A DNA stretch of 64,000 bases, taken from an uncultured virus (IMG/VR IMGVR_UViG_3300013923_000004). Lineage: Duplodnaviria > Heunggongvirae > Uroviricota > Caudoviricetes. This document shows positions 1 to 64,000 of this stretch, piece after piece. The position numbers and the translations under genes are program-made. A model generated the notes under the pieces. That model did not search any database, was not told the origin of the DNA, and worked only from the letters and a program-made list of their open reading frames with translations. Where the stretch lies: the IMG/VR virus record IMGVR_UViG_3300013923_000004, positions 1-64,000 of that record. The stretch is one strand, 5' to 3'. The stretch's first letter is position 1. Each line of letters opens with the position of its first letter.

Positions 1-207
1 ATGTCTAAAGCCCATCCAGTAGGGTCGTCCCTCCAGGCTTCCTACCTCCTCGCCCGGCAAGAAAAGAAGTTCACGATGGACATGCCGGAAGAGCTGCACG
101 CTAAGCTCAAGCAGATCGCAGCGTTCAGCCGCAAATCCGCCAAGGATCTGATGATCGAGGCACTGACCGAATACACCATCCCCAAATACTCGAAACCTGT
201 CGAGTAA
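1..207 (+). CDS. Ribbon-helix-helix DNA-binding protein, ParG-like
   Basis: FTMDMPEELHAKLKQIAA...SAKDLMIEAL fits the RHH/ParG pattern; 68 aa. Confidence 0.65.
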   Translation: MSKAHPVGSSLQASYLLARQEKKFTMDMPEELHAKLKQIAAFSRKSAKDLMIEALTEYTIPKYSKPVE

Positions 208-216
208 GGAGTTCCG

Positions 217-525
217 ATGAGCAATCGCCTGGCGAGGCTTCGCAGGCTATCGATTGAGCATTCCAGCAGAGGCGCTGCGGACAGCAGGGACTTCGCAATC
301 ACAATGTTCCTTTCGGAGCTGGACAGCGTAGTCTGCGAGGAAGTCGTTGACGCAACCTCCGACCAAGTGCTCTATGCACTGTACTCAGACTGGGCAACTG
401 CAGTCATCAACGGTGAGACCGACGCACAGCGCCGCAGCCGGTTGATCAGCGCCATCACAGTCTTCCCTAAAACCGAGCTCCCCCGAGCCCAAGAGAAAGC
501 GAACGTCGTCCAACTCTATGGCTGA
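217..525 (+). CDS. Hypothetical protein
   Basis: ORF with AGGAG RBS. Confidence 0.6.
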   Translation: MSNRLARLRRLSIEHSSRGAADSRDFAITMFLSELDSVVCEEVVDATSDQVLYALYSDWATAVINGETDAQRRSRLISAITVFPKTELPRAQEKANVVQLYG

Positions 526-856
526 CATCGACGAGAAGGTCGTTCAGTACACCCTGCAGTTCAGCCGCAAATGCAAGCTGGACGTGGATGAACACGCCCT
601 GCGTGACAACATCTACCGCCATCTCGAGGTTGCCAGGTCTGTCGTGACCGAAGCCACCCTTGAACGGATCGGCCATGTTCATCTGTCCGTGATGATCAAC
701 ACTGCTGCCCGCTACAACCTGTCCCTCGCCGAGGTGATGATGGAGGCGGTCAGAGCCGGATCACAGCCGGTGGCCCCTCTGTGTGTCGCGGTTGAAACCC
801 GCAAAAACAGCGTAACCCGCGTCAAGCAAAGACCTTCCCTCCGCGTCGTCAAATGA
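518..856 (+). CDS. Hypothetical protein
   Basis: Overlaps previous ORF by 8 nt; C-terminal RPSLRVVK tail. Confidence 0.6.
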   Translation: MADIDEKVVQYTLQFSRKCKLDVDEHALRDNIYRHLEVARSVVTEATLERIGHVHLSVMINTAARYNLSLAEVMMEAVRAGSQPVAPLCVAVETRKNSVTRVKQRPSLRVVK

Positions 857-860
857 CCCG

Positions 861-890
861 TTGACTGCCCTCGAACGCAGCCGGTAGCAT
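861..890 (+). promoter_or_regulatory. Putative sigma70 promoter of the replication operon
   Basis: TTGACT-N18-TAGCAT. Confidence 0.4.
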
Positions 891-937
891 CGCCGCTTGC
901 GCTAGAACTTCATAAAAAGAAAACGTACTGCCCAATA

Positions 938-959
938 ACCTGTATTTACAGGTATACAG
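938..959. promoter_or_regulatory. Dispersed palindromic motif copy
   Basis: ACCTGTATTTACAGGTATACAG upstream of the helicase. Confidence 0.75.
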
Positions 960-978
960 CATTACATAAGGAACTCAC

Positions 979-2286
979 ATGGAATTCAACAACGACCAGA
1001 AGGCTGCCATTCGCCGAGCGGTAGATGGCTTCCTAGAAAAAGACCTACCAGGCCTGACCATCATCGGAGAAGGCGGCACAGGAAAGACCACCTGCGTCAT
1101 GGACATAGCCGCCCAGCTGATCAAAGCCGGGCTCAAAGTTTTGTTCACCGCCCCAACCAACAAGGCCGTCAAGCAGCTTGAAAAGTCGGCGAAACGGTAT
1201 GGCCTGACGCTGAATAACGTCGCCTTCCAGACCCTGCACAGCGCGTTGGGACTGGCCCTACTCCCGTCCGAAGAGAACAAGTACGCCCACCGGCTGGGCC
1301 GCGGTGTGTTCCCGATCTTCGACGTTGTGGTGGTGGACGAGGCATCGATGCTCGGCAAGCGCGTCCTCTTCGACTACCTGCTGCCGGACGCCAAAGAGCA
1401 CAACTGCAAACTGCTGTTCATGGGCGATGACATGCAGCTGCCACCGGTGAAGGAAAAGGAGTCGCTGGCTTTCAAGGTCTTCGACACGGTCCGTCTGACC
1501 CAGGTGGAACGGCAGGCTGCAGACAGCAACATCCTCACGCTCAGCGGCTTGCTGCGCACGGCGATGGCCAACAACAAGCCCTTCTTCTCGCCGGCAGTCC
1601 AGGGCAACGGCGTAGAGGTGATCAAGTCAGCCGACTTCCTCAAAGAGGTGGTGAAGGCGTTCGACAAGGACACCGATCTCGACGAGCAGCGTGTTCTGGC
1701 CTGGTCCAATGCCAGGGTCGACGAAATCAATTCGGCTATTCGCCAGAAGCTGTTCGGCAGGGGCGCGCCGCGGTTCGTGGAAGGCGAACGGGTTGTCACC
1801 GGTGCCCCGATCACTGACGGCGAGACGGTGTTACTCAGCACCGACGAGGAGTGCATCGTCCACCGGATCACCGAGTCGTCGATCGATGACGAGGAGACCG
1901 GAGACAGCTACCGGACGCTGATGCTGGTCCTGAACCCGATTCACGCCGACATCGGTCAGGTCTTCGCCCACGTCCTCGACGACCGGGAAACGGATCGTTA
2001 CTGGGACCGGCTGAATCACCTCGCCTCCATGGCCAAGAAGCACCCCCAGGAAGCCCGCATGTTCTGGGCGAAGTACCACGACTTCAAGGACCTGTTTGCA
2101 TCCATCCGCTACTGCTACTGCATCACGGTGCACCGCTCCCAGGGCAGCACCTTCCGGCGAGCTTTCGTCGACCTGAACAACATCCTCAAGAACAACATCC
2201 GCGCTGAGCGGCAGCGACTCGTGTATGTGGCGTTCAGCCGCCCGAGTCACGAACTGCTGCTCAACAAGGGCAAGTACGTCGCGTGA
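979..2286 (+). CDS. Dda/RecD-like SF1B DNA helicase
   Basis: Walker A GEGGTGKT, APTNKA, VVVDEASM, GDDMQLPPV, TVHRSQGST, YVAFSRP. Confidence 0.92.
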   Translation: MEFNNDQKAAIRRAVDGFLEKDLPGLTIIGEGGTGKTTCVMDIAAQLIKAGLKVLFTAPTNKAVKQLEKSAKRYGLTLNNVAFQTLHSALGLALLPSEENKYAHRLGRGVFPIFDVVVVDEASMLGKRVLFDYLLPDAKEHNCKLLFMGDDMQLPPVKEKESLAFKVFDTVRLTQVERQAADSNILTLSGLLRTAMANNKPFFSPAVQGNGVEVIKSADFLKEVVKAFDKDTDLDEQRVLAWSNARVDEINSAIRQKLFGRGAPRFVEGERVVTGAPITDGETVLLSTDEECIVHRITESSIDDEETGDSYRTLMLVLNPIHADIGQVFAHVLDDRETDRYWDRLNHLASMAKKHPQEARMFWAKYHDFKDLFASIRYCYCITVHRSQGSTFRRAFVDLNNILKNNIRAERQRLVYVAFSRPSHELLLNKGKYVA

Positions 2287-2315
2287 CCCAGAAATCAGAA
2301 GCTCGGGAGAGGCCC

Positions 2316-2561
2316 ATGCAGATTCAACAAGTATCAGAAACAGACGCCCCCGCCCCGGTAAAAAGGATCGACTACGTCGAGCTCGCTCAGCACTACAACG
2401 CCCTGGAAGTGGGCAAGTCGCTGAAGCTCGGCCGGGTCTACAACACCACCCTCTTCCGCCAGAGCCTGCAGCGCCGCGGACTGGCTGACTCCGACGCCGA
2501 GGTCTATCAGCGCAAGGGATCCTGTTACATCACCAGAAAGTCTGAAACGCTGATGGCGTGA
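2316..2561 (+). CDS. Small hypothetical protein
   Basis: GGAGAGG RBS before ATG 2316; alternative GTG start at 2283. Confidence 0.6.
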   Translation: MQIQQVSETDAPAPVKRIDYVELAQHYNALEVGKSLKLGRVYNTTLFRQSLQRRGLADSDAEVYQRKGSCYITRKSETLMA

Positions 2562-2568
2562 GGGTGCC

Positions 2569-5430
2569 ATGTACCATTTCCTGCAGTTCAAGCCGAACGC
2601 GAAGGAAGCCTGGCGCCTGTACGACGAGCGGCAGCTCTCCGGACTAGAGCAGCCGCCAGCCTTCATGACTGTCCTGAAGGTCGACCAGGATCCGGAAAAC
2701 TTCGCTGAGAACGGCGAAGACCCGCTCGACCACGTCAAGTACATGGGACCTATGTACTTCGACTTCGACGGCCCTGACCTGGATGCCGTCCTCGAGTCGG
2801 TCCGCACCGTCCTGACCCACCTGACGAAGAAGTTGGACATCGACAAGTCCTTCATCCATTGCTGGCTGTCAGGAAAGAAAGGCGTGCACGTTACGGTGCC
2901 GGCCAGGGTCTTCGGACTGAAGGCGCCGGTGAAGGCCCTCCCGCTGATCTACCGCGAAGTCGCAGAGACGATGAAAGTCGAGCACCTCGACATGGTCGTC
3001 TACTCGGCTGGCCGCGGTCGGATGTGGCGATGCGAGAACATCCAGCGCCCCACCGGCACGTTCAAGGTCGGAGTGACCTACGACGAGCTGGTCGACATGG
3101 ACAGCGAGCAGTACGCCACGCTGGTAGCCCAGCCGCGCCCGTCGATGGCGCTGAACGAGCCGTCTGATTCGGTGATCTTCCCCAAGGCCGAGGCGCTGTT
3201 CAAAGCGGCGCGCATCCGGGCGGCCAAGCGGGTCAAGGCGATGAAGTCGTCCGTGGTAGTGCCGAAGGAAAAGCTGCAGGCCCTGACAGAGGTCCCAGGC
3301 TGTATCCAGAAGCTGATCACCGAAGGCGACTCGCCCGAGTCGAATTGGAACCAGGCTGCGATGCAGGTCGCCGCGTATGTGGCAGCGCGTTACGAGCGAG
3401 ACGACGCCGACGAGTACACCGCCGACATCGTAGAGCCGTTCGTGACCAACGTGGAGAGCAGCGCCAGGCCCTCGGTAAAGGAGCGCCGCAAGCATGTGGA
3501 AGGGATGCTCAACCGGGCCTTCACCGGCCGGCTGAAATTCCTCCCTGGGCCGCTGATCGCAACGATCGGTAAGCCCTGCGGACACTGCATCATCTGCCGC
3601 GGTGACGTTGAAAACTCTGAGCAGAGAGGCAGCGACGACGAGGACGATTTTGATCCGCGGACGAGCATCAGGGCAGCCACCATCGGCTACTTCCTGGAGA
3701 ACGAGGGCAGCGGCCGCAAGCTGACCACCTTCACCTTCTGGCCGCACACCGAAGTCTACGACTTGGAGGACGTCTCCGCGGATCAGGTCCTGTTCAAGGA
3801 ATCACCCCGCAGAGCCTACATCGGAAAGCTGATCGATGACCTTGGCCAAGTGGTCGAGGATCACGAGATGCCCGAGGAGGCGTGGTCATCAAAGCGGTCG
3901 TTGATCAGCGCGATCAGCGGGCGCAACAGCGCGACAGTCACCGCCTCCGACGCAGACATCCAGAACCTGCTGCGTGCCGTCCAGGAACTGGGCCGGCGCA
4001 AAGCTGAACAGCAAGGCAAGGAAATCGAGAAGATGGTTCGCACCCAACTGTGCGGGGTGCTGCTTGACCGGCGCAGGGACAAGGTGGTCGCCCACTACGT
4101 CGAGGACGCTGGCTCCTGCACCTCTGCAGGCAAAGTCAGCCGGTACTACTACAACGGCGACCCCAAGCAATCGCCGAAGCTGCTGTCTGAAGACTACCCC
4201 TACGAGGATGACACCGATCTCGAAGAGGCGATCTTCCACCTGACCAAGGTGAACGAGGCTCACAGCATTGGCGCGGTGATCGGCTGGCACGTCGCCTGCC
4301 ACTTCCGCGAGCACATCCAGTTCAACGAAGTGCAGTTCCCGCTGCTGAACATCAGCGGGAACGCCAGCGCTGGCAAGACCTCGCTGGCAATCCTGGCGAG
4401 CTTTCTGAACGGCATGGACTACGGCAAGGCGGACTTCATGAACGTCGAAGTCTCGACGATCTATCCGCTGGTCCGGTTTGTGTCCAGCAGCAGCACCGTG
4501 CCCCGCCTGGTTGAGGAGGTCAACCCGGCGAACATCGGCGTCGGCATGTACGGCAAGATCCTCGGCATCCTGAAAGCTGCATGGAACCGGGCTCCGGTCC
4601 CGCGCGGAAAGCTCAGCGAGAAGGGGGTCGGGATATCCACCGACCGCGTCAGCTCACCGATCGTCTACACCAGCGAGCAGACGGCCACCGTGCCATCCCT
4701 GCGCAGCCGGACCGTAGAGGTGAAGCTCACGTCGAAGGCGCTGATGAACGACCAGTACAGGTTCCATTACGCGGAAGCGGCAAAGCGCCGCCACGCGCTG
4801 ATGAGAATGGCCAAGGCGCTGGTCACCAAAGCTGTAAATATGGCCCCGGAGCAGGTCCTGGAGGTGTTCGACAGCACTGCTCATTTGGTGCCGGACAGCA
4901 TCGGCCCGCGCCCCAAATGGGGCTACCAGACAGCGCTTACCGGGCTCGCCCTTCTCGCCAAGACGATGGACGACTACGAGGTCAAGGGTCGTGAGCACGT
5001 CGACGAACTGTTCAACGCCCTTTCAGGCTTCCTGTCCAGCAATGCCGGCGAGATGGAGAAGGAGAAGTCCATCTCCGAGGTCGACCGAGTCCTCAGCACG
5101 CTGAACCAGATGGCGGAGGATCCAGAGGACCGCCAGACAGGTCTGCGAGCTGGTGACCACTACTGGCGCCAAGGGAACAGCCTGTTCCTGGTGATCTCGT
5201 CCTGCTTGCCCCGCTACTGCCGCTACGCCAAGACACTCGGGGACGTCCCGGTGATCAAGGAAGCGCGGCAGATGACCAGCCTACTGGAGGGCGAAGTGTA
5301 CTTCGACCGGCGTGAACAACACCCCCACAAGGAGGGCGTCGACGTCCACGTCATCAACCTGTCGGCCGTGCGCAGCAAAGGCACGCCGCTAACCAACTTC
5401 CAAGATGACACCGAGCCAGCGGAAGTCTGA
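2569..5430 (+). CDS. AEP-type primase fused to a P-loop (SF3/DUF927-like) helicase
   Basis: AEP motifs YFDFD and SGKKGVHV; CxxCxxC cluster; Walker A GNASAGKT. Confidence 0.8.
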   Translation: MYHFLQFKPNAKEAWRLYDERQLSGLEQPPAFMTVLKVDQDPENFAENGEDPLDHVKYMGPMYFDFDGPDLDAVLESVRTVLTHLTKKLDIDKSFIHCWLSGKKGVHVTVPARVFGLKAPVKALPLIYREVAETMKVEHLDMVVYSAGRGRMWRCENIQRPTGTFKVGVTYDELVDMDSEQYATLVAQPRPSMALNEPSDSVIFPKAEALFKAARIRAAKRVKAMKSSVVVPKEKLQALTEVPGCIQKLITEGDSPESNWNQAAMQVAAYVAARYERDDADEYTADIVEPFVTNVESSARPSVKERRKHVEGMLNRAFTGRLKFLPGPLIATIGKPCGHCIICRGDVENSEQRGSDDEDDFDPRTSIRAATIGYFLENEGSGRKLTTFTFWPHTEVYDLEDVSADQVLFKESPRRAYIGKLIDDLGQVVEDHEMPEEAWSSKRSLISAISGRNSATVTASDADIQNLLRAVQELGRRKAEQQGKEIEKMVRTQLCGVLLDRRRDKVVAHYVEDAGSCTSAGKVSRYYYNGDPKQSPKLLSEDYPYEDDTDLEEAIFHLTKVNEAHSIGAVIGWHVACHFREHIQFNEVQFPLLNISGNASAGKTSLAILASFLNGMDYGKADFMNVEVSTIYPLVRFVSSSSTVPRLVEEVNPANIGVGMYGKILGILKAAWNRAPVPRGKLSEKGVGISTDRVSSPIVYTSEQTATVPSLRSRTVEVKLTSKALMNDQYRFHYAEAAKRRHALMRMAKALVTKAVNMAPEQVLEVFDSTAHLVPDSIGPRPKWGYQTALTGLALLAKTMDDYEVKGREHVDELFNALSGFLSSNAGEMEKEKSISEVDRVLSTLNQMAEDPEDRQTGLRAGDHYWRQGNSLFLVISSCLPRYCRYAKTLGDVPVIKEARQMTSLLEGEVYFDRREQHPHKEGVDVHVINLSAVRSKGTPLTNFQDDTEPAEV

Positions 5431-5474
5431 GCGCGGCAGAAGTAGGGGCTTCGGCCCCGAAGGAGACAAGAAAA

Positions 5475-5702
5475 ATGCGTAATGCCGACCCAGTAGATGA
5501 AGCAGCCGACGTAGCAGCTGAGAACCTCGAGCGCTATATCGCCGCTGCGCGGGCCGAGGCGGCGCCGCGTCTGCAGGCGAAAGGCTCTTGCTACTACTGC
5601 GACGAGCCGCTCGGCGCCGGACTCAGGTTCTGCGACGAGTTCTGCCGTGGTGACTACGACCACCTCATGACCCGGAGAAAGGTCAATGGCATCAAGCCTT
5701 AG
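5475..5702 (+). CDS. TraR/DksA-family C4 zinc-finger protein
   Basis: N-terminal DPVDEA (DxxDxA) and CxxC-x10-CxxxC. Confidence 0.75.
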   Translation: MRNADPVDEAADVAAENLERYIAAARAEAAPRLQAKGSCYYCDEPLGAGLRFCDEFCRGDYDHLMTRRKVNGIKP

Positions 5703-7320
5703 CGATCTGATGCTCGCCAGCGGGGTGACCAATTACCCCGTCTGGTTCGACAAAGTGCAGCTGCCGTTCTGGCCGATGCCGCACCAAATGGAGCAGGTGA
5801 AGCTCTACGCCCGGAACATGAGGTTCATGGATGCCGGGGATCCGGGCGTTGGAAAGAGTTTTCCAGCGCAAATTCACGCGGTGCTGATGGCGGCCCTGGG
5901 AAACAAGGTCGTCTTCTCGATGCCACCGAAGCTGATCGTCCAGTTCTACGAGGAGCTGAAGGACTTCTTCGTCGGGATCGATAACCACCTGAAAGTCGCT
6001 CATCTGGACGTGCCGGCCACGCAGAAGAAGAAGCTGATCGATCAGTGGGATGCTGAAGGCTGGCCGGACATCCTGATCATGTCCTATGACATCTACCGGG
6101 TGCTGAATGACCGTTCCCCTACCAAGGCGATCGGTGCCAACCTGTGGTTCCGGCAAGACGGCAGCCCCTACTTCAAGGTCGCCGGAGAGCCTTACGATCG
6201 AACAGCCAAACCCTTCACGAAGGATGGCCGAGAGATCAACAAACGCGGCAGGGCCCGCAACCCGTTCCAGTTCAAGCTCAAGCGGTCAGGCTACAACGTG
6301 CTCTTCTTCGACGAGGCGCATGCGCTTTGCGGAGTTGATTCGATCCTTTCGACCTCAGTGGCCGAGATGAGCGCGCAGCTGGGTGATGAGGTAGCGATCT
6401 ACCTGATGACCGGCACGCCGGTGCCGACCCACCTGGAGGACGTCTACGGCATCATCCGGCTGATCAACCCTGGCGCGTATGGCAACAAAGCCGCCTTCGA
6501 GCGGCAGCACTGCGAGATCCAGACCTTCTCCGTGAACAACGGCAAGAAGGACGTTAAGGTCAAGAAAATCGTCGCGTATCACAACACCGAGAAGGTCTAC
6601 CAGGCGCTCTACAAGAACGCACGGCGGGTCCAGAAGCGGGATGTGATCCAGATGCCTGACCCGCTGATCACGCAGATCAAAGTGCACCTGACGGGGGCTC
6701 ACAAGAAGCTCTACAAGAAGATCATCAACGACCGATTCGCCATCCTCGGTGACAAGGTCCTGATGCCGGACAACCAGAGCGCACTACGCCACCTGGCCCT
6801 GCAGTTGATCAGCTGCCCTGATGAGTTCGACCAAAGCGTCAGCATGGACAACGACCTCGCCAAGGCCTGCGACACGCTGCTGGACAGCATCAACCCTGGC
6901 AACCACAAGGTCATCATCTTCGCTTACTACAAGCGGACGATCGACTTCCTGGCCAAGCGCTACGCCCACTGGAACCCGGCAGTGCTCTACGGTGGGTCGG
7001 ATCGGAGCCAGGTCGAGAAGTTCAAGACCGACCCCAGCTGCCGGATCTTCGTGATCAACTGGATCGCCGGCGGCGCCGGCCTGAACCTGCAGTGTGCCTC
7101 CCACAGCATCTTCTACGAATGTCCGACCTCCCCCAAGGACGCCAAGCAGGCCATTGCCCGCACCGACCGAAAGGGGCAGGAGAACATCGTGAACGTCTAT
7201 TTCCTTCGGGTGATGGGAACCTTACTCGACAGGAACTTCAAGAACCTCCTCAAAAACGAGGAGGAAAACAACCAGATCGTGCGGGATCGGAAAGATCTGC
7301 TGCACGAGCTGCTCCACTGA
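5686..7320 (+). CDS. SNF2-family helicase
   Basis: GDPGVGKS, FFDEAH, MTGTP, GGAGLNLQ, QAIARTDRKGQ. Confidence 0.9.
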   Translation: MASSLSDLMLASGVTNYPVWFDKVQLPFWPMPHQMEQVKLYARNMRFMDAGDPGVGKSFPAQIHAVLMAALGNKVVFSMPPKLIVQFYEELKDFFVGIDNHLKVAHLDVPATQKKKLIDQWDAEGWPDILIMSYDIYRVLNDRSPTKAIGANLWFRQDGSPYFKVAGEPYDRTAKPFTKDGREINKRGRARNPFQFKLKRSGYNVLFFDEAHALCGVDSILSTSVAEMSAQLGDEVAIYLMTGTPVPTHLEDVYGIIRLINPGAYGNKAAFERQHCEIQTFSVNNGKKDVKVKKIVAYHNTEKVYQALYKNARRVQKRDVIQMPDPLITQIKVHLTGAHKKLYKKIINDRFAILGDKVLMPDNQSALRHLALQLISCPDEFDQSVSMDNDLAKACDTLLDSINPGNHKVIIFAYYKRTIDFLAKRYAHWNPAVLYGGSDRSQVEKFKTDPSCRIFVINWIAGGAGLNLQCASHSIFYECPTSPKDAKQAIARTDRKGQENIVNVYFLRVMGTLLDRNFKNLLKNEEENNQIVRDRKDLLHELLH

Positions 7321-7336
7321 GGCGTCCGCCTCATTG

Positions 7337-7365
7337 TTGACGGCCTGGGAATCGGCCTGTATAAA
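7337..7365 (+). promoter_or_regulatory. sigma70 promoter
   Basis: TTGACG-N17-TATAAA, followed by a motif copy at 7381-7400. Confidence 0.75.
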
Positions 7366-7431
7366 GCCACGACCGTATTCCTGTATTTCTGTAGATACAG
7401 CGATGCGGACAACTGACGATCTAAAAGGAAA

Positions 7432-8256
7432 ATGACCATGGCACTCGCACGCCCTCAAGTAACCAAGACCCAAGACGAAGCTGAAGCCCTGAACACTGCC
7501 GGTGTGGAAGCCACCGCAGCCGCCGCTGTCGTTGAGCCGGAGGTCGTCTCCGCGGCAGCTTCCGAGGCTGTCGCTTCCAGCGAGCCGATGACCGAGCAAG
7601 GCGTTGAAGCCACCCAGGCTGTAGCCGTCGCTGAACCCGCTGAGCAGAAGGCCGTTTCGGTCACCGAGCAGCGCACCAACGCCATGGCACAGTTCTCCGC
7701 AGACCAGGCAGCTGCCGGCTTCGAAGGCCTGGACCTGACCGGTATGTCCTTCGACCGCATCAAGATGCACGAAGGCAAGTTCCTGCTGGGCAGCGAAGAG
7801 GCTGAGCTGGGCACCGAGTTCGACTGCGTGATCCACAGCACCCGCCGCCTGTACGTCGTTCGCCAGAGCACCGACCAGGACGCCGAGTCCTACTACTCCT
7901 ACGACGCCACCGGCGCGACGTTCACCGACGGCAGCTGCGCGGCCGAGAAGCTGCAGGACTGGGCCGACGAAGGCTACGGCGGTGAAGAGTCCCCGCTCGA
8001 CATCAAGGAATACCTCGAGGCCATGGCCACGCTGGTCAACCGCGACGACGAGTACGAGCAGCAGATGGTCATGCTGAGCATCCCGCCGGCCTCCAAGGCC
8101 CGCCTCGCAGGGGCCGCGGCCCAGGCCTACACCAAGCTGCGCGGCGCCCGCCTCGACCAGGTGGTGACCCAGTGCCAGGTCGGCAAGAAGGTCGGCGAAG
8201 GCACCAAGGCGTTCCGCCCGTGGGTGTTCAAGACCACCGGCCGCTACGAAGGCTGA
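7432..8256 (+). CDS. Acidic phage protein, possibly ssDNA-binding or recombination
   Basis: Own promoter and terminator, strong codon bias, Ala/Glu-rich N-terminus; function inferred from position only. Confidence 0.5.
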   Translation: MTMALARPQVTKTQDEAEALNTAGVEATAAAAVVEPEVVSAAASEAVASSEPMTEQGVEATQAVAVAEPAEQKAVSVTEQRTNAMAQFSADQAAAGFEGLDLTGMSFDRIKMHEGKFLLGSEEAELGTEFDCVIHSTRRLYVVRQSTDQDAESYYSYDATGATFTDGSCAAEKLQDWADEGYGGEESPLDIKEYLEAMATLVNRDDEYEQQMVMLSIPPASKARLAGAAAQAYTKLRGARLDQVVTQCQVGKKVGEGTKAFRPWVFKTTGRYEG

Positions 8257-8271
8257 TCTCAGCGGCAACAG

Positions 8272-8307
8272 AAAAGCCGCCGAGGTGTAAAAGCCCGGCG
8301 GCTTTTT
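8272..8307 (+). terminator. Rho-independent terminator, possibly bidirectional
   Basis: AAAAGCCGCCG...CGGCGGCTTTTT. Confidence 0.75.
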
Positions 8308-8319
8308 ACGCATCACAAA

Positions 8320-8333
8320 CCTGTATTTACAGG
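8320..8333. promoter_or_regulatory. Dispersed palindromic motif copy overlapping the thyX RBS
   Basis: CCTGTATTTACAGG. Confidence 0.75.
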
Positions 8334-8340
8334 AACCAGA

Positions 8341-9072
8341 ATGAAAGCAATCTACGAAAACCACTACCTGAGCGACCGTGACGTGGCGAACTTCGCCCGC
8401 CAGTCGTTCGGCAAGCTCGCTGATCAGTTCCCCACTGAGCAGAACAACAACCTGATCCGCTTCCTGGCCCGCGGCATGAAGACCGGCGACTGGGAAGCGC
8501 TGATCGACTCGATGATCCTGGCGGTCACCAAGGAGCAGGCCACAAAGCTGGCCAACTACCTGCGCAAGATCCCCGAGCATTGGGTTCCGTTCGGTCACCC
8601 ACACATCAGCCTGCGCATGCAAGCCCCGGTGCCAATCGCCCGCCAGGCGTTCAAGCACAAGATCGGCTTCGTCGAGTCCGAGGAAAGCCGTCGCTACATC
8701 AGCAGCCGGCCGGAGCTCTTCGTGCCCGAGCACTTCCGCGCCACCGCTGAGAACGTGAAGCAAGGCAGTGCCGGCGTACATCCGCTCAGCGATCACTGGA
8801 GGGGGGTGTACGAGCGCAAGTGCACCGAGATGATCGAAACCTACCTGCTGGCCATCGACAGTGGTGTTTGCCCCGAGCAGGCGCGCTTGTTCCTTCCGCA
8901 AGGCTGTGAGGTGAACTGGGTCTGGACTGGGTCGCTGTATGCCTTCGCCAACTTCTACAACCAGCGCAGCGACAGCCACGCACAGGTCGAGATCCAGCAG
9001 TTGGCCGAGCAGGTCAACGAGATCATTGCTCCGCTGTATCCAGTTTCGTGGGCCGCCCTCACCGGCAAATGA
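8341..9072 (+). CDS. thyX: FAD-dependent thymidylate synthase
   Basis: HWVPFGH, ARQAFKHKIG..ESEESRRY, PEQARLFLP, HAQVEIQ. Confidence 0.92.
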   Translation: MKAIYENHYLSDRDVANFARQSFGKLADQFPTEQNNNLIRFLARGMKTGDWEALIDSMILAVTKEQATKLANYLRKIPEHWVPFGHPHISLRMQAPVPIARQAFKHKIGFVESEESRRYISSRPELFVPEHFRATAENVKQGSAGVHPLSDHWRGVYERKCTEMIETYLLAIDSGVCPEQARLFLPQGCEVNWVWTGSLYAFANFYNQRSDSHAQVEIQQLAEQVNEIIAPLYPVSWAALTGK

Positions 9073-9118
9073 ATCCCTCCTGGCACGAGGGGTGCCGGGA
9101 AAGAAGAAGCGAAGAAAA

Positions 9119-10129
9119 ATGCCACTAAGTCAGATCGAAACCCCCACCGACTCATACGTTGCCCGGTACCCCTGGGCAACAGAGATGGCCATCGAGCAGC
9201 AGTCGATCTTCTGGCCCGCCGAGGAACTCGGCGTGGAGCGCGATGAGAACGACTTCCGCACCCTGCTCAACGAGGCCGAGCTGCACGGCGTCCTGACTGC
9301 TCAGTCGATCCTGACGCAGTACGAGCTGATGATCGGCGGTGATGAGTTGTGGGGCGGCAAGATTGCCAGGCTGTTCCCACGACCAGAAATCCAGCGGATG
9401 TGCGCCTGCTTCGCCAACGTTGAGCTGGGCAGCCACGCCCCGTTCTACGACCTGGCCAACAAAGTGCTCGGCAAGGCCACCGACGAGTTTTATGGGCAGT
9501 GGAAAACTGACCCGGTACTGGCCGATCGCATCGCATTCGTCAACGAGTGCACCGCCAGCGACGACGCCCTCGAGGTCACAGCTGCCCTGGCGTTCCTGGA
9601 AGGCTCCGTGCTGTTCAGCGCGTTTGGCTACTTCAAGGGCTTCAACAGCCGCGGCTTCAACATGATCTCGCACTTTGTCTCCGGCATCGACGGCAGCGCG
9701 AAGGACGAGAACTTCCACTCGATTGCCTCGGCCCGCCTGTTCCGCCAGTGCAAGGCCGAACGCACCGCTGCCGGCAACCACAGCCCTGAGCAGGACGCGA
9801 AGCTGCGAGAGAAGATCCTCTGGATGGCGAAGGTGGTCTGGGAACATGAGCAGCTGATCACCCGCAAGCTGTTTGAGATCCCCGGCAATCGCGTCGTCAC
9901 CGAGGGAGAGCTGCTCTCCTTCACCCAGGACCGCATCGACATCGTCCTCAACCGGCTGGAGATGCCGCCGATGTTTGGCCACGAGAAAGGCATGATCTCC
10001 GGTTGGTTCTACCAGCAGCTGTCGACCGTCAAGGTGCCGGACTTCTTCGCCAACACCCAGCTCCAGTACACCCGCAACTGGGCTCGACATCGCCTCACCT
10101 TCCGCCCGGAGCTAGCCCATGGCGTTTGA
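9119..10129 (+). CDS. nrdB: Class I ribonucleotide reductase beta subunit
   Basis: FWPAEE, ELGSHAPFY, LEGSVLFSAF, DENFH, DFF..Y tail; start set at ATG 9119. Confidence 0.92.
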   Translation: MPLSQIETPTDSYVARYPWATEMAIEQQSIFWPAEELGVERDENDFRTLLNEAELHGVLTAQSILTQYELMIGGDELWGGKIARLFPRPEIQRMCACFANVELGSHAPFYDLANKVLGKATDEFYGQWKTDPVLADRIAFVNECTASDDALEVTAALAFLEGSVLFSAFGYFKGFNSRGFNMISHFVSGIDGSAKDENFHSIASARLFRQCKAERTAAGNHSPEQDAKLREKILWMAKVVWEHEQLITRKLFEIPGNRVVTEGELLSFTQDRIDIVLNRLEMPPMFGHEKGMISGWFYQQLSTVKVPDFFANTQLQYTRNWARHRLTFRPELAHGV

Positions 10130-11849
10130 AATTACAGGCGGCGCGGACGACGCCACCATCCAGAAATTCGAGCAGCTCTCCATCGAGCGCAAGCGAATAC
10201 AAGAGCTGGGACTGCTGCCAAGCTGGTACACCACCCAGGCCTGGCAGATGTTCAAGCAGAAGTACGCAGTGTCCGGCGAGGACGCTGTCAGCGGCCGTCA
10301 CCGCACGATTGCCAAAACGCTGGCCCGCCACATGAAAGGCCGCGAGGCCGAGTGGGAAGAGAAGTTCTTCAGCGAGCTGTGGGACGGCATTCTCTCCCCC
10401 TCCAGTCCGGCGCTGGCGAACACCGGCACCGACCGCGGCATGATGGTCGCCTGCTCAGGCCAGGTCATCGATGACAGCGTGGACGGCTTCTACACCGCCA
10501 TGCGAGAAACCGCACTGCTGTCGAAGTGGGGGTTCGGTACCAGCGCTGACTTCAGCGGGATCCGCCCGCGCGGCACGCCGATCAGCAAAGGTGGCAAGGC
10601 CAGCGGCGCCGTGGAGGTCATCAACGACTTCTTCACCACCGCAGGCAAGATCAGCCAAGGCGGTGCCCGCCGCGGCTCCATCGGCGCCTACCTCGACATC
10701 GAGCACGGCGATTGGGACGAGGCGTGCGACTCGCTAGCCGCTGAGCCCAACGGCAAGAACTACGGCTGGATCATTCGTGACAGCTTCGTCGAGAAGCTGA
10801 AGGCCGGTGATGAAGACGCCAACCGACGCTGGACCAAGGCGCTCTACACCAAGCTGATTACCGGCAAGGGCTACGTCTTCTGCGTCGACAAAGCGAACCG
10901 CCACCGCCCGCAGATGTACAAGGACTGGGGCCTCGACATCAAGGCCACCAACCTGTGCTCCGAGATCATGCTGCACTCGAGCCCTGAGCTGACCTACAGC
11001 TGCATCCTGGCTTCGCTGAACCTGGTGCATTGGGACCGTATCAAGAACAGTGAGTCGGTCTTCATCGCCACGGTGTTCCTGGACTGTCTGTGCCAGGAGT
11101 TCATCGAGAAGAGCGATGGAGTGGTCGGCCTCGAGAAGGTCCGCGAGTTCACCATCCGGGGCCGCGCCATCGGCCTGGGCGTCATGGGATTCCACACCTA
11201 CCTGCAGTCGAAGGGCATCCCGTACATCGGCCTGGAGGCGCAGTTCCTCTCGACCGAGATCGCCAAGCACCTACATGACGAGTCACTGCGCGCTAGCCAG
11301 TGGCTGGCCCAGGAGTATGGCGAGCCGATGTGGTGCGAGGGCTACGGTGTCCGCAACACCCACCGCACAGCCTACGCACCGACCAAGACCACCAGCCTGC
11401 TCATGGGCGGCGTCAGCGAGTCCTGGTTCCCGGACCCTGGCATGGTCTTCGACGCTGGATCGTCCGTAGGCGAACTTCGCCGCATCCCGCCGGTGTTCTA
11501 CGAGCTGATGAAGGCCAAGGGCGTCTACAGTGAGCAGACCATCCAGGACATCATCGATCACCTGGGCAGCGTCCAGCACGTTGACTGGCTGACCGATGAG
11601 GAAAAGCTGGTGTACCTCAACGCTTTCGAGATGGACCAGCGAATCCTGCTGCGCCATGCGAGCCAGCGCCAAAAGCACACCTGCCAAGGCCAAAGCCTGA
11701 ACTTCTATGTTCCGGAAGACGGCTCCGAGGATCTGATCGCCGAGCTGATGACCACGGTCCTGCTCGATGAAAACATCCTCAGCCAGTATTACATCTACTC
11801 GAGGTCTGGAATCGTCGTTAAGGACGAATGCGTGGCTTGCTCAGCATGA
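10119..11849 (+). CDS. nrdA: Class I ribonucleotide reductase alpha subunit, short form with no obvious ATP cone
   Basis: TNLCSEI, SCILASLNL, APTKTTS, QGQSLN, YYIYS, C-terminal CVAC. Confidence 0.95.
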   Translation: MAFEITGGADDATIQKFEQLSIERKRIQELGLLPSWYTTQAWQMFKQKYAVSGEDAVSGRHRTIAKTLARHMKGREAEWEEKFFSELWDGILSPSSPALANTGTDRGMMVACSGQVIDDSVDGFYTAMRETALLSKWGFGTSADFSGIRPRGTPISKGGKASGAVEVINDFFTTAGKISQGGARRGSIGAYLDIEHGDWDEACDSLAAEPNGKNYGWIIRDSFVEKLKAGDEDANRRWTKALYTKLITGKGYVFCVDKANRHRPQMYKDWGLDIKATNLCSEIMLHSSPELTYSCILASLNLVHWDRIKNSESVFIATVFLDCLCQEFIEKSDGVVGLEKVREFTIRGRAIGLGVMGFHTYLQSKGIPYIGLEAQFLSTEIAKHLHDESLRASQWLAQEYGEPMWCEGYGVRNTHRTAYAPTKTTSLLMGGVSESWFPDPGMVFDAGSSVGELRRIPPVFYELMKAKGVYSEQTIQDIIDHLGSVQHVDWLTDEEKLVYLNAFEMDQRILLRHASQRQKHTCQGQSLNFYVPEDGSEDLIAELMTTVLLDENILSQYYIYSRSGIVVKDECVACSA

Positions 11850-12400
11850 CAGCCGAGAGGTGGATGGACGTAGGCGGATTCGAGGGGTTGTACCGAGTCA
11901 GTGACCACGGCTCGGTCCTTTCCTGTGGCCGGACAGTGTACGACAAACGGACCGGCTCAAGGACGAAAAAGCCGAGACTGCTGAAGCTCACGGTTGACTC
12001 TGCCGGATACGCCAAAGTGACCCTATACCGGGGGCGAGAAAAATCCGTCTGGAAAGTCCACCGGTTAGTGGCCACCCACTTTTGCGAGAAGGCGGACGGT
12101 AACGACGTAGTAAACCATCTTGACTGCGACAAGCTGAACAACTGCTGGATGAACCTCGAGTGGACCACCATCAAGGGAAACAACCTACATGCTCAAGCGT
12201 CTGGACGACAAAGGCCATGTATCGGAGAGAAGTCTGGCACGGCGAAACTGACTGAGAAAAAGGTGCTAGAGGTTTTGAGGATGTGTGAGGAGAAGATCCC
12301 TCAGACGAAAATCGCCAAGCACTTCGGGATCAGCCAGCAGCAAGTATCCAAGATCAAGAATGGTGACCGATGGGCCCACACCTTTCGGCACACCCTTTAA
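11846..12400 (+). CDS. NUMOD4-HNH homing endonuclease with C-terminal HTH
   Basis: ERWMDVGGFEGLYRVSDHG, VHRLVA, VNHLDCDKLNN..NLEW; ATGA overlap with nrdA stop. Confidence 0.88.
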   Translation: MTAERWMDVGGFEGLYRVSDHGSVLSCGRTVYDKRTGSRTKKPRLLKLTVDSAGYAKVTLYRGREKSVWKVHRLVATHFCEKADGNDVVNHLDCDKLNNCWMNLEWTTIKGNNLHAQASGRQRPCIGEKSGTAKLTEKKVLEVLRMCEEKIPQTKIAKHFGISQQQVSKIKNGDRWAHTFRHTL

Positions 12401-12414
12401 CCTGTAATTACAGG
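12401..12414. promoter_or_regulatory. Dispersed palindromic motif copy (perfect)
   Basis: CCTGTAATTACAGG, with a further half-site near 12425. Confidence 0.75.
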
Positions 12415-12445
12415 CTGGGAATCGCCTGTATTTAAGGAGTTCACA

Positions 12446-15400
12446 ATGAAAGAAGATTCGACATCCTACTCGATTCTCGATTTCCGTGCGGTCGTAAAGC
12501 ACGCCTACTACGGCGCCTCCGATCCCGAAGCCATCTTCTGCGAAGAAACCGGCCGCCGATTCCCGACCTGGCAGTGCGCTGCCCAAGGGCTGATCAGCCG
12601 CTACATCGAGCCGATCATTCAGCAGGGTGGCAGCCCCCGTACGCTGATCGTCGCCCAGGACATGGGCAAGGACTACCGCTCCGCGATCTACCCGGAATAC
12701 AAGGCGCAGCGCGCCAACGTCGTCAAAAGCCCGATCGAGGTCGAGCAGTGCAACCTGCTGTTCGACTGGGCCAAGAAGTTCTTCTCGGCAATCGGCGCCA
12801 CTCAGATCGGCGTCAAAGGCGTAGAGGCGGATGACGTCATCGCCTGGCTGTGCCAGCGCATCACATACCCGAAGGCGGTGTACACGGTCGACGCCGACCT
12901 GCTGCAGCTGTGCAACGACTCCACCATCGTCTACCTGAAGAACGAGCCACACTTCGGCGACGGCGAGCACAAGGGCATCCCGTACAAGCTGACCAGCATC
13001 GCCAAGTCGATCCTTGGCGATGACAGTGACAACTACGGTGGCGTCAAGGGCCTCGGCCCAGCCAAGTTCGCAACGCTGCTGGAGAACTACGGGGTCGATG
13101 GCGTCGAGGAACTGCGCGACATCGTCGACTCCGGCCGCACCGAGTTGCTGGACCAGGCCATCGAGGCCAGCGGCGACAAGATCCTGGTCAAACTGCGCGA
13201 GCAGTTCGGCGAGTGGCGCACCATGTGGCGCCTGGCCAACCTGCACCCCGAACTGTGCTGGAAGCCGCGGGCCAAGAAGTTGGTCACCCCGCTGATCCAC
13301 AAGCGCATCCCGAACGCTCAGCATGCCTACAGCCTGCTGCAAGCCGCCGGCGCCGAGGACCTGTGGGACACGCTGTTCGCAGCTCTGCTGCCCAACCAGA
13401 TCGCCATCACCAGCGACAACTGGGCGGAGATGCGTGACGCCATCCTGGCCGAGATCGAGGCCGGCGACGTCACCACGTTCGACTACGAGTCGTCCAACAA
13501 GGACCCGATCCCAGAGTTCGCCCAGGCTTCCACCCAGGGCGACAAGTTCGTTGACGTGCTCAGCCAGGAGCTGACCGGTGCCTCGTTCCAGTTCGGCCGG
13601 CACCTGGAGAACGTGATCTACATCCCGGTCGACCACAAGGACAGCCCGAACCTGCCGAAGGCGGTCATCGCCGAGATCCTGGAGCACGCCGCTGCCCACA
13701 CCCAGCTTGTTGCGCACAACGCCAACTTCGAAGGCGTCGTCAGCCAGACCAACCTGAACCTGCAGCTCAAGAACGTCCACGACACCCGGCTGATGCAGCG
13801 GTATGTCAACGAGAACATGGAAGCCGGCCTCAAGTCGCTGTCGCTCAACTACCTGAACTACGAGCAAGCGACCTACGAGGAAACCCTGGCTGCCGGCAAC
13901 GGCGGTGAGGGCGCAGCCAACATGAGCGAGCTGACCCTGGACGAAGTGTTCAGCTATGGCGCCGACGACGCCCAAGTCACCGGCTCGCTGTACGACCTGC
14001 TGAAGCTCCTGCTGCAGCTCGACGAGCAATGGGAGTTCTACCAGCGCTGGGCGGTCAACCCGACCGTCGTCCTGCAGCATGCCTACATCAAGGGCGTGGA
14101 CATCAACTGGCCGCTGCAGAAGCGCCTGCATGAGCGGGACCTGAAACAGGTCGAGGAAGGGATGGCCGAACTGCGCGCCATCCTGCAGGAGAACGTCACT
14201 GGCAACATCACCGAGGGCTGCAAGTCGTTCATCGAAGCCGAGAAGGACTTCATCTACCGGTCGGCCAAGAAGAAGGCCGACGGCGACACCGAGGTGGCCA
14301 AGCAGAAGCTGTATGAGTGGCAGCTGAAGCAGGAGCAAGCCTGTCAGTACGTCCCGTACCGCGAGGAGCGGGTGATGCCGGCGTTCGCGCTGACTGCCAA
14401 GCAGCTCTCTGCCGCGGCACTGGCGGTTGGCCTGCCGGAAGTCACCAAGGTCACGGCTTCTGGGCTCTCCGAGTACCTGGAGCAGTGTGGCCTGGACGGC
14501 GCCGGTGCCGACATGCCGGCGGATCCTCGCCAGGCTGAATTCCTGTCGGCGCTAGTCAAGGCCATGGAGCGCGGCGCTCTGAAATTGAAGGCGCTGGAAA
14601 CCAAGGCCGAGGACCACAACAGCGACGAGAAAGCCGCCAAGTCCGCCGAACAGGCCCGCAAGGCATTCGACCAGCTCGGCGAGGTCGTGCAGCGCCTGGC
14701 CGGCGCCGAGGCCAAGGTGATCAAGGTCGGCGATGAGCTCAACACCGGCTCACCGGTGCAGATGCAGCAGTTGCTCTACTGCAAGATCGGCGTCCCGGTT
14801 CGCCTGCGTGGTAAATCCGCCGGCAAGGGCCGGCTGATGGTCGGCATCACCGAGGCTGGCCCGTCCACCGACGAGACCGCCATCGAGACGGCGATCGCCA
14901 ACGACATCGAGGCCGGCAGCTGGCAGCACAACGCGCTGCGCGCCCTGCTGAAGGTCAAGTCGGCCAGCACCCGAATCAGCCTGTACCACGACAAGTACCC
15001 GCTGTGGAAACACCGCGACGGCAAGCTGCACCCGTCGTTCACCGACGCCGGCACCGACACCCGCCGCCCGACCGGCTCCGCGCCGAACGTGCTGCAGGTG
15101 TCGAAGAAGGACAAGTCGATGCGCAGCATGTTCGTGCCGCCGTCGCCTGACCACGTCGTGGTGGCCATCGACTACAACGGTCAGGAGCTGCGCCTGCTGG
15201 CTTGCGAGTCTGGCGATCCGGTGATGATCGATGCCTACGACCCGGCCGACGAGAAGGACCTGCACAGCGTAACCGGCTCCGGTATCGCAGCATTGAAAGC
15301 GACCAAGTCAGGCGACGACAAGGACGACCTGGCCACCCTCAGCGAGTTCCGCACCTTCAACGAGGCCCGCAGCCTCGATGACCACCCGCTGAACAAGCTG

Positions 15401-16069
15401 GCCTCTGGCATCCGCAAGTCGGCCAAGGGCGTCAACTTCGGCCTGGCCTACGGCGCCGGCCCGGCCACCCTCTCCCGCAACCTGATCGTTCCGATCGAGG
15501 AGGCGAAGGAGCTGCTGGACGGCGCGATGACGCTGTACGCCAGAATCCCGCAGTGGCAAGAGGAAACCGCGCGGTTCATGGAGAAGAACGGCTTCACGCT
15601 GACTGCCTTCGGCACCAAGCGCCACGCCACCGAGGACATCTTCGCCAAGGACCACGGCAAGGTCAGCCGCCAGCACCGCCAAGGCACCAACGCAACGATC
15701 CAGGGCACTGCCGCAGAGATGCTGCGCATCGTCCTGACCAAGATCGTCGAGCGCGGCTTGCTGGACCGCCTGGACATGGTCTTCTTCGCGCCGATCTACG
15801 ACGAGACGGTCGCCTTCGTCCACAAGGACGACGTCGCCGAGTACTGCCGCGAGATGAACGAGATCATGAGCAGCGCGACACCGCCAGGCCACGCCGTTCC
15901 GCAGTGTCCGGAATTCTCCATCGGTCCCGACTGGGGAAGGGTGCACGAGCTGGGTCGCTACCCAGGCGACGAGAAAATCATGGAGGCCGTGGAGCGCAGC
16001 CTCGAAGAAGCCAAAGAAATCTGGGCCGAGATCCGCGGCGCAGAGCAGCAAGAGAAGGAGGCTGCATGA
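12446..16069 (+). CDS. polA: Family A DNA polymerase with 5'-3' and 3'-5' exonuclease domains
   Basis: YPEYKAQR, EADDVI, GDDSDNYGGVKGLG; DYES/HNANFE/YGADDA; DYNGQELR, KGVNFGLAYG, IQGTAAE, IYDE. Confidence 0.95.
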   Translation: MKEDSTSYSILDFRAVVKHAYYGASDPEAIFCEETGRRFPTWQCAAQGLISRYIEPIIQQGGSPRTLIVAQDMGKDYRSAIYPEYKAQRANVVKSPIEVEQCNLLFDWAKKFFSAIGATQIGVKGVEADDVIAWLCQRITYPKAVYTVDADLLQLCNDSTIVYLKNEPHFGDGEHKGIPYKLTSIAKSILGDDSDNYGGVKGLGPAKFATLLENYGVDGVEELRDIVDSGRTELLDQAIEASGDKILVKLREQFGEWRTMWRLANLHPELCWKPRAKKLVTPLIHKRIPNAQHAYSLLQAAGAEDLWDTLFAALLPNQIAITSDNWAEMRDAILAEIEAGDVTTFDYESSNKDPIPEFAQASTQGDKFVDVLSQELTGASFQFGRHLENVIYIPVDHKDSPNLPKAVIAEILEHAAAHTQLVAHNANFEGVVSQTNLNLQLKNVHDTRLMQRYVNENMEAGLKSLSLNYLNYEQATYEETLAAGNGGEGAANMSELTLDEVFSYGADDAQVTGSLYDLLKLLLQLDEQWEFYQRWAVNPTVVLQHAYIKGVDINWPLQKRLHERDLKQVEEGMAELRAILQENVTGNITEGCKSFIEAEKDFIYRSAKKKADGDTEVAKQKLYEWQLKQEQACQYVPYREERVMPAFALTAKQLSAAALAVGLPEVTKVTASGLSEYLEQCGLDGAGADMPADPRQAEFLSALVKAMERGALKLKALETKAEDHNSDEKAAKSAEQARKAFDQLGEVVQRLAGAEAKVIKVGDELNTGSPVQMQQLLYCKIGVPVRLRGKSAGKGRLMVGITEAGPSTDETAIETAIANDIEAGSWQHNALRALLKVKSASTRISLYHDKYPLWKHRDGKLHPSFTDAGTDTRRPTGSAPNVLQVSKKDKSMRSMFVPPSPDHVVVAIDYNGQELRLLACESGDPVMIDAYDPADEKDLHSVTGSGIAALKATKSGDDKDDLATLSEFRTFNEARSLDDHPLNKLASGIRKSAKGVNFGLAYGAGPATLSRNLIVPIEEAKELLDGAMTLYARIPQWQEETARFMEKNGFTLTAFGTKRHATEDIFAKDHGKVSRQHRQGTNATIQGTAAEMLRIVLTKIVERGLLDRLDMVFFAPIYDETVAFVHKDDVAEYCREMNEIMSSATPPGHAVPQCPEFSIGPDWGRVHELGRYPGDEKIMEAVERSLEEAKEIWAEIRGAEQQEKEAA

Positions 16070-16323
16070 TCGGCGCAACTCTCAAATCGTTGATTCAACG
16101 TGCTGACCCGAAAGCAGTGGCAGACCTGCAGCGGAAGGTGAATGACCTGGAACAGGAGTTGGCCCAGGCCCGCTCCAACCTCAAGTTGGCGTCCGCAGCG
16201 CAGGGTGCGCTGCACCGCCGCTCCGAGGCGCTAAGGAAGGAACACCCTGATCTGTGGAAGCGCTTTTTCACCCGTGAAGGTGATGCGATGCGCGCGAAGG
16301 CTGCCGCCGGGGGTGATCGCTGA
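16066..16323 (+). CDS. Small coiled-coil hypothetical protein
   Basis: ATGA and TGATG coupling on both sides; GGAGG RBS. Confidence 0.7.
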   Translation: MIGATLKSLIQRADPKAVADLQRKVNDLEQELAQARSNLKLASAAQGALHRRSEALRKEHPDLWKRFFTREGDAMRAKAAAGGDR

Positions 16324-17030
16324 TGCTGGTCTTCGCCCACGACTATGAAACCACCGGGGTGAACACAGCCAAGTGCGGGGTCGTGCAAGCGGCCCTGTGC
16401 TTCGCCACGCTTCACGAGGACGGCCGCTACAGCATCCTGGAAAAGGACGTGCAGCTACTCCACCCGGGCGAGCCTATTCCGTCCGGCGCCAGTGGGGTGC
16501 ACGGCATCTACGACCACCACGTCGAAGATAAGCCGCACTGGGAGAGCTACCTGGCTGAACAGTTCGAGCTGGTCAACGACACCGCCATCCAGGCTGTGCT
16601 CGGCTACAACAGCGCCGCTTTCGACGACAAGCTGGCCCGCCGCTGCGGCCTTGCCGAGTTCCCGTCGATCGACCTGATGGTGGCCACCCGCCGCTTCAAG
16701 AACGCAGGTCTCTTACCGAAGGCCAACCTTGGCACTGCCTACGAGGTGCTCACCGGCCGGAAGGCTGAGAATGCCCACGACGCCTTCGCCGACATCGTGA
16801 TGACGCTGGATCTGATCCAGCCGTCGATCGAGAAGGCCAACTGCAGCTCGCTCAGCGAGTTCATCGCCTGGATGCGGGAGCCCTGGGCGACGACGTCGAT
16901 GGAGATGCCCTACGGCAAACACAAGGGCGTGAAGCTGTGCAACCTGCCCAAGTCCTACGTCCGCTGGGCGCTGGAGAACATGGACAACCTGAGTCCGGAT
17001 CTGCAGCTGGGTCTGGAGATGGTGCGATGA
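16323..17030 (+). CDS. DEDDh 3'-5' exonuclease, ExoX-like
   Basis: DYETTG, GYNSAAFD, AHDAFAD, C-terminal MPYGKHKG. Confidence 0.88.
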   Translation: MLVFAHDYETTGVNTAKCGVVQAALCFATLHEDGRYSILEKDVQLLHPGEPIPSGASGVHGIYDHHVEDKPHWESYLAEQFELVNDTAIQAVLGYNSAAFDDKLARRCGLAEFPSIDLMVATRRFKNAGLLPKANLGTAYEVLTGRKAENAHDAFADIVMTLDLIQPSIEKANCSSLSEFIAWMREPWATTSMEMPYGKHKGVKLCNLPKSYVRWALENMDNLSPDLQLGLEMVR

Positions 17031-17365
17031 CAGTGGACAATCCGAACGTCTGCATCCCCCGGCCGATCTCCACCACTGAGCCGGCGGAGGCACTCAACTA
17101 CGAGTACACCGGCAGCAGTGTCAGCTACTACAGCGCGGAGGTCAGGAATCCGACCACCCCTGGACGCGAGCCTTACACTGCAGAATGCAACGACATCATC
17201 GAAGCCCTGGATATGAACTTCGCTGAGGGCAACGCATTCAAGGCCCTCTGGCGCCGCGCTGCAGCGCGCCAAGGTCGGTCCAAGCGGCACTACACCGACG
17301 GCCTCTACGACGCAGAGAAGGTGGTGTTCTTCGGCGAACGCCTGGTCGTTCAGGAGAAGGCCTGA
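17027..17365 (+). CDS. DUF3310-like phage protein
   Basis: ECNDIIEALDMNFAEGNAFKALWR. Confidence 0.7.
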   Translation: MTVDNPNVCIPRPISTTEPAEALNYEYTGSSVSYYSAEVRNPTTPGREPYTAECNDIIEALDMNFAEGNAFKALWRRAAARQGRSKRHYTDGLYDAEKVVFFGERLVVQEKA

Positions 17366-17898
17366 TGTCCACCGACATAGGCAAGATCTTCGAGAAGGAG
17401 ATCCAGAAGGTGTTCCGCGCCCTGCGCGAGAGCCACCTTCTGGGCTGGCACCGCCTGGCCGACACCGGCGCCGCCGGCGGGTCCATCGTGGCTGCACAGC
17501 CGAGTGACTACCTGCTGGCCCTGCCGGCAGGTGCTCGCTCACCGCTGGCCGGCCAGCGGCTGTTCTTCTGCGAGGTGAAGGCCAGCGAGAAGAACTCGAC
17601 GCTGACCAAGCAGGCGATGCAGCCGGCCCAGCGCGGCGCCATCTCGTTTTACCGAGAGCTGCTCAAGCTCCCCTACCTGGTCCTGTTCTACGACGCGGAG
17701 CGCGGCGTGATTCAGGTCTGGGACGGCGCCGCAGTGGTGCAGGAGGAGCGAATCAGCAAGGACTACCTGCTGGCCTCTATCGAGAATGCCGGCCACGGCG
17801 TAAAGCTGAACGCGGACGTCGTCAGTCGAGGGCTGGTGGACTACTTCGCACTGCCCACGATGGCCGCTACTCTTGCAAGCCAACCTGTATTGCTGTAA
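17365..17898 (+). CDS. PD-(D/E)xK nuclease, probable Holliday junction resolvase
   Basis: GKIFEKEI, PSDY, CEVK. Confidence 0.65.
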   Translation: MSTDIGKIFEKEIQKVFRALRESHLLGWHRLADTGAAGGSIVAAQPSDYLLALPAGARSPLAGQRLFFCEVKASEKNSTLTKQAMQPAQRGAISFYRELLKLPYLVLFYDAERGVIQVWDGAAVVQEERISKDYLLASIENAGHGVKLNADVVSRGLVDYFALPTMAATLASQPVLL

Positions 17899-17907
17899 AT
17901 ACAGCAA
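17884..17907. promoter_or_regulatory. Dispersed palindromic motif copy
   Basis: CCTGTATTGCTGTAAATACAGCAA. Confidence 0.7.
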
Positions 17908-17929
17908 CCCGTAACAACGGAAGCACAAC

Positions 17930-19051
17930 ATGAAAGTATTGAAGGAAGTCACGCTCTTCAAGAACCACGGCGGAAAGACCGGGGACTGGAAGATTCAGGC
18001 GGTTGTCGCTGAAACTCGGGAACTGAACCCGCCAGCCCATCTCGTCATCTCGCACACCAAGGTCATCGGCGGAGCAGCCGTGACCAAGGAAGTGCCGGTG
18101 GAAGGCAAGAACATCGGCCGTGCCAACCAAACCACCCCTGCGCAGCAGGCGGTGATGGAGCTGGACAGCCGCGTCAACAAGCAGCTCGACAAGGGCTACG
18201 TCCGCACACTCGAGGAAGCGAGCGCGCCGGCCACCAACGCCCTGGGCCTGGAAAAGCCGATGCTGGCCCACCCGATCGACAAGGTGAAACCGGAATCCAT
18301 AGACTGGGAGAACGCATTCGCTCAACCAAAGGTCGACGGCCACCGCTGCCTAGCAAACGGCATTCTTTACAGCAGAAACGGCAAGGAAATCCTTCTGCCG
18401 CACATCCGGGACTTCCTCGGAGACTGTGGGCTGCTGGACAAGAGATTGGACGGAGAACTGTACGTCCACGGGATGATGCTGCAGGACATCGGTAGCCTGG
18501 TGAAGAAGCCTCGCGAAGAGTCCTTGAAGCTGCAGTACCACGTCTACGACATCATGCGGCCAGCCCCCTACGTCGAACGCCGGAGTGAGTTGGACGAGCT
18601 TCTCGGCAAGGTTGCTGTTGGCGACTCCCCTATCCGATTGCTGACTACCGAACGGGTTCGGGATCGCTCCGCCCTCAACGACCTCCACGCCTACTGGCTC
18701 GAAGCCGGCTTCGAGGGTTCCATCCTCCGCCACGGCCTGACGGGCTACGAGGCCGACAAGCGTTCGAGCAGCCTGCTCAAACTCAAGGACATGGAAGATT
18801 CTGAAGCCATCGTCATCGCGGTGGAGCGCGGCACGCCCAACGGCGCCTTCGAGGTCCCGGTATGGGTCCTGCAGATGCCCTGCGGCAAAACCTTCAAGGC
18901 CACCGCCCACGGCACGATGCAGCAGAAGCATGCGCAATGGGAGATGCGCCACGTCCACATCGGACAGGCCCTTACCTACCAGCACTTCGGCCACAGCAAG
19001 GACGGTATCCCGCTGCTGCCGGTGGCCCTGCGCTGGAGGGAGGACGTATGA
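17930..19051 (+). CDS. ATP-dependent DNA ligase
   Basis: KPMLA, QPKVDGHR, LDGELY, FEGSILR, LLKLK. Confidence 0.93.
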   Translation: MKVLKEVTLFKNHGGKTGDWKIQAVVAETRELNPPAHLVISHTKVIGGAAVTKEVPVEGKNIGRANQTTPAQQAVMELDSRVNKQLDKGYVRTLEEASAPATNALGLEKPMLAHPIDKVKPESIDWENAFAQPKVDGHRCLANGILYSRNGKEILLPHIRDFLGDCGLLDKRLDGELYVHGMMLQDIGSLVKKPREESLKLQYHVYDIMRPAPYVERRSELDELLGKVAVGDSPIRLLTTERVRDRSALNDLHAYWLEAGFEGSILRHGLTGYEADKRSSSLLKLKDMEDSEAIVIAVERGTPNGAFEVPVWVLQMPCGKTFKATAHGTMQQKHAQWEMRHVHIGQALTYQHFGHSKDGIPLLPVALRWREDV

Positions 19052-19197
19052 GCCCGAGCATGAAACGAGGCCTGCGCAGCCTTGCTGACGGAATTGGTTC
19101 AGCAGTCGGAAAGGCAGTGTTGGTGACCTCCGTCGGCTTACTATTCGGCTACGGCGCCACCCTCGGATTCATCTTGGCGCTTCGGGTAGTGCTGTGA
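19048..19197 (+). CDS. Small membrane protein
   Basis: Hydrophobic C-half; ATGA overlap; GGAGG RBS. Confidence 0.6.
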   Translation: MSPSMKRGLRSLADGIGSAVGKAVLVTSVGLLFGYGATLGFILALRVVL

Positions 19198-19292
19198 CCC
19201 GCCGCGCCCTCCGCCACTTCGCTATCGCCCTCCTCGCCGCGCAAGCGGCGGGCTGGGCTCTTAGTGCCGTAATTACAGGAAGCCTGTTATGA
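19194..19292 (+). CDS. 32-aa hydrophobic microprotein, absent from the ORF track
   Basis: GTGA and ATGA overlaps at both ends; MTRRALRHFAIALLAAQAAGWALSAVITGSLL. Confidence 0.5.
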   Translation: MTRRALRHFAIALLAAQAAGWALSAVITGSLL

Positions 19293-20323
19293 CGACGTAT
19301 ACGCTCTTCACTGATCCGCACCTGGGAACCAGGCGCGCGGCCCACACCACCCGAGACTCCTCGAAAAAGCTGACCCTCTCCTTGTTCAAGCAGGCGTGGG
19401 ACATCATCGAAGACGCTGAAAACCCGGTATGCCTTGGGGACTTGTTCGATCGCGCCTTCAACGACGAATCAATCTTGGTCCAGGGTTACGAGATCGCCAG
19501 CAATTGCCGCTGGGTGCTGGCGGGGAACCATGATGAGAGTAATAGGGCTGACACGGTAACCAGCCTCCGCGCGCTCCAGGAAATGGGTTGCCCTGTCATC
19601 TCGTCCCCTAGCCTGTCGGCGCCATACTTCTTTGCGGACGGCCCCATGTATTTCGTCCCGCACCACGCCAGCCAGCAGCTGTTCGAACAGGCGATGCTGG
19701 ACGCGGCAGAGCATGCGGCCCGCGAGCGCGCCGGCCGAGCCAGCGTACTGATGCTGCACTGCAACTACGACCAGCCGTTCGCTACCGAGGACGACACCCT
19801 CAACCTGTCGCCGGCAGTAGCCAACCTGATGTTGGAGTCGTTCGACTACATCTTCCTCGGCCACGAGCACAAGCCGTCCACCCACTTCGACGGCCGCGTG
19901 GTGATCCTGGGCAACACGCACCCGACCAGCTTCGGAGACCTGTCTGACAAGTTCTCCTACCAGCTGGAGATCACCGACTACGAGATCAACCTGCGTAAGG
20001 ATCGCATCTGGTCCAAGGACGAGCGATTCGCGTCAGTCATGTTCGGGCAGGAGCTGCCGGACCTGAGTGGCGTGCAGTTCATCGACGTGATCGGCGCTGC
20101 AGACGAGGCCGTCGCTGTCGCCGACTTCATGCAGCAGGTGTGGGAGAACGCCCCGGACGCATTGGCAGTTCGCAACAGCGTCTCGGTGGCCGGCGTGAAC
20201 GTGGTCGACGACGAGGCCGAGAAACCGGTTGTCGAGGATCTGCGCACCCGAATCAGCCGAGAACTGGACGGCACTGACCTGGCTGACCTGTTCAGCGAGC
20301 TGGCGAAGGAGGTGGCGGTATGA
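19289..20323 (+). CDS. SbcD/Mre11-like metallophosphoesterase nuclease
   Basis: DPHLG, GDLFD, GNHD, LGHEH. Confidence 0.9.
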   Translation: MTTYTLFTDPHLGTRRAAHTTRDSSKKLTLSLFKQAWDIIEDAENPVCLGDLFDRAFNDESILVQGYEIASNCRWVLAGNHDESNRADTVTSLRALQEMGCPVISSPSLSAPYFFADGPMYFVPHHASQQLFEQAMLDAAEHAARERAGRASVLMLHCNYDQPFATEDDTLNLSPAVANLMLESFDYIFLGHEHKPSTHFDGRVVILGNTHPTSFGDLSDKFSYQLEITDYEINLRKDRIWSKDERFASVMFGQELPDLSGVQFIDVIGAADEAVAVADFMQQVWENAPDALAVRNSVSVAGVNVVDDEAEKPVVEDLRTRISRELDGTDLADLFSELAKEVAV

Positions 20324-20652
20324 CGCCACAATTCGAAATTGGCACCAAAGTCCTGATCACCACAGACAACTGGTTCTATGCGCCGGACGGGAAGCAGTAC
20401 CGGTCAGCCTACGGCACTGTCCGTGGCATACACACCGACGAGAAGACGTTGGGGATCCGGACAAACGCCCGTTCTACCAACTGGTACGTGCAGGTCGGTG
20501 ATCTGATGATCGCCGGCTGCCAGGTCCACTACGCGGTACGCACCGACAAGTGCCACCTCGGCTCGACGACAGACTGGAAAGAGGTCGACGGTGTGGTCGT
20601 TGAGTACCGCCGTCCTGCGTGTATCTACGACGCCGACGGAGGTCAGCCATGA
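20320..20652 (+). CDS. Hypothetical phage protein
   Basis: Coupled ORF with GGAGG RBS. Confidence 0.7.
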   Translation: MTPQFEIGTKVLITTDNWFYAPDGKQYRSAYGTVRGIHTDEKTLGIRTNARSTNWYVQVGDLMIAGCQVHYAVRTDKCHLGSTTDWKEVDGVVVEYRRPACIYDADGGQP

Positions 20653-20798
20653 AGCCAGCCCCACGCCCTTCCAGCGGCCTTGGCCCGCGCCTCGAGCAGC
20701 TGCTCCGAATCGAGGCTGAGTACGCCCCGCGCCTCTGCCTCAAGACCCTGCGTCTCCGGCTCTCCATTCGTCAAGCGATCAAGGAACTTGCCCGATGA
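20649..20798 (+). CDS. 49-aa hypothetical protein
   Basis: ATGA overlaps at both ends; GGAGG RBS. Confidence 0.5.
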   Translation: MKPAPRPSSGLGPRLEQLLRIEAEYAPRLCLKTLRLRLSIRQAIKELAR

Positions 20799-21070
20799 AA
20801 CTCGAAATCATCCGCGGCCCGGCGATGTCCGGGAAGACGACCAAGCTGCAAGAGATCCTGCGGAACGCGGGCGACAAAGGCGCATCGATCATGGCTGGGG
20901 TTTGGAGCCCCGGTAGCCTCGCACGATCGGTTGAGCGCATCGCCAGCGGCTCGCTGGTCACCACCATCACCATCGACGACTGCAGCGCCGACCAGCTGAC
21001 GATGCTGGAAAAGGTTTGCAAGGCCAGCCGCTGGCCGGGCGTGACGATCTATGCGGTGGAGGCGGCGTAA
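20795..21070 (+). CDS. Very small P-loop protein
   Basis: GPAMSGKTT and ITIDD within 91 aa. Confidence 0.6.
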   Translation: MKLEIIRGPAMSGKTTKLQEILRNAGDKGASIMAGVWSPGSLARSVERIASGSLVTTITIDDCSADQLTMLEKVCKASRWPGVTIYAVEAA

Positions 21071-21096
21071 GCCTCAGCCAACACAAGGAATTCACG

Positions 21097-23301
21097 ATGA
21101 AACTGATCAAGCTCGTTACCACCAACTTCAAGCGCCTGGGCACCTTCACCGCCAACTTCACCGACGGCCTGAACGTGATCTGCGGCGAGAACGCCCGCGG
21201 CAAGTCGACCCTGATCCAGGCTATCGAGGCCGCACTGTTCGGCGTGACCGTTGTGCCCGGCAAGAAAGAGCACATCCCGACCTGGGGTCAGACGACGTTC
21301 GGGTTGGAGCTGCATTTCGAGGTCGACAACGCCCGTTACATCCTGACCCGCAGCAAGTCGACGGCCAAGTTGGTCGAGCGTGCCAGCGGCGGGGACGCCC
21401 TCGTCGCCAACGGCAACACCCCGGTGACCGCCTACGTCGAAGAGCTGCTCGGCCTCACCGCTAAGGATTTCGCACTGTTCCTGAACTCGAAGCAGCATCA
21501 GACCTCCGGCCTGCTGTCCTTTGGCACGACCGCGCTGAACCAGAAGGTCGAAGAGTTCGCCGGCATCGCGCTGATCGACAGCATCATGACCCGCGCCCGG
21601 GCCATGGCGACCGCTGAGAAAGCTGCAGCCGACGCTTGCAGTGTGTCAGCAGAGGAGCTGGACCACGCACGCGCAGTGCTTGAAGCCGCCTCGTTCAGTG
21701 CGCAAGAAGCCACCTCTGCCTGCTACGCGGCGGAGACCGACCTCGACAACTTCCCGCCGCTGGCCGCTACGCCGCCCGCTGTGAGCTCTTCGGCCCTTCA
21801 GGCGACCCAACGTATTGCCCAGCGTGCGGAAAGCGCCCTGCGCGAAGCTGAGGCCGCTCTGGAGCACAAGCGTGAGGCCGTCGTCACGGCTGAGCAGGCG
21901 CTGGCAGAGTGCGGTGAGCTGGTGGACATCGACAGCGTCACCGCAGCGTCCGCCGAGAAAGGCGCCGTGCTTCGCCAGAAGCGTGCCCGTCTGGCTGACG
22001 TGAAGGAGCAGTTGGCCAGCGCAATCCGCGCCGAGGCTGAGCACGAGCAGGCGAAGACGGAGCTGGCGGCGATTGAGCCGGTGAACTTGGAGACGCTTGA
22101 AGAGCAGGAGCGCACCCACAAGCACTATGCCGAGGACGCGGCCCGCACCCGCGAGCTGATTGCCGTCGACAAGTCCAAGCTGGCCGCGCTGCGCAAGCTC
22201 GAGAAGGACGCCACCTGCCCGACCTGCGGCACGGCGCTGGCCGAGCATGACCCTGAGCAGCTGGCCGAGGAAATCGCCACGCTCGAGAAGCAGATCTCCG
22301 ACCTGGGTGTGGGCCTTTCGCTGGCCACCGCCGGTGAGGCCGAAGGGACCAAGCAGCTGGCCACCATGCGAAAGCGCATCGATCAGCGCGCTGCCAAGCA
22401 GGCCGAGGTCGAGAAGTGGGCCGCCAAGCTGGTCGACGCCAGTGTGGTCAACGACCTGCGCGGCGAGGCGAGCAGCCTGGAGTCGGTGATCGAAGAACTG
22501 CAGGGTGAGGTCGCCGCCCTCAAAGCCAAGGCTGACGCCGGCGCAGAGGCGAACGAACGGCGAGCTGCGGCGGAACGTCGGCTGAACCAGGCCCACAAGA
22601 ACGTCGCCAGCGCTGAGGACTCCGTAGTTGAAGCGCGTCAGGCACTGGTGGCCGACGCCCCGACTGATGAGCAGATCGCCGCAGCTCGTGCGGCTGAGGA
22701 CGCTTACGCCCAGGCCAAGGCCGAGTGGGACCGTAGCTACCAGGCGGCGCAGCACGCTGTGGACATGGCCGTGCGTGACGAGGCCGTCGCAGCCAAGGAA
22801 CTGAGAGAGGCCCAGCACCGCGTCGAGGTGCTGGAAAGCACTCTGCAGAAGGTGAAGGGCCACGAGATCGCCGCAGACCGCGCTGGCCGGCTGGCCCGCT
22901 TCTTGGCTGATCGCCGGGTCCAGTACCTGCGCGACGTATGGGAAACGGTAATGGCTGTGGCCTCGCGCCAGGTCAAGGCAGCAACCCGCGGCGAGATCAC
23001 CCGTATCACCAACGAAGACGGCGACTTCTGCTACGAGGAGGACGGCGTGGTTGCACCGGTCGCGTGTGCTTCCGGCGCGCAGAAGGCGTTCATCGGCTCA
23101 GCTGTTCGTATCGGCCTGGCCCGCGCGTTGTATGGCTCGGACAGCCTGCTGATCTTCGACGAGCCCACTGAATCCATGAGCGAGCACAACGCGACGGGAC
23201 TGGCCGCGTCCTTGGCGGGAAGCGCCAAGCAGCTGTTGCTCATCACCCACCGCGAACAGGATCAAGCCCTGGCCGCGAACATCATTGAAGTTGGAGTTTG
23301 A
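21097..23301 (+). CDS. SbcC/Rad50-like ATPase
   Basis: GENARGKS, coiled coil, CPTCG zinc hook, SGAQK, LIFDEP, ITH. Confidence 0.92.
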
Positions 23302-23750
23302 CGATGCTCATACAAACCAAAATCCTTGACCGGCGCCTCACCGGTGAGTGGCTGCCGAAGTTTGCTACAGACGGATCAGCTGGTATGGACCTGCGGGCGA
23401 TGGTTGATGAGGGATTGACTCTGCAGCCAGGCGAAACAGTGCTGATCCCAACTGGCCTGTCGATCTTCATCGAGGACCCAGGCTACGCAGCAATGCTGCT
23501 GCCTCGCTCAGGCATTGGTCACAAGCACGGCATCGTGCTAGGCAACCTTGTTGGATTGATCGACTCGGATTACCAAGGACCTCTGATGGTCAGCTGTTGG
23601 AACAGAGGTAGTGCGCCATTTGACATTGCGGTCGGTGATCGCATTGCGCAGATGGTGATAGTTCCGGTCGTGCAGCCGCAGATGGTGATGGTCGACTTTT
23701 TTGCTACCTCCCGCCGCGGCGAAGGTGGCTTCGGGAGCACAGGCAAGTGA
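23298..23750 (+). CDS. dut: Trimeric dUTPase
   Basis: [37 protein letters not shown]. Confidence 0.96.
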
Positions 23751-23950
23751 TCTGCGAGATCTGCCGAGGTGGGGTTCATCTGAACCCCGCTGACCACCTA
23801 CCTCCTGTTGGCTGCGCCATCTTGATCCAGGTTGACGGAGAGTTAGTTAGGGCCGAGAGAACTTCATTCATACAAAGCCGAGACAGGCAGATGGTGTACA
23901 AGACACCAAACGGTGAAATCGCAGGGAGGTTCATGTGGACGTACCCGTAG
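23747..23950 (+). CDS. Hypothetical protein
   Basis: Coupled GTG ORF. Confidence 0.5.
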
Positions 23951-24489
23951 ACAAGGCACCAATCAGAGCCAAGCTCCTTGAACTATTCGAGGATACCGGC
24001 AACTCATTGCGGTGGAAAGTAACCCAAGGTAGGGCGAGAGTCGGGGACGTACCTTCCGGCGTCAATTCGGAGGGATATCTACGGGTGTCTGTCGGTCGGA
24101 AGCGGTTGTATGTGCATAGGGTGTTATGGGTGATGCGTAACGGCCCAATACCTGTCGGAATGCAGGTTGACCACATCGACGGTGACCGTAGAAACAACCG
24201 TGCGGACAATCTTAGGCTGGTGTCGGTTAGCCAGAATCGTTGTAACGCCAGGATCAGATGTGACAACTCATCAGGGGTCAAAGGAGTTGACTGGCTGAGC
24301 GGAAAGAAACGGTGGCGGGTGCGTTGCCAGATTTACGGCAAGGTAGTAGAGGTCGGTTACTTCAAGGACCTGGCGACTGCTGAAGAGGCGGCTAAGGAGG
24401 CTAGAAGGACTATGCACCGTGAACACGCCAACATGGGTGTTCACAGTTCGGAAAATATGAGATGTGAAGGCGTGGATCCGACGCGCTGA
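23935..24489 (+). CDS. HNH-AP2 homing endonuclease
   Basis: VHRVLW, VDHIDGDRRNNRADNLR, NSSGVKGV..WRVR..GYF. Confidence 0.88.
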   Translation: MDVPVDKAPIRAKLLELFEDTGNSLRWKVTQGRARVGDVPSGVNSEGYLRVSVGRKRLYVHRVLWVMRNGPIPVGMQVDHIDGDRRNNRADNLRLVSVSQNRCNARIRCDNSSGVKGVDWLSGKKRWRVRCQIYGKVVEVGYFKDLATAEEAAKEARRTMHREHANMGVHSSENMRCEGVDPTR

Positions 24490-24492
24490 ACC

Positions 24493-24837
24493 TTACTCCT
24501 CGTCCTTCGTCGGCGGAGGCTGCTGAGTAGCCCGCAACAAAACGGGGATGGTGTTCTTCGCCACGGAGAGCACCACCTCGAATCCCTTCAAACCGGTGGC
24601 ACCGATCAGCAGGACCACCGCGTCTCTATTCGCCCATTCTGGCGAGACAATCCCCCCAAACAGCATTCCCAGGTAGAACCCCACCACGGTGGTGGAGAAC
24701 AGCGTCAGCAGCGCGACCGGCTGTCCACCCTTCCTCGCCACCTGCCACAAACAGCCGACCAGGGCTGCAAACGCCCCGAGCGTGCCGAAGTAGAGGTAAT
24801 CCTGAGCCTTATCGAACCACTCCGGCGGAATCTTCAA
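24493..24837 (-). CDS. Putative holin
   Basis: About three hydrophobic segments; TTG start with AAGGA RBS; last gene of the lysis cluster. Confidence 0.65.
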   Translation of the reverse strand: MKIPPEWFDKAQDYLYFGTLGAFAALVGCLWQVARKGGQPVALLTLFSTTVVGFYLGMLFGGIVSPEWANRDAVVLLIGATGLKGFEVVLSVAKNTIPVLLRATQQPPPTKDEE

Positions 24838-24848
24838 TGGGTGGTTCC

Positions 24849-25163
24849 TTACTCGCAGGCGTCTTTGGTGATCAGGTCCAGGACGAGCCAGTAGGCTGCG
24901 CAATTGCTGAGCACGAACATCTGGAAAACTCGAAGCGAAAGGAACGTTTTGCCATACACCTCCAGCGCGTAGGCATTGGCTGCCATGAAGGTCAGCGTGC
25001 ACACGGTCAGCAGTAGCAGAACGGCGGCCAGGCGGGTCTCCCTGCAGCGATCTTCCATGGATCTGACTCGACGCCAGGCCGAGTAGAGCTTGAACAGCAG
25101 CGCTCCATACAAGAGGAATGGCGCCGCGTTGACGAACAGGTTGGACCACTGCTCAGCGTTCAT
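24849..25163 (-). CDS. Membrane protein, putative holin or antiholin
   Basis: Three hydrophobic segments; directly after the endolysin. Confidence 0.6.
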   Translation of the reverse strand: MNAEQWSNLFVNAAPFLLYGALLFKLYSAWRRVRSMEDRCRETRLAAVLLLLTVCTLTFMAANAYALEVYGKTFLSLRVFQMFVLSNCAAYWLVLDLITKDACE

Positions 25164-25621
25164 GCCGGGTACTCCTTGCGATCCAGCTCGAAGTGCGGGC
25201 CGTCAATGAACGCGTCCCGCCCGACCGCCTTGCGAGACTGTACATAGTCGGCGACGGCCTGCTTCGTGTCGTGCAGCAGGTTGAGTCGCTTGTCCCACAC
25301 CCCGCCCCACACGATCGGAACGCCAAGCTCGACAGCCGCGTCTCGCATCGCCTCCGCCAGTCTGTAGTAATGCTCCCAGTCCCATGACACCTGACCGCCG
25401 ACGTAGGCGCCGAGGTCGACCGCGTGGCCAGTGATGTGCCGGCCGTCCAGTGTCTTCGACTTGCCTTGGGCGACCAGCTGCTTCTGCCGGGTCGCGCTCC
25501 GCAGGCCCTCCAGGACAGTGAAATCGACCTTCGATCTGCGGATGGCAAGTCTGACCACTTTCTGCAGGTCTTGGTGGACCTCGGACAGCCGCTGTTCGCT
25601 GCGGCTACTCAGGTTGAACAT
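25160..25621 (-). CDS. Endolysin, M15 (L-Ala-D-Glu) peptidase
   Basis: LSEVHQDL, EGLRS..RQ, HITGHAVD, WGGVW, DGPHFEL. Confidence 0.92.
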   Translation of the reverse strand: MFNLSSRSEQRLSEVHQDLQKVVRLAIRRSKVDFTVLEGLRSATRQKQLVAQGKSKTLDGRHITGHAVDLGAYVGGQVSWDWEHYYRLAEAMRDAAVELGVPIVWGGVWDKRLNLLHDTKQAVADYVQSRKAVGRDAFIDGPHFELDRKEYPA

Positions 25622-25919
25622 TCGGCGTCTCTTCGGTTGGGGTTATGGCCCACGCCCGCCATCCGTTGTCACGCTCTTTGAGCATGCGCAGGATGACTTT
25701 CAGATCAGCCAGGCCTTGTTCTGACAAAGCGGCTTTCGCGGCGGGGTCGGACGGGTGAATGAAGCGAGGAAGGGAGTCGGGCTGGAACGGCGCCACGAGC
25801 CACTCCGGGGCGCGGCGCTCTACCTGGACTGGGACCAGGACCTCGACGGGCCTGTCGACGTACTCGGTGGTCGTGCACCCAGAGAGAATCAGTGCGAGGA
25901 GAACAGCGACTCTAGCCAC
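25605..25919 (-). CDS. o-spanin (Rz1-like lipoprotein)
   Basis: Lipobox LSGC, Pro-rich. Confidence 0.8.
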   Translation of the reverse strand: MARVAVLLALILSGCTTTEYVDRPVEVLVPVQVERRAPEWLVAPFQPDSLPRFIHPSDPAAKAALSEQGLADLKVILRMLKERDNGWRAWAITPTEETPNVQPE

Positions 25920-26230
25920 TGGTTCATCTCCTCCGGCGCTGTGCCTGTGGCACGGTCCTGTTGGATCTTGCGCGGAATTGCCTGCTGGACCGTATCGGCT
26001 CTTGCGGCGGCTGCGGTTGCAGCGGTCTCTGCGCTAACGCGGAGCAGGCTGACAGCTTCGTTCTGGCGACTAACGCTGGCCCGCAGTTCGCTATTCGCTG
26101 TTACGAGTCGGGTGTTTGCTTTGAGCGCCTGGTCCCGCTCCCGCTCGGCATCGCCCTTCTGCATCCAGAAGTTCCAGCACAGAAGCGCGCAGATCACTGC
26201 GAGTGCGTAAGGTTTCCAGTCGAAAGACAT
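25889..26230 (-). CDS. i-spanin (Rz-like)
   Basis: N-terminal TM plus coiled coil; overlaps the o-spanin. Confidence 0.8.
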   Translation of the reverse strand: MSFDWKPYALAVICALLCWNFWMQKGDAERERDQALKANTRLVTANSELRASVSRQNEAVSLLRVSAETAATAAAARADTVQQAIPRKIQQDRATGTAPEEMNQWLESLFSSH

Positions 26231-26299
26231 GATGGGTACCGGCCTGAGTTGGGTGAATCCTAACCTCAGGCCGTATTTATGGGAACCTTTATTTACAGG

Positions 26300-29200
26300 T
26301 CATAGCCGATAGAAGTTCGCCACTGGGCCGTGTTTCTTATAGATCACATACAGGCCCAACCCTCTCATGATCTCCCCGCCCCAAAACCCGAAGTACATCC
26401 CGTTATCAGATGACACCCTGACAGCAGGTGACCAAGCGCCGTCCATCGGGTGCCCGGGTACGCCGGTGACGACGTACTCAGTTCCCAGCTCTTTCACGCA
26501 CGCTTCGATCAGGTCATCCAGCCCAGGTTCGGTACTCCCTGCCATGGCTGCCAAGCAGGCGCCAGCCAGCCACAGCCCGCACATATGCCCAGTGAAGTCA
26601 CCCTCGAGTGGCGCTGACGGACGAGTTGGAGGAAAGTCAGTCGGGGTCAAACCACCACTGCGCTTGACGTAATCAGCCAACCATCTAATCCAATTGTTGC
26701 AGTACTCCACCAACTTAGTCGGAACTGGTTGCTCACGAGCAACCAGTTCCTGCCATACCCGGCAGGCTCCTTGGAATGCACGAGGCTGGTAACCAGACCA
26801 GGCGATTCCGTCCCCCCAGTGGTACATAGTGAACCGATCGGGCTCCCCGTACTTGAAGTTGTCCCAGCGGTTCCAGATATAAGCCGAAGCCACTGGCCCT
26901 AGTTCACCGATGATCCTTGCGTAGGCCTGCTGGGAGTCGTACAGGAAGTTGATCATGTTCGTTAAGTGGCGGTCATAGTTTCCGCTGCCCAAGTTCAGGC
27001 AGTAGATCAACGGGTACTGGTAGCCGGGGTACGGCATGCCGTGCCAAGAACTGATCTGATCAGTGCCCTCTGCGTAAATGTTCGAGAAAGGGATCACGCC
27101 AGGGCAGTAGGCCAAACTGTCATCTCGAAACCTCAGTGCGGTGCAATCTCCAAGGTACGCAGTGAACGGCTCTTCGCACGACAGCGTTACCCGGTACTTC
27201 ATCGTGTAGGCGTCGTCGAGCATGAACCGCTCTGGCATCTCATTTAAGCAGTAGTAGGACCAACTGACGTTCGTGTCCGAGCTGTTCTCCAAAACAACGA
27301 TGAAATCTTCGATGGTGGAGTAGGAAGGGGCAGACGGCCGAGGGTCGGTGTCAGCGTGGTAGGGCTGGTAGTAGTTCAGTCGCAGCGCCCCGCTGGGAAG
27401 GTACATCCGGACCCATTGATTATTTGTGCTCGGCAGGAGCCAGTACCACCGCCACTGATTGTCATCGGTGATTCGCAGGTTGGTTGGAGCATCCGATTTG
27501 TAGACGATAGCGTTCAGCGGGGCTCGGCCGCCTGGCTGCAGCCAGTTGCCGATAATCAGCTCGGCATCGTCGTTCCCGAACAGCGCCTCGACCGTTGGCC
27601 CGTCACGCCCGTCAACAATGTTGCTGGAGAATGAGTCGAAGTACTGTATGGGCCCGTACGATGCGATAGCTCTGGTGTCAGCCGGTATATAGCCCTCACC
27701 CCCTGAAGGCATGCCGTTTAGGCTGTAGTAGGACCAGGACACATTGGTCTGCGAAGAGCTATCCAGCAGGATAGAAAATTCTTCGATCTTGGTGTAGACC
27801 GGCGCACTGGGACTCGGCTCGCCGGGGTGGTTGGGTTGGTATCCGCTGAGGCGGAGCTGGCTCTTGAGCAGCGGTTTTGAGACCCACGCTCCGCTTGTGT
27901 CCTCCAGCATCCACCACCAACGCCACCCGTTGTCGTCCACGAAGCGTAGGTTGGTGTCACCATCGGATTTATAGACGATGAGGTCGATTGGCGCGGCTGG
28001 TCGCATGTCAATGTCCAGTCCGCCGTCGTCGTCGGGTATGAAGCAGTCCACTACTGGGCCCTCTCGCCCATCGACAATGTTGACCCCAGTGCCTGCGGCT
28101 TTGGTCACCCCTCCCCAAGTCGACACCAGGCCCACCGAGGCCATGATTGCGTTGCCTACGACTGCAGTGGCGCCGCGAGTAAGGCTCGTGATGCTGAAGT
28201 TACGCGCTCGAGGAACAGAGCTGTGTGACAAGGGTAGGGTCAGAACCCACGGGTCTTCCGCCGTGTCTGATTTCGACGGGTTTAAGATCATCCGGATTTC
28301 GGCTTTTACCGGTTTACCTGTGATCCCCTGACCCCCGAAATCCGTACTGATAATGGTGTCCTTGGTGACTCGGAACCAGACGGACTGCTGCTCCAGCGAC
28401 ACCTGGGCGCCCTGGTTTACCACCATCTTGATATACCCTTCCGAGTCCCTGGAATAAACCACCTGAGTGTCGCTGGGGTAGGTGAAGTCGTAAGAGATTC
28501 CATCTGTGAAGGGCGTCACGGCAGTCTTCGACTTACGGAAAAACTTGTCATTACCGTCGATGTTCGCGTACTCGTAGCAGGTGTACAGGCACGCGGACAT
28601 GGCCCTGTTGTACTTAGGGTCACCCGTGATAGTAGCCAACAGCAAGCAGGCGTCAGCAAACCATTGCTCGGCGTCTGACGCATTACCCATCTGGTTCACG
28701 GAGCCCAGAAGTGGAGTGTGCACAGGCCGGTTGTGCCACGGCTGGTTGCGGGCGAACCTATAGCCTCCATGCTCCTCAGGCAGCCTTACCGCGTAGTTCA
28801 CGAAGTAAACGCCGTTGAGCGACTGAGCCAGCTTGATCCTACCCACGTCCGCCGGCTCTATCGGGTGGAGGATATCGCCGCTGTCGACGTCGATGCGATT
28901 GTTGGTCCAGGCGTTCATCCACAAGACAGGGATCTCGGCTTCATCAACGCCCCAGTTTACTGAGTAGTTGTCCGCCCCGAGGTAGTCGTTCCATCTAACC
29001 CACGCCAGCGGGTCATAAGGCTTTGCAGGCATTGTGGTGACGCGGTAGCTGTCGTAGAGCAGGTCCCAGTCGATGGGGTTGTTGATCTTTTGCACGCTGC
29101 CGTTGATTGCCGCCCAAGTCATGTGCCCGCGGTGGGCAAAAGTCACAACGTCCAAATACTCCCCCCAGAACGGGGAGCCGTGCGGAATCTGGGCCTCGCC

Positions 29201-29674
29201 GTTAACGAAGCGCAGGGGCACGCACTTGTAGCCACCTTGGGTAGGCTCCTCTGGGTTGATAGGCCAATTGGCCAGGCACGGCTCTTTCGAATTGACTAGC
29301 CAGTTGCATATCCAGCGCCGCGGGGTGTTCGGGATCGGCTGCCCCGCGTAATAGTATTTGACATACCCGTCCCAGGCCCGGACAGCTGCGTCCAGGTACT
29401 CTTTGTCCTTAGTGGCCATATAGGCGTAGCAGTAGCCCAATATCAGCAGGGCTTGACCTTCTGTAGTCCCGTCCCCGTTTGGCTGGTACTCCATCCGAGT
29501 GGCAGCGATGAAATGCCTGTTGTTCGACAGTACACCTTCGGGGTTGATAACGAAGTGCTGCTCCGTGGGGTCGTCAGTCCTTCCGGTATTGTTCTTTAGG
29601 AAGGTGTGATGCCCTCTAATCAAGGCCAGGGCCGTTTTTACACTGCCGCCGGACCCGGTCAAGATGTTAAGCAT
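26300..29674 (-). CDS. Large tail-associated protein with GH8-like domain and tandem CBM11-like modules
   Basis: TTEGQALLILGY and NASDAEQW resemble GH8 motifs; two internal ~130-aa repeats with W..LRL..YQP; ATG 29674 overlaps the upstream gene end. Confidence 0.65.
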   Translation of the reverse strand: MLNILTGSGGSVKTALALIRGHHTFLKNNTGRTDDPTEQHFVINPEGVLSNNRHFIAATRMEYQPNGDGTTEGQALLILGYCYAYMATKDKEYLDAAVRAWDGYVKYYYAGQPIPNTPRRWICNWLVNSKEPCLANWPINPEEPTQGGYKCVPLRFVNGEAQIPHGSPFWGEYLDVVTFAHRGHMTWAAINGSVQKINNPIDWDLLYDSYRVTTMPAKPYDPLAWVRWNDYLGADNYSVNWGVDEAEIPVLWMNAWTNNRIDVDSGDILHPIEPADVGRIKLAQSLNGVYFVNYAVRLPEEHGGYRFARNQPWHNRPVHTPLLGSVNQMGNASDAEQWFADACLLLATITGDPKYNRAMSACLYTCYEYANIDGNDKFFRKSKTAVTPFTDGISYDFTYPSDTQVVYSRDSEGYIKMVVNQGAQVSLEQQSVWFRVTKDTIISTDFGGQGITGKPVKAEIRMILNPSKSDTAEDPWVLTLPLSHSSVPRARNFSITSLTRGATAVVGNAIMASVGLVSTWGGVTKAAGTGVNIVDGREGPVVDCFIPDDDGGLDIDMRPAAPIDLIVYKSDGDTNLRFVDDNGWRWWWMLEDTSGAWVSKPLLKSQLRLSGYQPNHPGEPSPSAPVYTKIEEFSILLDSSSQTNVSWSYYSLNGMPSGGEGYIPADTRAIASYGPIQYFDSFSSNIVDGRDGPTVEALFGNDDAELIIGNWLQPGGRAPLNAIVYKSDAPTNLRITDDNQWRWYWLLPSTNNQWVRMYLPSGALRLNYYQPYHADTDPRPSAPSYSTIEDFIVVLENSSDTNVSWSYYCLNEMPERFMLDDAYTMKYRVTLSCEEPFTAYLGDCTALRFRDDSLAYCPGVIPFSNIYAEGTDQISSWHGMPYPGYQYPLIYCLNLGSGNYDRHLTNMINFLYDSQQAYARIIGELGPVASAYIWNRWDNFKYGEPDRFTMYHWGDGIAWSGYQPRAFQGACRVWQELVAREQPVPTKLVEYCNNWIRWLADYVKRSGGLTPTDFPPTRPSAPLEGDFTGHMCGLWLAGACLAAMAGSTEPGLDDLIEACVKELGTEYVVTGVPGHPMDGAWSPAVRVSSDNGMYFGFWGGEIMRGLGLYVIYKKHGPVANFYRL

Positions 29675-30584
29675 TGAAGGAGTCCCCGCTGAAGAACCCG
29701 TAGTAGGAGTTATCGTTGCCACACTTCAGCAGCGTGACCACGTCCTCCTCCCCGTTGGTGAACGAGAGAACCGGTGCCATATTGTTGGCCCAGCGTATGT
29801 TTGTCGGCCACTTCACCTTGTTGCTGCCAGTGCCTTGGCGGAGGATGACAGTGAGCTGGCGTGCCTTGTCGGCAGCTCCTGAAACGGCAGATATCTCGAC
29901 GGTAGTAGTGACCTCTGTCAGGTTCAGCCTGAAAATCGAGGCGATGTCAGCGTCCAGAGTTACACTGCTGGCCGGCGTGAGGGACGCGAATTTGTATGTC
30001 GAGCTGAACGCTGCGCTTCCAAGCTGATTAGCGATATCCTGGAGGGCTGCTGCCGACGCGATGGCTGCAGCCATGTTGCTGTTCAGAGTGGCAATCGATT
30101 CTCGAACTTCGGCGACTGCCGCCACGCCGAGGTTGACCTGGTCAAGGCCAACGGCTACCTGATCCCTGGCCGCGAGGGCCTGCTCCTTGGCCTTCACCGT
30201 CTCAGCGAAAGATTGTTGGGCAGCGTTAGCTGAGATAGCTGCTGCGTCCGCCCTACCCGCTACAAAGGCCACATCAGTCGGCAAGGTCTGAGCGATCTCT
30301 GCCAAGTGGTTGTGCATCGTAACGACTTCGCCAGCCCTCGCTTCCGCGACCCCCGCAGCAGTTTCGGCCCTCGCGGCGTCCTCAGCTGACGATACATTCG
30401 ACTCCAGGATCGAATTGGCGGCGTCCTCTGCTCGTATAGCGGCCTGCCGAGCCTGCTCAACGGCGTCTTCCACCTGGTATGCCTGCCCCACTTCGGCAAG
30501 CGCCTTCACCCGTGATATCAGCACATCAACTTGGCGCGTGAGTTCAGTGGTCTTCGCTACGAAACCATCCAAGGGTCCGGACAT
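29667..30584 (-). CDS. Tail fibre or adaptor protein
   Basis: Ala-rich coiled coil with C-terminal beta domain. Confidence 0.65.
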   Translation of the reverse strand: MSGPLDGFVAKTTELTRQVDVLISRVKALAEVGQAYQVEDAVEQARQAAIRAEDAANSILESNVSSAEDAARAETAAGVAEARAGEVVTMHNHLAEIAQTLPTDVAFVAGRADAAAISANAAQQSFAETVKAKEQALAARDQVAVGLDQVNLGVAAVAEVRESIATLNSNMAAAIASAAALQDIANQLGSAAFSSTYKFASLTPASSVTLDADIASIFRLNLTEVTTTVEISAVSGAADKARQLTVILRQGTGSNKVKWPTNIRWANNMAPVLSFTNGEEDVVTLLKCGNDNSYYGFFSGDSFNA

Positions 30585-30587
30585 CAG

Positions 30588-31424
30588 TTAAATTCCTGTG
30601 AAGTCAGCGGTGAGCATGTTCCAGCGGCGGAGGATGCTGACATCCCCTCCCGGGTGCTGAGCCTTTCCAAACACTGCCACTGCTTCTAGGTAGGAGCGCG
30701 AGGCCCCTGAGAACCCTATAACGAGCACTGCGGAGCCGTGCTGATCAGTGTGTCCCATGTCCATCTGCGTGTTGACGTTGCCCATGGAGGAGATCATCAC
30801 CCCTTTGGTTGAATCGCCGAAGCCCCATACATGCCGACCTTTGGCCAGAACATAGTCGTAGTCAATGTCCCCGTCGTCGTTGTACCGAGGCAGCCAGTAG
30901 GCCCCCACGTTGTAGTGACGGGTGAAGTCCCTCAGTTCCCAGGCTGACATCAGGCCTTGAAACTTGACGACTGGCCAAGCGCTGTCGTATGCGATTTTTC
31001 CTAGCTTGTCGAAAATGCGTAGCCCGTATTCGTCATAGCCGTTGTCCCCTGCCAGCCCGAACCCGCAGACTTTGTACTCCCAGCCGGTGTCATACCCTAT
31101 TGGCAGGGCACCCCCCGCCTGCAGGAATACATCCCTCACGACCAAGATACAGAAGCCCGTCCAGTTGCCCGGCCCGCCTCGGTGGCAGAACAGTCCAAGA
31201 CCAGCGCTGGTGTACGCCTCGCCGGTAGGGACTGCGAACACCATAGGTGGCACAGTGGATGTAACTGGCTCCGGGTAAAAGATTTGGCAAAAGCCATAAG
31301 CGCGCGCGGAATCGGCAGGGCGATGAGTCACTACGAGTTTGCCCTTCCACGCCTGGGTCATAATCGGAACTTCGTCGCTGATAAGCAGATTGCCCTTGTT
31401 CCCTCGAACAGAAAACCCGTACAT
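30588..31424 (-). CDS. Tail tip accessory protein
   Basis: Repeated YGF/YGLRIFD modules typical of genes following J. Confidence 0.6.
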   Translation of the reverse strand: MYGFSVRGNKGNLLISDEVPIMTQAWKGKLVVTHRPADSARAYGFCQIFYPEPVTSTVPPMVFAVPTGEAYTSAGLGLFCHRGGPGNWTGFCILVVRDVFLQAGGALPIGYDTGWEYKVCGFGLAGDNGYDEYGLRIFDKLGKIAYDSAWPVVKFQGLMSAWELRDFTRHYNVGAYWLPRYNDDGDIDYDYVLAKGRHVWGFGDSTKGVMISSMGNVNTQMDMGHTDQHGSAVLVIGFSGASRSYLEAVAVFGKAQHPGGDVSILRRWNMLTADFTGI

Positions 31425-31432
31425 ACGGCTCC

Positions 31433-31828
31433 TTACTCGTAGGCCATGACGTAGATGAAAAGGGCGAGATTGACGTACCCATCAGTCGGCCCAAGGTCGA
31501 GGACTACTGCGCCGTCTTGCACTGTGGCTGTAGGCATCCCTGCTTCAACCGGGTCAGTTATATTGCCGAACCCCCAGTGGCGGTCATGAAGGTCCATCCC
31601 CGCTCCGTAAGACTCCATCGGAGAAAGCACGGCAAACATACCTGCCCTGACTGCACTGGACATTGGCACAGTGATGTACCGCTGCTCCGCCGGTAAATAG
31701 CGTGACCAGTATTTGATGCCCTCCCCGTGTTTGAACGAGGTGGCCTCGACAAGACGTACGGTGTAAGCGTCTGGATCGAGCACCGTTACCCCAGACGGGC
31801 TCACCAGCTTTAATCCGAACAGTTCCAT
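31433..31828 (-). CDS. Tail tip accessory protein
   Basis: FGLKL..PSG..VLD N-terminus; coupled to J. Confidence 0.6.
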   Translation of the reverse strand: MELFGLKLVSPSGVTVLDPDAYTVRLVEATSFKHGEGIKYWSRYLPAEQRYITVPMSSAVRAGMFAVLSPMESYGAGMDLHDRHWGFGNITDPVEAGMPTATVQDGAVVLDLGPTDGYVNLALFIYVMAYE

Positions 31829-34800
31829 TATGTCAGCCTCCCTAGCTGCACTCTTAGGCGGCCGGTGGCGTCGAACACGCTGATCGTCTGGTTGGTCTGA
31901 ACCAGCTGCCCCTGCCCGGCGCTAGATCCGTTGATCTCGAATACACCGGACCTAGACAGCCGCCAACCCTGGGCCCCGGGGATGTAGTTGTCCGATTGCA
32001 GGGAGTCGGCGATCTTCGCCATGGTTATTGATGCGTCGCGGATCAGGGCGTCGCGTATGACGGTGACGCCGTCCTCTACAGCAAAGGCAAGGGTGTAGTC
32101 GCCCGCGTAGGGGTTGTAGATGTAGAACCGGTCGGCGATCGCACCGATTTCTGCGACCTCTTTGTTTACCGAGATCCCGAAAACGGCTTTTTTGCCGTTC
32201 ACAGTTACTGTGGTTACAGCTCTGGAGACGGCGCCATCTGTGTATGCTTGGGTGGCGTAGGTCTGAGAGATGGAGGCAAACTGGTCGCCTACGGACGATT
32301 CCAGCTGGGTTACCTTGGTAGCGAGCGCCTCCGCTGTGGTGGCCAGGGCGGTCTCTACCGTCTTCACCCGTGATGATATGTTCTCGCCTACCGATGCCTC
32401 CAGGTGACCCATGCGCTGCGACAGAGCCGAGGTCTCGGTAGCCCTGGTGGTTTCCTCGACGGACATCCGCGAGGTGATATTGGTGTCCAACGTGTGAAAG
32501 CTGGACTCCAAAGCGGCAGTACGGTTGAGCAGCGCTTGCTCAGCTGTGACGAGGGCCAGCGAGTTTTCCTGAATCGCTGCTTTGTTATCCCCTGCTGTTG
32601 CGGTAACCGTGTCTATCCGGGAACCGAGGATTCCATCCTCAAGTTCGCGGGTAGCCTTCTCGGTAGCCACCAATGCGGAGAAACCTTCTGTGTTAGTGGC
32701 AACTGCTGCAAGCTGAATCGACTGCTGCGCGTCTGAAAGCGCGAGGTCGGTTAATCCATTCTCTGAGGCAGTCAGCCGGGGTACGAGGCTCTTCGCTGCA
32801 TCGACCGCAGCCTGCGCATCCTCGGACGCCTTCGTAGCCATCGCAACGGCCTGGTCGATCTCACTTCCTAGCTCACCAGTGATCTGATCGAACAGCCCAC
32901 CTTCCTTTCTGATGTCTTCGTCGATCGCACTGACGATGTCGTCGAAGTTGCGAAGCGTCTTCGCCTGGGCAGGGAACCAGTCCGAGTGGCCGTAAATGTT
33001 GGCGCCTCGGATGTAGTAGAAGTAGGTCGTATCAGGGCGCAGCCCAGCGTCGACCATGTTCGTTGAAAGCGTAACCCTCGACGCGTTGTCGAGGATTTGC
33101 TCGGTCGATAGCGCGACGTCGCTGCGCCAGAACTCATACAGCTGGCCCGGGTATAGGTTCCGGGGGGTCATCGCTACAGAGAACGTCGCCGTCTTGATGT
33201 CTACTGAATCTGGAGGCGCTGGCAGTAGTAGGCCTGCCGCGTTGACCGTCAGGTTTACCCACTCCGAGCGACGGTTGCTCGAAACGGCCCTGACCCGGAC
33301 CAGCCATTCGCCTGGATCCGTGTCCAATTCGTCGAACGACAGAGCCGGGCCACTATAGGCGGTACGGTAAGTCATTTCGCCAGGACCCATCACCTCAACC
33401 TGGTAGGACTCAACACGCACGTCGCGGCTCGCGGACCAGCTGATAGTCATGCCCTGGTGATCAGCTCCCCCCGCCAGGTATTTGAACGGCCGGACGCTGA
33501 GGTCAGACGGCGGGGACACCGGGCCGCTTGGGATAAAGCTGACCGGAGTGTCCGGTAGAATCAGGTCACGCTCGACCCGGTTGTACTTTGTCGGGTCGTG
33601 CTCAGTGGCGGTGACCTTGTACTCGAGCTTTTCCGAGTCCTCCGAAACTGCGGTGACGCGGTAGATCGGCAGGGTGACGGACAGGCTTGTCAGCACCCAG
33701 ACGGCGCCTCGCAGGGGGACCGCGCTGAGTGGCTCCTGTAGGGTGACCTCGTCACCGGAAAACGAGAGCACCTGCCGGCGCTCGATCTGGCCGGTCGGCA
33801 TCGTGACACTCAGGAACCATGTGTCACTAGAGGTCTGGGCAGGCACCTTGTCCAACGTCAGCGTCTTGGAGCCAGGCACCATGACGCGCCCGCCCATCCT
33901 TGCACCGGCCTGGTCAGGGTCCGCAATCTCGATAAAATCGCCCGGCCTGAGGTCCGCATGGTCCATCGAAGCCGTGTAATTGACGGTCTGGGTCTCTGAG
34001 CGCTCGGAGTACAGAATCCACTTTCCTAGCCGACGCGCCTGCCCGCGGGAGGTGCAGCCCAGCGCGGTAACCTGCGTCTCGCGCCAACCGAACAGTTCAA
34101 TGCTGTCGGGATCTTCAACAAACTCAGGTTTTTGGCGGTAGTTGTCGTCGGGATCGTTCCACATCACGATCGCAACGGAGTGCCGCTCGCGCAGTGATGT
34201 ACCGCTGTACTCGAACTCCCCGTTGACCACGTTGGCCGGGGTGACCAGTTTTACCGGGTCGGCGGGCATGTCGGCCACCGGGACGAGGCTGTCCGACCCC
34301 CAGTAGCACATGCCGCGGAACACCGAAGCGAGGTCAGCCAGGACATTGATTGCATCCCGGCGCTCAGCAAAAACCGTATTGATCGTGAAGCGCGGCTCCA
34401 TACCGCCGTAGCCGTCTGGCACCAGCTCGTCGCAGTAGCGGCCGATTTGGTACAGGGCCCATTTGTCTACGTTCTTCACGTCGGCGCCGATCACCGGGTC
34501 CGTCGCCAGGTCGTAGAAAGCCCAGGCAGGATTGTCCGTCCAGGCCCTCTTGAACTGGCCATCCCAGAGGCCGGTGTACGTCCTGGTCAACGGGTCGTAA
34601 TTACTCGGCACCCGAATAATGCTGAGTTTCACATCGTACGATCGGCTCGGCATCGACGAGCCGAACAGCGAGGCGTCCAGTTCGATGCCTACGAGAGCGC
34701 TATCCGGGTAGCTCAGCTTCGTATCGACGATCTCGACCATGCTGGTCCAGGCAACTTTGTCGACGATCCGAGAGCTTTCACTGTCGGGCGTGACTCGACG

Positions 34801-35382
34801 GACCCGAATATCGAACGGCGCGGTGCCAGTGAGCGGCACTCGGATGGATTTCTGGTAAGCGGAATTCGTCTTGCCTGCAATGGTGTTCAACGCCGCAGGC
34901 GTCCAGTCGCCGTTCCCGGACCTGACATCGATCCCGATCGTCACAGACGTACCCTTGACGTCGCCGTTCCCAGCGTCCGTTTTTGAGAGGCCCTGGAGCT
35001 GAACGGTTACCACTACCGCGTCGACCTCAGGATTTGTGGTCGATCGAACAATCGGATTCGCCGCCGTGACTTCGGCAGAAACGCTGATGGTGTTTTCTAC
35101 GGCAGGGAATCCCGGTATGTAATCCTGGTCGGGGTAGCCGTTGCGGGTATGGACGGTGACACCTTCGAAATTGAAGGTGCCATCCGGATTCTGCAGCGGG
35201 GTGTCGTCGAGGAAGATCGACTGCAGGCCGTTTACCAGCCCGTGGATCGGGCCGTGGGCGATAAGGTCGAGAATGCGCCCCTTGGAGACACTACGGAGCG
35301 TGTTCGGATCTTCTCGCGGCGTGCGCTGTTTGGACGATCCGCCACCGCCACCGCCTGCCCCGTGGATAGTCAGGTCAGTCAC
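31828..35382 (-). CDS. Tail tip/host-specificity protein (lambda J-like)
   Basis: WTDNPAW, YCDELV, EPRFT, GCTSRGQA; C-terminal RLRVQLGRL; GTG start with GAGGAG RBS. Confidence 0.93.
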   Translation of the reverse strand: MTDLTIHGAGGGGGGSSKQRTPREDPNTLRSVSKGRILDLIAHGPIHGLVNGLQSIFLDDTPLQNPDGTFNFEGVTVHTRNGYPDQDYIPGFPAVENTISVSAEVTAANPIVRSTTNPEVDAVVVTVQLQGLSKTDAGNGDVKGTSVTIGIDVRSGNGDWTPAALNTIAGKTNSAYQKSIRVPLTGTAPFDIRVRRVTPDSESSRIVDKVAWTSMVEIVDTKLSYPDSALVGIELDASLFGSSMPSRSYDVKLSIIRVPSNYDPLTRTYTGLWDGQFKRAWTDNPAWAFYDLATDPVIGADVKNVDKWALYQIGRYCDELVPDGYGGMEPRFTINTVFAERRDAINVLADLASVFRGMCYWGSDSLVPVADMPADPVKLVTPANVVNGEFEYSGTSLRERHSVAIVMWNDPDDNYRQKPEFVEDPDSIELFGWRETQVTALGCTSRGQARRLGKWILYSERSETQTVNYTASMDHADLRPGDFIEIADPDQAGARMGGRVMVPGSKTLTLDKVPAQTSSDTWFLSVTMPTGQIERRQVLSFSGDEVTLQEPLSAVPLRGAVWVLTSLSVTLPIYRVTAVSEDSEKLEYKVTATEHDPTKYNRVERDLILPDTPVSFIPSGPVSPPSDLSVRPFKYLAGGADHQGMTISWSASRDVRVESYQVEVMGPGEMTYRTAYSGPALSFDELDTDPGEWLVRVRAVSSNRRSEWVNLTVNAAGLLLPAPPDSVDIKTATFSVAMTPRNLYPGQLYEFWRSDVALSTEQILDNASRVTLSTNMVDAGLRPDTTYFYYIRGANIYGHSDWFPAQAKTLRNFDDIVSAIDEDIRKEGGLFDQITGELGSEIDQAVAMATKASEDAQAAVDAAKSLVPRLTASENGLTDLALSDAQQSIQLAAVATNTEGFSALVATEKATRELEDGILGSRIDTVTATAGDNKAAIQENSLALVTAEQALLNRTAALESSFHTLDTNITSRMSVEETTRATETSALSQRMGHLEASVGENISSRVKTVETALATTAEALATKVTQLESSVGDQFASISQTYATQAYTDGAVSRAVTTVTVNGKKAVFGISVNKEVAEIGAIADRFYIYNPYAGDYTLAFAVEDGVTVIRDALIRDASITMAKIADSLQSDNYIPGAQGWRLSRSGVFEINGSSAGQGQLVQTNQTISVFDATGRLRVQLGRLT

Positions 35383-35956
35383 CGGCGTACTCCTCGGCGA
35401 AGATGCCAGCACTCACCACGATGCTGCCGGACCGCACCCGGCCGTAACCGCGAGGAACTGCGCCCCCCTGCTTCGACTGGTTGGTGGGGCCATCGAACAG
35501 ATACGAGGCCTTCTCCTCCGGCCGCTCTGGTCCGCTCTCAACGCCTGGAATCTTGGTCGTCATCATCACGATGCCGCTGAGCGCCAGGCCTGCGCCTGCA
35601 GCGCCTACCATCAGTGCCGTACCAGCTGCCCACCCCATTGGGTTCCACCACGCAACCGCGATGATGATGATCCCAAGCACGATGTTCATGCTGCCGCTGT
35701 TGGCGCCTTCGATTGCTGGGATGAAGTGAATCTCCTGTTGCCGTCCAAGCGAAAGCGAGAGGCCTTCTTCACTCACCGAGTCCGCCTCTTCCAGGGGGCC
35801 GCGGACGATATGCCAGGCGCCTTTCTTTATCGCCTCGGTAAAGCCGGGAAGCTGTACACCAAGAGCTCGGACTGTCTCGGCCGGGCTTTCGATCTCTAAC
35901 TCGAATTCCCGGCCGAACTTCTCTCCCAGGTGACCGTGCAGGAAGATCTTCTTCAA
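35375..35956 (-). CDS. Tail assembly protein I-like
   Basis: LHGHLGEKFGR, SYLFDGPTN, VPRGYG. Confidence 0.88.
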   Translation of the reverse strand: MKKIFLHGHLGEKFGREFELEIESPAETVRALGVQLPGFTEAIKKGAWHIVRGPLEEADSVSEEGLSLSLGRQQEIHFIPAIEGANSGSMNIVLGIIIIAVAWWNPMGWAAGTALMVGAAGAGLALSGIVMMTTKIPGVESGPERPEEKASYLFDGPTNQSKQGGAVPRGYGRVRSGSIVVSAGIFAEEYAGD

Positions 35957-36669
35957 CCGACATACCTCAGCCAGTGGGTGATGTGCTTGTAGTAGCGAAA
36001 CAGCGGCTCACGAACGGACAGCCTGCTGTCGTCCACCGGCCGGCGGGAGCCGAGCTGGTGGAGGATCAGGTCGTTCTCGAGGAGAATTCCGCCGTGGCAG
36101 ACTACGGCTGTGTGGATCTGGGCTAGCCAGACGTCGCCAGGTCTTGCGTCCTCCGCGTCGACTCGAATGAAGCCAGCGGAGGCAAACCCCTCGATGAACA
36201 GGTTTTGGCTGTTCTCCCACCACCCCCAGTCCCGCGGAAATTCCGGCAGCTCGACGCCTCGATCAATCTCAAAGCAGTCCTTGATCAGCGTGTAGCAATC
36301 AGAAATTCCGTGGCGGAACTTGCGTCCGATGAGGGGCTGCTTCGGGACTCCCCTACCCCACCAGGCGATGCGCGAGGACGCTACCCCGTCAGTGCTCAGG
36401 ACGCCCCACGGCACTGCGGTGTTGATCTGCCCTTGCATATCCGCCGCGGAGGGTGCGGCGACTCCGCCGGGGTGACTGTGCACCACTGCCAAAAGACCCT
36501 CGGCCATAGCCCGGCGGGAGTCCGCCTCGCTGATGGAGAAGTAGTGCTGAGGATTCTCGTGGGTATTCACGGCCTGACGGCAGCCTGCGGAGGTGATCAG
36601 CCAGACCCCCTCGAATGGGTAGGCCTCTGCGGCCTGCTGCATGATCTGAGCTTCGAATTCTTCGAACAC
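35953..36669 (-). CDS. Tail assembly protein K-like (JAB plus NlpC/P60)
   Basis: VHSHP..PSAAD, DCYTL, HGGI..HQL. Confidence 0.9.
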   Translation of the reverse strand: MFEEFEAQIMQQAAEAYPFEGVWLITSAGCRQAVNTHENPQHYFSISEADSRRAMAEGLLAVVHSHPGGVAAPSAADMQGQINTAVPWGVLSTDGVASSRIAWWGRGVPKQPLIGRKFRHGISDCYTLIKDCFEIDRGVELPEFPRDWGWWENSQNLFIEGFASAGFIRVDAEDARPGDVWLAQIHTAVVCHGGILLENDLILHQLGSRRPVDDSRLSVREPLFRYYKHITHWLRYVG

Positions 36670-36670
36670 G

Positions 36671-37375
36671 TCAGATCCTCGCTACGCCGGGAAACCCGTA
36701 GAACGGGAGTACCGCATTGCTGCCGAAGTGCCGCTTGCAATCGCTTACCCGCTTCCCGCACTTGGCCTCGGCCGGGTTTCCGGTTGGCTCGCCGTTGACC
36801 TTGTACATCGCGTCGCCGGCGTATGGGCACGTCACCCCGTCGTAGTTCCAGCGGCCATTAGCCCAGTACCTGAAGCGGTGAGAGCAGGCGTCCCGCAAGA
36901 CCTGGCGGTTGGGGATCATGCGCCCCTGTTGGTCCATCTTCGCGGACAGCTCGAATTGGATTTGCGTGCGGCGCTGGGCGACCTTCCGTTCGACCACGTA
37001 ATAGTCCGGCGGGAAGATCGCTTCCGGGTTGGGTGTGGCCCCGTCGTCAAGGTACTTCCTGTAGGTGCGGATACGGGTCACCGGACACCCAACCAAGTCG
37101 TCCGAGCTCACAACGAGGCTGAGGAAAACCAGGTCCCTGGACGCCATTGTCAGCGTCGGACGGGGGATAGTGCCGCTGCCGGTGAAGGAGAACCCCTCCG
37201 CCTTGATGGGCAGCGGCGTGTACTGATGGCCGTTGAATACTGGCCCGTGCCCATCCACGACCGTGTTCGAGAAGCGCAGAAGGTCGCTGCCAAACCGGCG
37301 CGCATCGAGTTCGAACAGGGTGACGATCGCGTCCTGCTCCAACCGCTGTACGTCTGTTGCGATCAGCTCGCTCAT
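36671..37375 (-). CDS. Minor tail protein L-like
   Basis: CGKRVSDCKRHFG, FYGFPG. Confidence 0.92.
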   Translation of the reverse strand: MSELIATDVQRLEQDAIVTLFELDARRFGSDLLRFSNTVVDGHGPVFNGHQYTPLPIKAEGFSFTGSGTIPRPTLTMASRDLVFLSLVVSSDDLVGCPVTRIRTYRKYLDDGATPNPEAIFPPDYYVVERKVAQRRTQIQFELSAKMDQQGRMIPNRQVLRDACSHRFRYWANGRWNYDGVTCPYAGDAMYKVNGEPTGNPAEAKCGKRVSDCKRHFGSNAVLPFYGFPGVARI

Positions 37376-37414
37376 CTTCTACCGCTCTGCAAAGGTCCTC
37401 GAACCTTAACGCAA

Positions 37415-37438
37415 ACCTGTATTTATGTAAATACAGGT
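37415..37438. promoter_or_regulatory. Dispersed motif copy as a perfect 11-2-11 inverted repeat
   Basis: ACCTGTATTTA-TG-TAAATACAGGT between M and L. Confidence 0.75.
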
Positions 37439-37788
37439 CATATGGGGTTGAAATCGCGCTTGAAGGTTGTCCGCAGCGCGTAATCGTTGTAGTCGTTGTA
37501 GGTCAGCGAAACCGCAGTGCACAAAACCTGGATCTGCTCACCGCTGATTGGGTGAACCCAGAGAAACGCCTTCAGGTTTTTCCTTTGGCGCAGCCATTGG
37601 TAGGTCGCTTCGGCAGTGTCCTTATCCAGCGACGACCATGCCGGGCTCCAGGAGTCTCGCAAGTAATTGATCCCCTCCGGCTGCCGGAGCATGTACCCAT
37701 CTCCGAATTGCACCTGCGTTACCGCAGCCTCGGGGTCATCGTCGGCAAAGCCCCAGTCCGGGGCGCCAATGTCCGGGAAATTCTCCAT
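37438..37788 (-). CDS. Minor tail protein M-like
   Basis: QFGDGY..R..GIN, AFLWVHP; TGATG overlap with the tape measure gene. Confidence 0.88.
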   Translation of the reverse strand: MENFPDIGAPDWGFADDDPEAAVTQVQFGDGYMLRQPEGINYLRDSWSPAWSSLDKDTAEATYQWLRQRKNLKAFLWVHPISGEQIQVLCTAVSLTYNDYNDYALRTTFKRDFNPI

Positions 37789-40700
37789 CAGGCTTTCCTC
37801 TGCTGCTTGATCCAAGTGTCCAAAGTGCCGCCTGGCCGCATCTCGTTACGCATGGTCGCTACCACTGACGTTTTCAAGGTCTCAGCCAGCTCGCGCGCTT
37901 TCGCCTCGCTTTCTTTGGTGCTGCCGCCGGAGGAGTCCCCACCAGCCTCGACGGTGATGTGAGGTGCCAGCGTGATATTGAACTCCTGACCACTGCCGAG
38001 CTTCTTCGCGGACTTCTCCCGGCCGGTCACATTGGCCGGGCCGTGCACGATCTCCGGGCCGTACTCACCGACAATGCCGTAGGAGTTGTAGGGGATGAAG
38101 CCGCCGTCATCGTAGGCACCGGAGTAGGTAGATCCGCCGCCCTTTCCTGAGACCTGGGCGATCGCCAGGCCCCCTACCAGGGCGGCAGATGCGTAGCCCT
38201 GCGCAGTGATCAGGGAGGCCAGCGGGATGCCCATCACCTTGGTGAAGTCGCCCGGGATCGCCATGGCTTGGGCAGCCGCCAAGTGGGTGTACATGAGGAT
38301 CTGAGCCACCGCGAGCGCTTTCTGCGCGACGAATGCAGCCTTCTGCGCGGTGGTGGCATCCTCTCCGACGCTGGCAAACATACCGAGGATGTTCTGGGCC
38401 GACCCGAGCATCGAGATCATCACCATCTGGCCCATCTGCTCGCTGTAGTCCGCACGCGCCTTGTCAATCGCCATGCTGGCCTGGCCGAACTGCTCATGAG
38501 CGGCCAACAGCGCGGAATTCTTCTCCTGCTCGAGCTGTTTCAGTCGCTCCGCATGTTCGCTACGCTGCAGCATCTCAGCGTCCAGCGCGGCCTGCCTTAC
38601 TTCAAACTCTCGGTTGATCCGGTCGACGTCGTTCTCGTAGCCGGTGAACAGGTCGTCCTTGCGTTTACCAAACTGCTGGAATCCCTGGGCCCGCTCGATT
38701 TCAGTGTTCATCCAGTCGGTGAACGGCGTCGACGATGCCTCGCCGAGCTGCAGGTTTGCCTTCGGCAGCCCGTTGGTGGCGCTCTCGACGGCCCGCTCTT
38801 TGATCGACTCCTTGATCCGCTTGTACTCGGCCAGGGAGACGTTGTTCTCCTTGAGCAGGCGGTTCAGTTCATTCATGTCGTCCAGCGTTTCTGAGAACGG
38901 CGAGTCCAAGTAGGAATCGCGGAGTTTCTCCAGTGACTGGTAGTTGTTGTTTTGCTCAATCGCCAGCTCGTAGTGGGCCTTTCGCAGTTGCCAGATAGCC
39001 TTCGCTTTTTGCTCGGCAGTGATCTTGCCGTGCTTATGCAACAGCTCTAGCTGCTTGGTCTTCTCATTGACCTCTTCCAAAGAGGCGCTAAGGGGGTCGG
39101 CCTGCTTGCGCAGTGCGTCGTAGCTCGACTGAGCCTGCTTCAGGTTCCGCTCGAGCTCGGCTTCAGTTTCGGACTTACGCGGCTTGGTCCCTGGCTTGGT
39201 TCCTGGCTTGTTGATGCGCTCCTGCAGCGAGTCGATGCGTTGGCGAAGTTCGAGTTCACGCTTGAGCCGCTCCGACTCTGCCACGGACGCCTCTGCGCCG
39301 AGCTGGCCACCCTCCGCGATCAACTGGTTGTTGATCACCCGCATCAACATGATGTCTTCGAGATCCTGCTTAAGGACGTCGAGGTTCTCAGCATCAGTGC
39401 GGTAGTAATCCTCGAGCGCGCGGCGGGCGTCGGCAAGCGTCTGGGCCTCGGTGTCGGCCTCGGCCTCCAGCTCAGCGATCTGCTTTGAGACCTCGGCCCG
39501 CTTGTCGCTCAGCCGGTTGTAGGTGTCCTGACCTGGGCGCGCAGTTCCCGCTTCAATAGCGGCCTTGTCCTGCGCGGCCAGTTCACTGATCTCTCGCTCC
39601 ACCCGCAACAGTTCGCCGCGCGCGGTGGCGAGTTTCTGGGTGGCGCTGGCGTCCTTCTCCAGTTGTTTGGCCAGGGCCTCTTGATCTTGCTTGGCTGCGT
39701 CCGCCGAAGATATTTCAGCCAGGGAGACGAGGTTCTCCTTCACCTCGGCGATCTTCGCATTGGTCGATGCCGCCGCGGTCAGCGCGCTTCTCCAGGCCGC
39801 CTCAGCTTTTTTCAGCCCGTCCATATCTTGCACGGTGGCCGTGCCGGACGCGGCCTTGGCGTCGAGGTCGGCTTTGGCAGCCAGGTACTGCTCGTAGGTC
39901 TCCACCACTTTCTGGGCGGCAGTGATCTGGTCTTCCTGAACCCGGACAGCGTCCAGCGCCGAACTTCCCATCTCGGACAGCTTCTTGTTCGTAGCATCGA
40001 TGTGCTTTTCGAACTGGGTGATCTGATAGGTGTTCGCCTCGACCATGGCCTGGAGCGAGTCGCGGGTGGCTTGATCGAGCCCAGCGCCCTTGGAGTTGAG
40101 GGTCGCCTGGATGGTCGCGTTGCGCTCGCGGAGCTGGTCGATACTCAGCTTGTCGGCCTTGACGTTCCCCCGCAGGGCTTCCCTCTCTTTCTCAAGGGAG
40201 ACCTTCTTCATTTCCTCCTTGAGCTGCTCGTAGCTGGACTTGAGGTTATCCACCTCTCCACGCTGGTCGATGATGTCCTGGCGCGCGTCGGAGCCGAAGG
40301 CAGCCTTCCCAGCCTCGTAGATGCCCCATAACAGTCCTACCCAACCCAGCGCCTTGGAGAGTGCACCAACGGCCACGGAAAGGCCGCCCAGCGCTGCCGT
40401 AGCGCCCCTGGCTGTGCTACCGACGACAGTCAGGCTGGCTGCCAGCGGGTGGTTGGCAGCGTACTGCAGTCGAGCGGAGGCAGCGGCCTTCAGCGATGCG
40501 GCGTCGAATGCCCTTACGCCGACTGCTGCCGACCCCGCTTTGGCCTTGAGCACGTCGTACACGGTGCCCAGCTTGCCCATGTCGCTGGCCAAGGCCCCGA
40601 CGAGATTGCTGCCGACTGTCGCCACTTTGAAGGCGACGAACCCGGCTCCCAGCATTCCTATGACCCTGGCAAGACTCTCTGCTCGCTGAAGGATCATGTC

Positions 40701-43079
40701 TAGCTGGGAAATCGTGGATCCGTCAGCCAGGGTCTCGATCGGCTCAGTAAGCTGGACCAGCCACTGTGCGAGGCGCATCGAACCCTCGCGCATCCGCATC
40801 TCGTAAGCGTCGAAGGCCGTCAGCTGCACTTCCTGGAACGCCGAGACAACCTGGTTCCAGTCCTTGGATAGGGTGTCCTCGATCTTCTCGCGCATGCGCT
40901 CAGCAGCGCCGGCCACGTTGTCGAGCTGGTTGCGAAGGTGCACCAGGTTGTCCGCCTGGTCGACCAGCGCTGCCACTGGCGAGGTCGCATACACACCAAC
41001 CAGGTCTTGGATCGCGCCGAGGCGCTCAGCGCCGGAGACGTTCGACAGCGCCTTGTTCAGTTGGGTAACGATGTCGACAAGGCCTCGGGTCTTGCCCTCG
41101 GCGTCCAGTACGGATATCCCGTACTGCTCCATCATCGCCGCGCCCTTCTTCGTCGGGTTCACCAGGCTGACGAACAGTCGGCGCAGCGCCGTACCGGAGC
41201 GGGACGACTTGATACCCGAGTTGGCCATCGCCTCGATAGCCGCTACGGTGTCGCGCATCGAGATGCCGGCGGTCTGCGCGGCCGGGCCGGCGTACGTCAG
41301 AGAGTTGGCCAGTTGCTCGATGGTTGTGTTCGAGTTGGTCACTGCCGTGGCCATCACGTCCACGACTTCAGTCAGTTCTCCGGCGGCCTTGCCGAACGTC
41401 ATCATCACGTTGGTGGCGATGTCAGCGGACTGGCCCATGCTGATGTTGCCGATCATGGCCAGGTCGAGCGCCGGGCGCAGTGCCAGCACGGCATCACCGG
41501 CCGACAGGCCGGCCATACCCAGCTCGCCAAGGCCTTCGGCGACCTGCGATGCGGTATAAGCGGTGCTCTGCCCCAGAGCTCGGACCTGCACCTCCATCGC
41601 GGCCATACTGCCATTGTCGGCCATCCACGCTGGACGTGAGGTAGACATGATCGCGTCGGCGCGGGCCATGGTTGCCGAGAACTCGGTACCCACTGTCACC
41701 GCACTGCGCAGGCCTGCTGCGATTGCGTAGGTCGATGAGGCGGCCACGATGGTGGCACTGGTGTACATGCCGATGCTGGTGTGCAAGCCCGCGAGGCCGG
41801 CGCGCAGCATCGCTGCCGATTGCGATCCAGTTGCTTGGGCGAGAGACAGCCTCCGCTGGGCGTTTGTCAGGCCCAGCAGCTCCGCGGTGGTCATGGCCAG
41901 GAGGCGGTTATATCGCTCCTGCTCTGCGATCTGACGGCGGGTCTGGGCGAGGTCCCGCCCATAGGTCCCGCTCAATAGGTCGCGCTGTACCTTCAAACGC
42001 TCTAGCTTGTCGATCTCCGACTGCTTGGCCCGGTTCAGCTCAAGCTGGGCCTTGCTCATGCCGTGGGCCGCGCGGGCCTCGTCCAGCAGGGAGTCAGTGG
42101 TGCGCTTGTTGGCTGCTCGCAGAGCTTCCGCCTTGGCGACGGCCTCGGCCTCCGCGCGGGTCATGCGATGCAGGCCGTTCGCCACCTCCTGCATAACCTG
42201 ATTCTTGGCCTTCAGCGAGGCAGCTTGGCGGGCCATCTGGGCGTTCTGCTCTGCCTGGGCCTGGGTCAGCGCTGATATCGACTGGCGGGCCTTGTCGTCG
42301 CCGAGGATCTGCTTGCGCCGCTCAGCGATCTGCCGCTGCAGCAGGACGATCTCCTGCTCCATTCCGCCGTGCAGGCTGGCGTACTGGCGCTCCAGCTCGT
42401 TGAGCTTTTCCCTGCGGCGCTCGTCCTCGGAAATCGCCTTGCGCGTTGCGCTCATCCGAACTTGCGCGCTGGCCAGCGCCCGGCCCTCGGCGGTGTCCAG
42501 ATTCTGGATCGCGTGCTCTAGCTCGATGGTCTTGAGCTTGCGCAGCTCGTCTGCATTCAGGATTCGCTGGTTGGTCGCCAGCTTGGCCTTCAGCCGCTGG
42601 TTGTACTGCCCCTCGGCGGTCAGAGCCGCCTGGATGGCTTTCACCAGGTACCGGTTCTGGTTGCTGAGTTCGGCCGTGATGTTGTTGGTACGCTCTGCCC
42701 ACTTGACGAAGCTGCTCTTCGCGCCGGTGTCCTTGAGCAGCCGTTCCAGCTCTTTCAGCTCGCCGTTGTACGCGCGGGCGCGCGTGGTCAGGGTCAGGTT
42801 GTCCGCCGCCAGCTTGGTGAACAAACCCTGCGCGGTTTCCCTTGAGCGCTTGACGGCTGCGCCTGCCGCCTCTGCATCCACGCCAACTCGCGTCAGCGCC
42901 GTCTCCAGGTCGCTGAAATGCTTGTGCATCTCCTTCATCAGCTTGCCGGCGGCGCCGATTGGGGCCTTGGCAGACTGCTGAACTTTGTCCAACGATTCAC
43001 CCAGCCCGCGGGTCTTGGCCTGGAATTCCGCCAGTTGCCGAAGGGCTTCAGAAAAATCTACGTCGAACTTGTTGGACAT
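37788..43079 (-). CDS. Tail tape measure protein
   Basis: 1763 aa, TP901-type core, C-terminal DDGG..GEYGPE. Confidence 0.95.
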   Translation of the reverse strand: MSNKFDVDFSEALRQLAEFQAKTRGLGESLDKVQQSAKAPIGAAGKLMKEMHKHFSDLETALTRVGVDAEAAGAAVKRSRETAQGLFTKLAADNLTLTTRARAYNGELKELERLLKDTGAKSSFVKWAERTNNITAELSNQNRYLVKAIQAALTAEGQYNQRLKAKLATNQRILNADELRKLKTIELEHAIQNLDTAEGRALASAQVRMSATRKAISEDERRREKLNELERQYASLHGGMEQEIVLLQRQIAERRKQILGDDKARQSISALTQAQAEQNAQMARQAASLKAKNQVMQEVANGLHRMTRAEAEAVAKAEALRAANKRTTDSLLDEARAAHGMSKAQLELNRAKQSEIDKLERLKVQRDLLSGTYGRDLAQTRRQIAEQERYNRLLAMTTAELLGLTNAQRRLSLAQATGSQSAAMLRAGLAGLHTSIGMYTSATIVAASSTYAIAAGLRSAVTVGTEFSATMARADAIMSTSRPAWMADNGSMAAMEVQVRALGQSTAYTASQVAEGLGELGMAGLSAGDAVLALRPALDLAMIGNISMGQSADIATNVMMTFGKAAGELTEVVDVMATAVTNSNTTIEQLANSLTYAGPAAQTAGISMRDTVAAIEAMANSGIKSSRSGTALRRLFVSLVNPTKKGAAMMEQYGISVLDAEGKTRGLVDIVTQLNKALSNVSGAERLGAIQDLVGVYATSPVAALVDQADNLVHLRNQLDNVAGAAERMREKIEDTLSKDWNQVVSAFQEVQLTAFDAYEMRMREGSMRLAQWLVQLTEPIETLADGSTISQLDMILQRAESLARVIGMLGAGFVAFKVATVGSNLVGALASDMGKLGTVYDVLKAKAGSAAVGVRAFDAASLKAAASARLQYAANHPLAASLTVVGSTARGATAALGGLSVAVGALSKALGWVGLLWGIYEAGKAAFGSDARQDIIDQRGEVDNLKSSYEQLKEEMKKVSLEKEREALRGNVKADKLSIDQLRERNATIQATLNSKGAGLDQATRDSLQAMVEANTYQITQFEKHIDATNKKLSEMGSSALDAVRVQEDQITAAQKVVETYEQYLAAKADLDAKAASGTATVQDMDGLKKAEAAWRSALTAAASTNAKIAEVKENLVSLAEISSADAAKQDQEALAKQLEKDASATQKLATARGELLRVEREISELAAQDKAAIEAGTARPGQDTYNRLSDKRAEVSKQIAELEAEADTEAQTLADARRALEDYYRTDAENLDVLKQDLEDIMLMRVINNQLIAEGGQLGAEASVAESERLKRELELRQRIDSLQERINKPGTKPGTKPRKSETEAELERNLKQAQSSYDALRKQADPLSASLEEVNEKTKQLELLHKHGKITAEQKAKAIWQLRKAHYELAIEQNNNYQSLEKLRDSYLDSPFSETLDDMNELNRLLKENNVSLAEYKRIKESIKERAVESATNGLPKANLQLGEASSTPFTDWMNTEIERAQGFQQFGKRKDDLFTGYENDVDRINREFEVRQAALDAEMLQRSEHAERLKQLEQEKNSALLAAHEQFGQASMAIDKARADYSEQMGQMVMISMLGSAQNILGMFASVGEDATTAQKAAFVAQKALAVAQILMYTHLAAAQAMAIPGDFTKVMGIPLASLITAQGYASAALVGGLAIAQVSGKGGGSTYSGAYDDGGFIPYNSYGIVGEYGPEIVHGPANVTGREKSAKKLGSGQEFNITLAPHITVEAGGDSSGGSTKESEAKARELAETLKTSVVATMRNEMRPGGTLDTWIKQQRKA

Positions 43080-43082
43080 ACG

Positions 43083-43418
43083 TTACCTGCGAGGGGTAGG
43101 ACGGGGCAGCTTTTTCGGCCTGGGCGCCTCCGGCGTGCGCTCTTTGGCTTTTGCGTAGTGGTCGTACAGAACGCCGTTGTCGGTCTCTTCCATCGTCCGG
43201 AAAAACAGCGGTCTAAGGTCTTGCTCCAAGTTCAGGACGTGGTCAGCGAACTGGGCCATCTCCTGGTACTGCAGCGGTTGGTACCCGTGCTCGGCGTGCT
43301 GCCGCCTCCTGTGCAGGCGAAAGAACGCATCTACCAGCCACATGACACCTGCCGGTGGATCCACGAAGTCCTCGAGGGCCGGGTGTTTTCTCCCGAACTT
43401 CTCCTCGAGGGCCTTCAT
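43083..43418 (-). CDS. Tail assembly chaperone T part, reached by -1 frameshift
   Basis: Lies in the -1 frame of the upstream G gene, directly before the tape measure gene. Confidence 0.75.
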   Translation of the reverse strand: MKALEEKFGRKHPALEDFVDPPAGVMWLVDAFFRLHRRRQHAEHGYQPLQYQEMAQFADHVLNLEQDLRPLFFRTMEETDNGVLYDHYAKAKERTPEAPRPKKLPRPTPRR

Positions 43419-43447
43419 TGCCTTCAGCCCTTTCGCGCCATGCGTGA

Positions 43448-43870
43448 TCAGGAAGCGGCAGAATCCTTTACCGACTCAGCTGCCTCTGCCTCTGCCTTTT
43501 CGCGGAAGTTGCCGCGGTTCAGCGAGAAGTTCTCAACGAACTGCGCCAGGTCTCGGAATCGCGGATCGAGCAGGTATTCGTGGCCGACCTTCGGGGAGTA
43601 CGCCAGGGGCTTGCCGCCTTTGGTTACGTTTTCCCAGTCCAGCAGCACGGTCTCGGCCAGAACCTTGGCGTTGATCTCGTTGGCAATGCGGTCGCTGTCG
43701 TCTGTGCCGGCAGTCAGCTCATCCCACTGCTCAAGGGTCAGCTTGGCGCGTAGGGCGTTGGCCTTGTTCGTGTTGTGGCGCGCGATCTTGAGCCGGGCGC
43801 CCATGAAGGTTGCCCAGACGCCTTCTTCCGCGGCGATTGGGTCTACAGCGAGGCTGTCGATATCCAGCAT
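43448..43870 (-). CDS. Tail assembly chaperone G
   Basis: Between major tail and tape measure genes; LLDWENV..YS. Confidence 0.8.
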   Translation of the reverse strand: MLDIDSLAVDPIAAEEGVWATFMGARLKIARHNTNKANALRAKLTLEQWDELTAGTDDSDRIANEINAKVLAETVLLDWENVTKGGKPLAYSPKVGHEYLLDPRFRDLAQFVENFSLNRGNFREKAEAEAAESVKDSAAS

Positions 43871-43946
43871 GTGATTTCCTTGGTCGTGCTTATGAAGATG
43901 GCCGTCATCCTACTGGATGGACGGCCATATTTACAGCTTTCCGTAT

Positions 43947-44981
43947 TTACGGTTTGGCGACGTAGGTGATAGCCACGGCGCAGACACGCTGCACGCCACC
44001 GATCTTTACGGTGCCCTTCTCAGCCGTCAAGGTGATTGAGGTCTTGTAGTCCTGGTTCTCGCCGTCAGCGCTGTTCGACGGGCTCTGCGCCACGAGGTTC
44101 GGCAGGTAGATCGTGTACGTGCCCTCCGCCGTATCGACGGTCATTTCGCCGGACAGACGCTTGTTCTTCATGTGTGCGTCCAGCACGGTCTGGTCGTAGT
44201 AGTAGATCTCGCCGGACAGCGCGACGCCTACCTTACCCATACCCACGCCAGCCGCGAACTCGAAGCCCAGGCCGGACTGCTCGCGGACGTTGTTCTGGAT
44301 CTGCAGCGATGCGTCCGAGAACACAACTTCCAGGGCCTTGCCCGCCGGATCCTTGAGGATCAGGTTCTTCAGGTTGTTGGAGCTGTCGGCGATCTCATAG
44401 TCAGCCGGTACCGCTTTCGCAGTTGCGATACTGCCGCCGAGGCCGTTGGCGCCTGCAGCCGCCTTGCCGTAATCGGCGAACATCGAAATGGTGTTCAGTG
44501 CCATGGTGATCAGCTCGCCGTCGCCGAACTCCAGGGTGAAGTCGTTGACCATGGTGCCGTAATAGCGCTCATGGAACAGCATGTCGGTGGCATCCGGCCC
44601 GCTCTTGGCCGTCTTCTCCACCGCCATGAACTTCTTGATGTCGCCGTCGGTGATGAACACGCCCTTGGTGGTGTCCAGTCCATCGACCGGAGCCCACTCG
44701 TTCATCAGCCCCAGCGACAGCATGTCCTGGATGAACGGCGTGGCGCCGAACTCCATGGTGACCGCACCGGATGCGCTGCCTTTGGTGTTCTTGGAGTTGC
44801 TCTGGCGGCGATCGTTGGTGATCGCAGTGGAGGTTTTCGCCTCCTTGGCCATGTTGAACCCTTCGGTGGTGAAGGGGATGTAGTTGAACGTCTGGCCGGC
44901 GAACTCGGCGGCAGTGGTTCCGTCACCGATCGCGTATGCCAGCGAAACGGCGGAGGTATCGGTAAAGCTCTTGACTGGCAT
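43947..44981 (-). CDS. Major tail tube protein
   Basis: Position, strong codon bias, RYYGTMVNDFTL motif. Confidence 0.82.
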   Translation of the reverse strand: MPVKSFTDTSAVSLAYAIGDGTTAAEFAGQTFNYIPFTTEGFNMAKEAKTSTAITNDRRQSNSKNTKGSASGAVTMEFGATPFIQDMLSLGLMNEWAPVDGLDTTKGVFITDGDIKKFMAVEKTAKSGPDATDMLFHERYYGTMVNDFTLEFGDGELITMALNTISMFADYGKAAAGANGLGGSIATAKAVPADYEIADSSNNLKNLILKDPAGKALEVVFSDASLQIQNNVREQSGLGFEFAAGVGMGKVGVALSGEIYYYDQTVLDAHMKNKRLSGEMTVDTAEGTYTIYLPNLVAQSPSNSADGENQDYKTSITLTAEKGTVKIGGVQRVCAVAITYVAKP

Positions 44982-44985
44982 AGGG

Positions 44986-45420
44986 TTACCCTCTCGAGAT
45001 GTCAAAATCAAAGTTGAGCACGCCGCTGTACGACGTGAAGCCCATCACCTTCGTCGTGCTCAACGGGGTGAAGGTACGAAACCGGATACCCCGGATCGTC
45101 TGTTCTGCGAACCAGTTGGAGACCTCCTCCAGCCGTCGCTTGTTTGGTATCTCCCGCATGCTGTCCTTGGTCAGCAAGCTGACCACCAACTCCCCCCGGC
45201 AGCGGGTCGGAGAGACTGCACTGGCGCCGGCCCGCTTGGTGTCGGCAATCTCTGCCTCGAACAGAAAGAACTCCTCGTTCTGATCGAACAGTGGGCCGGC
45301 CTGTAGGTCGCCAACGTCAGCGTCGTCGGTGAAACTGAACGCGAACCGGGTCCCTGGCGCGACCTGTTCAAACACGATCTCGCGGATGAAGGCGAGCGAA
45401 TCAGTCATGGACTGCAGCAT
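44986..45420 (-). CDS. Putative tail terminator/completion protein
   Basis: Size and position. Confidence 0.55.
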   Translation of the reverse strand: MLQSMTDSLAFIREIVFEQVAPGTRFAFSFTDDADVGDLQAGPLFDQNEEFFLFEAEIADTKRAGASAVSPTRCRGELVVSLLTKDSMREIPNKRRLEEVSNWFAEQTIRGIRFRTFTPLSTTKVMGFTSYSGVLNFDFDISRG

Positions 45421-45947
45421 CAGAGCGGTACCTTTCTCGTGTTGCCGGCGATGATCCGGCGGGCCGCGGCGGCGATGGTTCGATTCACCGCCTCTTTACC
45501 GGCTTCGGCGATGTTGGCGTTCGTGGAATAGCCCTCGTCCGCTCCGACCGCGTTGTAGAAGTAGAAGCGAAACTCAGGGCGGCGGCCTGAGACCAGGTCG
45601 TCCAGCACCTCTTTCAGCTCGCGTTCACGGACAAACCTCACCGTCGCCGGCAGATTCTTTCCGCCGTCCCGGCGGAACCCAACTGGGGGAATCGGATCCC
45701 GACCACCTTTGGTGCCTCGCAAATCCCTAATGCGCCCGAGCCGTCGTTGCCACGGGCGGCTTTTGCTCTCCCCTGCAAGCATCCAGTGAGCAGCGGCGTT
45801 GGAGGAGTCGTGTTTGGTCGACCGTATCGCCATCTCCAACCCTTCCAGCAGAGCGGATCGGATGGCGCGGTTGAACAGCTGCCCTACGGCATCTGCCAGC
45901 TGGTTTGCCTGTCCTGAGAAGCGCTTATCGCCGGCCATCACTGACAC
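45420..45947 (-). CDS. Putative neck/tail completion protein
   Basis: TKHDSSNAAAHW resembles the HK97 gp10-like motif; position. Confidence 0.55.
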   Translation of the reverse strand: MSVMAGDKRFSGQANQLADAVGQLFNRAIRSALLEGLEMAIRSTKHDSSNAAAHWMLAGESKSRPWQRRLGRIRDLRGTKGGRDPIPPVGFRRDGGKNLPATVRFVRERELKEVLDDLVSGRRPEFRFYFYNAVGADEGYSTNANIAEAGKEAVNRTIAAAARRIIAGNTRKVPL

Positions 45948-46867
45948 CTCAGGATGTACTGGCGCTCGCCTGGCTGCGTGGAGACCTGGCGGATAATCCG
46001 GCGCTTGCCCTCAATCTCCAGCGACATGGTCGAAGGAACTGGGCGCATCCCGATGTGGGCCTTATCGATCACCACTTCGAAGTAGCTCTCAGAATCCTCC
46101 GCCCATAGCGCAAAATCGCGGTACTTGGTGAGCACGCCCGTGACGTTGAACGATGCAGTGGTCAGGTCCCACTGGTGGGTGGTCCGGTTGTAGACCTTCT
46201 CGCCGTCGACATGCAGCACAAAGTCGAGCCGATGGTCTGGCTCCTCATCCACGCGCAGGCCGGCAAGGCCGCTGTCCGGGAATGTGTCCACAACTCGGTA
46301 GCGCTTGCCGTGAAGTTCAAGGAAATCCCACTCCTCACACTTGATGTGCGCCGGCAGGAAGGCGAAGAAATTCTCCACCTTGACCTCGTAGGTGTCCGCT
46401 TCGTTGGCGCTTGTGCGGAACTCCAGGTCCACGAACGCCTTGGCCACCTGTTGCTCAACCAACCAGCCTGGGTCGTTGGACGGGCCTACCGGGGACTTCC
46501 GGTAAATCGTGGCCAGCCCCGCGCTTCCGTTCGGCTCGTCGGTGGCCAGGTGGCACACCGTCAGGTCAACGTACGGCTGGCCGTCAAGCGCATCAGACCG
46601 CGTCTGGCCGAGCAGGTAGACCTGCCCTGTGCCTGGGTGGCGGAACGTCCTGCTGGCCGGAAAGGTGGTGCCGAACTCGGTGTAGAGCATCCGCCGGCGC
46701 AGGGGCTTGTTGAAGTTCGACAGGAACCGGTCGGTCAGGTCGATACGGCCAATGAAGCCTGGGACGAACGACTCAGTGGTCTCGTCCCATGCCTCCATCG
46801 GCTCGGTGATCTTCTTCGCTGCGATCTTGTTAAGAAACATCGCTGCGAGCCTCGGTAACTGGGTCAC
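45938..46867 (-). CDS. Putative head-closure or virion structural protein
   Basis: Position in the head-tail cluster. Confidence 0.5.
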   Translation of the reverse strand: MTQLPRLAAMFLNKIAAKKITEPMEAWDETTESFVPGFIGRIDLTDRFLSNFNKPLRRRMLYTEFGTTFPASRTFRHPGTGQVYLLGQTRSDALDGQPYVDLTVCHLATDEPNGSAGLATIYRKSPVGPSNDPGWLVEQQVAKAFVDLEFRTSANEADTYEVKVENFFAFLPAHIKCEEWDFLELHGKRYRVVDTFPDSGLAGLRVDEEPDHRLDFVLHVDGEKVYNRTTHQWDLTTASFNVTGVLTKYRDFALWAEDSESYFEVVIDKAHIGMRPVPSTMSLEIEGKRRIIRQVSTQPGERQYILRCQ

Positions 46868-47324
46868 GCGCCGGCGCTACGCGGGAAACGAAGGTCAGCG
46901 AGCTGTCCACCGGCGCAACGCTCAGCAGGTCCAGGAGTTTCTCCCGGTACTGCGAGGCCTTGGAAAGCATCGCCTTCTGGAGCCACAGGAAGCCCTCAGA
47001 ATCCCCTCTCTGCCCTTCGTTGGAGCCATCCGAGGTCTTGGTGAGCACGAACACAGGTGCGGTGGCCGCAACCTGGGCCGCACAGAAATACTTGGAGAAC
47101 AGCTTCAGCAAGCGATAACGCTTGGTGTCCTCCTCGCTGGCGGTGTCTGCAGAGCCTGCCGCGGACATCGCCTTCCAGTCGCCTGCCCAGTCGTCGAGAT
47201 CGACAGCCAAGTCGTCCTCCAGGCCGTAGGAAGCCAGCACCTCGTCAGGCAGGTCTGCCTGAGAGACGGTGAGCACACCTCGGATCTGGTCGAACGTGGT
47301 CAAACTGAACAGGCTCATGGTCAC
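46830..47324 (-). CDS. Putative head-tail adaptor
   Basis: Size and position. Confidence 0.5.
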   Translation of the reverse strand: MTMSLFSLTTFDQIRGVLTVSQADLPDEVLASYGLEDDLAVDLDDWAGDWKAMSAAGSADTASEEDTKRYRLLKLFSKYFCAAQVAATAPVFVLTKTSDGSNEGQRGDSEGFLWLQKAMLSKASQYREKLLDLLSVAPVDSSLTFVSRVAPARDPVTEARSDVS

Positions 47325-47689
47325 ACTCGCTTCAGCAGCCGGGCTTTAATCTGGTTGGCCAGCCACCCGTCGTTCAGCAGGGCTTTCTCGGCCTTCGGGC
47401 CGATAGACAGGCCGGTCGAGTGCTGGAACAGGGTCGAATGAGTCAGGTTGACCACCTTGACCAGAACCAGGTCTTCGCCCTTCTCAGCTGCCTTGGCTTC
47501 TTCCTCGGCCTTTGCCGCTTCGGCTGCCTTGGCTTCTTCCTCGGCCTTTGCCGCTTCGGCTGCCTTGGCTTCTTCCTCGGCCTTTGCCGCTTCGGCTGCC
47601 TTGGCTTCTTCCTCGGCCTTTGCCGCTTCGGCTGCCAGCGCAGCTTCCGCCGCTGCCAGCTCCGACGCTTCACTTTTCTTCAAAGCCAT
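47321..47689 (-). CDS. Virion-cluster protein with Ala/Glu/Lys repeats
   Basis: (AAEAAKAEEEAK) x4; AAGGAG RBS. Confidence 0.7.
   Translation of the reverse strand: MALKKSEASELAAAEAALAAEAAKAEEEAKAAEAAKAEEEAKAAEAAKAEEEAKAAEAAKAEEEAKAAEKGEDLVLVKVVNLTHSTLFQHSTGLSIGPKAEKALLNDGWLANQIKARLLKRV
47488..47635. repeat. 36-bp tandem repeat, about 4 copies, in frame
   Basis: Unit CTGCCTTGGCTTCTTCCTCGGCCTTTGCCGCTTCGG. Confidence 0.9.
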
Positions 47690-47735
47690 AATTGCTCTCC
47701 TTGGAGCGGGGCCGGCCGGAGCCGGCCCCGATCAG

Positions 47736-48917
47736 TTACGCCTCGAGGCTGACTACCGACCACGCCTCGTCGTACAGGCGGGTGGACATCTCGCCGAAGT
47801 CGACGCGGAAGCCGGTCGCCTTGCGCATCACGTACTCTTCGATCGCGTCGTAGGAAGCCGACACGTTGACGAAACGCTGGATCGCGTAGCGCGGGTCCAG
47901 GCCGACCAGGTGCGCGGCGCCGAACACGTCAGCGTCCACCGGCACGATGCGAGGCTGGGTGATACCCAGGTTCAGACCGCCCCACGGTGCAGCGATCTTG
48001 GACGAGTCGGTACCGGTGACCTTCGGCAGCAGGGCGTCATCGATGTCGATGGCGGTGTCGATGTCGGTCAGCACCTGGCTCAGGTTGCAGATCTTCTGCT
48101 TGCTGTGCAGCCACTTGATGAAGGCGCGCTTGGTGATCACACCGTTGGTGGTGATCGAGCTGTCGAACTCGCTGATCTTGGTGACTGGCAGGGCGCTGAT
48201 GCCGGCGTCGACGTCGCCCTGGACCATGGACTTCAGCTGCTCCATGGCGCGGCGGATACGGTCACCACGGGACTGCGCTTCCATGACTGTGCGAACCAGG
48301 TCGATGGTGGTGGCGGCCATGGCCTCGTCGGAGATCATCAGACCAATCGAGTTGGTCGGGATGCGGTACGACTTGTCGCCCGTGGTGATGGAGATCATGG
48401 TCTCCGGCTCCGCCAGCTGGGCGATGCGACCACTGCGGCTGCCTTCCGGCGCGGTGGTGTCGATGATCGGCTGGTCGGCCTTGGTGCCGTTGATGTTGCG
48501 GCTGACACCGATCAGGCTTTCCCAGATCGCCAGAATGTCGCTGCCGTCGTCACGCAGGGCGTTGGCCTGCATGGTTTCCAGGATCAGCTGCGGGTACAGC
48601 AGGCGGGCGCCCAGGCTGTTGTCGCTGCCGTCCGGGCGGCGGAAGCCGTCGGCCAGCTGGGCCTTGGCGATGTCCTGCAGGGTCATCGCCGGCATGCCGA
48701 ACTTCTGGCCGTCGAGCAGGCCGGAGTTGGCGTACATCTGGTCCAGCGGGTCGCCCATGCTGCGGTCCCAATCGGACGCCAGGTGCTTGACGTACTGACG
48801 CAGGGTCATGCCCTTCTCAGCTGCGTGCTTGTAGGCCTCGACGGTGACGTCGACTGACTTCAGGACTTTGCCGCCCTTCTCGTCCTTGGCCCAGTATTCG
48901 AGTTTGAATGGTTTCAT
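47736..48917 (-). CDS. Major capsid protein
   Basis: 393 aa, extreme codon bias, follows protease and decoration genes; RIAQLAEP, GLMISDE. Confidence 0.85.
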   Translation of the reverse strand: MKPFKLEYWAKDEKGGKVLKSVDVTVEAYKHAAEKGMTLRQYVKHLASDWDRSMGDPLDQMYANSGLLDGQKFGMPAMTLQDIAKAQLADGFRRPDGSDNSLGARLLYPQLILETMQANALRDDGSDILAIWESLIGVSRNINGTKADQPIIDTTAPEGSRSGRIAQLAEPETMISITTGDKSYRIPTNSIGLMISDEAMAATTIDLVRTVMEAQSRGDRIRRAMEQLKSMVQGDVDAGISALPVTKISEFDSSITTNGVITKRAFIKWLHSKQKICNLSQVLTDIDTAIDIDDALLPKVTGTDSSKIAAPWGGLNLGITQPRIVPVDADVFGAAHLVGLDPRYAIQRFVNVSASYDAIEEYVMRKATGFRVDFGEMSTRLYDEAWSVVSLEA

Positions 48918-48946
48918 ACTGACTTTTTCCTGTATATCTGGGGGTT

Positions 48947-48972
48947 AGCAGACCTGTAAATACAGGTCTGCT
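48947..48972. promoter_or_regulatory. Dispersed motif copy with extended arms, upstream of the capsid gene
   Basis: AGCAGACCTGTA-AA-TACAGGTCTGCT. Confidence 0.75.
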
Positions 48973-48981
48973 TGCCAAGTT

Positions 48982-49437
48982 TTAGAGCAGTTCGAGGACG
49001 ACAGTGGTGCCGGCCAGGCCGGTACCTTTGACGTTCATCACCCGGTACTTGTGGGTGGCCGGGGTGCCGGTCTTGACCTGCGCCTTGCCGGCAGTGCCGA
49101 TCGCCAGCTGGTCATCGGCAACCACCAGGTCGCCTACGGCCACCGGCGTTGCGCCCTGACCTGCACCCACTTGAGCCTCGACCCGGAAGCCGCGGTTCCC
49201 GCGCGCCACACCGCCGAAGGAGAAGCCACCGGAGGTAGCCGCCTCGACGCTGTCGATGAACCCTTCGATCTCGTCGCCTGCCACGCACAGGACGTGGTTG
49301 CCGACCGGACCCAACTTGACAGCCTTGCGCTTGTCCTTGTCGGTGTACTTGGTAGCGGCATCGGGGCCGAGCTTGGTGGCGATGACGTTCAGTCGCTCAG
49401 GACTGTGAGTCAGCACATTGAATTCGAAATCAGCCAT
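48982..49437 (-). CDS. Head decoration/capsid cement protein
   Basis: Gly/Ala-rich, 151 aa, between protease and capsid genes. Confidence 0.7.
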   Translation of the reverse strand: MADFEFNVLTHSPERLNVIATKLGPDAATKYTDKDKRKAVKLGPVGNHVLCVAGDEIEGFIDSVEAATSGGFSFGGVARGNRGFRVEAQVGAGQGATPVAVGDLVVADDQLAIGTAGKAQVKTGTPATHKYRVMNVKGTGLAGTTVVLELL

Positions 49438-49452
49438 GGCTGGCCTCCTCAG

Positions 49453-50850
49453 TTAGTGACGGAACGACGTGGTGACCTGAGCACGGGTGGTGTCCTCGGT
49501 CGGGGTAGTGGTCTGCTGACCAATCTTGAATCGCTTGGCCATGTCGCCCTGCAGCTCATTGAACTGGGCGACGACCTCGGCAGCGGTGCTCTTGGCCTCT
49601 TTCGGGCGCTGCAGCGCGGCCTGAAGGTTGCCTACGGCGACCTGGGCGACGGTCAGCAGCGAAGCCATCTGAGCGTCACGGCCTGCCAGCGCCTGCTGCA
49701 GGGTGGCGTTGTCGGCCTCGGCAGCTTCCAGCTTGGCTTCCAGTCGGCCGATCTCTTTCATCAGCGCCATGGGGTCAGTGCTGGCCTCAGCGGCCGGCTT
49801 TTCAGGCTCTTCGGCTTCCGGCTCGTCGCCGCCTTCGCCGTTGCCTTCGTTGGCCTCGGGCTCAGGGGTTTCGAGGCTCGCCTCGTATTGCTTGAGCTCT
49901 TCCGCGGTCAGGACCGTTTTCGGGTCGGCGCCGGCCGCAATCTGAGCCAGTTTTTCAGCAGAGATGTTCATCTCGAATCTCCGGGGGTCACTGGTGGTGG
50001 TTGTGGAAGCGGCGCTTCCGATGAGATCGGCCAGAGTGGTAACTCGGTCGATCAGTCCTACCGCAAGCGCTTCTTCAGCGAAGAAGGTCTTGCCCTCTGC
50101 CCAACGATCGCGTTCGCTCATCATCAGGTTTCGGTTGCGGGATACGTGCTCGAGGAAGAACTTGTTGGTCTTCTCGAGGTTTTCCTGGATGTACGCCTTG
50201 GCCTTGTCGTCCAGGGTCTCGTAGGGCAGGCCCAATGCCTTGAACTCGCCGGCGCGGAAGACGTGGTACTCGATGCCTTCCTTCTCAGCAGCCTTGACGT
50301 AGGTCGACAGGACCATGAGCGTGCCGATGGAGCCGACCTCAGCCATGCGAGAGGCAGTGACCCGTCGCGCGGTGCAGGCCAGCCAGTAGCCGGCGGAAAA
50401 GGAGTGCGAATCGGTGTGGGCGTAGACCGGCTTGCGGGCATCCACCCGGCGGATCGTCTCAGACATCACGTCCAGGCCACGGACGACGCCGCCGCCGGTG
50501 GCGAAATCCATCAGGATCTCAGTGATGCCTTCTCCGTTGGCCGCGATCTGCAGCGCGTCGGCCAGCGCTTCGTAGCTGGTAACCTGGCCGGCGAGGTACT
50601 CGTGCCACCAACGGTGCGTGTTGGTCAGCGAGCCATGTACCTTGACGACGGCGATGTTGCCGATACGCTCGAGCAGGTAGAGGCCCTTGCGGTCGCTGTA
50701 GACGTTGAAGTCCTTGTCCAGGGACGGGCGGCCGTCTTCGTCTTCGTCGTAGGCCAGCTTCTCCGGCGGTTGGCCGGCGTACATCGCCTCGAAGCGATCG
50801 AGCTCAGCCAGCGCCTCTTCGGTGCCCAGCCAGGTTCGGAAACCCTTCAT
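49453..50850 (-). CDS. S49-family prohead protease with C-terminal scaffold
   Basis: TGGG, SAGYWLA, VGSIG, AVGLIDRV; acidic coiled-coil C-terminus. Confidence 0.9.
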   Translation of the reverse strand: MKGFRTWLGTEEALAELDRFEAMYAGQPPEKLAYDEDEDGRPSLDKDFNVYSDRKGLYLLERIGNIAVVKVHGSLTNTHRWWHEYLAGQVTSYEALADALQIAANGEGITEILMDFATGGGVVRGLDVMSETIRRVDARKPVYAHTDSHSFSAGYWLACTARRVTASRMAEVGSIGTLMVLSTYVKAAEKEGIEYHVFRAGEFKALGLPYETLDDKAKAYIQENLEKTNKFFLEHVSRNRNLMMSERDRWAEGKTFFAEEALAVGLIDRVTTLADLIGSAASTTTTSDPRRFEMNISAEKLAQIAAGADPKTVLTAEELKQYEASLETPEPEANEGNGEGGDEPEAEEPEKPAAEASTDPMALMKEIGRLEAKLEAAEADNATLQQALAGRDAQMASLLTVAQVAVGNLQAALQRPKEAKSTAAEVVAQFNELQGDMAKRFKIGQQTTTPTEDTTRAQVTTSFRH

Positions 50851-50914
50851 ATCGTCTCCTTGGAGATGCTTTCGCCAAACCCAACCGGGGCGAGGCCTTG
50901 GTAGTCGTCACGGG

Positions 50915-52372
50915 TCATTGGTCGTCGCCCCCGGATTTGCTCGGAGTGCCTGGGTTCAGCGCGCGGCCGGTCGAACTCTCACGCTCACCTTCTCCGGTCG
51001 GCGCGGATTTGCCGTAGAAGCCGGTACCGGCCAGCAACCCGATGAGCCCTTGTGGGCGCACGCCGAGCTGGTAGCAGGCCTCTGCATCGTTGATCAGGCC
51101 GTGGCTGAGCAGCTCAAGCACGCGCTTCTGCTTGGTGCCTTTGTAGGCTTCCAGCTCTTCCTCCGGACGGAGGTTCACTGGCAGGAATTCGAAGTAGACA
51201 TGGCCTTCTACACCGAGCAGGCGCACTGCCAGGGTCAGGGCTCGGCTCATTACCTCTTCCACAGGTGGGCGGGCTGCCTCGACCACTTTGAGGTAGATCA
51301 GCGTCTCGGCGTTGGAGAGCCCCTGTCCGCCGGCGGCACGCAGGCCGCTGACCGACGCCGGCGTCTTCAGCGAGGCTCCGAGCAGGTTGCCCAGCGTAGT
51401 CAGCATCGGGCTGTAGTCAGCCTTGCTGCCACCGGTGTCCTTGACCTCGTACTCAACCGAGTCGTAGGCGACCAGGGCGTCTTCAGGCTCCAACCCTTCG
51501 AGAGCTTCCTCGACTTGGGTGCGGACCTGATTGAAGAACTCGTTCCGCTTGGCAGGGTCGTTCTTGACCTGGTCAGGCGCCGCGGCGAGGACCTTCTCGC
51601 TGAGCAGCTTCGCCACCAGGCGGCTATGCCCAGTGCGGTTCACTGCGCGGTTGGTGTCCTCAAGGAACTCGTTGAAGTTGATCGTGTGCGTCAGGCCGGG
51701 CCGGAGCAGGCTCACCGCATATGCCTCGTCGGCGTTGCGGTTGTGCTCGGCGATGAATACGGTCGGCAGGTTCAGGTCGATCTTGCCGTTGTCCTGCGTC
51801 GGGTAGCGCCCGCCCTTGCCGTCGGCCTCCCACTGGATTGTGGAGTAGCCAACAGGGACCAGCCGCTCCGGGCCAAACGTCTTGTCCAGTACCAGCTCGA
51901 CACCGCAGCCGCCGGTGCCGATCACATCGATCTGCAGGGTGGTCAGCAGGGACTGCATGCCCGGCTTATCGTTGAAGCCCTGGCTGTAGTCGTGCAGCGT
52001 GCTCAGGCGGTCCAGCAGCGAGTAGGCGGTGCCCATCACTGCCAGGTCCATCGCCCCTTCTGCGTTGTAGCAGGCCAGGCGATAGCCACTGTTGGCTGCC
52101 AATGCCACCATGCTGTTGGCTGCCGAGCTGAAGAGGCCGTCCTCACGCATCAGTGTGCGGATGATGTCGTTGACATCGGACCGCTCACGGATATCGCGGA
52201 TCGCCTTCGAAACGTACTGGTTGAGTTCGTTTCGGATCGACTGACCCCGGTCGAAGTCGGATCCTGGGCGCTTCGCTCTGGCCTTACCTGCGAGGTTTCT
52301 CGTAGGCAGCACAACATTCGAACCAGCTTGCTGGTACCGAGATGAGGCCGAACCTGGTGAGCGTTTCGCCAT
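50915..52372 (-). CDS. Portal protein
   Basis: 485 aa between terminase and protease. Confidence 0.8.
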   Translation of the reverse strand: MAKRSPGSASSRYQQAGSNVVLPTRNLAGKARAKRPGSDFDRGQSIRNELNQYVSKAIRDIRERSDVNDIIRTLMREDGLFSSAANSMVALAANSGYRLACYNAEGAMDLAVMGTAYSLLDRLSTLHDYSQGFNDKPGMQSLLTTLQIDVIGTGGCGVELVLDKTFGPERLVPVGYSTIQWEADGKGGRYPTQDNGKIDLNLPTVFIAEHNRNADEAYAVSLLRPGLTHTINFNEFLEDTNRAVNRTGHSRLVAKLLSEKVLAAAPDQVKNDPAKRNEFFNQVRTQVEEALEGLEPEDALVAYDSVEYEVKDTGGSKADYSPMLTTLGNLLGASLKTPASVSGLRAAGGQGLSNAETLIYLKVVEAARPPVEEVMSRALTLAVRLLGVEGHVYFEFLPVNLRPEEELEAYKGTKQKRVLELLSHGLINDAEACYQLGVRPQGLIGLLAGTGFYGKSAPTGEGERESSTGRALNPGTPSKSGGDDQ

Positions 52373-52375
52373 TAA

Positions 52376-52435
52376 CTGTATTTACAGGTTTACAGGAATT
52401 GGGCGGATTATTGTGGATGTAACCCCTTGACGCAA
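52376..52435 (-). promoter_or_regulatory. Putative portal-operon promoter with downstream motif copy
   Basis: TTGCGT-N17-AATAAT on - strand (52435-52407); motif CTGTATTTACAGGTTTACAG at 52376-52395. Confidence 0.55.
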
Positions 52436-52515
52436 TAGGCTATTTTACCCTGGGGGGTTGCCTGAAATGGCGGATTGCCGCTACCCTCAGAAATCACAGG
52501 GATAAGGTGCGAAGC

Positions 52516-52821
52516 ATGCGCAAAATTATTTTCACTGCCGCGGCGCTGCTGGCTTTGACAGCGTGCAAAGACGAGACAGATAGCCGCCTGATGGACGCCG
52601 CGAAGAACACGAACTTCATCGGCAACCCGAGCAGCGTGCAGTTCAGGAACGTCGCCGACGGTGCGCCCGGCGTCGTATGCGGAGATGTGAAGTACCAGAC
52701 GGCGGACGGCCGCTGGGCTGAGTGGGCACCTTTCATCCTCCAGGCGAAGGTGATCGAGCTGCGTGACCGCTATAGCGATTCGCCGGTGGACGAGCTCAAC
52801 GAGAAGCTGTGCAACCCTTGA
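52516..52821 (+). CDS. Lipoprotein moron, inverted relative to the head genes
   Basis: Signal peptide MRKIIFTAAALLALTAC; NPSSVQFRNV..VCGDV. Confidence 0.8.
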   Translation: MRKIIFTAAALLALTACKDETDSRLMDAAKNTNFIGNPSSVQFRNVADGAPGVVCGDVKYQTADGRWAEWAPFILQAKVIELRDRYSDSPVDELNEKLCNP

Positions 52822-54558
52822 TCACCAGCCGGTCCTGGCCACTGGCTTGTTGCCGGCGTTGCTCCCAACCTTGACCTTTCCAACGCTCGGCGGCGCCGAG
52901 ATAATCGCCGACAGGCCGAGGTCCTCGACCAGCAGCGCTGCGACGTTGGCATAGTTCAGGGCATGCACCCAGTGGTCGGTATCGTTGGTCTTGATGAACC
53001 GCTCGACCATCTCCCCGTCCGGCCCTTTCGCGCGAATCTTCTTGGTGGTCTTGAGGTGCTCGAAGATCTCCTTGGTGATCTCCTCGCGCATCGGGTAGTG
53101 AATCTCTCCTGCGTTGTGCTTGTTCAGCAGCAGCGATAGCGTCTTCGTCCGATCCGCGTTTACCACCATCCCGTCGGCCTTCTCGTCTATCGGCAGAATG
53201 CCGCTGACCTTGCCGACGTAGACCACGGCGCGGATACCCTGCCGGGCGCCGACCAGGCTGTTGACCAGGGTGATGTCTGGCCCGGCGTCGATGCACAGCA
53301 TGGCCATGCGGAAGTAGTCGTAGCGCTCGATCACCTGGCCGGTCGCCGGATTCTCCCGGGTGTTGTGAATCTTCTCGGCCCAGACGACGTGCCAGTGGCG
53401 GCCAACCTTCGCCTTGACGACGAAGTGGCAGACTTTGCCGATGTCCATGCCGCCGATGGTCTGGCAGGTCACTGCCCACTGCTTGTATATCCACAGATCG
53501 ACGTCGCTGACCCGCTTGCGGTGCTCGTCGGTTACCGTGAAGTTGTTCTCGGCGTCGCTGTGAGGCAACCCGATGACGAAGTTGTAGAAGTCGCTGCGCA
53601 GCGGGTAGTCACCCATCTGCTTGATGATCGCCGGCGGCGTGTTGTACTTGGGCACGTCCCAGGGGAATACCTGGTAGCTGTGGTCCCATACGTCCGGCCG
53701 TTTGGCCACCCACTGGCGGCGATCGGGGTTGAGCAGTGCCTGCTGCAGGTCTTTGCCGCAGCATGGGCACTTGATGTACGACTCCTGGATACGGAAACGC
53801 GGATCGCTGACGTCCTCGCGGCCGAATTTGACGATGCTGTCGTCGAACCCCGGGACGATGAAGTCATGGTCGAAGTCAGGGAGAACCCACTGCTTGCAGC
53901 CCAGGCACTTGACCATGTAGTGCATCTGGTTGCCAGCGAGGAAGCCCTTGTTCACGCCGTAGTCGTCAACGGTCGGAGTCGAGAAACGCATCCGCATGCC
54001 ACGGTTGCCCATCTCGTCCACCATGCTGGCGTGGCGCAGGCGGGAGTTCAGCTTGCCGAGCACGACCTCGTTGGAGAAGTCCACTTCGTCGCTGATCACC
54101 ACTTCGGCCGGCACCGAGATCGCGCTGTTGGCACCGAACGAGCCGGTGATATACAGCGTGCAGGTGCCGATCTTCTTCTGGCTCGCGCTGTTGCTGGCCT
54201 TGTGGACCAACCCGCTGTAGAAGTCTGAGCTGTCGATCGCAGTGTCGAAGCGGTCCTTGGAGAACGGCATCGCCATATCGCGGGTCGGCAGCGTGAAGAT
54301 GATCCGGATGTGCTTCATCGTGGCACCCATGGCGATGGTCTTCTGAACCATCACCTCGGAGAGGCCCACCTGGGAGCACTTCTGGACATCGATTCGAGCG
54401 CTGGTGTCTCGAATGATCTCTTGCTGGAACTCGTGGTCCTTGAAAGAGTACGGCTTCCCGTTGACTCGGCCGTACTTGAGTACGACCTTGTCCAGCTCAC
54501 GCATCCCTTCCTCGCGGTTGAGCTGCATCCTGAGTCTACTAGCCGCAGAAGCCGTCAT
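52822..54558 (-). CDS. Terminase large subunit, lambda gpA-like
   Basis: QKCSQVGLSE, ISDEVD, FSTPT, two CxxC pairs, GMDIG, DHWVHALNYA. Confidence 0.92.
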   Translation of the reverse strand: MTASAASRLRMQLNREEGMRELDKVVLKYGRVNGKPYSFKDHEFQQEIIRDTSARIDVQKCSQVGLSEVMVQKTIAMGATMKHIRIIFTLPTRDMAMPFSKDRFDTAIDSSDFYSGLVHKASNSASQKKIGTCTLYITGSFGANSAISVPAEVVISDEVDFSNEVVLGKLNSRLRHASMVDEMGNRGMRMRFSTPTVDDYGVNKGFLAGNQMHYMVKCLGCKQWVLPDFDHDFIVPGFDDSIVKFGREDVSDPRFRIQESYIKCPCCGKDLQQALLNPDRRQWVAKRPDVWDHSYQVFPWDVPKYNTPPAIIKQMGDYPLRSDFYNFVIGLPHSDAENNFTVTDEHRKRVSDVDLWIYKQWAVTCQTIGGMDIGKVCHFVVKAKVGRHWHVVWAEKIHNTRENPATGQVIERYDYFRMAMLCIDAGPDITLVNSLVGARQGIRAVVYVGKVSGILPIDEKADGMVVNADRTKTLSLLLNKHNAGEIHYPMREEITKEIFEHLKTTKKIRAKGPDGEMVERFIKTNDTDHWVHALNYANVAALLVEDLGLSAIISAPPSVGKVKVGSNAGNKPVARTGW

Positions 54559-54573
54559 CTCGTTCCCGCCTCC

Positions 54574-54801
54574 TTACATCTGTGTTGCTGGCAGCTCCTG
54601 GGCCGGCACCACGCTCACCGGTAGGTGCACGTCGAACGCTCGCTCCAGGGAGTCGATAAACAGCAGGGCCATGCGGGCACCTGTATTTGCGATTTGGTCT
54701 ACCAATCGGCTGCCTGTGTCCGCTGTCCAGGTCCCTTCCGGGGAGACGCGAATCGGCAGAAAACCGAACATCAGGTACTTTTCCATCGTGTTGCATTCCA
54801 A
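54574..54801 (-). CDS. Hypothetical protein
   Basis: ORF upstream of terL; start uncertain. Confidence 0.45.
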   Translation of the reverse strand: MECNTMEKYLMFGFLPIRVSPEGTWTADTGSRLVDQIANTGARMALLFIDSLERAFDVHLPVSVVPAQELPATQM

Positions 54802-55001
54802 GTTGTGAAAGTCAGATCTGTGCCCGCAAGGCTGCCTTGTGATGTCTTTTTGACATTATGGTTATCGGCGGGAGCAGATGATGCTCTGGCGCCTTTATTT
54901 TGTCACACTGCGAAATGTCCACTTTTCGTACAGGCTGCTATATGAGCCTGCTGTAATCGCTGTTATTTCAGCAGAAATCGCGGATTAATCCTTTCGTCGG
55001 A

Positions 55002-55553
55002 TCAGCTTTCCCCCATCTCAATTCGCTCCAACTCCGCTAGTAACGCCTCTTGCTGCGGCCTGGTCAGGTGCGACTCCATGACGCGGCGCAGCGCCTCCTC
55101 CTGTTTCTGGATTCGGTCGATCGTGTAGATCTTTGGCAGGTCGCGGACCATCACCTGGGTCACCTTCAGCGACAGGTTCATGGCGTCCTTCAGCGGGATG
55201 TCGTAGTCCTCGGCGGTGGCCGTGACTGTGCCATCCGGGTTCACGATCCGGCGCAGTACGGTGTCGACCAGCTGGATCTGCTGCTTGAACGTCATCAGGA
55301 CACTGGCCTCGAGGCCGGCGATCTTGGCCACCATGTCGCGGCGCGCAGACGGGCTCATCGCATCGATGATCGATCGTTGGATGTCCGAGGACAGCATGTC
55401 CTGCCGCAGTGCTCCGATGACGTCCTGCACGGCCCGGTGGAGGCTGGGGTCGTCGCCCAGCTCGTCACTGCGGCCGTACGGCGTGAGGTCAGTGTGTGGG
55501 TTGACCTGGCGCCGGCTGCGGGATTCGTCGGTGGTGTCGGGGCGGTTCAGCAT
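55002..55553 (-). CDS. Putative terminase small subunit
   Basis: Helical 183-aa ORF upstream of terL; positional inference. Confidence 0.5.
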   Translation of the reverse strand: MLNRPDTTDESRSRRQVNPHTDLTPYGRSDELGDDPSLHRAVQDVIGALRQDMLSSDIQRSIIDAMSPSARRDMVAKIAGLEASVLMTFKQQIQLVDTVLRRIVNPDGTVTATAEDYDIPLKDAMNLSLKVTQVMVRDLPKIYTIDRIQKQEEALRRVMESHLTRPQQEALLAELERIEMGES

Positions 55554-55590
55554 CTACCACCGCCGATGATCAGGCAGAAATTCTCGGGGG

Positions 55591-55791
55591 TCATTGGTCC
55601 GCGTCCTTCGCAGCGTCTGTGCTGCCGTCGCTGTAGGTGGTGCAGCTGCCGTCGCTGTAGGTGGTGCAGCTGCCGTCGCTGTAGGTGGCGCAGCGGCAGG
55701 CCGACTCCAGCTCCTGGAGGGCCTTTCGCATCAGGAGCCATGCGGCTATGCCGGTCGCGCCGACACAGCTGAGCAGGATGACTACGCCCAC
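55591..55791 (-). CDS. Small membrane protein with Cys-containing repeats
   Basis: N-terminal TM followed by (C-T/A-TYSDGS) x3. Confidence 0.5.
   Translation of the reverse strand: MGVVILLSCVGATGIAAWLLMRKALQELESACRCATYSDGSCTTYSDGSCTTYSDGSTDAAKDADQ
55621..55692. repeat. 24-bp tandem repeat x3
   Basis: GCTGCCGTCGCTGTAGGTGGYGCA. Confidence 0.9.
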
Positions 55792-56073
55792 TTACGCCTC
55801 GACGCGGGTCTGGTCGGGGTTGGCGCTGTAGGTCAGGACGGTGCGGGCAGGTACTTGCACTTCGTGGCCGACTACGCCGCCTTTGACCAGGCGAGCTGCG
55901 TAACGGCGGGCGCGGAACTTGCCGAAGCCGCGCAGGGTGAGGTGGCCCTTGTCGAAGGTCAGCTTGCTGATGCCGGCCAGGGTGGCTTCGACGGCTTCCT
56001 TGGCAGCTGTTTTGGTCAGGCCAGTGACGCTGGCGACTTCGGCGACGAGGTCTTTCTTGGTGGCGTAGCTCAT
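55792..56073 (-). CDS. HU/IHF-family DNA-binding protein
   Basis: TKKDLVAEVA..GLTK, LRGFGKF, VPART. Confidence 0.9.
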   Translation of the reverse strand: MSYATKKDLVAEVASVTGLTKTAAKEAVEATLAGISKLTFDKGHLTLRGFGKFRARRYAARLVKGGVVGHEVQVPARTVLTYSANPDQTRVEA

Positions 56074-56349
56074 TGAGGACTCCGATCTGGTGTGATTTCA
56101 GGCTGTGAACCTGTAAACCTGTATTTGAAGATTCGGAGGGTAGTCAGCGAGGAGGCCGTTGTAAAGCCTGACTGTGCAACTTTTAGCGAACACCGGCGAA
56201 TTACTGTGATAACAACATAATCACATACGGAATTTGCAAAAATTTTGCTCGCGGAGGTAGGCGGGCTGCCTGGAGGTTCTATAACCAAAAAGATGGGGCG
56301 GGGATATGTTCTTATGCTTTTATATTCTTAGCTTTTCCATGCTTGGCGC

Positions 56350-56378
56350 TTGTTTCTATCGTTTTGCTTGCGTATAGT
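56350..56378 (+). promoter_or_regulatory. sigma70 early promoter
   Basis: TTGTTT-N17-TATAGT in AT-rich context. Confidence 0.65.
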
Positions 56379-56384
56379 TCGTCT

Positions 56385-57010
56385 CGTGGTCAGGCATTTA
56401 CTGATGGCCACCGGGGCTGGCTCCATCGCCCCGCGCGGCTCGCCTTGCGCTTGCCTCGACCGTTCTTTAAACCTGCTAGCTTGCCGCTCTGACCGAGCGG
56501 CGCATATTGAGTCACGACGGCGCAGCTTGCGCCGTTGCGGATAGTCTCGCCCATTGTCTGACAAGGGCTGGCGCTACCACTATCGGGCGAACTTTCGGCG
56601 ACACTGGCGCCGATTGCCGATAGTGGAACCAAAGCGCAAGAGACGACACGCCAGACGATATGCGCCCCGGCGGGCACGGCGCCCCTGCTTTGCAGCCTAC
56701 GGGCATGCAGGGCGGAGCCTTGCCTGACGACCGAAACGACGGCCTGCTCTGCATTGGGCAACCTGTATTTACAGGTTGCCGGATCATTAACAATTCAACG
56801 CTCCGACCCTCGATCTGCGCCCCCCTTGCGCCTTTTGTGTGTCGCTCGCCTGCTATCGCTGCCAGTGTCGGCAATAGCGCCAAAGTCGAGCGGCGCACGG
56901 CGCCCCGAACGGGCCCTATCGACCGGAGCAAGGAAACGAACCCAGCGGCTGCGATGGCAGCCGCTGGAATAGTACCTTCGACAATGCGCCGGATTGGCCG
57001 GCGCATTGCA
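56385..57010 (+). ncRNA. Candidate structured RNA or long 5' leader
   Basis: At least 8 stem-loops, a long-range 10-bp pairing, two boxA-like sites, no convincing ORF. Confidence 0.45.
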
Positions 57011-57039
57011 GAAAGTATTCAAGAATAGGGGAATTCACT

Positions 57040-57756
57040 ATGTCCAAAGCCAATAAAGCAACCATCACCGTCCGCGGCAAAGTCATCACCGCCCAGCAAG
57101 TCGCAGCCTTTGGCAAGTCGCTGGCCAATCAATCCGAGGCGATCACCGTATGGGCGAATTACTGCGCGATTCACGCGGTCGCTCATCACAACATCGAGCC
57201 GTTGAATGCCATGCTGCAAAACGGCGCCTTTCGCCTGACCACTGGCAAGCTGTCGAAGTTGGGCGGAGAAGTGGCCGCGTATATCAAAGCGCACGCGCCA
57301 CAAGTCCAGCTCGACGCTAAAACCGGCCGCTATATCGTCGCCAGGATGAAGGCTGATAATCCGCGTTTTCAAAAGTTTGCCAATCCGGCGAACCTAGACG
57401 GCGACGGCAAACCGGCCATTGTCGAGGCCGCCGACTTCGCCCTGACCTTCGACGAATGGCGCACACTGGAAAAGGCGGAAAAGGAACAAAAGCCGGTCAC
57501 CTTGAAAGCGGCGACCGTCACTGGCCAGATTGGCAAAGTATTGGAAGCGATCCAACAAAAGCGCCTGTCTGCCAGCGTCGAGGAGGCCGATACACTTCTG
57601 GCCGACGTGCTCAAGCTGCAGGCCGAACTGGTCAGCCTGACCGCCAAGCTGAAAGCCGACGCTGAGCCGGTAGACACCGCCAAAGTGTCCGAGCTGCTGA
57701 AAAGCGGTCAGGCTGGCAAGTCGAAGCGCGCCGGTGGCAAAGTCGAGGCCGTTTAA
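57040..57756 (+). CDS. Early hypothetical protein
   Basis: GGGGA RBS; 238 aa, Lys/Ala-rich. Confidence 0.8.
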   Translation: MSKANKATITVRGKVITAQQVAAFGKSLANQSEAITVWANYCAIHAVAHHNIEPLNAMLQNGAFRLTTGKLSKLGGEVAAYIKAHAPQVQLDAKTGRYIVARMKADNPRFQKFANPANLDGDGKPAIVEAADFALTFDEWRTLEKAEKEQKPVTLKAATVTGQIGKVLEAIQQKRLSASVEEADTLLADVLKLQAELVSLTAKLKADAEPVDTAKVSELLKSGQAGKSKRAGGKVEAV

Positions 57757-57816
57757 ACTCGCCCATTAACCTGTAAATAAGGGCGCCCCGAACGGGGCGC
57801 CGTTGGAGTTCACACG

Positions 57817-58032
57817 ATGAAACTAGCCGCAATCCGCGAAGTGGTCCGCGACGCCAAGGGGGGCGCCCGGACCATCGGCGCCCTTTTCGAAGTGTGCGCC
57901 GCCGATCTGGCGCTGGACCGGGCGCTGGCAGCCGGCGACCGGCTGGCGGCCCGCGCCGGGCTTGCCGGTCTGGCCAAGGCCGCCGGCTGGCGTCCGCTCG
58001 ACGCCCGGTCACTGTCCTGGCTGACCACCTAA
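57817..58032 (+). CDS. Hypothetical protein
   Basis: GGAG RBS; followed by a terminator. Confidence 0.6.
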   Translation: MKLAAIREVVRDAKGGARTIGALFEVCAADLALDRALAAGDRLAARAGLAGLAKAAGWRPLDARSLSWLTT

Positions 58033-58058
58033 GCCGCCTTCGGGCGGCTTTTTCTTTT
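58031..58058 (+). terminator. Rho-independent terminator
   Basis: AAGCCGCC-TTCG-GGCGGCTT followed by TTTCTTTT. Confidence 0.9.
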
Positions 58059-58101
58059 CGCGCGCGCGCGTGCACGCACATTCGCGCGCCGCGCCCTGGA
58101 G

Positions 58102-58188
58102 AAAGCCGCCGAAAGGCCGCTGAAAAAGTTCTGAAAATTCCGGCAAAAGTACCGGAAAATACCGGCAATAGAGCCGAAACCACCAAAA
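58102..58188. other. Phased A-tract array (intrinsically curved DNA)
   Basis: A-tracts start at 58102, 58112, 58123, 58134, 58145, 58156, 58167, 58177, 58185. Confidence 0.75.
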
Positions 58189-58261
58189 CGCCGGCAGTTT
58201 CACCCAATAGGTGACGGGAACCTCACCGCCAGAACCGGCTCACACCTGAAGGAATCACGCC

Positions 58262-58693
58262 ATGCAACCGAACCAGCTTGCCAGCCAAGACACCGACCTG
58301 CCGCTGCCTAACGTCTATTTCGTCAGCGTCACCCACGCCCTGACCGGCCAAACCCACCACATGTACATCCCGGCCGACTTCAACGGCGCGGCGTTCAAGA
58401 AGGTCCAGAACCTCTGCGCCGAGCGCCACAACTTCCGGCCGTACCGGTCGAACAGCGTGATCAAGATGCGCCGCCTGAAGCTGTCCGACTACCTGGAGAA
58501 TCCCGGTGCCCTACCGGCCGCCGCCGCAGTCGCTGCCGAACTCGGTGAGCGCGACATGGTGGCTGCGCTGGCCAAGCGTCCGCAGGAGATCGCCGCGCTC
58601 ATGGAGCAGCGTGGCGAGGCCATCGACTTCGACGCCTTGGCCAAAGCCCTGGGCGAGCAGCTGCGCGCCGTTGACCAACTGGGAGCCGCGTGA
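58262..58693 (+). CDS. Hypothetical protein
   Basis: AAGGA RBS; typical codon usage. Confidence 0.7.
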   Translation: MQPNQLASQDTDLPLPNVYFVSVTHALTGQTHHMYIPADFNGAAFKKVQNLCAERHNFRPYRSNSVIKMRRLKLSDYLENPGALPAAAAVAAELGERDMVAALAKRPQEIAALMEQRGEAIDFDALAKALGEQLRAVDQLGAA

Positions 58694-58947
58694 TGGGACG
58701 TCAGGTAGAGGCACAGCTCGAGGACCTGGCGCTGGCTGGGTGCCTCGTACAGATCGCCTTTTTCGTCGAGGACGACGAAGGCACCGCGGTGGTCATTCGC
58801 AGGCCCATCGTGGACTTCCCAGACGGCAGCCGGCTCACCAGCGACCTGTGCGACGCCCTTGTTTTCGACTGCCGCAGCCGGCATAGCGCGAACTCCTGGG
58901 CGCTTGAGCAGCTCATCGACCTCGGCGTCCCGTTCCGCTGGTCGTAG
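58690..58947 (+). CDS. Hypothetical protein
   Basis: Coupled ORF. Confidence 0.6.
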   Translation: MMGRQVEAQLEDLALAGCLVQIAFFVEDDEGTAVVIRRPIVDFPDGSRLTSDLCDALVFDCRSRHSANSWALEQLIDLGVPFRWS

Positions 58948-58958
58948 GGGTGACGGTG

Positions 58959-59024
58959 CGTAAAGGTGGCCAAGGTAGGCCGCACGTAAAGGTGGCCAAG
59001 GTAAACCGCACGTAAAGGTGGCCA
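58959..59024. repeat. 26-bp tandem repeat, 2.5 copies, intergenic
   Basis: CGTAAAGGTGGCCAAGGTARRCCGCA. Confidence 0.9.
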
Positions 59025-59044
59025 CGAGCCACGAGGATCTCCAC

Positions 59045-59332
59045 ATGTTCGACTTCGATCCGTTCCAGAGCAACCGGCCTGGCGCCTCCCGCGCCCACCT
59101 CCTGGACGAGGACGGGCAGCTCGCCGGTGTCGTCTCGTTCGTCCTGGACCAGGACTTCGTCCGCGTCGCGGCCGAAGTCTTTGACCCGGTCAGCTTCCGC
59201 AGCGTGCGCCACAGCTCCGCCATGGTATGGGGCGACGGCCGCGTCCTCGTTGACGATGAAGTGCCGGTGTACCTCGTGCATCAGGACCCGCCGCCGCCCG
59301 CCTGGGCCTTCTGGCGATCCACTGCAGCCTGA
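59045..59332 (+). CDS. Hypothetical protein
   Basis: GAGGA RBS before ATG 59045. Confidence 0.6.
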   Translation: MFDFDPFQSNRPGASRAHLLDEDGQLAGVVSFVLDQDFVRVAAEVFDPVSFRSVRHSSAMVWGDGRVLVDDEVPVYLVHQDPPPPAWAFWRSTAA

Positions 59333-59373
59333 CCTGTAAATAAACGAATACATTAATAACGGAGTGCGTCGAT

Positions 59374-59559
59374 ATGAGCATCACTCAGCAGCTTGCACAC
59401 TGGTTCATCGCCCTCGGCCTCGACCCGGCCATGGGCGCCCTGCTCGCCCTCATCCTGCTGGTGGCCATCCCGCTGATGATCGGCGCCGGTATCGTCGCGC
59501 TCTTCGAAGAGGACGAGGACGAGGGCGCCATCACGTTCGTCAAGGAGGTCAGGCTGTGA
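59374..59559 (+). CDS. Small membrane protein
   Basis: Long hydrophobic stretch and acidic tail; GGAG RBS. Confidence 0.65.
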   Translation: MSITQQLAHWFIALGLDPAMGALLALILLVAIPLMIGAGIVALFEEDEDEGAITFVKEVRL

Positions 59560-60197
59560 GAAAGCTCCTCTTCAAGGATCGGGACCTCGACCTCGTCACC
59601 GATTCGACCGACCTCCACTACTGCTTCCTGGTCGAGCAGGTGCTGCCCATCCTTGGCTACCGTGACACCGACGCCCTCAGACGCCGCGTCGGCGACAGCG
59701 AGATCGACAGCCACTACGGCAAGCCCAGCGTCAAGGTCAGGGCGTTGGTCGCCCTCGTCCTCAGTCGGCGCCGCAAGGACGCTGAGGACTTCGGTGAGTG
59801 GCTCATCGACCAGTTCGGCGACGAGCCGGACCGGCAGCGCTGGGCAGTGCGCCAGAATCGCCTGGGCAGGGTCGCGCAGCGCATCGAGCACATCACCTTC
59901 GAGCAGCTCGTCGCAGCGATGGGTGTGAGGTCGGATAACCGGGTGTCGTTCCACAACGCGCTGCGCGCCGCTTCTGACGTCGTTCGCAGCGTAGGGCTAC
60001 CTGGGTTCTGCTTAGGTGGGGAACGCTTCACCATCGACGTCCTAGGCGCCTTGGCGGTCAGGTCGATCGGTGGGGCACGGGCAGCTCTCACGCCGGGCCG
60101 GGTTGCCGCCCTCGCAGCCCTCTCCAAAGCGGTGAGCAGGGGTGAATGGATTGAGGAGGAGGTCCTCGTCCAGATCCGGGAAGGGCTGGATGGATGA
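59556..60197 (+). CDS. Divergent BRO-N-like DNA-binding protein
   Basis: FLVEQVLPILGY..A and LVLSRRRKDAEDFGEWL resemble BRO-N; GTGA overlap. Confidence 0.55.
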   Translation: MRKLLFKDRDLDLVTDSTDLHYCFLVEQVLPILGYRDTDALRRRVGDSEIDSHYGKPSVKVRALVALVLSRRRKDAEDFGEWLIDQFGDEPDRQRWAVRQNRLGRVAQRIEHITFEQLVAAMGVRSDNRVSFHNALRAASDVVRSVGLPGFCLGGERFTIDVLGALAVRSIGGARAALTPGRVAALAALSKAVSRGEWIEEEVLVQIREGLDG

Positions 60198-60199
60198 GA

Positions 60200-60660
60200 T
60201 TATGCGTATACATCAATATACGCATAAGGGTTTATAGGCTCTTTCTATATATATAATATTTATTTATTTATTTTATATATATATATAGGTATAGGGCCTA
60301 GCAGGGGGCCTGGGGAATATAGTTTTGTGCTAGCAAAAGTGGGTATCACTTATGATTAGGACATCGACGAAATTTTTTCTCGAAGCGCCGTTGTCCTTAT
60401 AATTAGGGGTATCGCAAATTTTTTGCACTTCCCTGGGCACAAACATAACAAAGGGTCGTTTTTCTACTGTTTTGCCGGTACTGAGGACGACAACGTCGGC
60501 CAACCCCAGACAGAAATCGCCCAATTCCCGCAATCAAAAACATAGAATTTTCTCTCGGTACATAACAACATACGAAAACTGGCATAACAACTCCCTCAGA
60601 ACCACCCTTACTCCCCCACGGAATTTTTGCCCCTGAAAAAATCCGAGAGTTATCCACAGG
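60200..60660. other. Candidate replication origin
   Basis: 11-bp inverted repeat, 42-bp pure-AT run, CATAACAA repeats, DnaA box TTATCCACA at 60650-60658. Confidence 0.5.
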
Positions 60661-60835
60661 ACAAGGCCGGACATTTCACTCCCCATTCGCTTAAAAACGT
60701 GCCCCCATTCGGCCTATGGGGCCGAAGACTTGCTGTACACTTTTTAACCAATTAGCTCATTTTTCACTCATCCAGCTATGGAATTATCCATTCGCTGAGG
60801 TTTTTGCTTTCACGCTAATCGCCACCGAGGACGAC

Positions 60836-62266
60836 ATGGCCAACGCCACCCTATCCACCCTCCAAAGCCCCACCGGAAAGGTGCGGGTCAAGTTGCAGTC
60901 GCTGCCCGCCACGCCCAAGGGTTTCCCCAAGCAGCGTCTCTGCCCGTCGAGCAAGTCGGTGCGAGCCAACTACGGGCTGAGGGCGCCAGAGGTAGCCTGC
61001 GCGATGGCGGAAAGCCTGTCGTATGCCTATGCCTCACTGAGCGAGCCGGCGTTCGCGCCAATGGCCTGCGGGCCGTTCACCGAAAGGATGTTGGCGCAGT
61101 ACGTCGGAAGGTGCCTGTGGAGCTGGGACGATGTGCCGGCGTTCATTCCGCCGAAGAGGGTGCCGCCGCTGCCTATCCAGGCTGCCCAACAGGCAGAGGA
61201 CGACACCGCCCAACAGGCAGAGGCTGCCACCGACGGCAACGCCGAACCCCCCATCTACAACCCGGGCGAGGTCTCCCTCTACCACTGCTCCCGCCGCCTG
61301 ATGCAGATCGCCATGCGCTGCACCGCCCTGTTCCCCGAGGACATGCGATCGGTCAGCCCCCGCCTGTCCTGCAACCTGCTGCTGGGCAGCTACAACAGCG
61401 TCGACCGCGCCGTTGCACGGTTCCTGGCAGGCGCTGGCATGGAATACGACGGCCAAGGGTTGGCAGCGGCACTGGCCCACGTCGGCTATGGCGAGGTGCA
61501 GGACGGCGGGCTCCCGCCCTTCCACCGGTTGCCAGAGCGCAGCAAAAGGACGGGCTACAGCGTGCGCCAATCGCTGGCCCTGGACCTGGCCGGACCGGAA
61601 GGAACGCTGCCCCTAGCCCACGCAATTTTGAGGTCCACGCTGTACGAGGACGACCTGGCCAAGCGCCTGATCGAGGTAAAGGAGGGAGTGCTGGAACGGC
61701 TGCGCGAGCTGGCTGTGGAGGTGAGGGGCGTCGCCCCTGACGTGGCACAGATGATCGAGGACGGCGACATACCGTACGAAGGCGCTGCGGAGCGCGTGGT
61801 GCGCGGTGTCTGGGACCTGGACCTGGGGGTGCTCGACGAGGGCCGATCTACCGCGGACCCCGACGACGACCTGATGGCGCTCACCTGCCGAATGATCATA
61901 AGCGCGCTGGGCACAGGCCACGCCTACATCGGCGCAACGACACTGTTCGCCCTGGCGACGCTGTCTGGTGTGTCGCCGGCGGCATACGTCCGCTATGCCG
62001 AGAAGGACCTGGAGCGCCGCGGAGTCACCTACCTGACCAGCGCGACCGTGGGAGAACTGGCTGATCTGGTGGCAGAGGCAGACCTGAAGAAGGAGTCCCG
62101 AAGGGGCGTGCTGATCAAGGAGCTGCGCCTGCTCGAGGCCCGTCTGAAGCCGATGGAAGAGCTGCTGGAGAAGCGCGGCGAGCGGGTGAAGCGGCTGATG
62201 CGGGTGCGTGGTTGTCGGGTGGCTGAGGAGTGGCGCAAGGGTGGGAATAGGGAGTTGGAGGACTAG
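60836..62266 (+). CDS. Large hypothetical protein next to the origin candidate
   Basis: GAGG RBS; 476 aa; no motif recognised. Confidence 0.65.
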   Translation: MANATLSTLQSPTGKVRVKLQSLPATPKGFPKQRLCPSSKSVRANYGLRAPEVACAMAESLSYAYASLSEPAFAPMACGPFTERMLAQYVGRCLWSWDDVPAFIPPKRVPPLPIQAAQQAEDDTAQQAEAATDGNAEPPIYNPGEVSLYHCSRRLMQIAMRCTALFPEDMRSVSPRLSCNLLLGSYNSVDRAVARFLAGAGMEYDGQGLAAALAHVGYGEVQDGGLPPFHRLPERSKRTGYSVRQSLALDLAGPEGTLPLAHAILRSTLYEDDLAKRLIEVKEGVLERLRELAVEVRGVAPDVAQMIEDGDIPYEGAAERVVRGVWDLDLGVLDEGRSTADPDDDLMALTCRMIISALGTGHAYIGATTLFALATLSGVSPAAYVRYAEKDLERRGVTYLTSATVGELADLVAEADLKKESRRGVLIKELRLLEARLKPMEELLEKRGERVKRLMRVRGCRVAEEWRKGGNRELED

Positions 62267-62286
62267 CGAATCGAACTTTATGCGAA

Positions 62287-62549
62287 TACCGATTCGGTAG
62301 TTGCCAGCAACCATGCGGCCTGCGGAGGGTACCCGCACAATGTGCGGGTACCCTCTTTCGCGACTCACACGACCTGAATCGCCACGCTTCACGAGGACGA
62401 AAAAGCTGACCCCCACAATGTGCGGGTCAGCTCTGTAACCGGCAAATAACGAATCGTTATTTGCCAGCAACCACGCGGCCTGCAGCGGAGTTGGGGGTAC
62501 CTACGTCACGTAGGTACCCTAAAGACCCGCACAATGTGCGGGTCTTTAG
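62287..62549. repeat. Cluster of six palindromes with 1-nt loops and a 23-bp direct repeat
   Basis: Three copies of ACCCGCACA-A-TGTGCGGGT core with different complementary arms. Confidence 0.9.
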
Positions 62550-62667
62550 AAATCACAAGTATTTACAGCAATACAGGAACACTGCCATGATAGCGACGCC
62601 TCAGCGCACTGAGGCCCTGGTTTGGCGACCGGGAAAAGGAGCGGACAGTCTGGATTAGCCCGTTTAT

Positions 62668-62758
62668 GGCGGGCTGAGAGTGGGAGACCTGCGAGGGTCT
62701 GCCGGTTACGCTCGGCTGTCCGTTCTCCACCGGTTCGCCAACCCACTCTCAGCCTGCC
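62668..62758 (+). ncRNA. c4-like antisense RNA (P1/P7 immI type)
   Basis: 17-bp closing stem, AGACC/GGTCT and GCCG/CGGC hairpins, single-stranded segments complementary to upstream TTGGCG loop and CGGACAG; precedes a KilA-N gene. Confidence 0.75.
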
Positions 62759-62796
62759 ACCCTATTCGGTGGCTCCCGTAATTACAGGAGTTACGC

Positions 62797-63525
62797 ATGT
62801 CTGACATTATCAAAATCGACTTCGAGAGCCGCCAAGCAGAGCTGCACCTCGACAACAGTGGGCGCTACAACCTCAACGACCTGCACAAGGTGGCGGGAGG
62901 TGGGTCGAAGCATCAGCCTTCCAACTTCCTGCGCCTCGACACTACGAAGGCACTCATCGAAGCGCTGGAATTGGAGCGTTCCTCAGATCTGAGGATCGGT
63001 CAAGAATTGACCAAAAATTTAAGCTCCTCAGATCTGAGGAGCTTAAATTTTTCGCCCGTTGAAGTGGTCCTCGGCAAAGGCAAAGACCAAGGCACCTTCG
63101 TAGCCAAAGAACTGGTCTACGCCTACGCCATGTGGGTGAGCCCGAGGTTCATGTTGGCGGTCACCCGGATCATTGATGAAATCGCCCGGACCGGCACCTA
63201 CGCCCAGGACCGCTGGGTCGACTTCGCCGAATACTGCAACCTGGTCCGCAAGAGGATCAGCCCACGCAGCAAGACGCTGACCACGGTGCCACACAGTGTC
63301 AGGCACGCCCTGATCATTGCCCGGGCCGATCCCGCGATGGGCGATGCCATGGTGTTTGGCGATGGAGGCGCGTCGTGGGTCCGAGAGGATCGGCTGAGCA
63401 CGGCGTTCTGTATGTCCGCAGCCAAGGACGGCCAGGTGAACCGACACCACTTCGAGGCGGTGCGAGAAGCTGAGGAGTACAGCGTGCTGACGAAAGCGGA
63501 AGTTCTGGTAAAAGCCAACCCTTAA
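62797..63525 (+). CDS. KilA-N domain protein (antirepressor-like)
   Basis: GRYNLNDLHK, PSNFLRL, QGTFVAKELVYAYAMWVSPRF. Confidence 0.9.
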   Translation: MSDIIKIDFESRQAELHLDNSGRYNLNDLHKVAGGGSKHQPSNFLRLDTTKALIEALELERSSDLRIGQELTKNLSSSDLRSLNFSPVEVVLGKGKDQGTFVAKELVYAYAMWVSPRFMLAVTRIIDEIARTGTYAQDRWVDFAEYCNLVRKRISPRSKTLTTVPHSVRHALIIARADPAMGDAMVFGDGGASWVREDRLSTAFCMSAAKDGQVNRHHFEAVREAEEYSVLTKAEVLVKANP

Positions 63526-63559
63526 ATAAAGAAATATACGAATACATAGGAATTAGAAA

Positions 63560-63847
63560 ATGGGAATTCACGTTATTGAACAGGAGATGCGCCGGGCGTT
63601 GTTCGGGTCTGGAGTGAAGGCCAAGCAGCTGATCGAGAGACAGGAACAACCTGCAATCACCGTGACGCTGTCAGTGCGCCGTGATGGCGGGACCATCAAG
63701 CGATTCGAGAAGACGGTGAAGACGCTGAGCCGCCTGGAAGCCGAGATCGAGGCCAAGAAAGCGGCACGGGCTGAAGGCTGGACGGTGTGGTGTGTGCTGG
63801 AGGTTGACGACCATCACCACAACACCGCGCAGGAGGCATTCGCATGA
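63560..63847 (+). CDS. Hypothetical protein
   Basis: AGGA RBS. Confidence 0.7.
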   Translation: MGIHVIEQEMRRALFGSGVKAKQLIERQEQPAITVTLSVRRDGGTIKRFEKTVKTLSRLEAEIEAKKAARAEGWTVWCVLEVDDHHHNTAQEAFA

Positions 63848-64000
63848 GCAACCGACCAACCGGCGGGCCGGCGTTTCCGGTGCCAGGCTTCGAGTTTCTG
63901 GACGACAGAGACCCAACGAAACCAGAGCGGGTGGTAAACCTGCCGGCCCCAGGCATGACCTGCGCGACTACTTCGCCGCCAAGGCGATGCAGGGCTCGCT
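63844..64000 (+). pseudogene. Phage GGPAFP...GMTLRDYFAAKAMQG-type gene with a 1-bp frameshift; runs off the window
   Basis: Conserved LRDYFAAKAMQG lies in the -1 frame after ATG ACC at 63955-63960. Confidence 0.6.

What the first reader, a model, noticed from the sequence alone, without database searches (positions are those of the whole stretch)
56385..57010. About 650-nt densely structured untranslated RNA behind the early promoter
Seen: after TTGTTT-N17-TATAGT there is no credible ORF until 57040, but many stems. These are GTGGTCA/TGGCCAC (56387), CGGGGC/GCCCCG (56412), GCCGCTC/GAGCGGC (56482), GACGGCGCA/TGCGCCGTT (56516), CCACTATCGG/CCGATAGTGG (about 56577-56626), a long-range CGACACTGGC (56599) with GCCAGTGTCG (56861), the motif hairpin at 56757, and two perfect 11-bp stems (56942-56967, 56982-57008). 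Some stems include G-U pairs on the + strand. Inference: a large, possibly undescribed ncRNA or regulatory leader (antitermination platform, protein sponge or anti-defence RNA).
Basis: partly seen in the sequence, partly recalled or inferred. Interest (0 to 1): 0.75.

Follow-up and report, generated by a model that had tools for sequence, protein, structure and literature searches.

The report
Large structured phage leader RNA with boxA
A phage of the Pseudomonas phage Lana family carries, behind a host-type promoter, a conserved and intricately folded untranslated RNA of about 650 bases that bears the same short signal (boxA) that ribosomal RNA operons use to keep RNA polymerase from stopping early, and no described RNA family matches it.

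Summary
Window 56385-57039 has no conserved ORF. It folds far better than shuffles (z -7.4; coding controls -1.0 and -1.9). In 9 near relatives its predicted helices keep pairing through compensatory changes: 31 pairs changed on both sides against 14.7 in shuffles.

Folding and wobble counts do not tell the strand. Three other features point to the + strand: a sigma-70 promoter conserved in place, an invariant C(UACG)G tetraloop, and boxA-like antitermination elements. All 26 family sequences scanned have a boxA-like element 541-660 nt before the start codon. Fifteen match the published consensus GYTCTTTAANA perfectly; the window has 10 of 11. Thirteen of the 26 have a second copy.

The unit (promoter, leader, one unknown gene plus small ORFs, strong terminator) recurs in phages Lana and UAntarctica. 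PMBT3 shares the long unannotated gap.

My best reading is a Nus-factor-loading structured leader or stable RNA of the early operon. What the folded domains do is unknown.

No Rfam family matches, and my literature searches found no description. Transcription is only weakly supported, by two small RNA-library contigs.

The parts
56310..56345 (+). AT-rich block just upstream of the -35 hexamer; possible UP element (inferred)
   Evidence: Nearly invariant in 8 aligned sequences (TCTTATGCTTTTATATTCTTAGCTTTTCC). The function is inferred from its position.
56351..56379 (+). Sigma-70-type promoter TTGTTT-N17-TATAGT; inferred transcription start near 56386
   Evidence: Sequence read. The hexamers are invariant or nearly so in 10 sequences. 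Relatives have better hexamers at the same place: TTGACT with CATAGT, TAATAT or TACTAT in L155-L157, and TTGCAC with TAGTAT in UAntarctica. The consensus scan did not flag it because only 3 of 6 bases match in the -35 hexamer.
56386..56433 (+). Two 5'-terminal hairpins (56386-56411 and 56412-56433)
   Evidence: Helices 2 and 3: 98.9% and 96.2% of cells paired. GC-to-AU double changes occur at columns 62/81, 87/104 and 89/102.
56462..56472 (+). boxA-like element 1, GTTCTTTAAAC (10 of 11 to GYTCTTTAANA)
   Evidence: It lies in an unpaired stretch of the consensus fold. The orthologous site is GCTCTTTAACA or GTTCTTTAACA (11 of 11) in 15 of 26 family sequences. It is the only block invariant across 16 divergent sequences. 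The E. coli rrnB leader reads TGCTCTTTAACAA.
56483..56501 (+). Hairpin GCCGCTC-TGACC-GAGCGGC, 10 nt after boxA1; a boxB-like position (inferred)
   Evidence: Stem and loop are invariant in 8 of 10 sequences, with one loop base changed in the other 2. In L156/L157 a different hairpin (CATGCC...GGCATG) stands in its place.
56499..56666 (+). Domain closed by the long-range helix 56499-508 / 56657-666. It holds hairpins 56516-36, 56549-68 and 56577-626.
   Evidence: Helix 11: 100% paired, 4 of 10 pairs changed on both sides (GCAT/ATGC against TTTG/CAAA). L006 and L129, otherwise near-identical, differ in both arms.
56600..56608 (+). 5' partner (GACACTGGC) of the long-range 9-nt pairing; lies in the loop of the hairpin CGGC/GCCG
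   Evidence: perfect complement to 56861-69 in 12 of 13 sequences, in three co-varying versions.
56685..56715 (+). Long hairpin with a bulged A and a C(UACG)G tetraloop (UACG at 56698-56701)
   Evidence: Helix 2: 99.2% paired in 12 sequences, 3 pairs changed on both sides. The loop is UACG in 11 of 12 sequences and UAUG in L155.
56757..56782 (+). Hairpin carrying the genome-wide palindromic motif AACCTGTATTTACAGGTT (56760-77)
   Evidence: The outer stem covaries (helix 23, 3 of 5 pairs changed on both sides). The motif recurs at intergenic sites.
56782..56793 (+). boxA-like element 2, GATCATTAACAA (2 mismatches to GCTCTTTAACAA)
   Evidence: It is unpaired in the consensus fold. A second copy, mostly ACTCTTTAACA, stands 228-318 nt before the start codon in 13 of 26 family sequences.
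56800..56930 (+). 3' domain closed by GCTCCG/CGGAGC, with an inner hairpin whose loop holds GCCAGTGTC (56861-69), the 3' partner of the long-range pairing
   Evidence: Helices 25-30 are mostly invariant; helix 28 has one pair changed on both sides. L005 changes the local stem GCCG/CGGC to TTTG/CAAA. Long-range partner.
56942..56967 (+). Hairpin T1, 11-12 bp, loop GAUG, with no U-tract after it on the + strand
   Evidence: Helix 31: 99.1% paired, 4 of 11 pairs changed on both sides. GC to GU to AU intermediates appear in L008 and L007.
56971..57019 (+). Extended hairpin T2 (core 56982-57008), 20-45 nt before the ribosome-binding site
   Evidence: Helix 32 has 3 pairs changed on both sides. By eye, I read a hairpin at the same place, with a different sequence, in the 18 of 27 printed upstream regions that I checked.
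57040..57756 (+). First gene after the leader, 238 aa, unknown function; homologue of Lana gp127
   Evidence: tblastn 29-31% identity to Lana, PMBT3 and UAntarctica. 87 protein clusters. No Pfam or PHROG family. No fold match.
58031..58058 (+). Strong intrinsic terminator closing the first transcription unit
   Evidence: 8-bp stem, then TTTCTTTTCG. Terminators stand at the equivalent place in L008, Lana and UAntarctica.

Best explanation
Window 56386-57039 is the + strand, about 655-nt untranslated and highly folded 5' part of the first early transcript. It is driven by a host sigma-70 promoter at 56351-79.

The nascent RNA displays two rrn-type boxA elements, at 56462-72 and 56782-93. Each follows hairpins and precedes a large folded domain.

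Inferred mechanism: NusB/NusE (S10), together with NusA, NusG and possibly SuhB, assemble on boxA and convert RNA polymerase into a termination-resistant form, as in rRNA operons and at lambda nut sites. Polymerase can then finish this long, ribosome-free RNA without being stopped by Rho. It can also read into the 238-aa gene, and perhaps through the terminator at 58031-58.

The folded part comprises the long-range helix 56499-508/56657-666, the 9-nt pairing 56600-08/56861-69, the UACG hairpin, and a terminal hairpin at each end. It is built like a stable RNA and probably has a function of its own, which is not known.

Shown here: conservation, covariation, boxA matches, promoter conservation and the layout of the unit. 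Inferred: transcription, Nus binding, antitermination and RNA stability.
For: Structure:
- z -7.38, against -1.04 and -1.88 for coding controls.
- On 10 sequences, 96.9% of 2120 cells pair, against 31-46% when partners are slid.
- 31 pairs are changed on both sides, against 14.7 in shuffles; 0 of 500 shuffles reach it.
- The long-range 9-nt pairing is perfect in 12 of 13 sequences, in three covarying versions.
- The UACG hairpin domain is 95.2% paired in 12 sequences.

Non-coding: no conserved ORF.

Strand and mechanism:
- The published gamma-proteobacterial boxA consensus is GYTCTTTAANA (PMC5725501, passages read).
- The E. coli rrnB leader, fetched here, reads TGCTCTTTAACAA.
- 26 of 26 family sequences have a + strand match 541-660 nt before the start codon: 15 perfect, 11 with one mismatch. 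13 have a second copy at -228 to -318. The - strand has only 3 one-mismatch hits, all at -42.
- boxA is the only invariant block across 16 divergent members.
- The promoter is conserved in place, with consensus-like hexamers in relatives.
- The C(UACG)G loop is invariant on the + strand in 11 of 12 sequences.

Layout of the unit:
- A gap of 840-910 nt stands before the same gene in Lana, PMBT3 and UAntarctica.
- A strong terminator follows the first 1-3 ORFs in the window, L008, Lana and UAntarctica.
- Leader nucleotide identity is at least that of the adjacent gene in 6 of 9 near relatives.

RNA evidence: two small libraries labelled transcriptomic, from two different studies, each hold one contig on the leader. 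These cover 56259-56500 and 56427-56657, at depth 3-4. Neither library covers the flanks within 55000-59000.
Against: - The window's own boxA1 misses the last consensus base, and boxA2 has 2 mismatches.
- Within the window alone, boxA-like matches are not enriched: 4 against 1.97 expected, and 14 of 100 shuffles do as well.
- Fold energy does not favour the + strand. The - strand is more stable in 14 of 14 family sequences, and z is equal for the window.
- G.T against A.C cells in a strand-neutral helix set are 30 against 33.
- The RNA-library contig of run X15 starts 127 nt upstream of the inferred start. Contigs carry no strand, and depth is low.
- Covariance models built on the near relatives did not find the Lana group significantly. 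R1 scored E 0.14-5.6 at the expected sites, and a false hit scored better. R2 scored E 0.014-0.36 on a hairpin-plus-boxA module only.
- A 12-nt boxA would suffice for Nus loading, so this mechanism does not explain the roughly 500 nt of conserved fold.
Confidence: 0.55

Rival explanations
1. The RNA is mainly a trans-acting, stable, abundant ncRNA: a scaffold, a sponge for a host or defence factor, or a self-assembling particle like GOLLD or ROOL. On this view it is released from the mRNA by processing near hairpin T2, and boxA only protects its synthesis from Rho.
For: - About 500 nt of conserved multi-domain fold with a long-range pairing, far more than antitermination needs.
- Hairpins at both ends (56386-411 and 56942-57019), which suit a stable RNA.
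- Only the leader, not the flanking genes, was assembled in two small RNA libraries.
- The leader is conserved as well as the adjacent gene or better in 6 of 9 near relatives.
- Large phage-associated RNAs of similar size that form RNA-only multimers are on record (PMC12286853, abstract seen).
Against: - No terminator or mapped 3' end separates the leader from the gene.
- T1 and T2 lack a U-tract on the + strand.
- The leader is always fused to the same gene at a constant distance. That suits a cis role.
- No target or partner has been identified.
Confidence: 0.25
2. A cis-regulatory sensor or autoregulatory leader. The fold binds the product of the downstream 238-aa gene (an N-like antiterminator or translational repressor) or a host signal, and so sets expression of the early operon.
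For: - The leader and the gp127-like gene always occur together: 24 loci, and three cultured phages.
- The layout promoter - boxA plus hairpin - first gene - terminator parallels lambda pL-nutL-N-tL1 (layout recalled from general knowledge; the terminators are).
- Hairpin T2 lies directly before the ribosome-binding site in the family members checked.
Against: - The protein has no recognisable RNA-binding or any other family. It has no fold match: best Foldseek E 0.68, best VIA Z 4.8.
- It has no arginine-rich N-terminus of the lambda N type (sequence; the motif is recalled).
Confidence: 0.12
3. The selected structure is not a + strand RNA. It is instead a - strand transcript, or single-stranded or cruciform DNA serving replication or packaging next to the HU-like and terminase genes.
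For: - The - strand folds as well or better.
- Wobble counts are symmetric.
- The region lies beside the HU-like, putative small terminase and TerL genes.
- The X15 contig crosses the + strand promoter.
Against: - boxA elements, the promoter and the UACG loop all read on the + strand and are conserved in position.
- The left flank varies among relatives (other genes and tRNAs intervene), while the right-hand gene is constant.
- Long-range helices spanning 160-260 nt, with covariation, are not a known feature of pac, cos or ori sites (general knowledge).
- I did not find a conserved - strand promoter to the right of the region (by eye; scan).
Confidence: 0.06

Closest known systems
rRNA operon leader and spacer antitermination signals (boxB-boxA-boxC; the Nus factor/SuhB complex)
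   Same: - The boxA sequence: family GCTCTTTAACAATT against E. coli rrnB TGCTCTTTAACAATT.
- A hairpin lies just before boxA.
- There are two boxA copies, each ahead of a large folded untranslated domain closed by long-range helices.
- A strong sigma-70 promoter with an AT-rich upstream block.
   Different: - It is carried by a phage and precedes protein genes, not rRNA.
- The folded domains have no similarity to rRNA or to any Rfam family.
- The window's own boxA copies deviate from the consensus.
- No clear boxC. A GU-rich TGTGTGTCGC at 56836-45 is only a loose resemblance.
Lambda immediate-early unit pL-nutL-N-tL1 (boxA plus boxB nut site); layout recalled from general knowledge
   Same: Promoter, then boxA followed about 10 nt later by a strictly conserved 7-bp hairpin with a 5-nt loop (56483-501), then the first gene, then a strong terminator (58031-58).
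   Different: - The leader is about 650 nt rather than tens of nt.
- boxA is of the rrn type rather than the shorter lambda type.
- The first gene product (238 aa) shows no likeness to N.
- The phage family is unrelated to lambdoid phages: its TerL is closest to those of Lana, PMBT3 and Vibrio SHOU24.
GOLLD, ROOL and OLE large ornate RNAs
   Same: Size of about 600 nt, many helices, a long-range loop pairing, and carriage by a phage. tRNA genes stand nearby in Lana and UAntarctica.
   Different: No covariance-model match to any of them. This RNA is fused to a downstream gene and carries boxA. Multimer formation is untested.
boxA sites outside rRNA (suhB 5' UTR; long CRISPR arrays)
   Same: boxA is placed at the start of a long or untranslated transcript and recruits Nus factors (PMC5725501, passages; PMC7862264, search listing only).
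   Different: Those sites are short and are not tied to a large conserved fold.
HK022 put RNA (factor-independent antitermination RNA); recalled
   Same: A cis-acting structured phage RNA just downstream of an early promoter that modifies the polymerase.
   Different: put is about 70 nt with two stem-loops and needs no boxA or Nus factors. No model was available to test likeness.

Membership tests
boxA (NusB/NusE-binding antitermination element) | Match to the gamma-proteobacterial consensus GYTCTTTAANA at a conserved place on the transcript (family level) | tested here: met
   26 of 26 family sequences have a + strand match at -541 to -660. Fifteen are perfect and 11 have one mismatch. Consensus from PMC5725501. 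rrnB reference fetched.
boxA (NusB/NusE-binding antitermination element) | The window's own copies match the consensus | tested here: inconclusive
   boxA1 GTTCTTTAAAC matches 10 of 11, with the last base C instead of A. boxA2 GATCATTAACAA has 2 mismatches to GCTCTTTAACAA. The window-wide count is not above chance.
boxA (NusB/NusE-binding antitermination element) | Single-stranded in the nascent RNA, downstream of a promoter | tested here: met
   Both copies are unpaired in the consensus fold. They lie 83 and 403 nt after the -10 hexamer. This rests on prediction only.
boxA (NusB/NusE-binding antitermination element) | Binds NusB/NusE and confers resistance to termination | not testable with these tools
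   Needs binding assays, ChIP or reporter tests.
Lambda-type nut site (boxA plus boxB bound by an N protein) | A boxB hairpin next to boxA and an N-like protein encoded downstream | tested here: inconclusive
   A conserved hairpin at 56483-501 lies 10 nt after boxA1. The downstream protein has no family or fold match.
Any Rfam 15 family (including GOLLD, ROOL and OLE) | Covariance-model score at or above the gathering threshold | tested here: not met
   The whole window yields only C4 at 62662-764. The region at E up to 10 yields three chance-level hits on the - strand. Relatives L001, L134, L155 and L156 yield tRNAs only.
Intrinsic terminator (for hairpins T1 and T2) | A GC-rich stem followed by a U-tract on the transcribed strand | tested here: not met
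   No T-run follows 56967 or 57019 on the + strand. The scan flags T1 only on the - strand.
Protein-coding gene or small ORFs | An ORF conserved in frame and extent among relatives | tested here: not met
   ORFs of 50 aa or more differ in frame, start and end among the 10 sequences, and the alignment has indels that are not multiples of three.

The most novel reading that the evidence does not exclude
The RNA is a phage-made imitation of an rRNA operon. It would be a large ornate RNA with two boxA sites, made in quantity from a strong promoter, that draws the host Nus/SuhB antitermination machinery onto itself. This would both secure phage early transcription and starve host rRNA synthesis. 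It may also assemble into a higher-order particle through its complementary 9-nt segments (56600-08 and 56861-69) acting between molecules.
Probability: 0.1. Interest if true: 0.85.

Novelty: new variant of a known kind. Interest (0 to 1): 0.72.

Why it matters
Very few large (over 500 nt) conserved structured RNAs are known in bacteria and phages, and their functions are mostly open questions. This one occurs in cultured, tractable phages (Lana, PMBT3 and UAntarctica on Pseudomonas), so it can be tested directly.

It also links a large fold to a defined host machinery: boxA and the Nus factors. That use is known outside rRNA operons mainly from lambdoid phages. If confirmed, it would extend rrn-type antitermination to an unrelated family of siphoviruses. 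It would also provide a new RNA for structural study, with a covariation-supported long-range contact already in hand.

Tried and rejected
- Small-ORF explanation: rejected, as no ORF is conserved.
- Strand from thermodynamics and from G.U against A.C counts: uninformative. My first shuffle script timed out.
- Rfam: nothing.
- blastn of the region against the phage and plasmid collections: no match. The tool notes that records of the window's own genome, or of one very near it, may be left out.
- The 15-mer pattern scan of IMG/VR gave mostly chance hits; only known contigs were true. Of the 22-mer scans, 2 of 3 metagenome loci were true homologues. Neither of the 2 genome-collection loci matched beyond the pattern itself.
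- Covariance models R1 and R2 did not link the near group to the Lana group with significance. That link rests on synteny, the promoter, boxA and a weak nhmmer hit at E 8e-4 on a tiny database.
- RNAalifold on the MAFFT alignment of the Lana group was unreliable, because the alignment was too divergent.
- blastn of the Lana boxA stretch against E. coli genomes found nothing because the query was too short. I fetched the rrnB leader by accession instead.
- Fold of the 238-aa protein (pLDDT 78.4): no match by Foldseek or VIA-align. The protein atlas gave only unnamed viral clusters.
Earlier findings of this scan: none.
- Sequencing runs: all holders were Logan contigs with at most 0.30 of the sampled words, so they give no starts, ends or strand. 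The two wastewater 'RNA?' runs are probably DNA, by the tool's own label.
- Literature searches found no paper describing this RNA. Term searches in the PMBT3 and Lana papers (intergenic, non-coding, promoter, terminal repeat, termini) turned up no description of the region. Their supplements were not read.

Full report
**Setting.** The window is the first 64 kb of a single 78,315-bp virus contig. The large terminase subunit (52822-54558, - strand) is 55-59% identical to those of Pseudomonas phages Lana, PMBT3 and UAntarctica. The finding lies in a 966-bp gap. On its left are - strand genes: an HU-like protein at 55792-56073 (Pfam Bac_DNA_binding, E 5e-14), then the terminase genes. On its right is a + strand gene at 57040-57756, whose product is 29-31% identical to Lana gp127 and its homologues.

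**The observation.** As RNA, 56385-57039 has a minimum free energy of -313.2 kcal/mol, z -7.38 against 20 dinucleotide shuffles. Two coding stretches of equal length from the same genome give z -1.04 and -1.88. The - strand folds equally well, with z -7.34.

**Relatives.** Seven IMG/VR contigs and two metagenome contigs carry the region at 77-93% identity. A protein-profile scan added three intermediate loci, L155-L157, at 57-63% protein identity, plus a dozen Lana-like loci. The cultured phages Lana, PMBT3 and UAntarctica each have an unannotated gap of 840-910 nt before the homologous gene. The leader is as conserved as the adjacent gene, or more so, in 6 of 9 near relatives. It is single-copy in the genome.

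**Not coding.** ORFs of 50 aa or more differ in frame and extent among the 10 aligned sequences. The alignment also holds many indels that are not multiples of three, and whole hairpins come and go.

**Structure is selected.**
- I counted the RNAalifold + strand consensus (215 pairs) on the 10-sequence MAFFT alignment. 96.9% of 2120 cells pair, against 31-46% when partners are slid by 1-3 columns.
- 31 pairs show changes on both sides, against 14.7 +/- 2.3 in column shuffles; 0 of 500 shuffles reach the observed value.
- The best helices are the long-range 56499-508/56657-666 (4 of 10 pairs doubly changed), T1 at 56942-67 (4 of 11), T2 at 56971-57019, and the outer stem of the motif hairpin (3 of 5).
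- L006 and L129 are otherwise almost identical, yet they carry the two alternative versions of both arms of the long-range helix.
- The sequences are related, so shuffle counts overstate independence. The slid controls and the L006/L129 case speak to that concern.

GACACTGGC (56600-08) and GCCAGTGTC (56861-69) are perfectly complementary in 12 of 13 sequences, in three versions:
- GACACTGGC/GCCAGTGTC in 9 sequences;
- GGCAATGGC/GCCATTGCC in L155;
- GGCACTGGC/GCCAGTGCC in L156 and L157.

L005 has two mismatches. Each partner sits largely in the loop of a local hairpin, and one local stem is itself compensated in L005 (GCCG/CGGC to TTTG/CAAA). A loop-loop contact is therefore my reading. It is inferred and was not tested against a plain helix.

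**Which strand.**
- Energy and wobble pairs do not decide. The - strand is more stable in 14 of 14 family sequences. A strand-neutral helix set holds 30 G.T cells against 33 A.C cells.
- The promoter does point to the + strand. It keeps its place across the family and has near-consensus hexamers in relatives: TTGACT with CATAGT, TAATAT or TACTAT in L155-L157, and TTGCAC with TAGTAT in UAntarctica.
- A C(UACG)G tetraloop at 56698-701 caps a covarying hairpin. It is kept in 11 of 12 sequences and reads UAUG in L155.
- boxA points the same way, as described next.

**boxA.** The Lana group carries CGCTCTTTAACAATT. I fetched the E. coli rrnB leader, which reads ...AGCGGCAC TGCTCTTTAACAA TTTATCAG.... 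Baniulyte et al. derive GYTCTTTAANA as the gamma-proteobacterial consensus (PMC5725501, passages read).
- In the 900 nt before the start codon of 26 family sequences, every one has a + strand match 541-660 nt upstream. Fifteen are perfect and 11 have one mismatch.
- Thirteen have a second copy at -228 to -318, mostly ACTCTTTAACA.
- The - strand has only three one-mismatch hits, all at -42.
- boxA is the only block invariant across 16 divergent members.
- The window's copies are GTTCTTTAAAC (56462-72, 10 of 11) and GATCATTAACAA (56782-93). Taken alone, the window shows no enrichment, so the case rests on positional conservation.
- Both copies are unpaired in the consensus fold. Each follows hairpins and precedes a large domain.
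- Ten nt after boxA1 stands the most conserved hairpin of the RNA, GCCGCTC-TGACC-GAGCGGC.

**The transcription unit.** After the 238-aa gene and a possible 71-aa ORF comes a canonical terminator at 58031-58. Equivalent terminators follow the first one to three ORFs in L008, Lana and UAntarctica. The order is promoter, boxA plus hairpin, first gene, terminator. This parallels the lambda immediate-early unit, which I recall from general knowledge.

The first gene product has no Pfam or PHROG family. It has 87 homologous clusters, all unnamed or labelled hypothetical. One of these comes from a 623-kb Stutzerimonas stutzeri contig. Its AlphaFold model (pLDDT 78.4) finds no fold match: best Foldseek E 0.68 and best VIA Z 4.8.

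**Expression.** All runs that hold part of the stretch are kept as contigs, so they carry no strand or ends. Two small libraries labelled transcriptomic, from two different studies, each hold one contig on the leader. X15 covers 56259-56500 and X16 covers 56427-56657 and runs on for 84 nt. Depth is 3-4, and neither library covers anything else within 55000-59000. This is a weak hint of an abundant RNA. The X15 contig begins 127 nt upstream of the inferred start, which I cannot explain.

**Known families.** Rfam 15 gives nothing for the region or for its relatives. My covariance models did not bridge the two subgroups with significance. Literature searches found no description of this RNA, and term searches in the PMBT3 and Lana papers turned up no description of the region. 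I did not read supplements.

**Verdict.** This is a real, conserved, multi-domain structured RNA element, most likely transcribed on the + strand as the leader of the early operon and equipped with rrn-type boxA signals. Nus-factor loading is the best-supported mechanism for how it is made and how polymerase reads on. The function of the fold itself remains open.

Noticed in passing
window 937, 8318, 12399, 26284, 48951, 52373, 56116, 56760; genome 68018, 74021: The palindromic motif AACCTGTATTTACAGGTT (core CTGTA-TT-TACAG) gives 8 matches in the window against 0.09 expected, and more in the rest of the genome. Most copies lie 0-45 nt upstream of a gene start, on either strand, and sometimes overlap the likely Shine-Dalgarno (8318...TACAGGAAccagaATG). 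One copy sits inside the leader, 3 nt before boxA2. Its 5' half is kept even where the hairpin loop has insertions. It could be an operator for a phage regulator, acting either as DNA or as an RNA hairpin.
   Followed up: partly
window 62662-62764 (+) and 62797-63525 (+): A C4 antisense RNA (Rfam RF01695, 64 bits, E 4e-10) is directly followed by a KilA-N / anti-repressor-like gene (Pfam KilA-N E 3e-19; PHROG 129/2127). This is a P1-type immunity arrangement, which suggests a temperate or formerly temperate lifestyle.
   Followed up: no
window 55621-55697: Three tandem copies of a 24-nt unit (GCTGCCGTCGCTGTAGGTGGTGCA...) lie between the putative small terminase gene and the HU-like gene. In the - strand ORF 55591-55791 they encode a repeated ...TYSDGSC... 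peptide.
   Followed up: no
window 56231-56247 and 56293-56305: There are conserved upstream blocks between the divergent units: the palindrome GCAAAAATTTTGC, and AAAAAGATGGGGCGGGG. The second has a counterpart (AAAATAGGGGGCGGGG) in Lana, PMBT3 and UAntarctica. These may be regulator sites or the - strand promoter region.
   Followed up: no
window 56899-56913 and 57782-57796: An exact 15-nt repeat, GGCGCCCCGAACGGG, occurs once inside the leader and once in a hairpin (57782-57801) just after the 238-aa gene.
   Followed up: no
protein P0005: A 90%-identical homologue of the 238-aa protein is recorded from a 623-kb contig named Stutzerimonas stutzeri. This hints at the host genus and at a prophage or resident form of this phage group.
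   Followed up: no
L001 1607-1677; L134 1029-1346: Lana has one tRNA gene and UAntarctica has three, on the opposite strand between the leader and the HU-like/terminase genes. The window itself has no tRNA.
   Followed up: no
window 56549-56568: The hairpin GCCCATTGT-CTG-ACAAGGGC is missing in L004 and L007, which instead carry a 34-nt insertion about 70 nt further on. L128 has a 45-nt extra hairpin after 56733. Its 3' arm (GACAAGGGC, or GACAATGGC in some relatives) resembles the 5' partner of the long-range pairing, so it could offer an alternative pairing.
   Followed up: no
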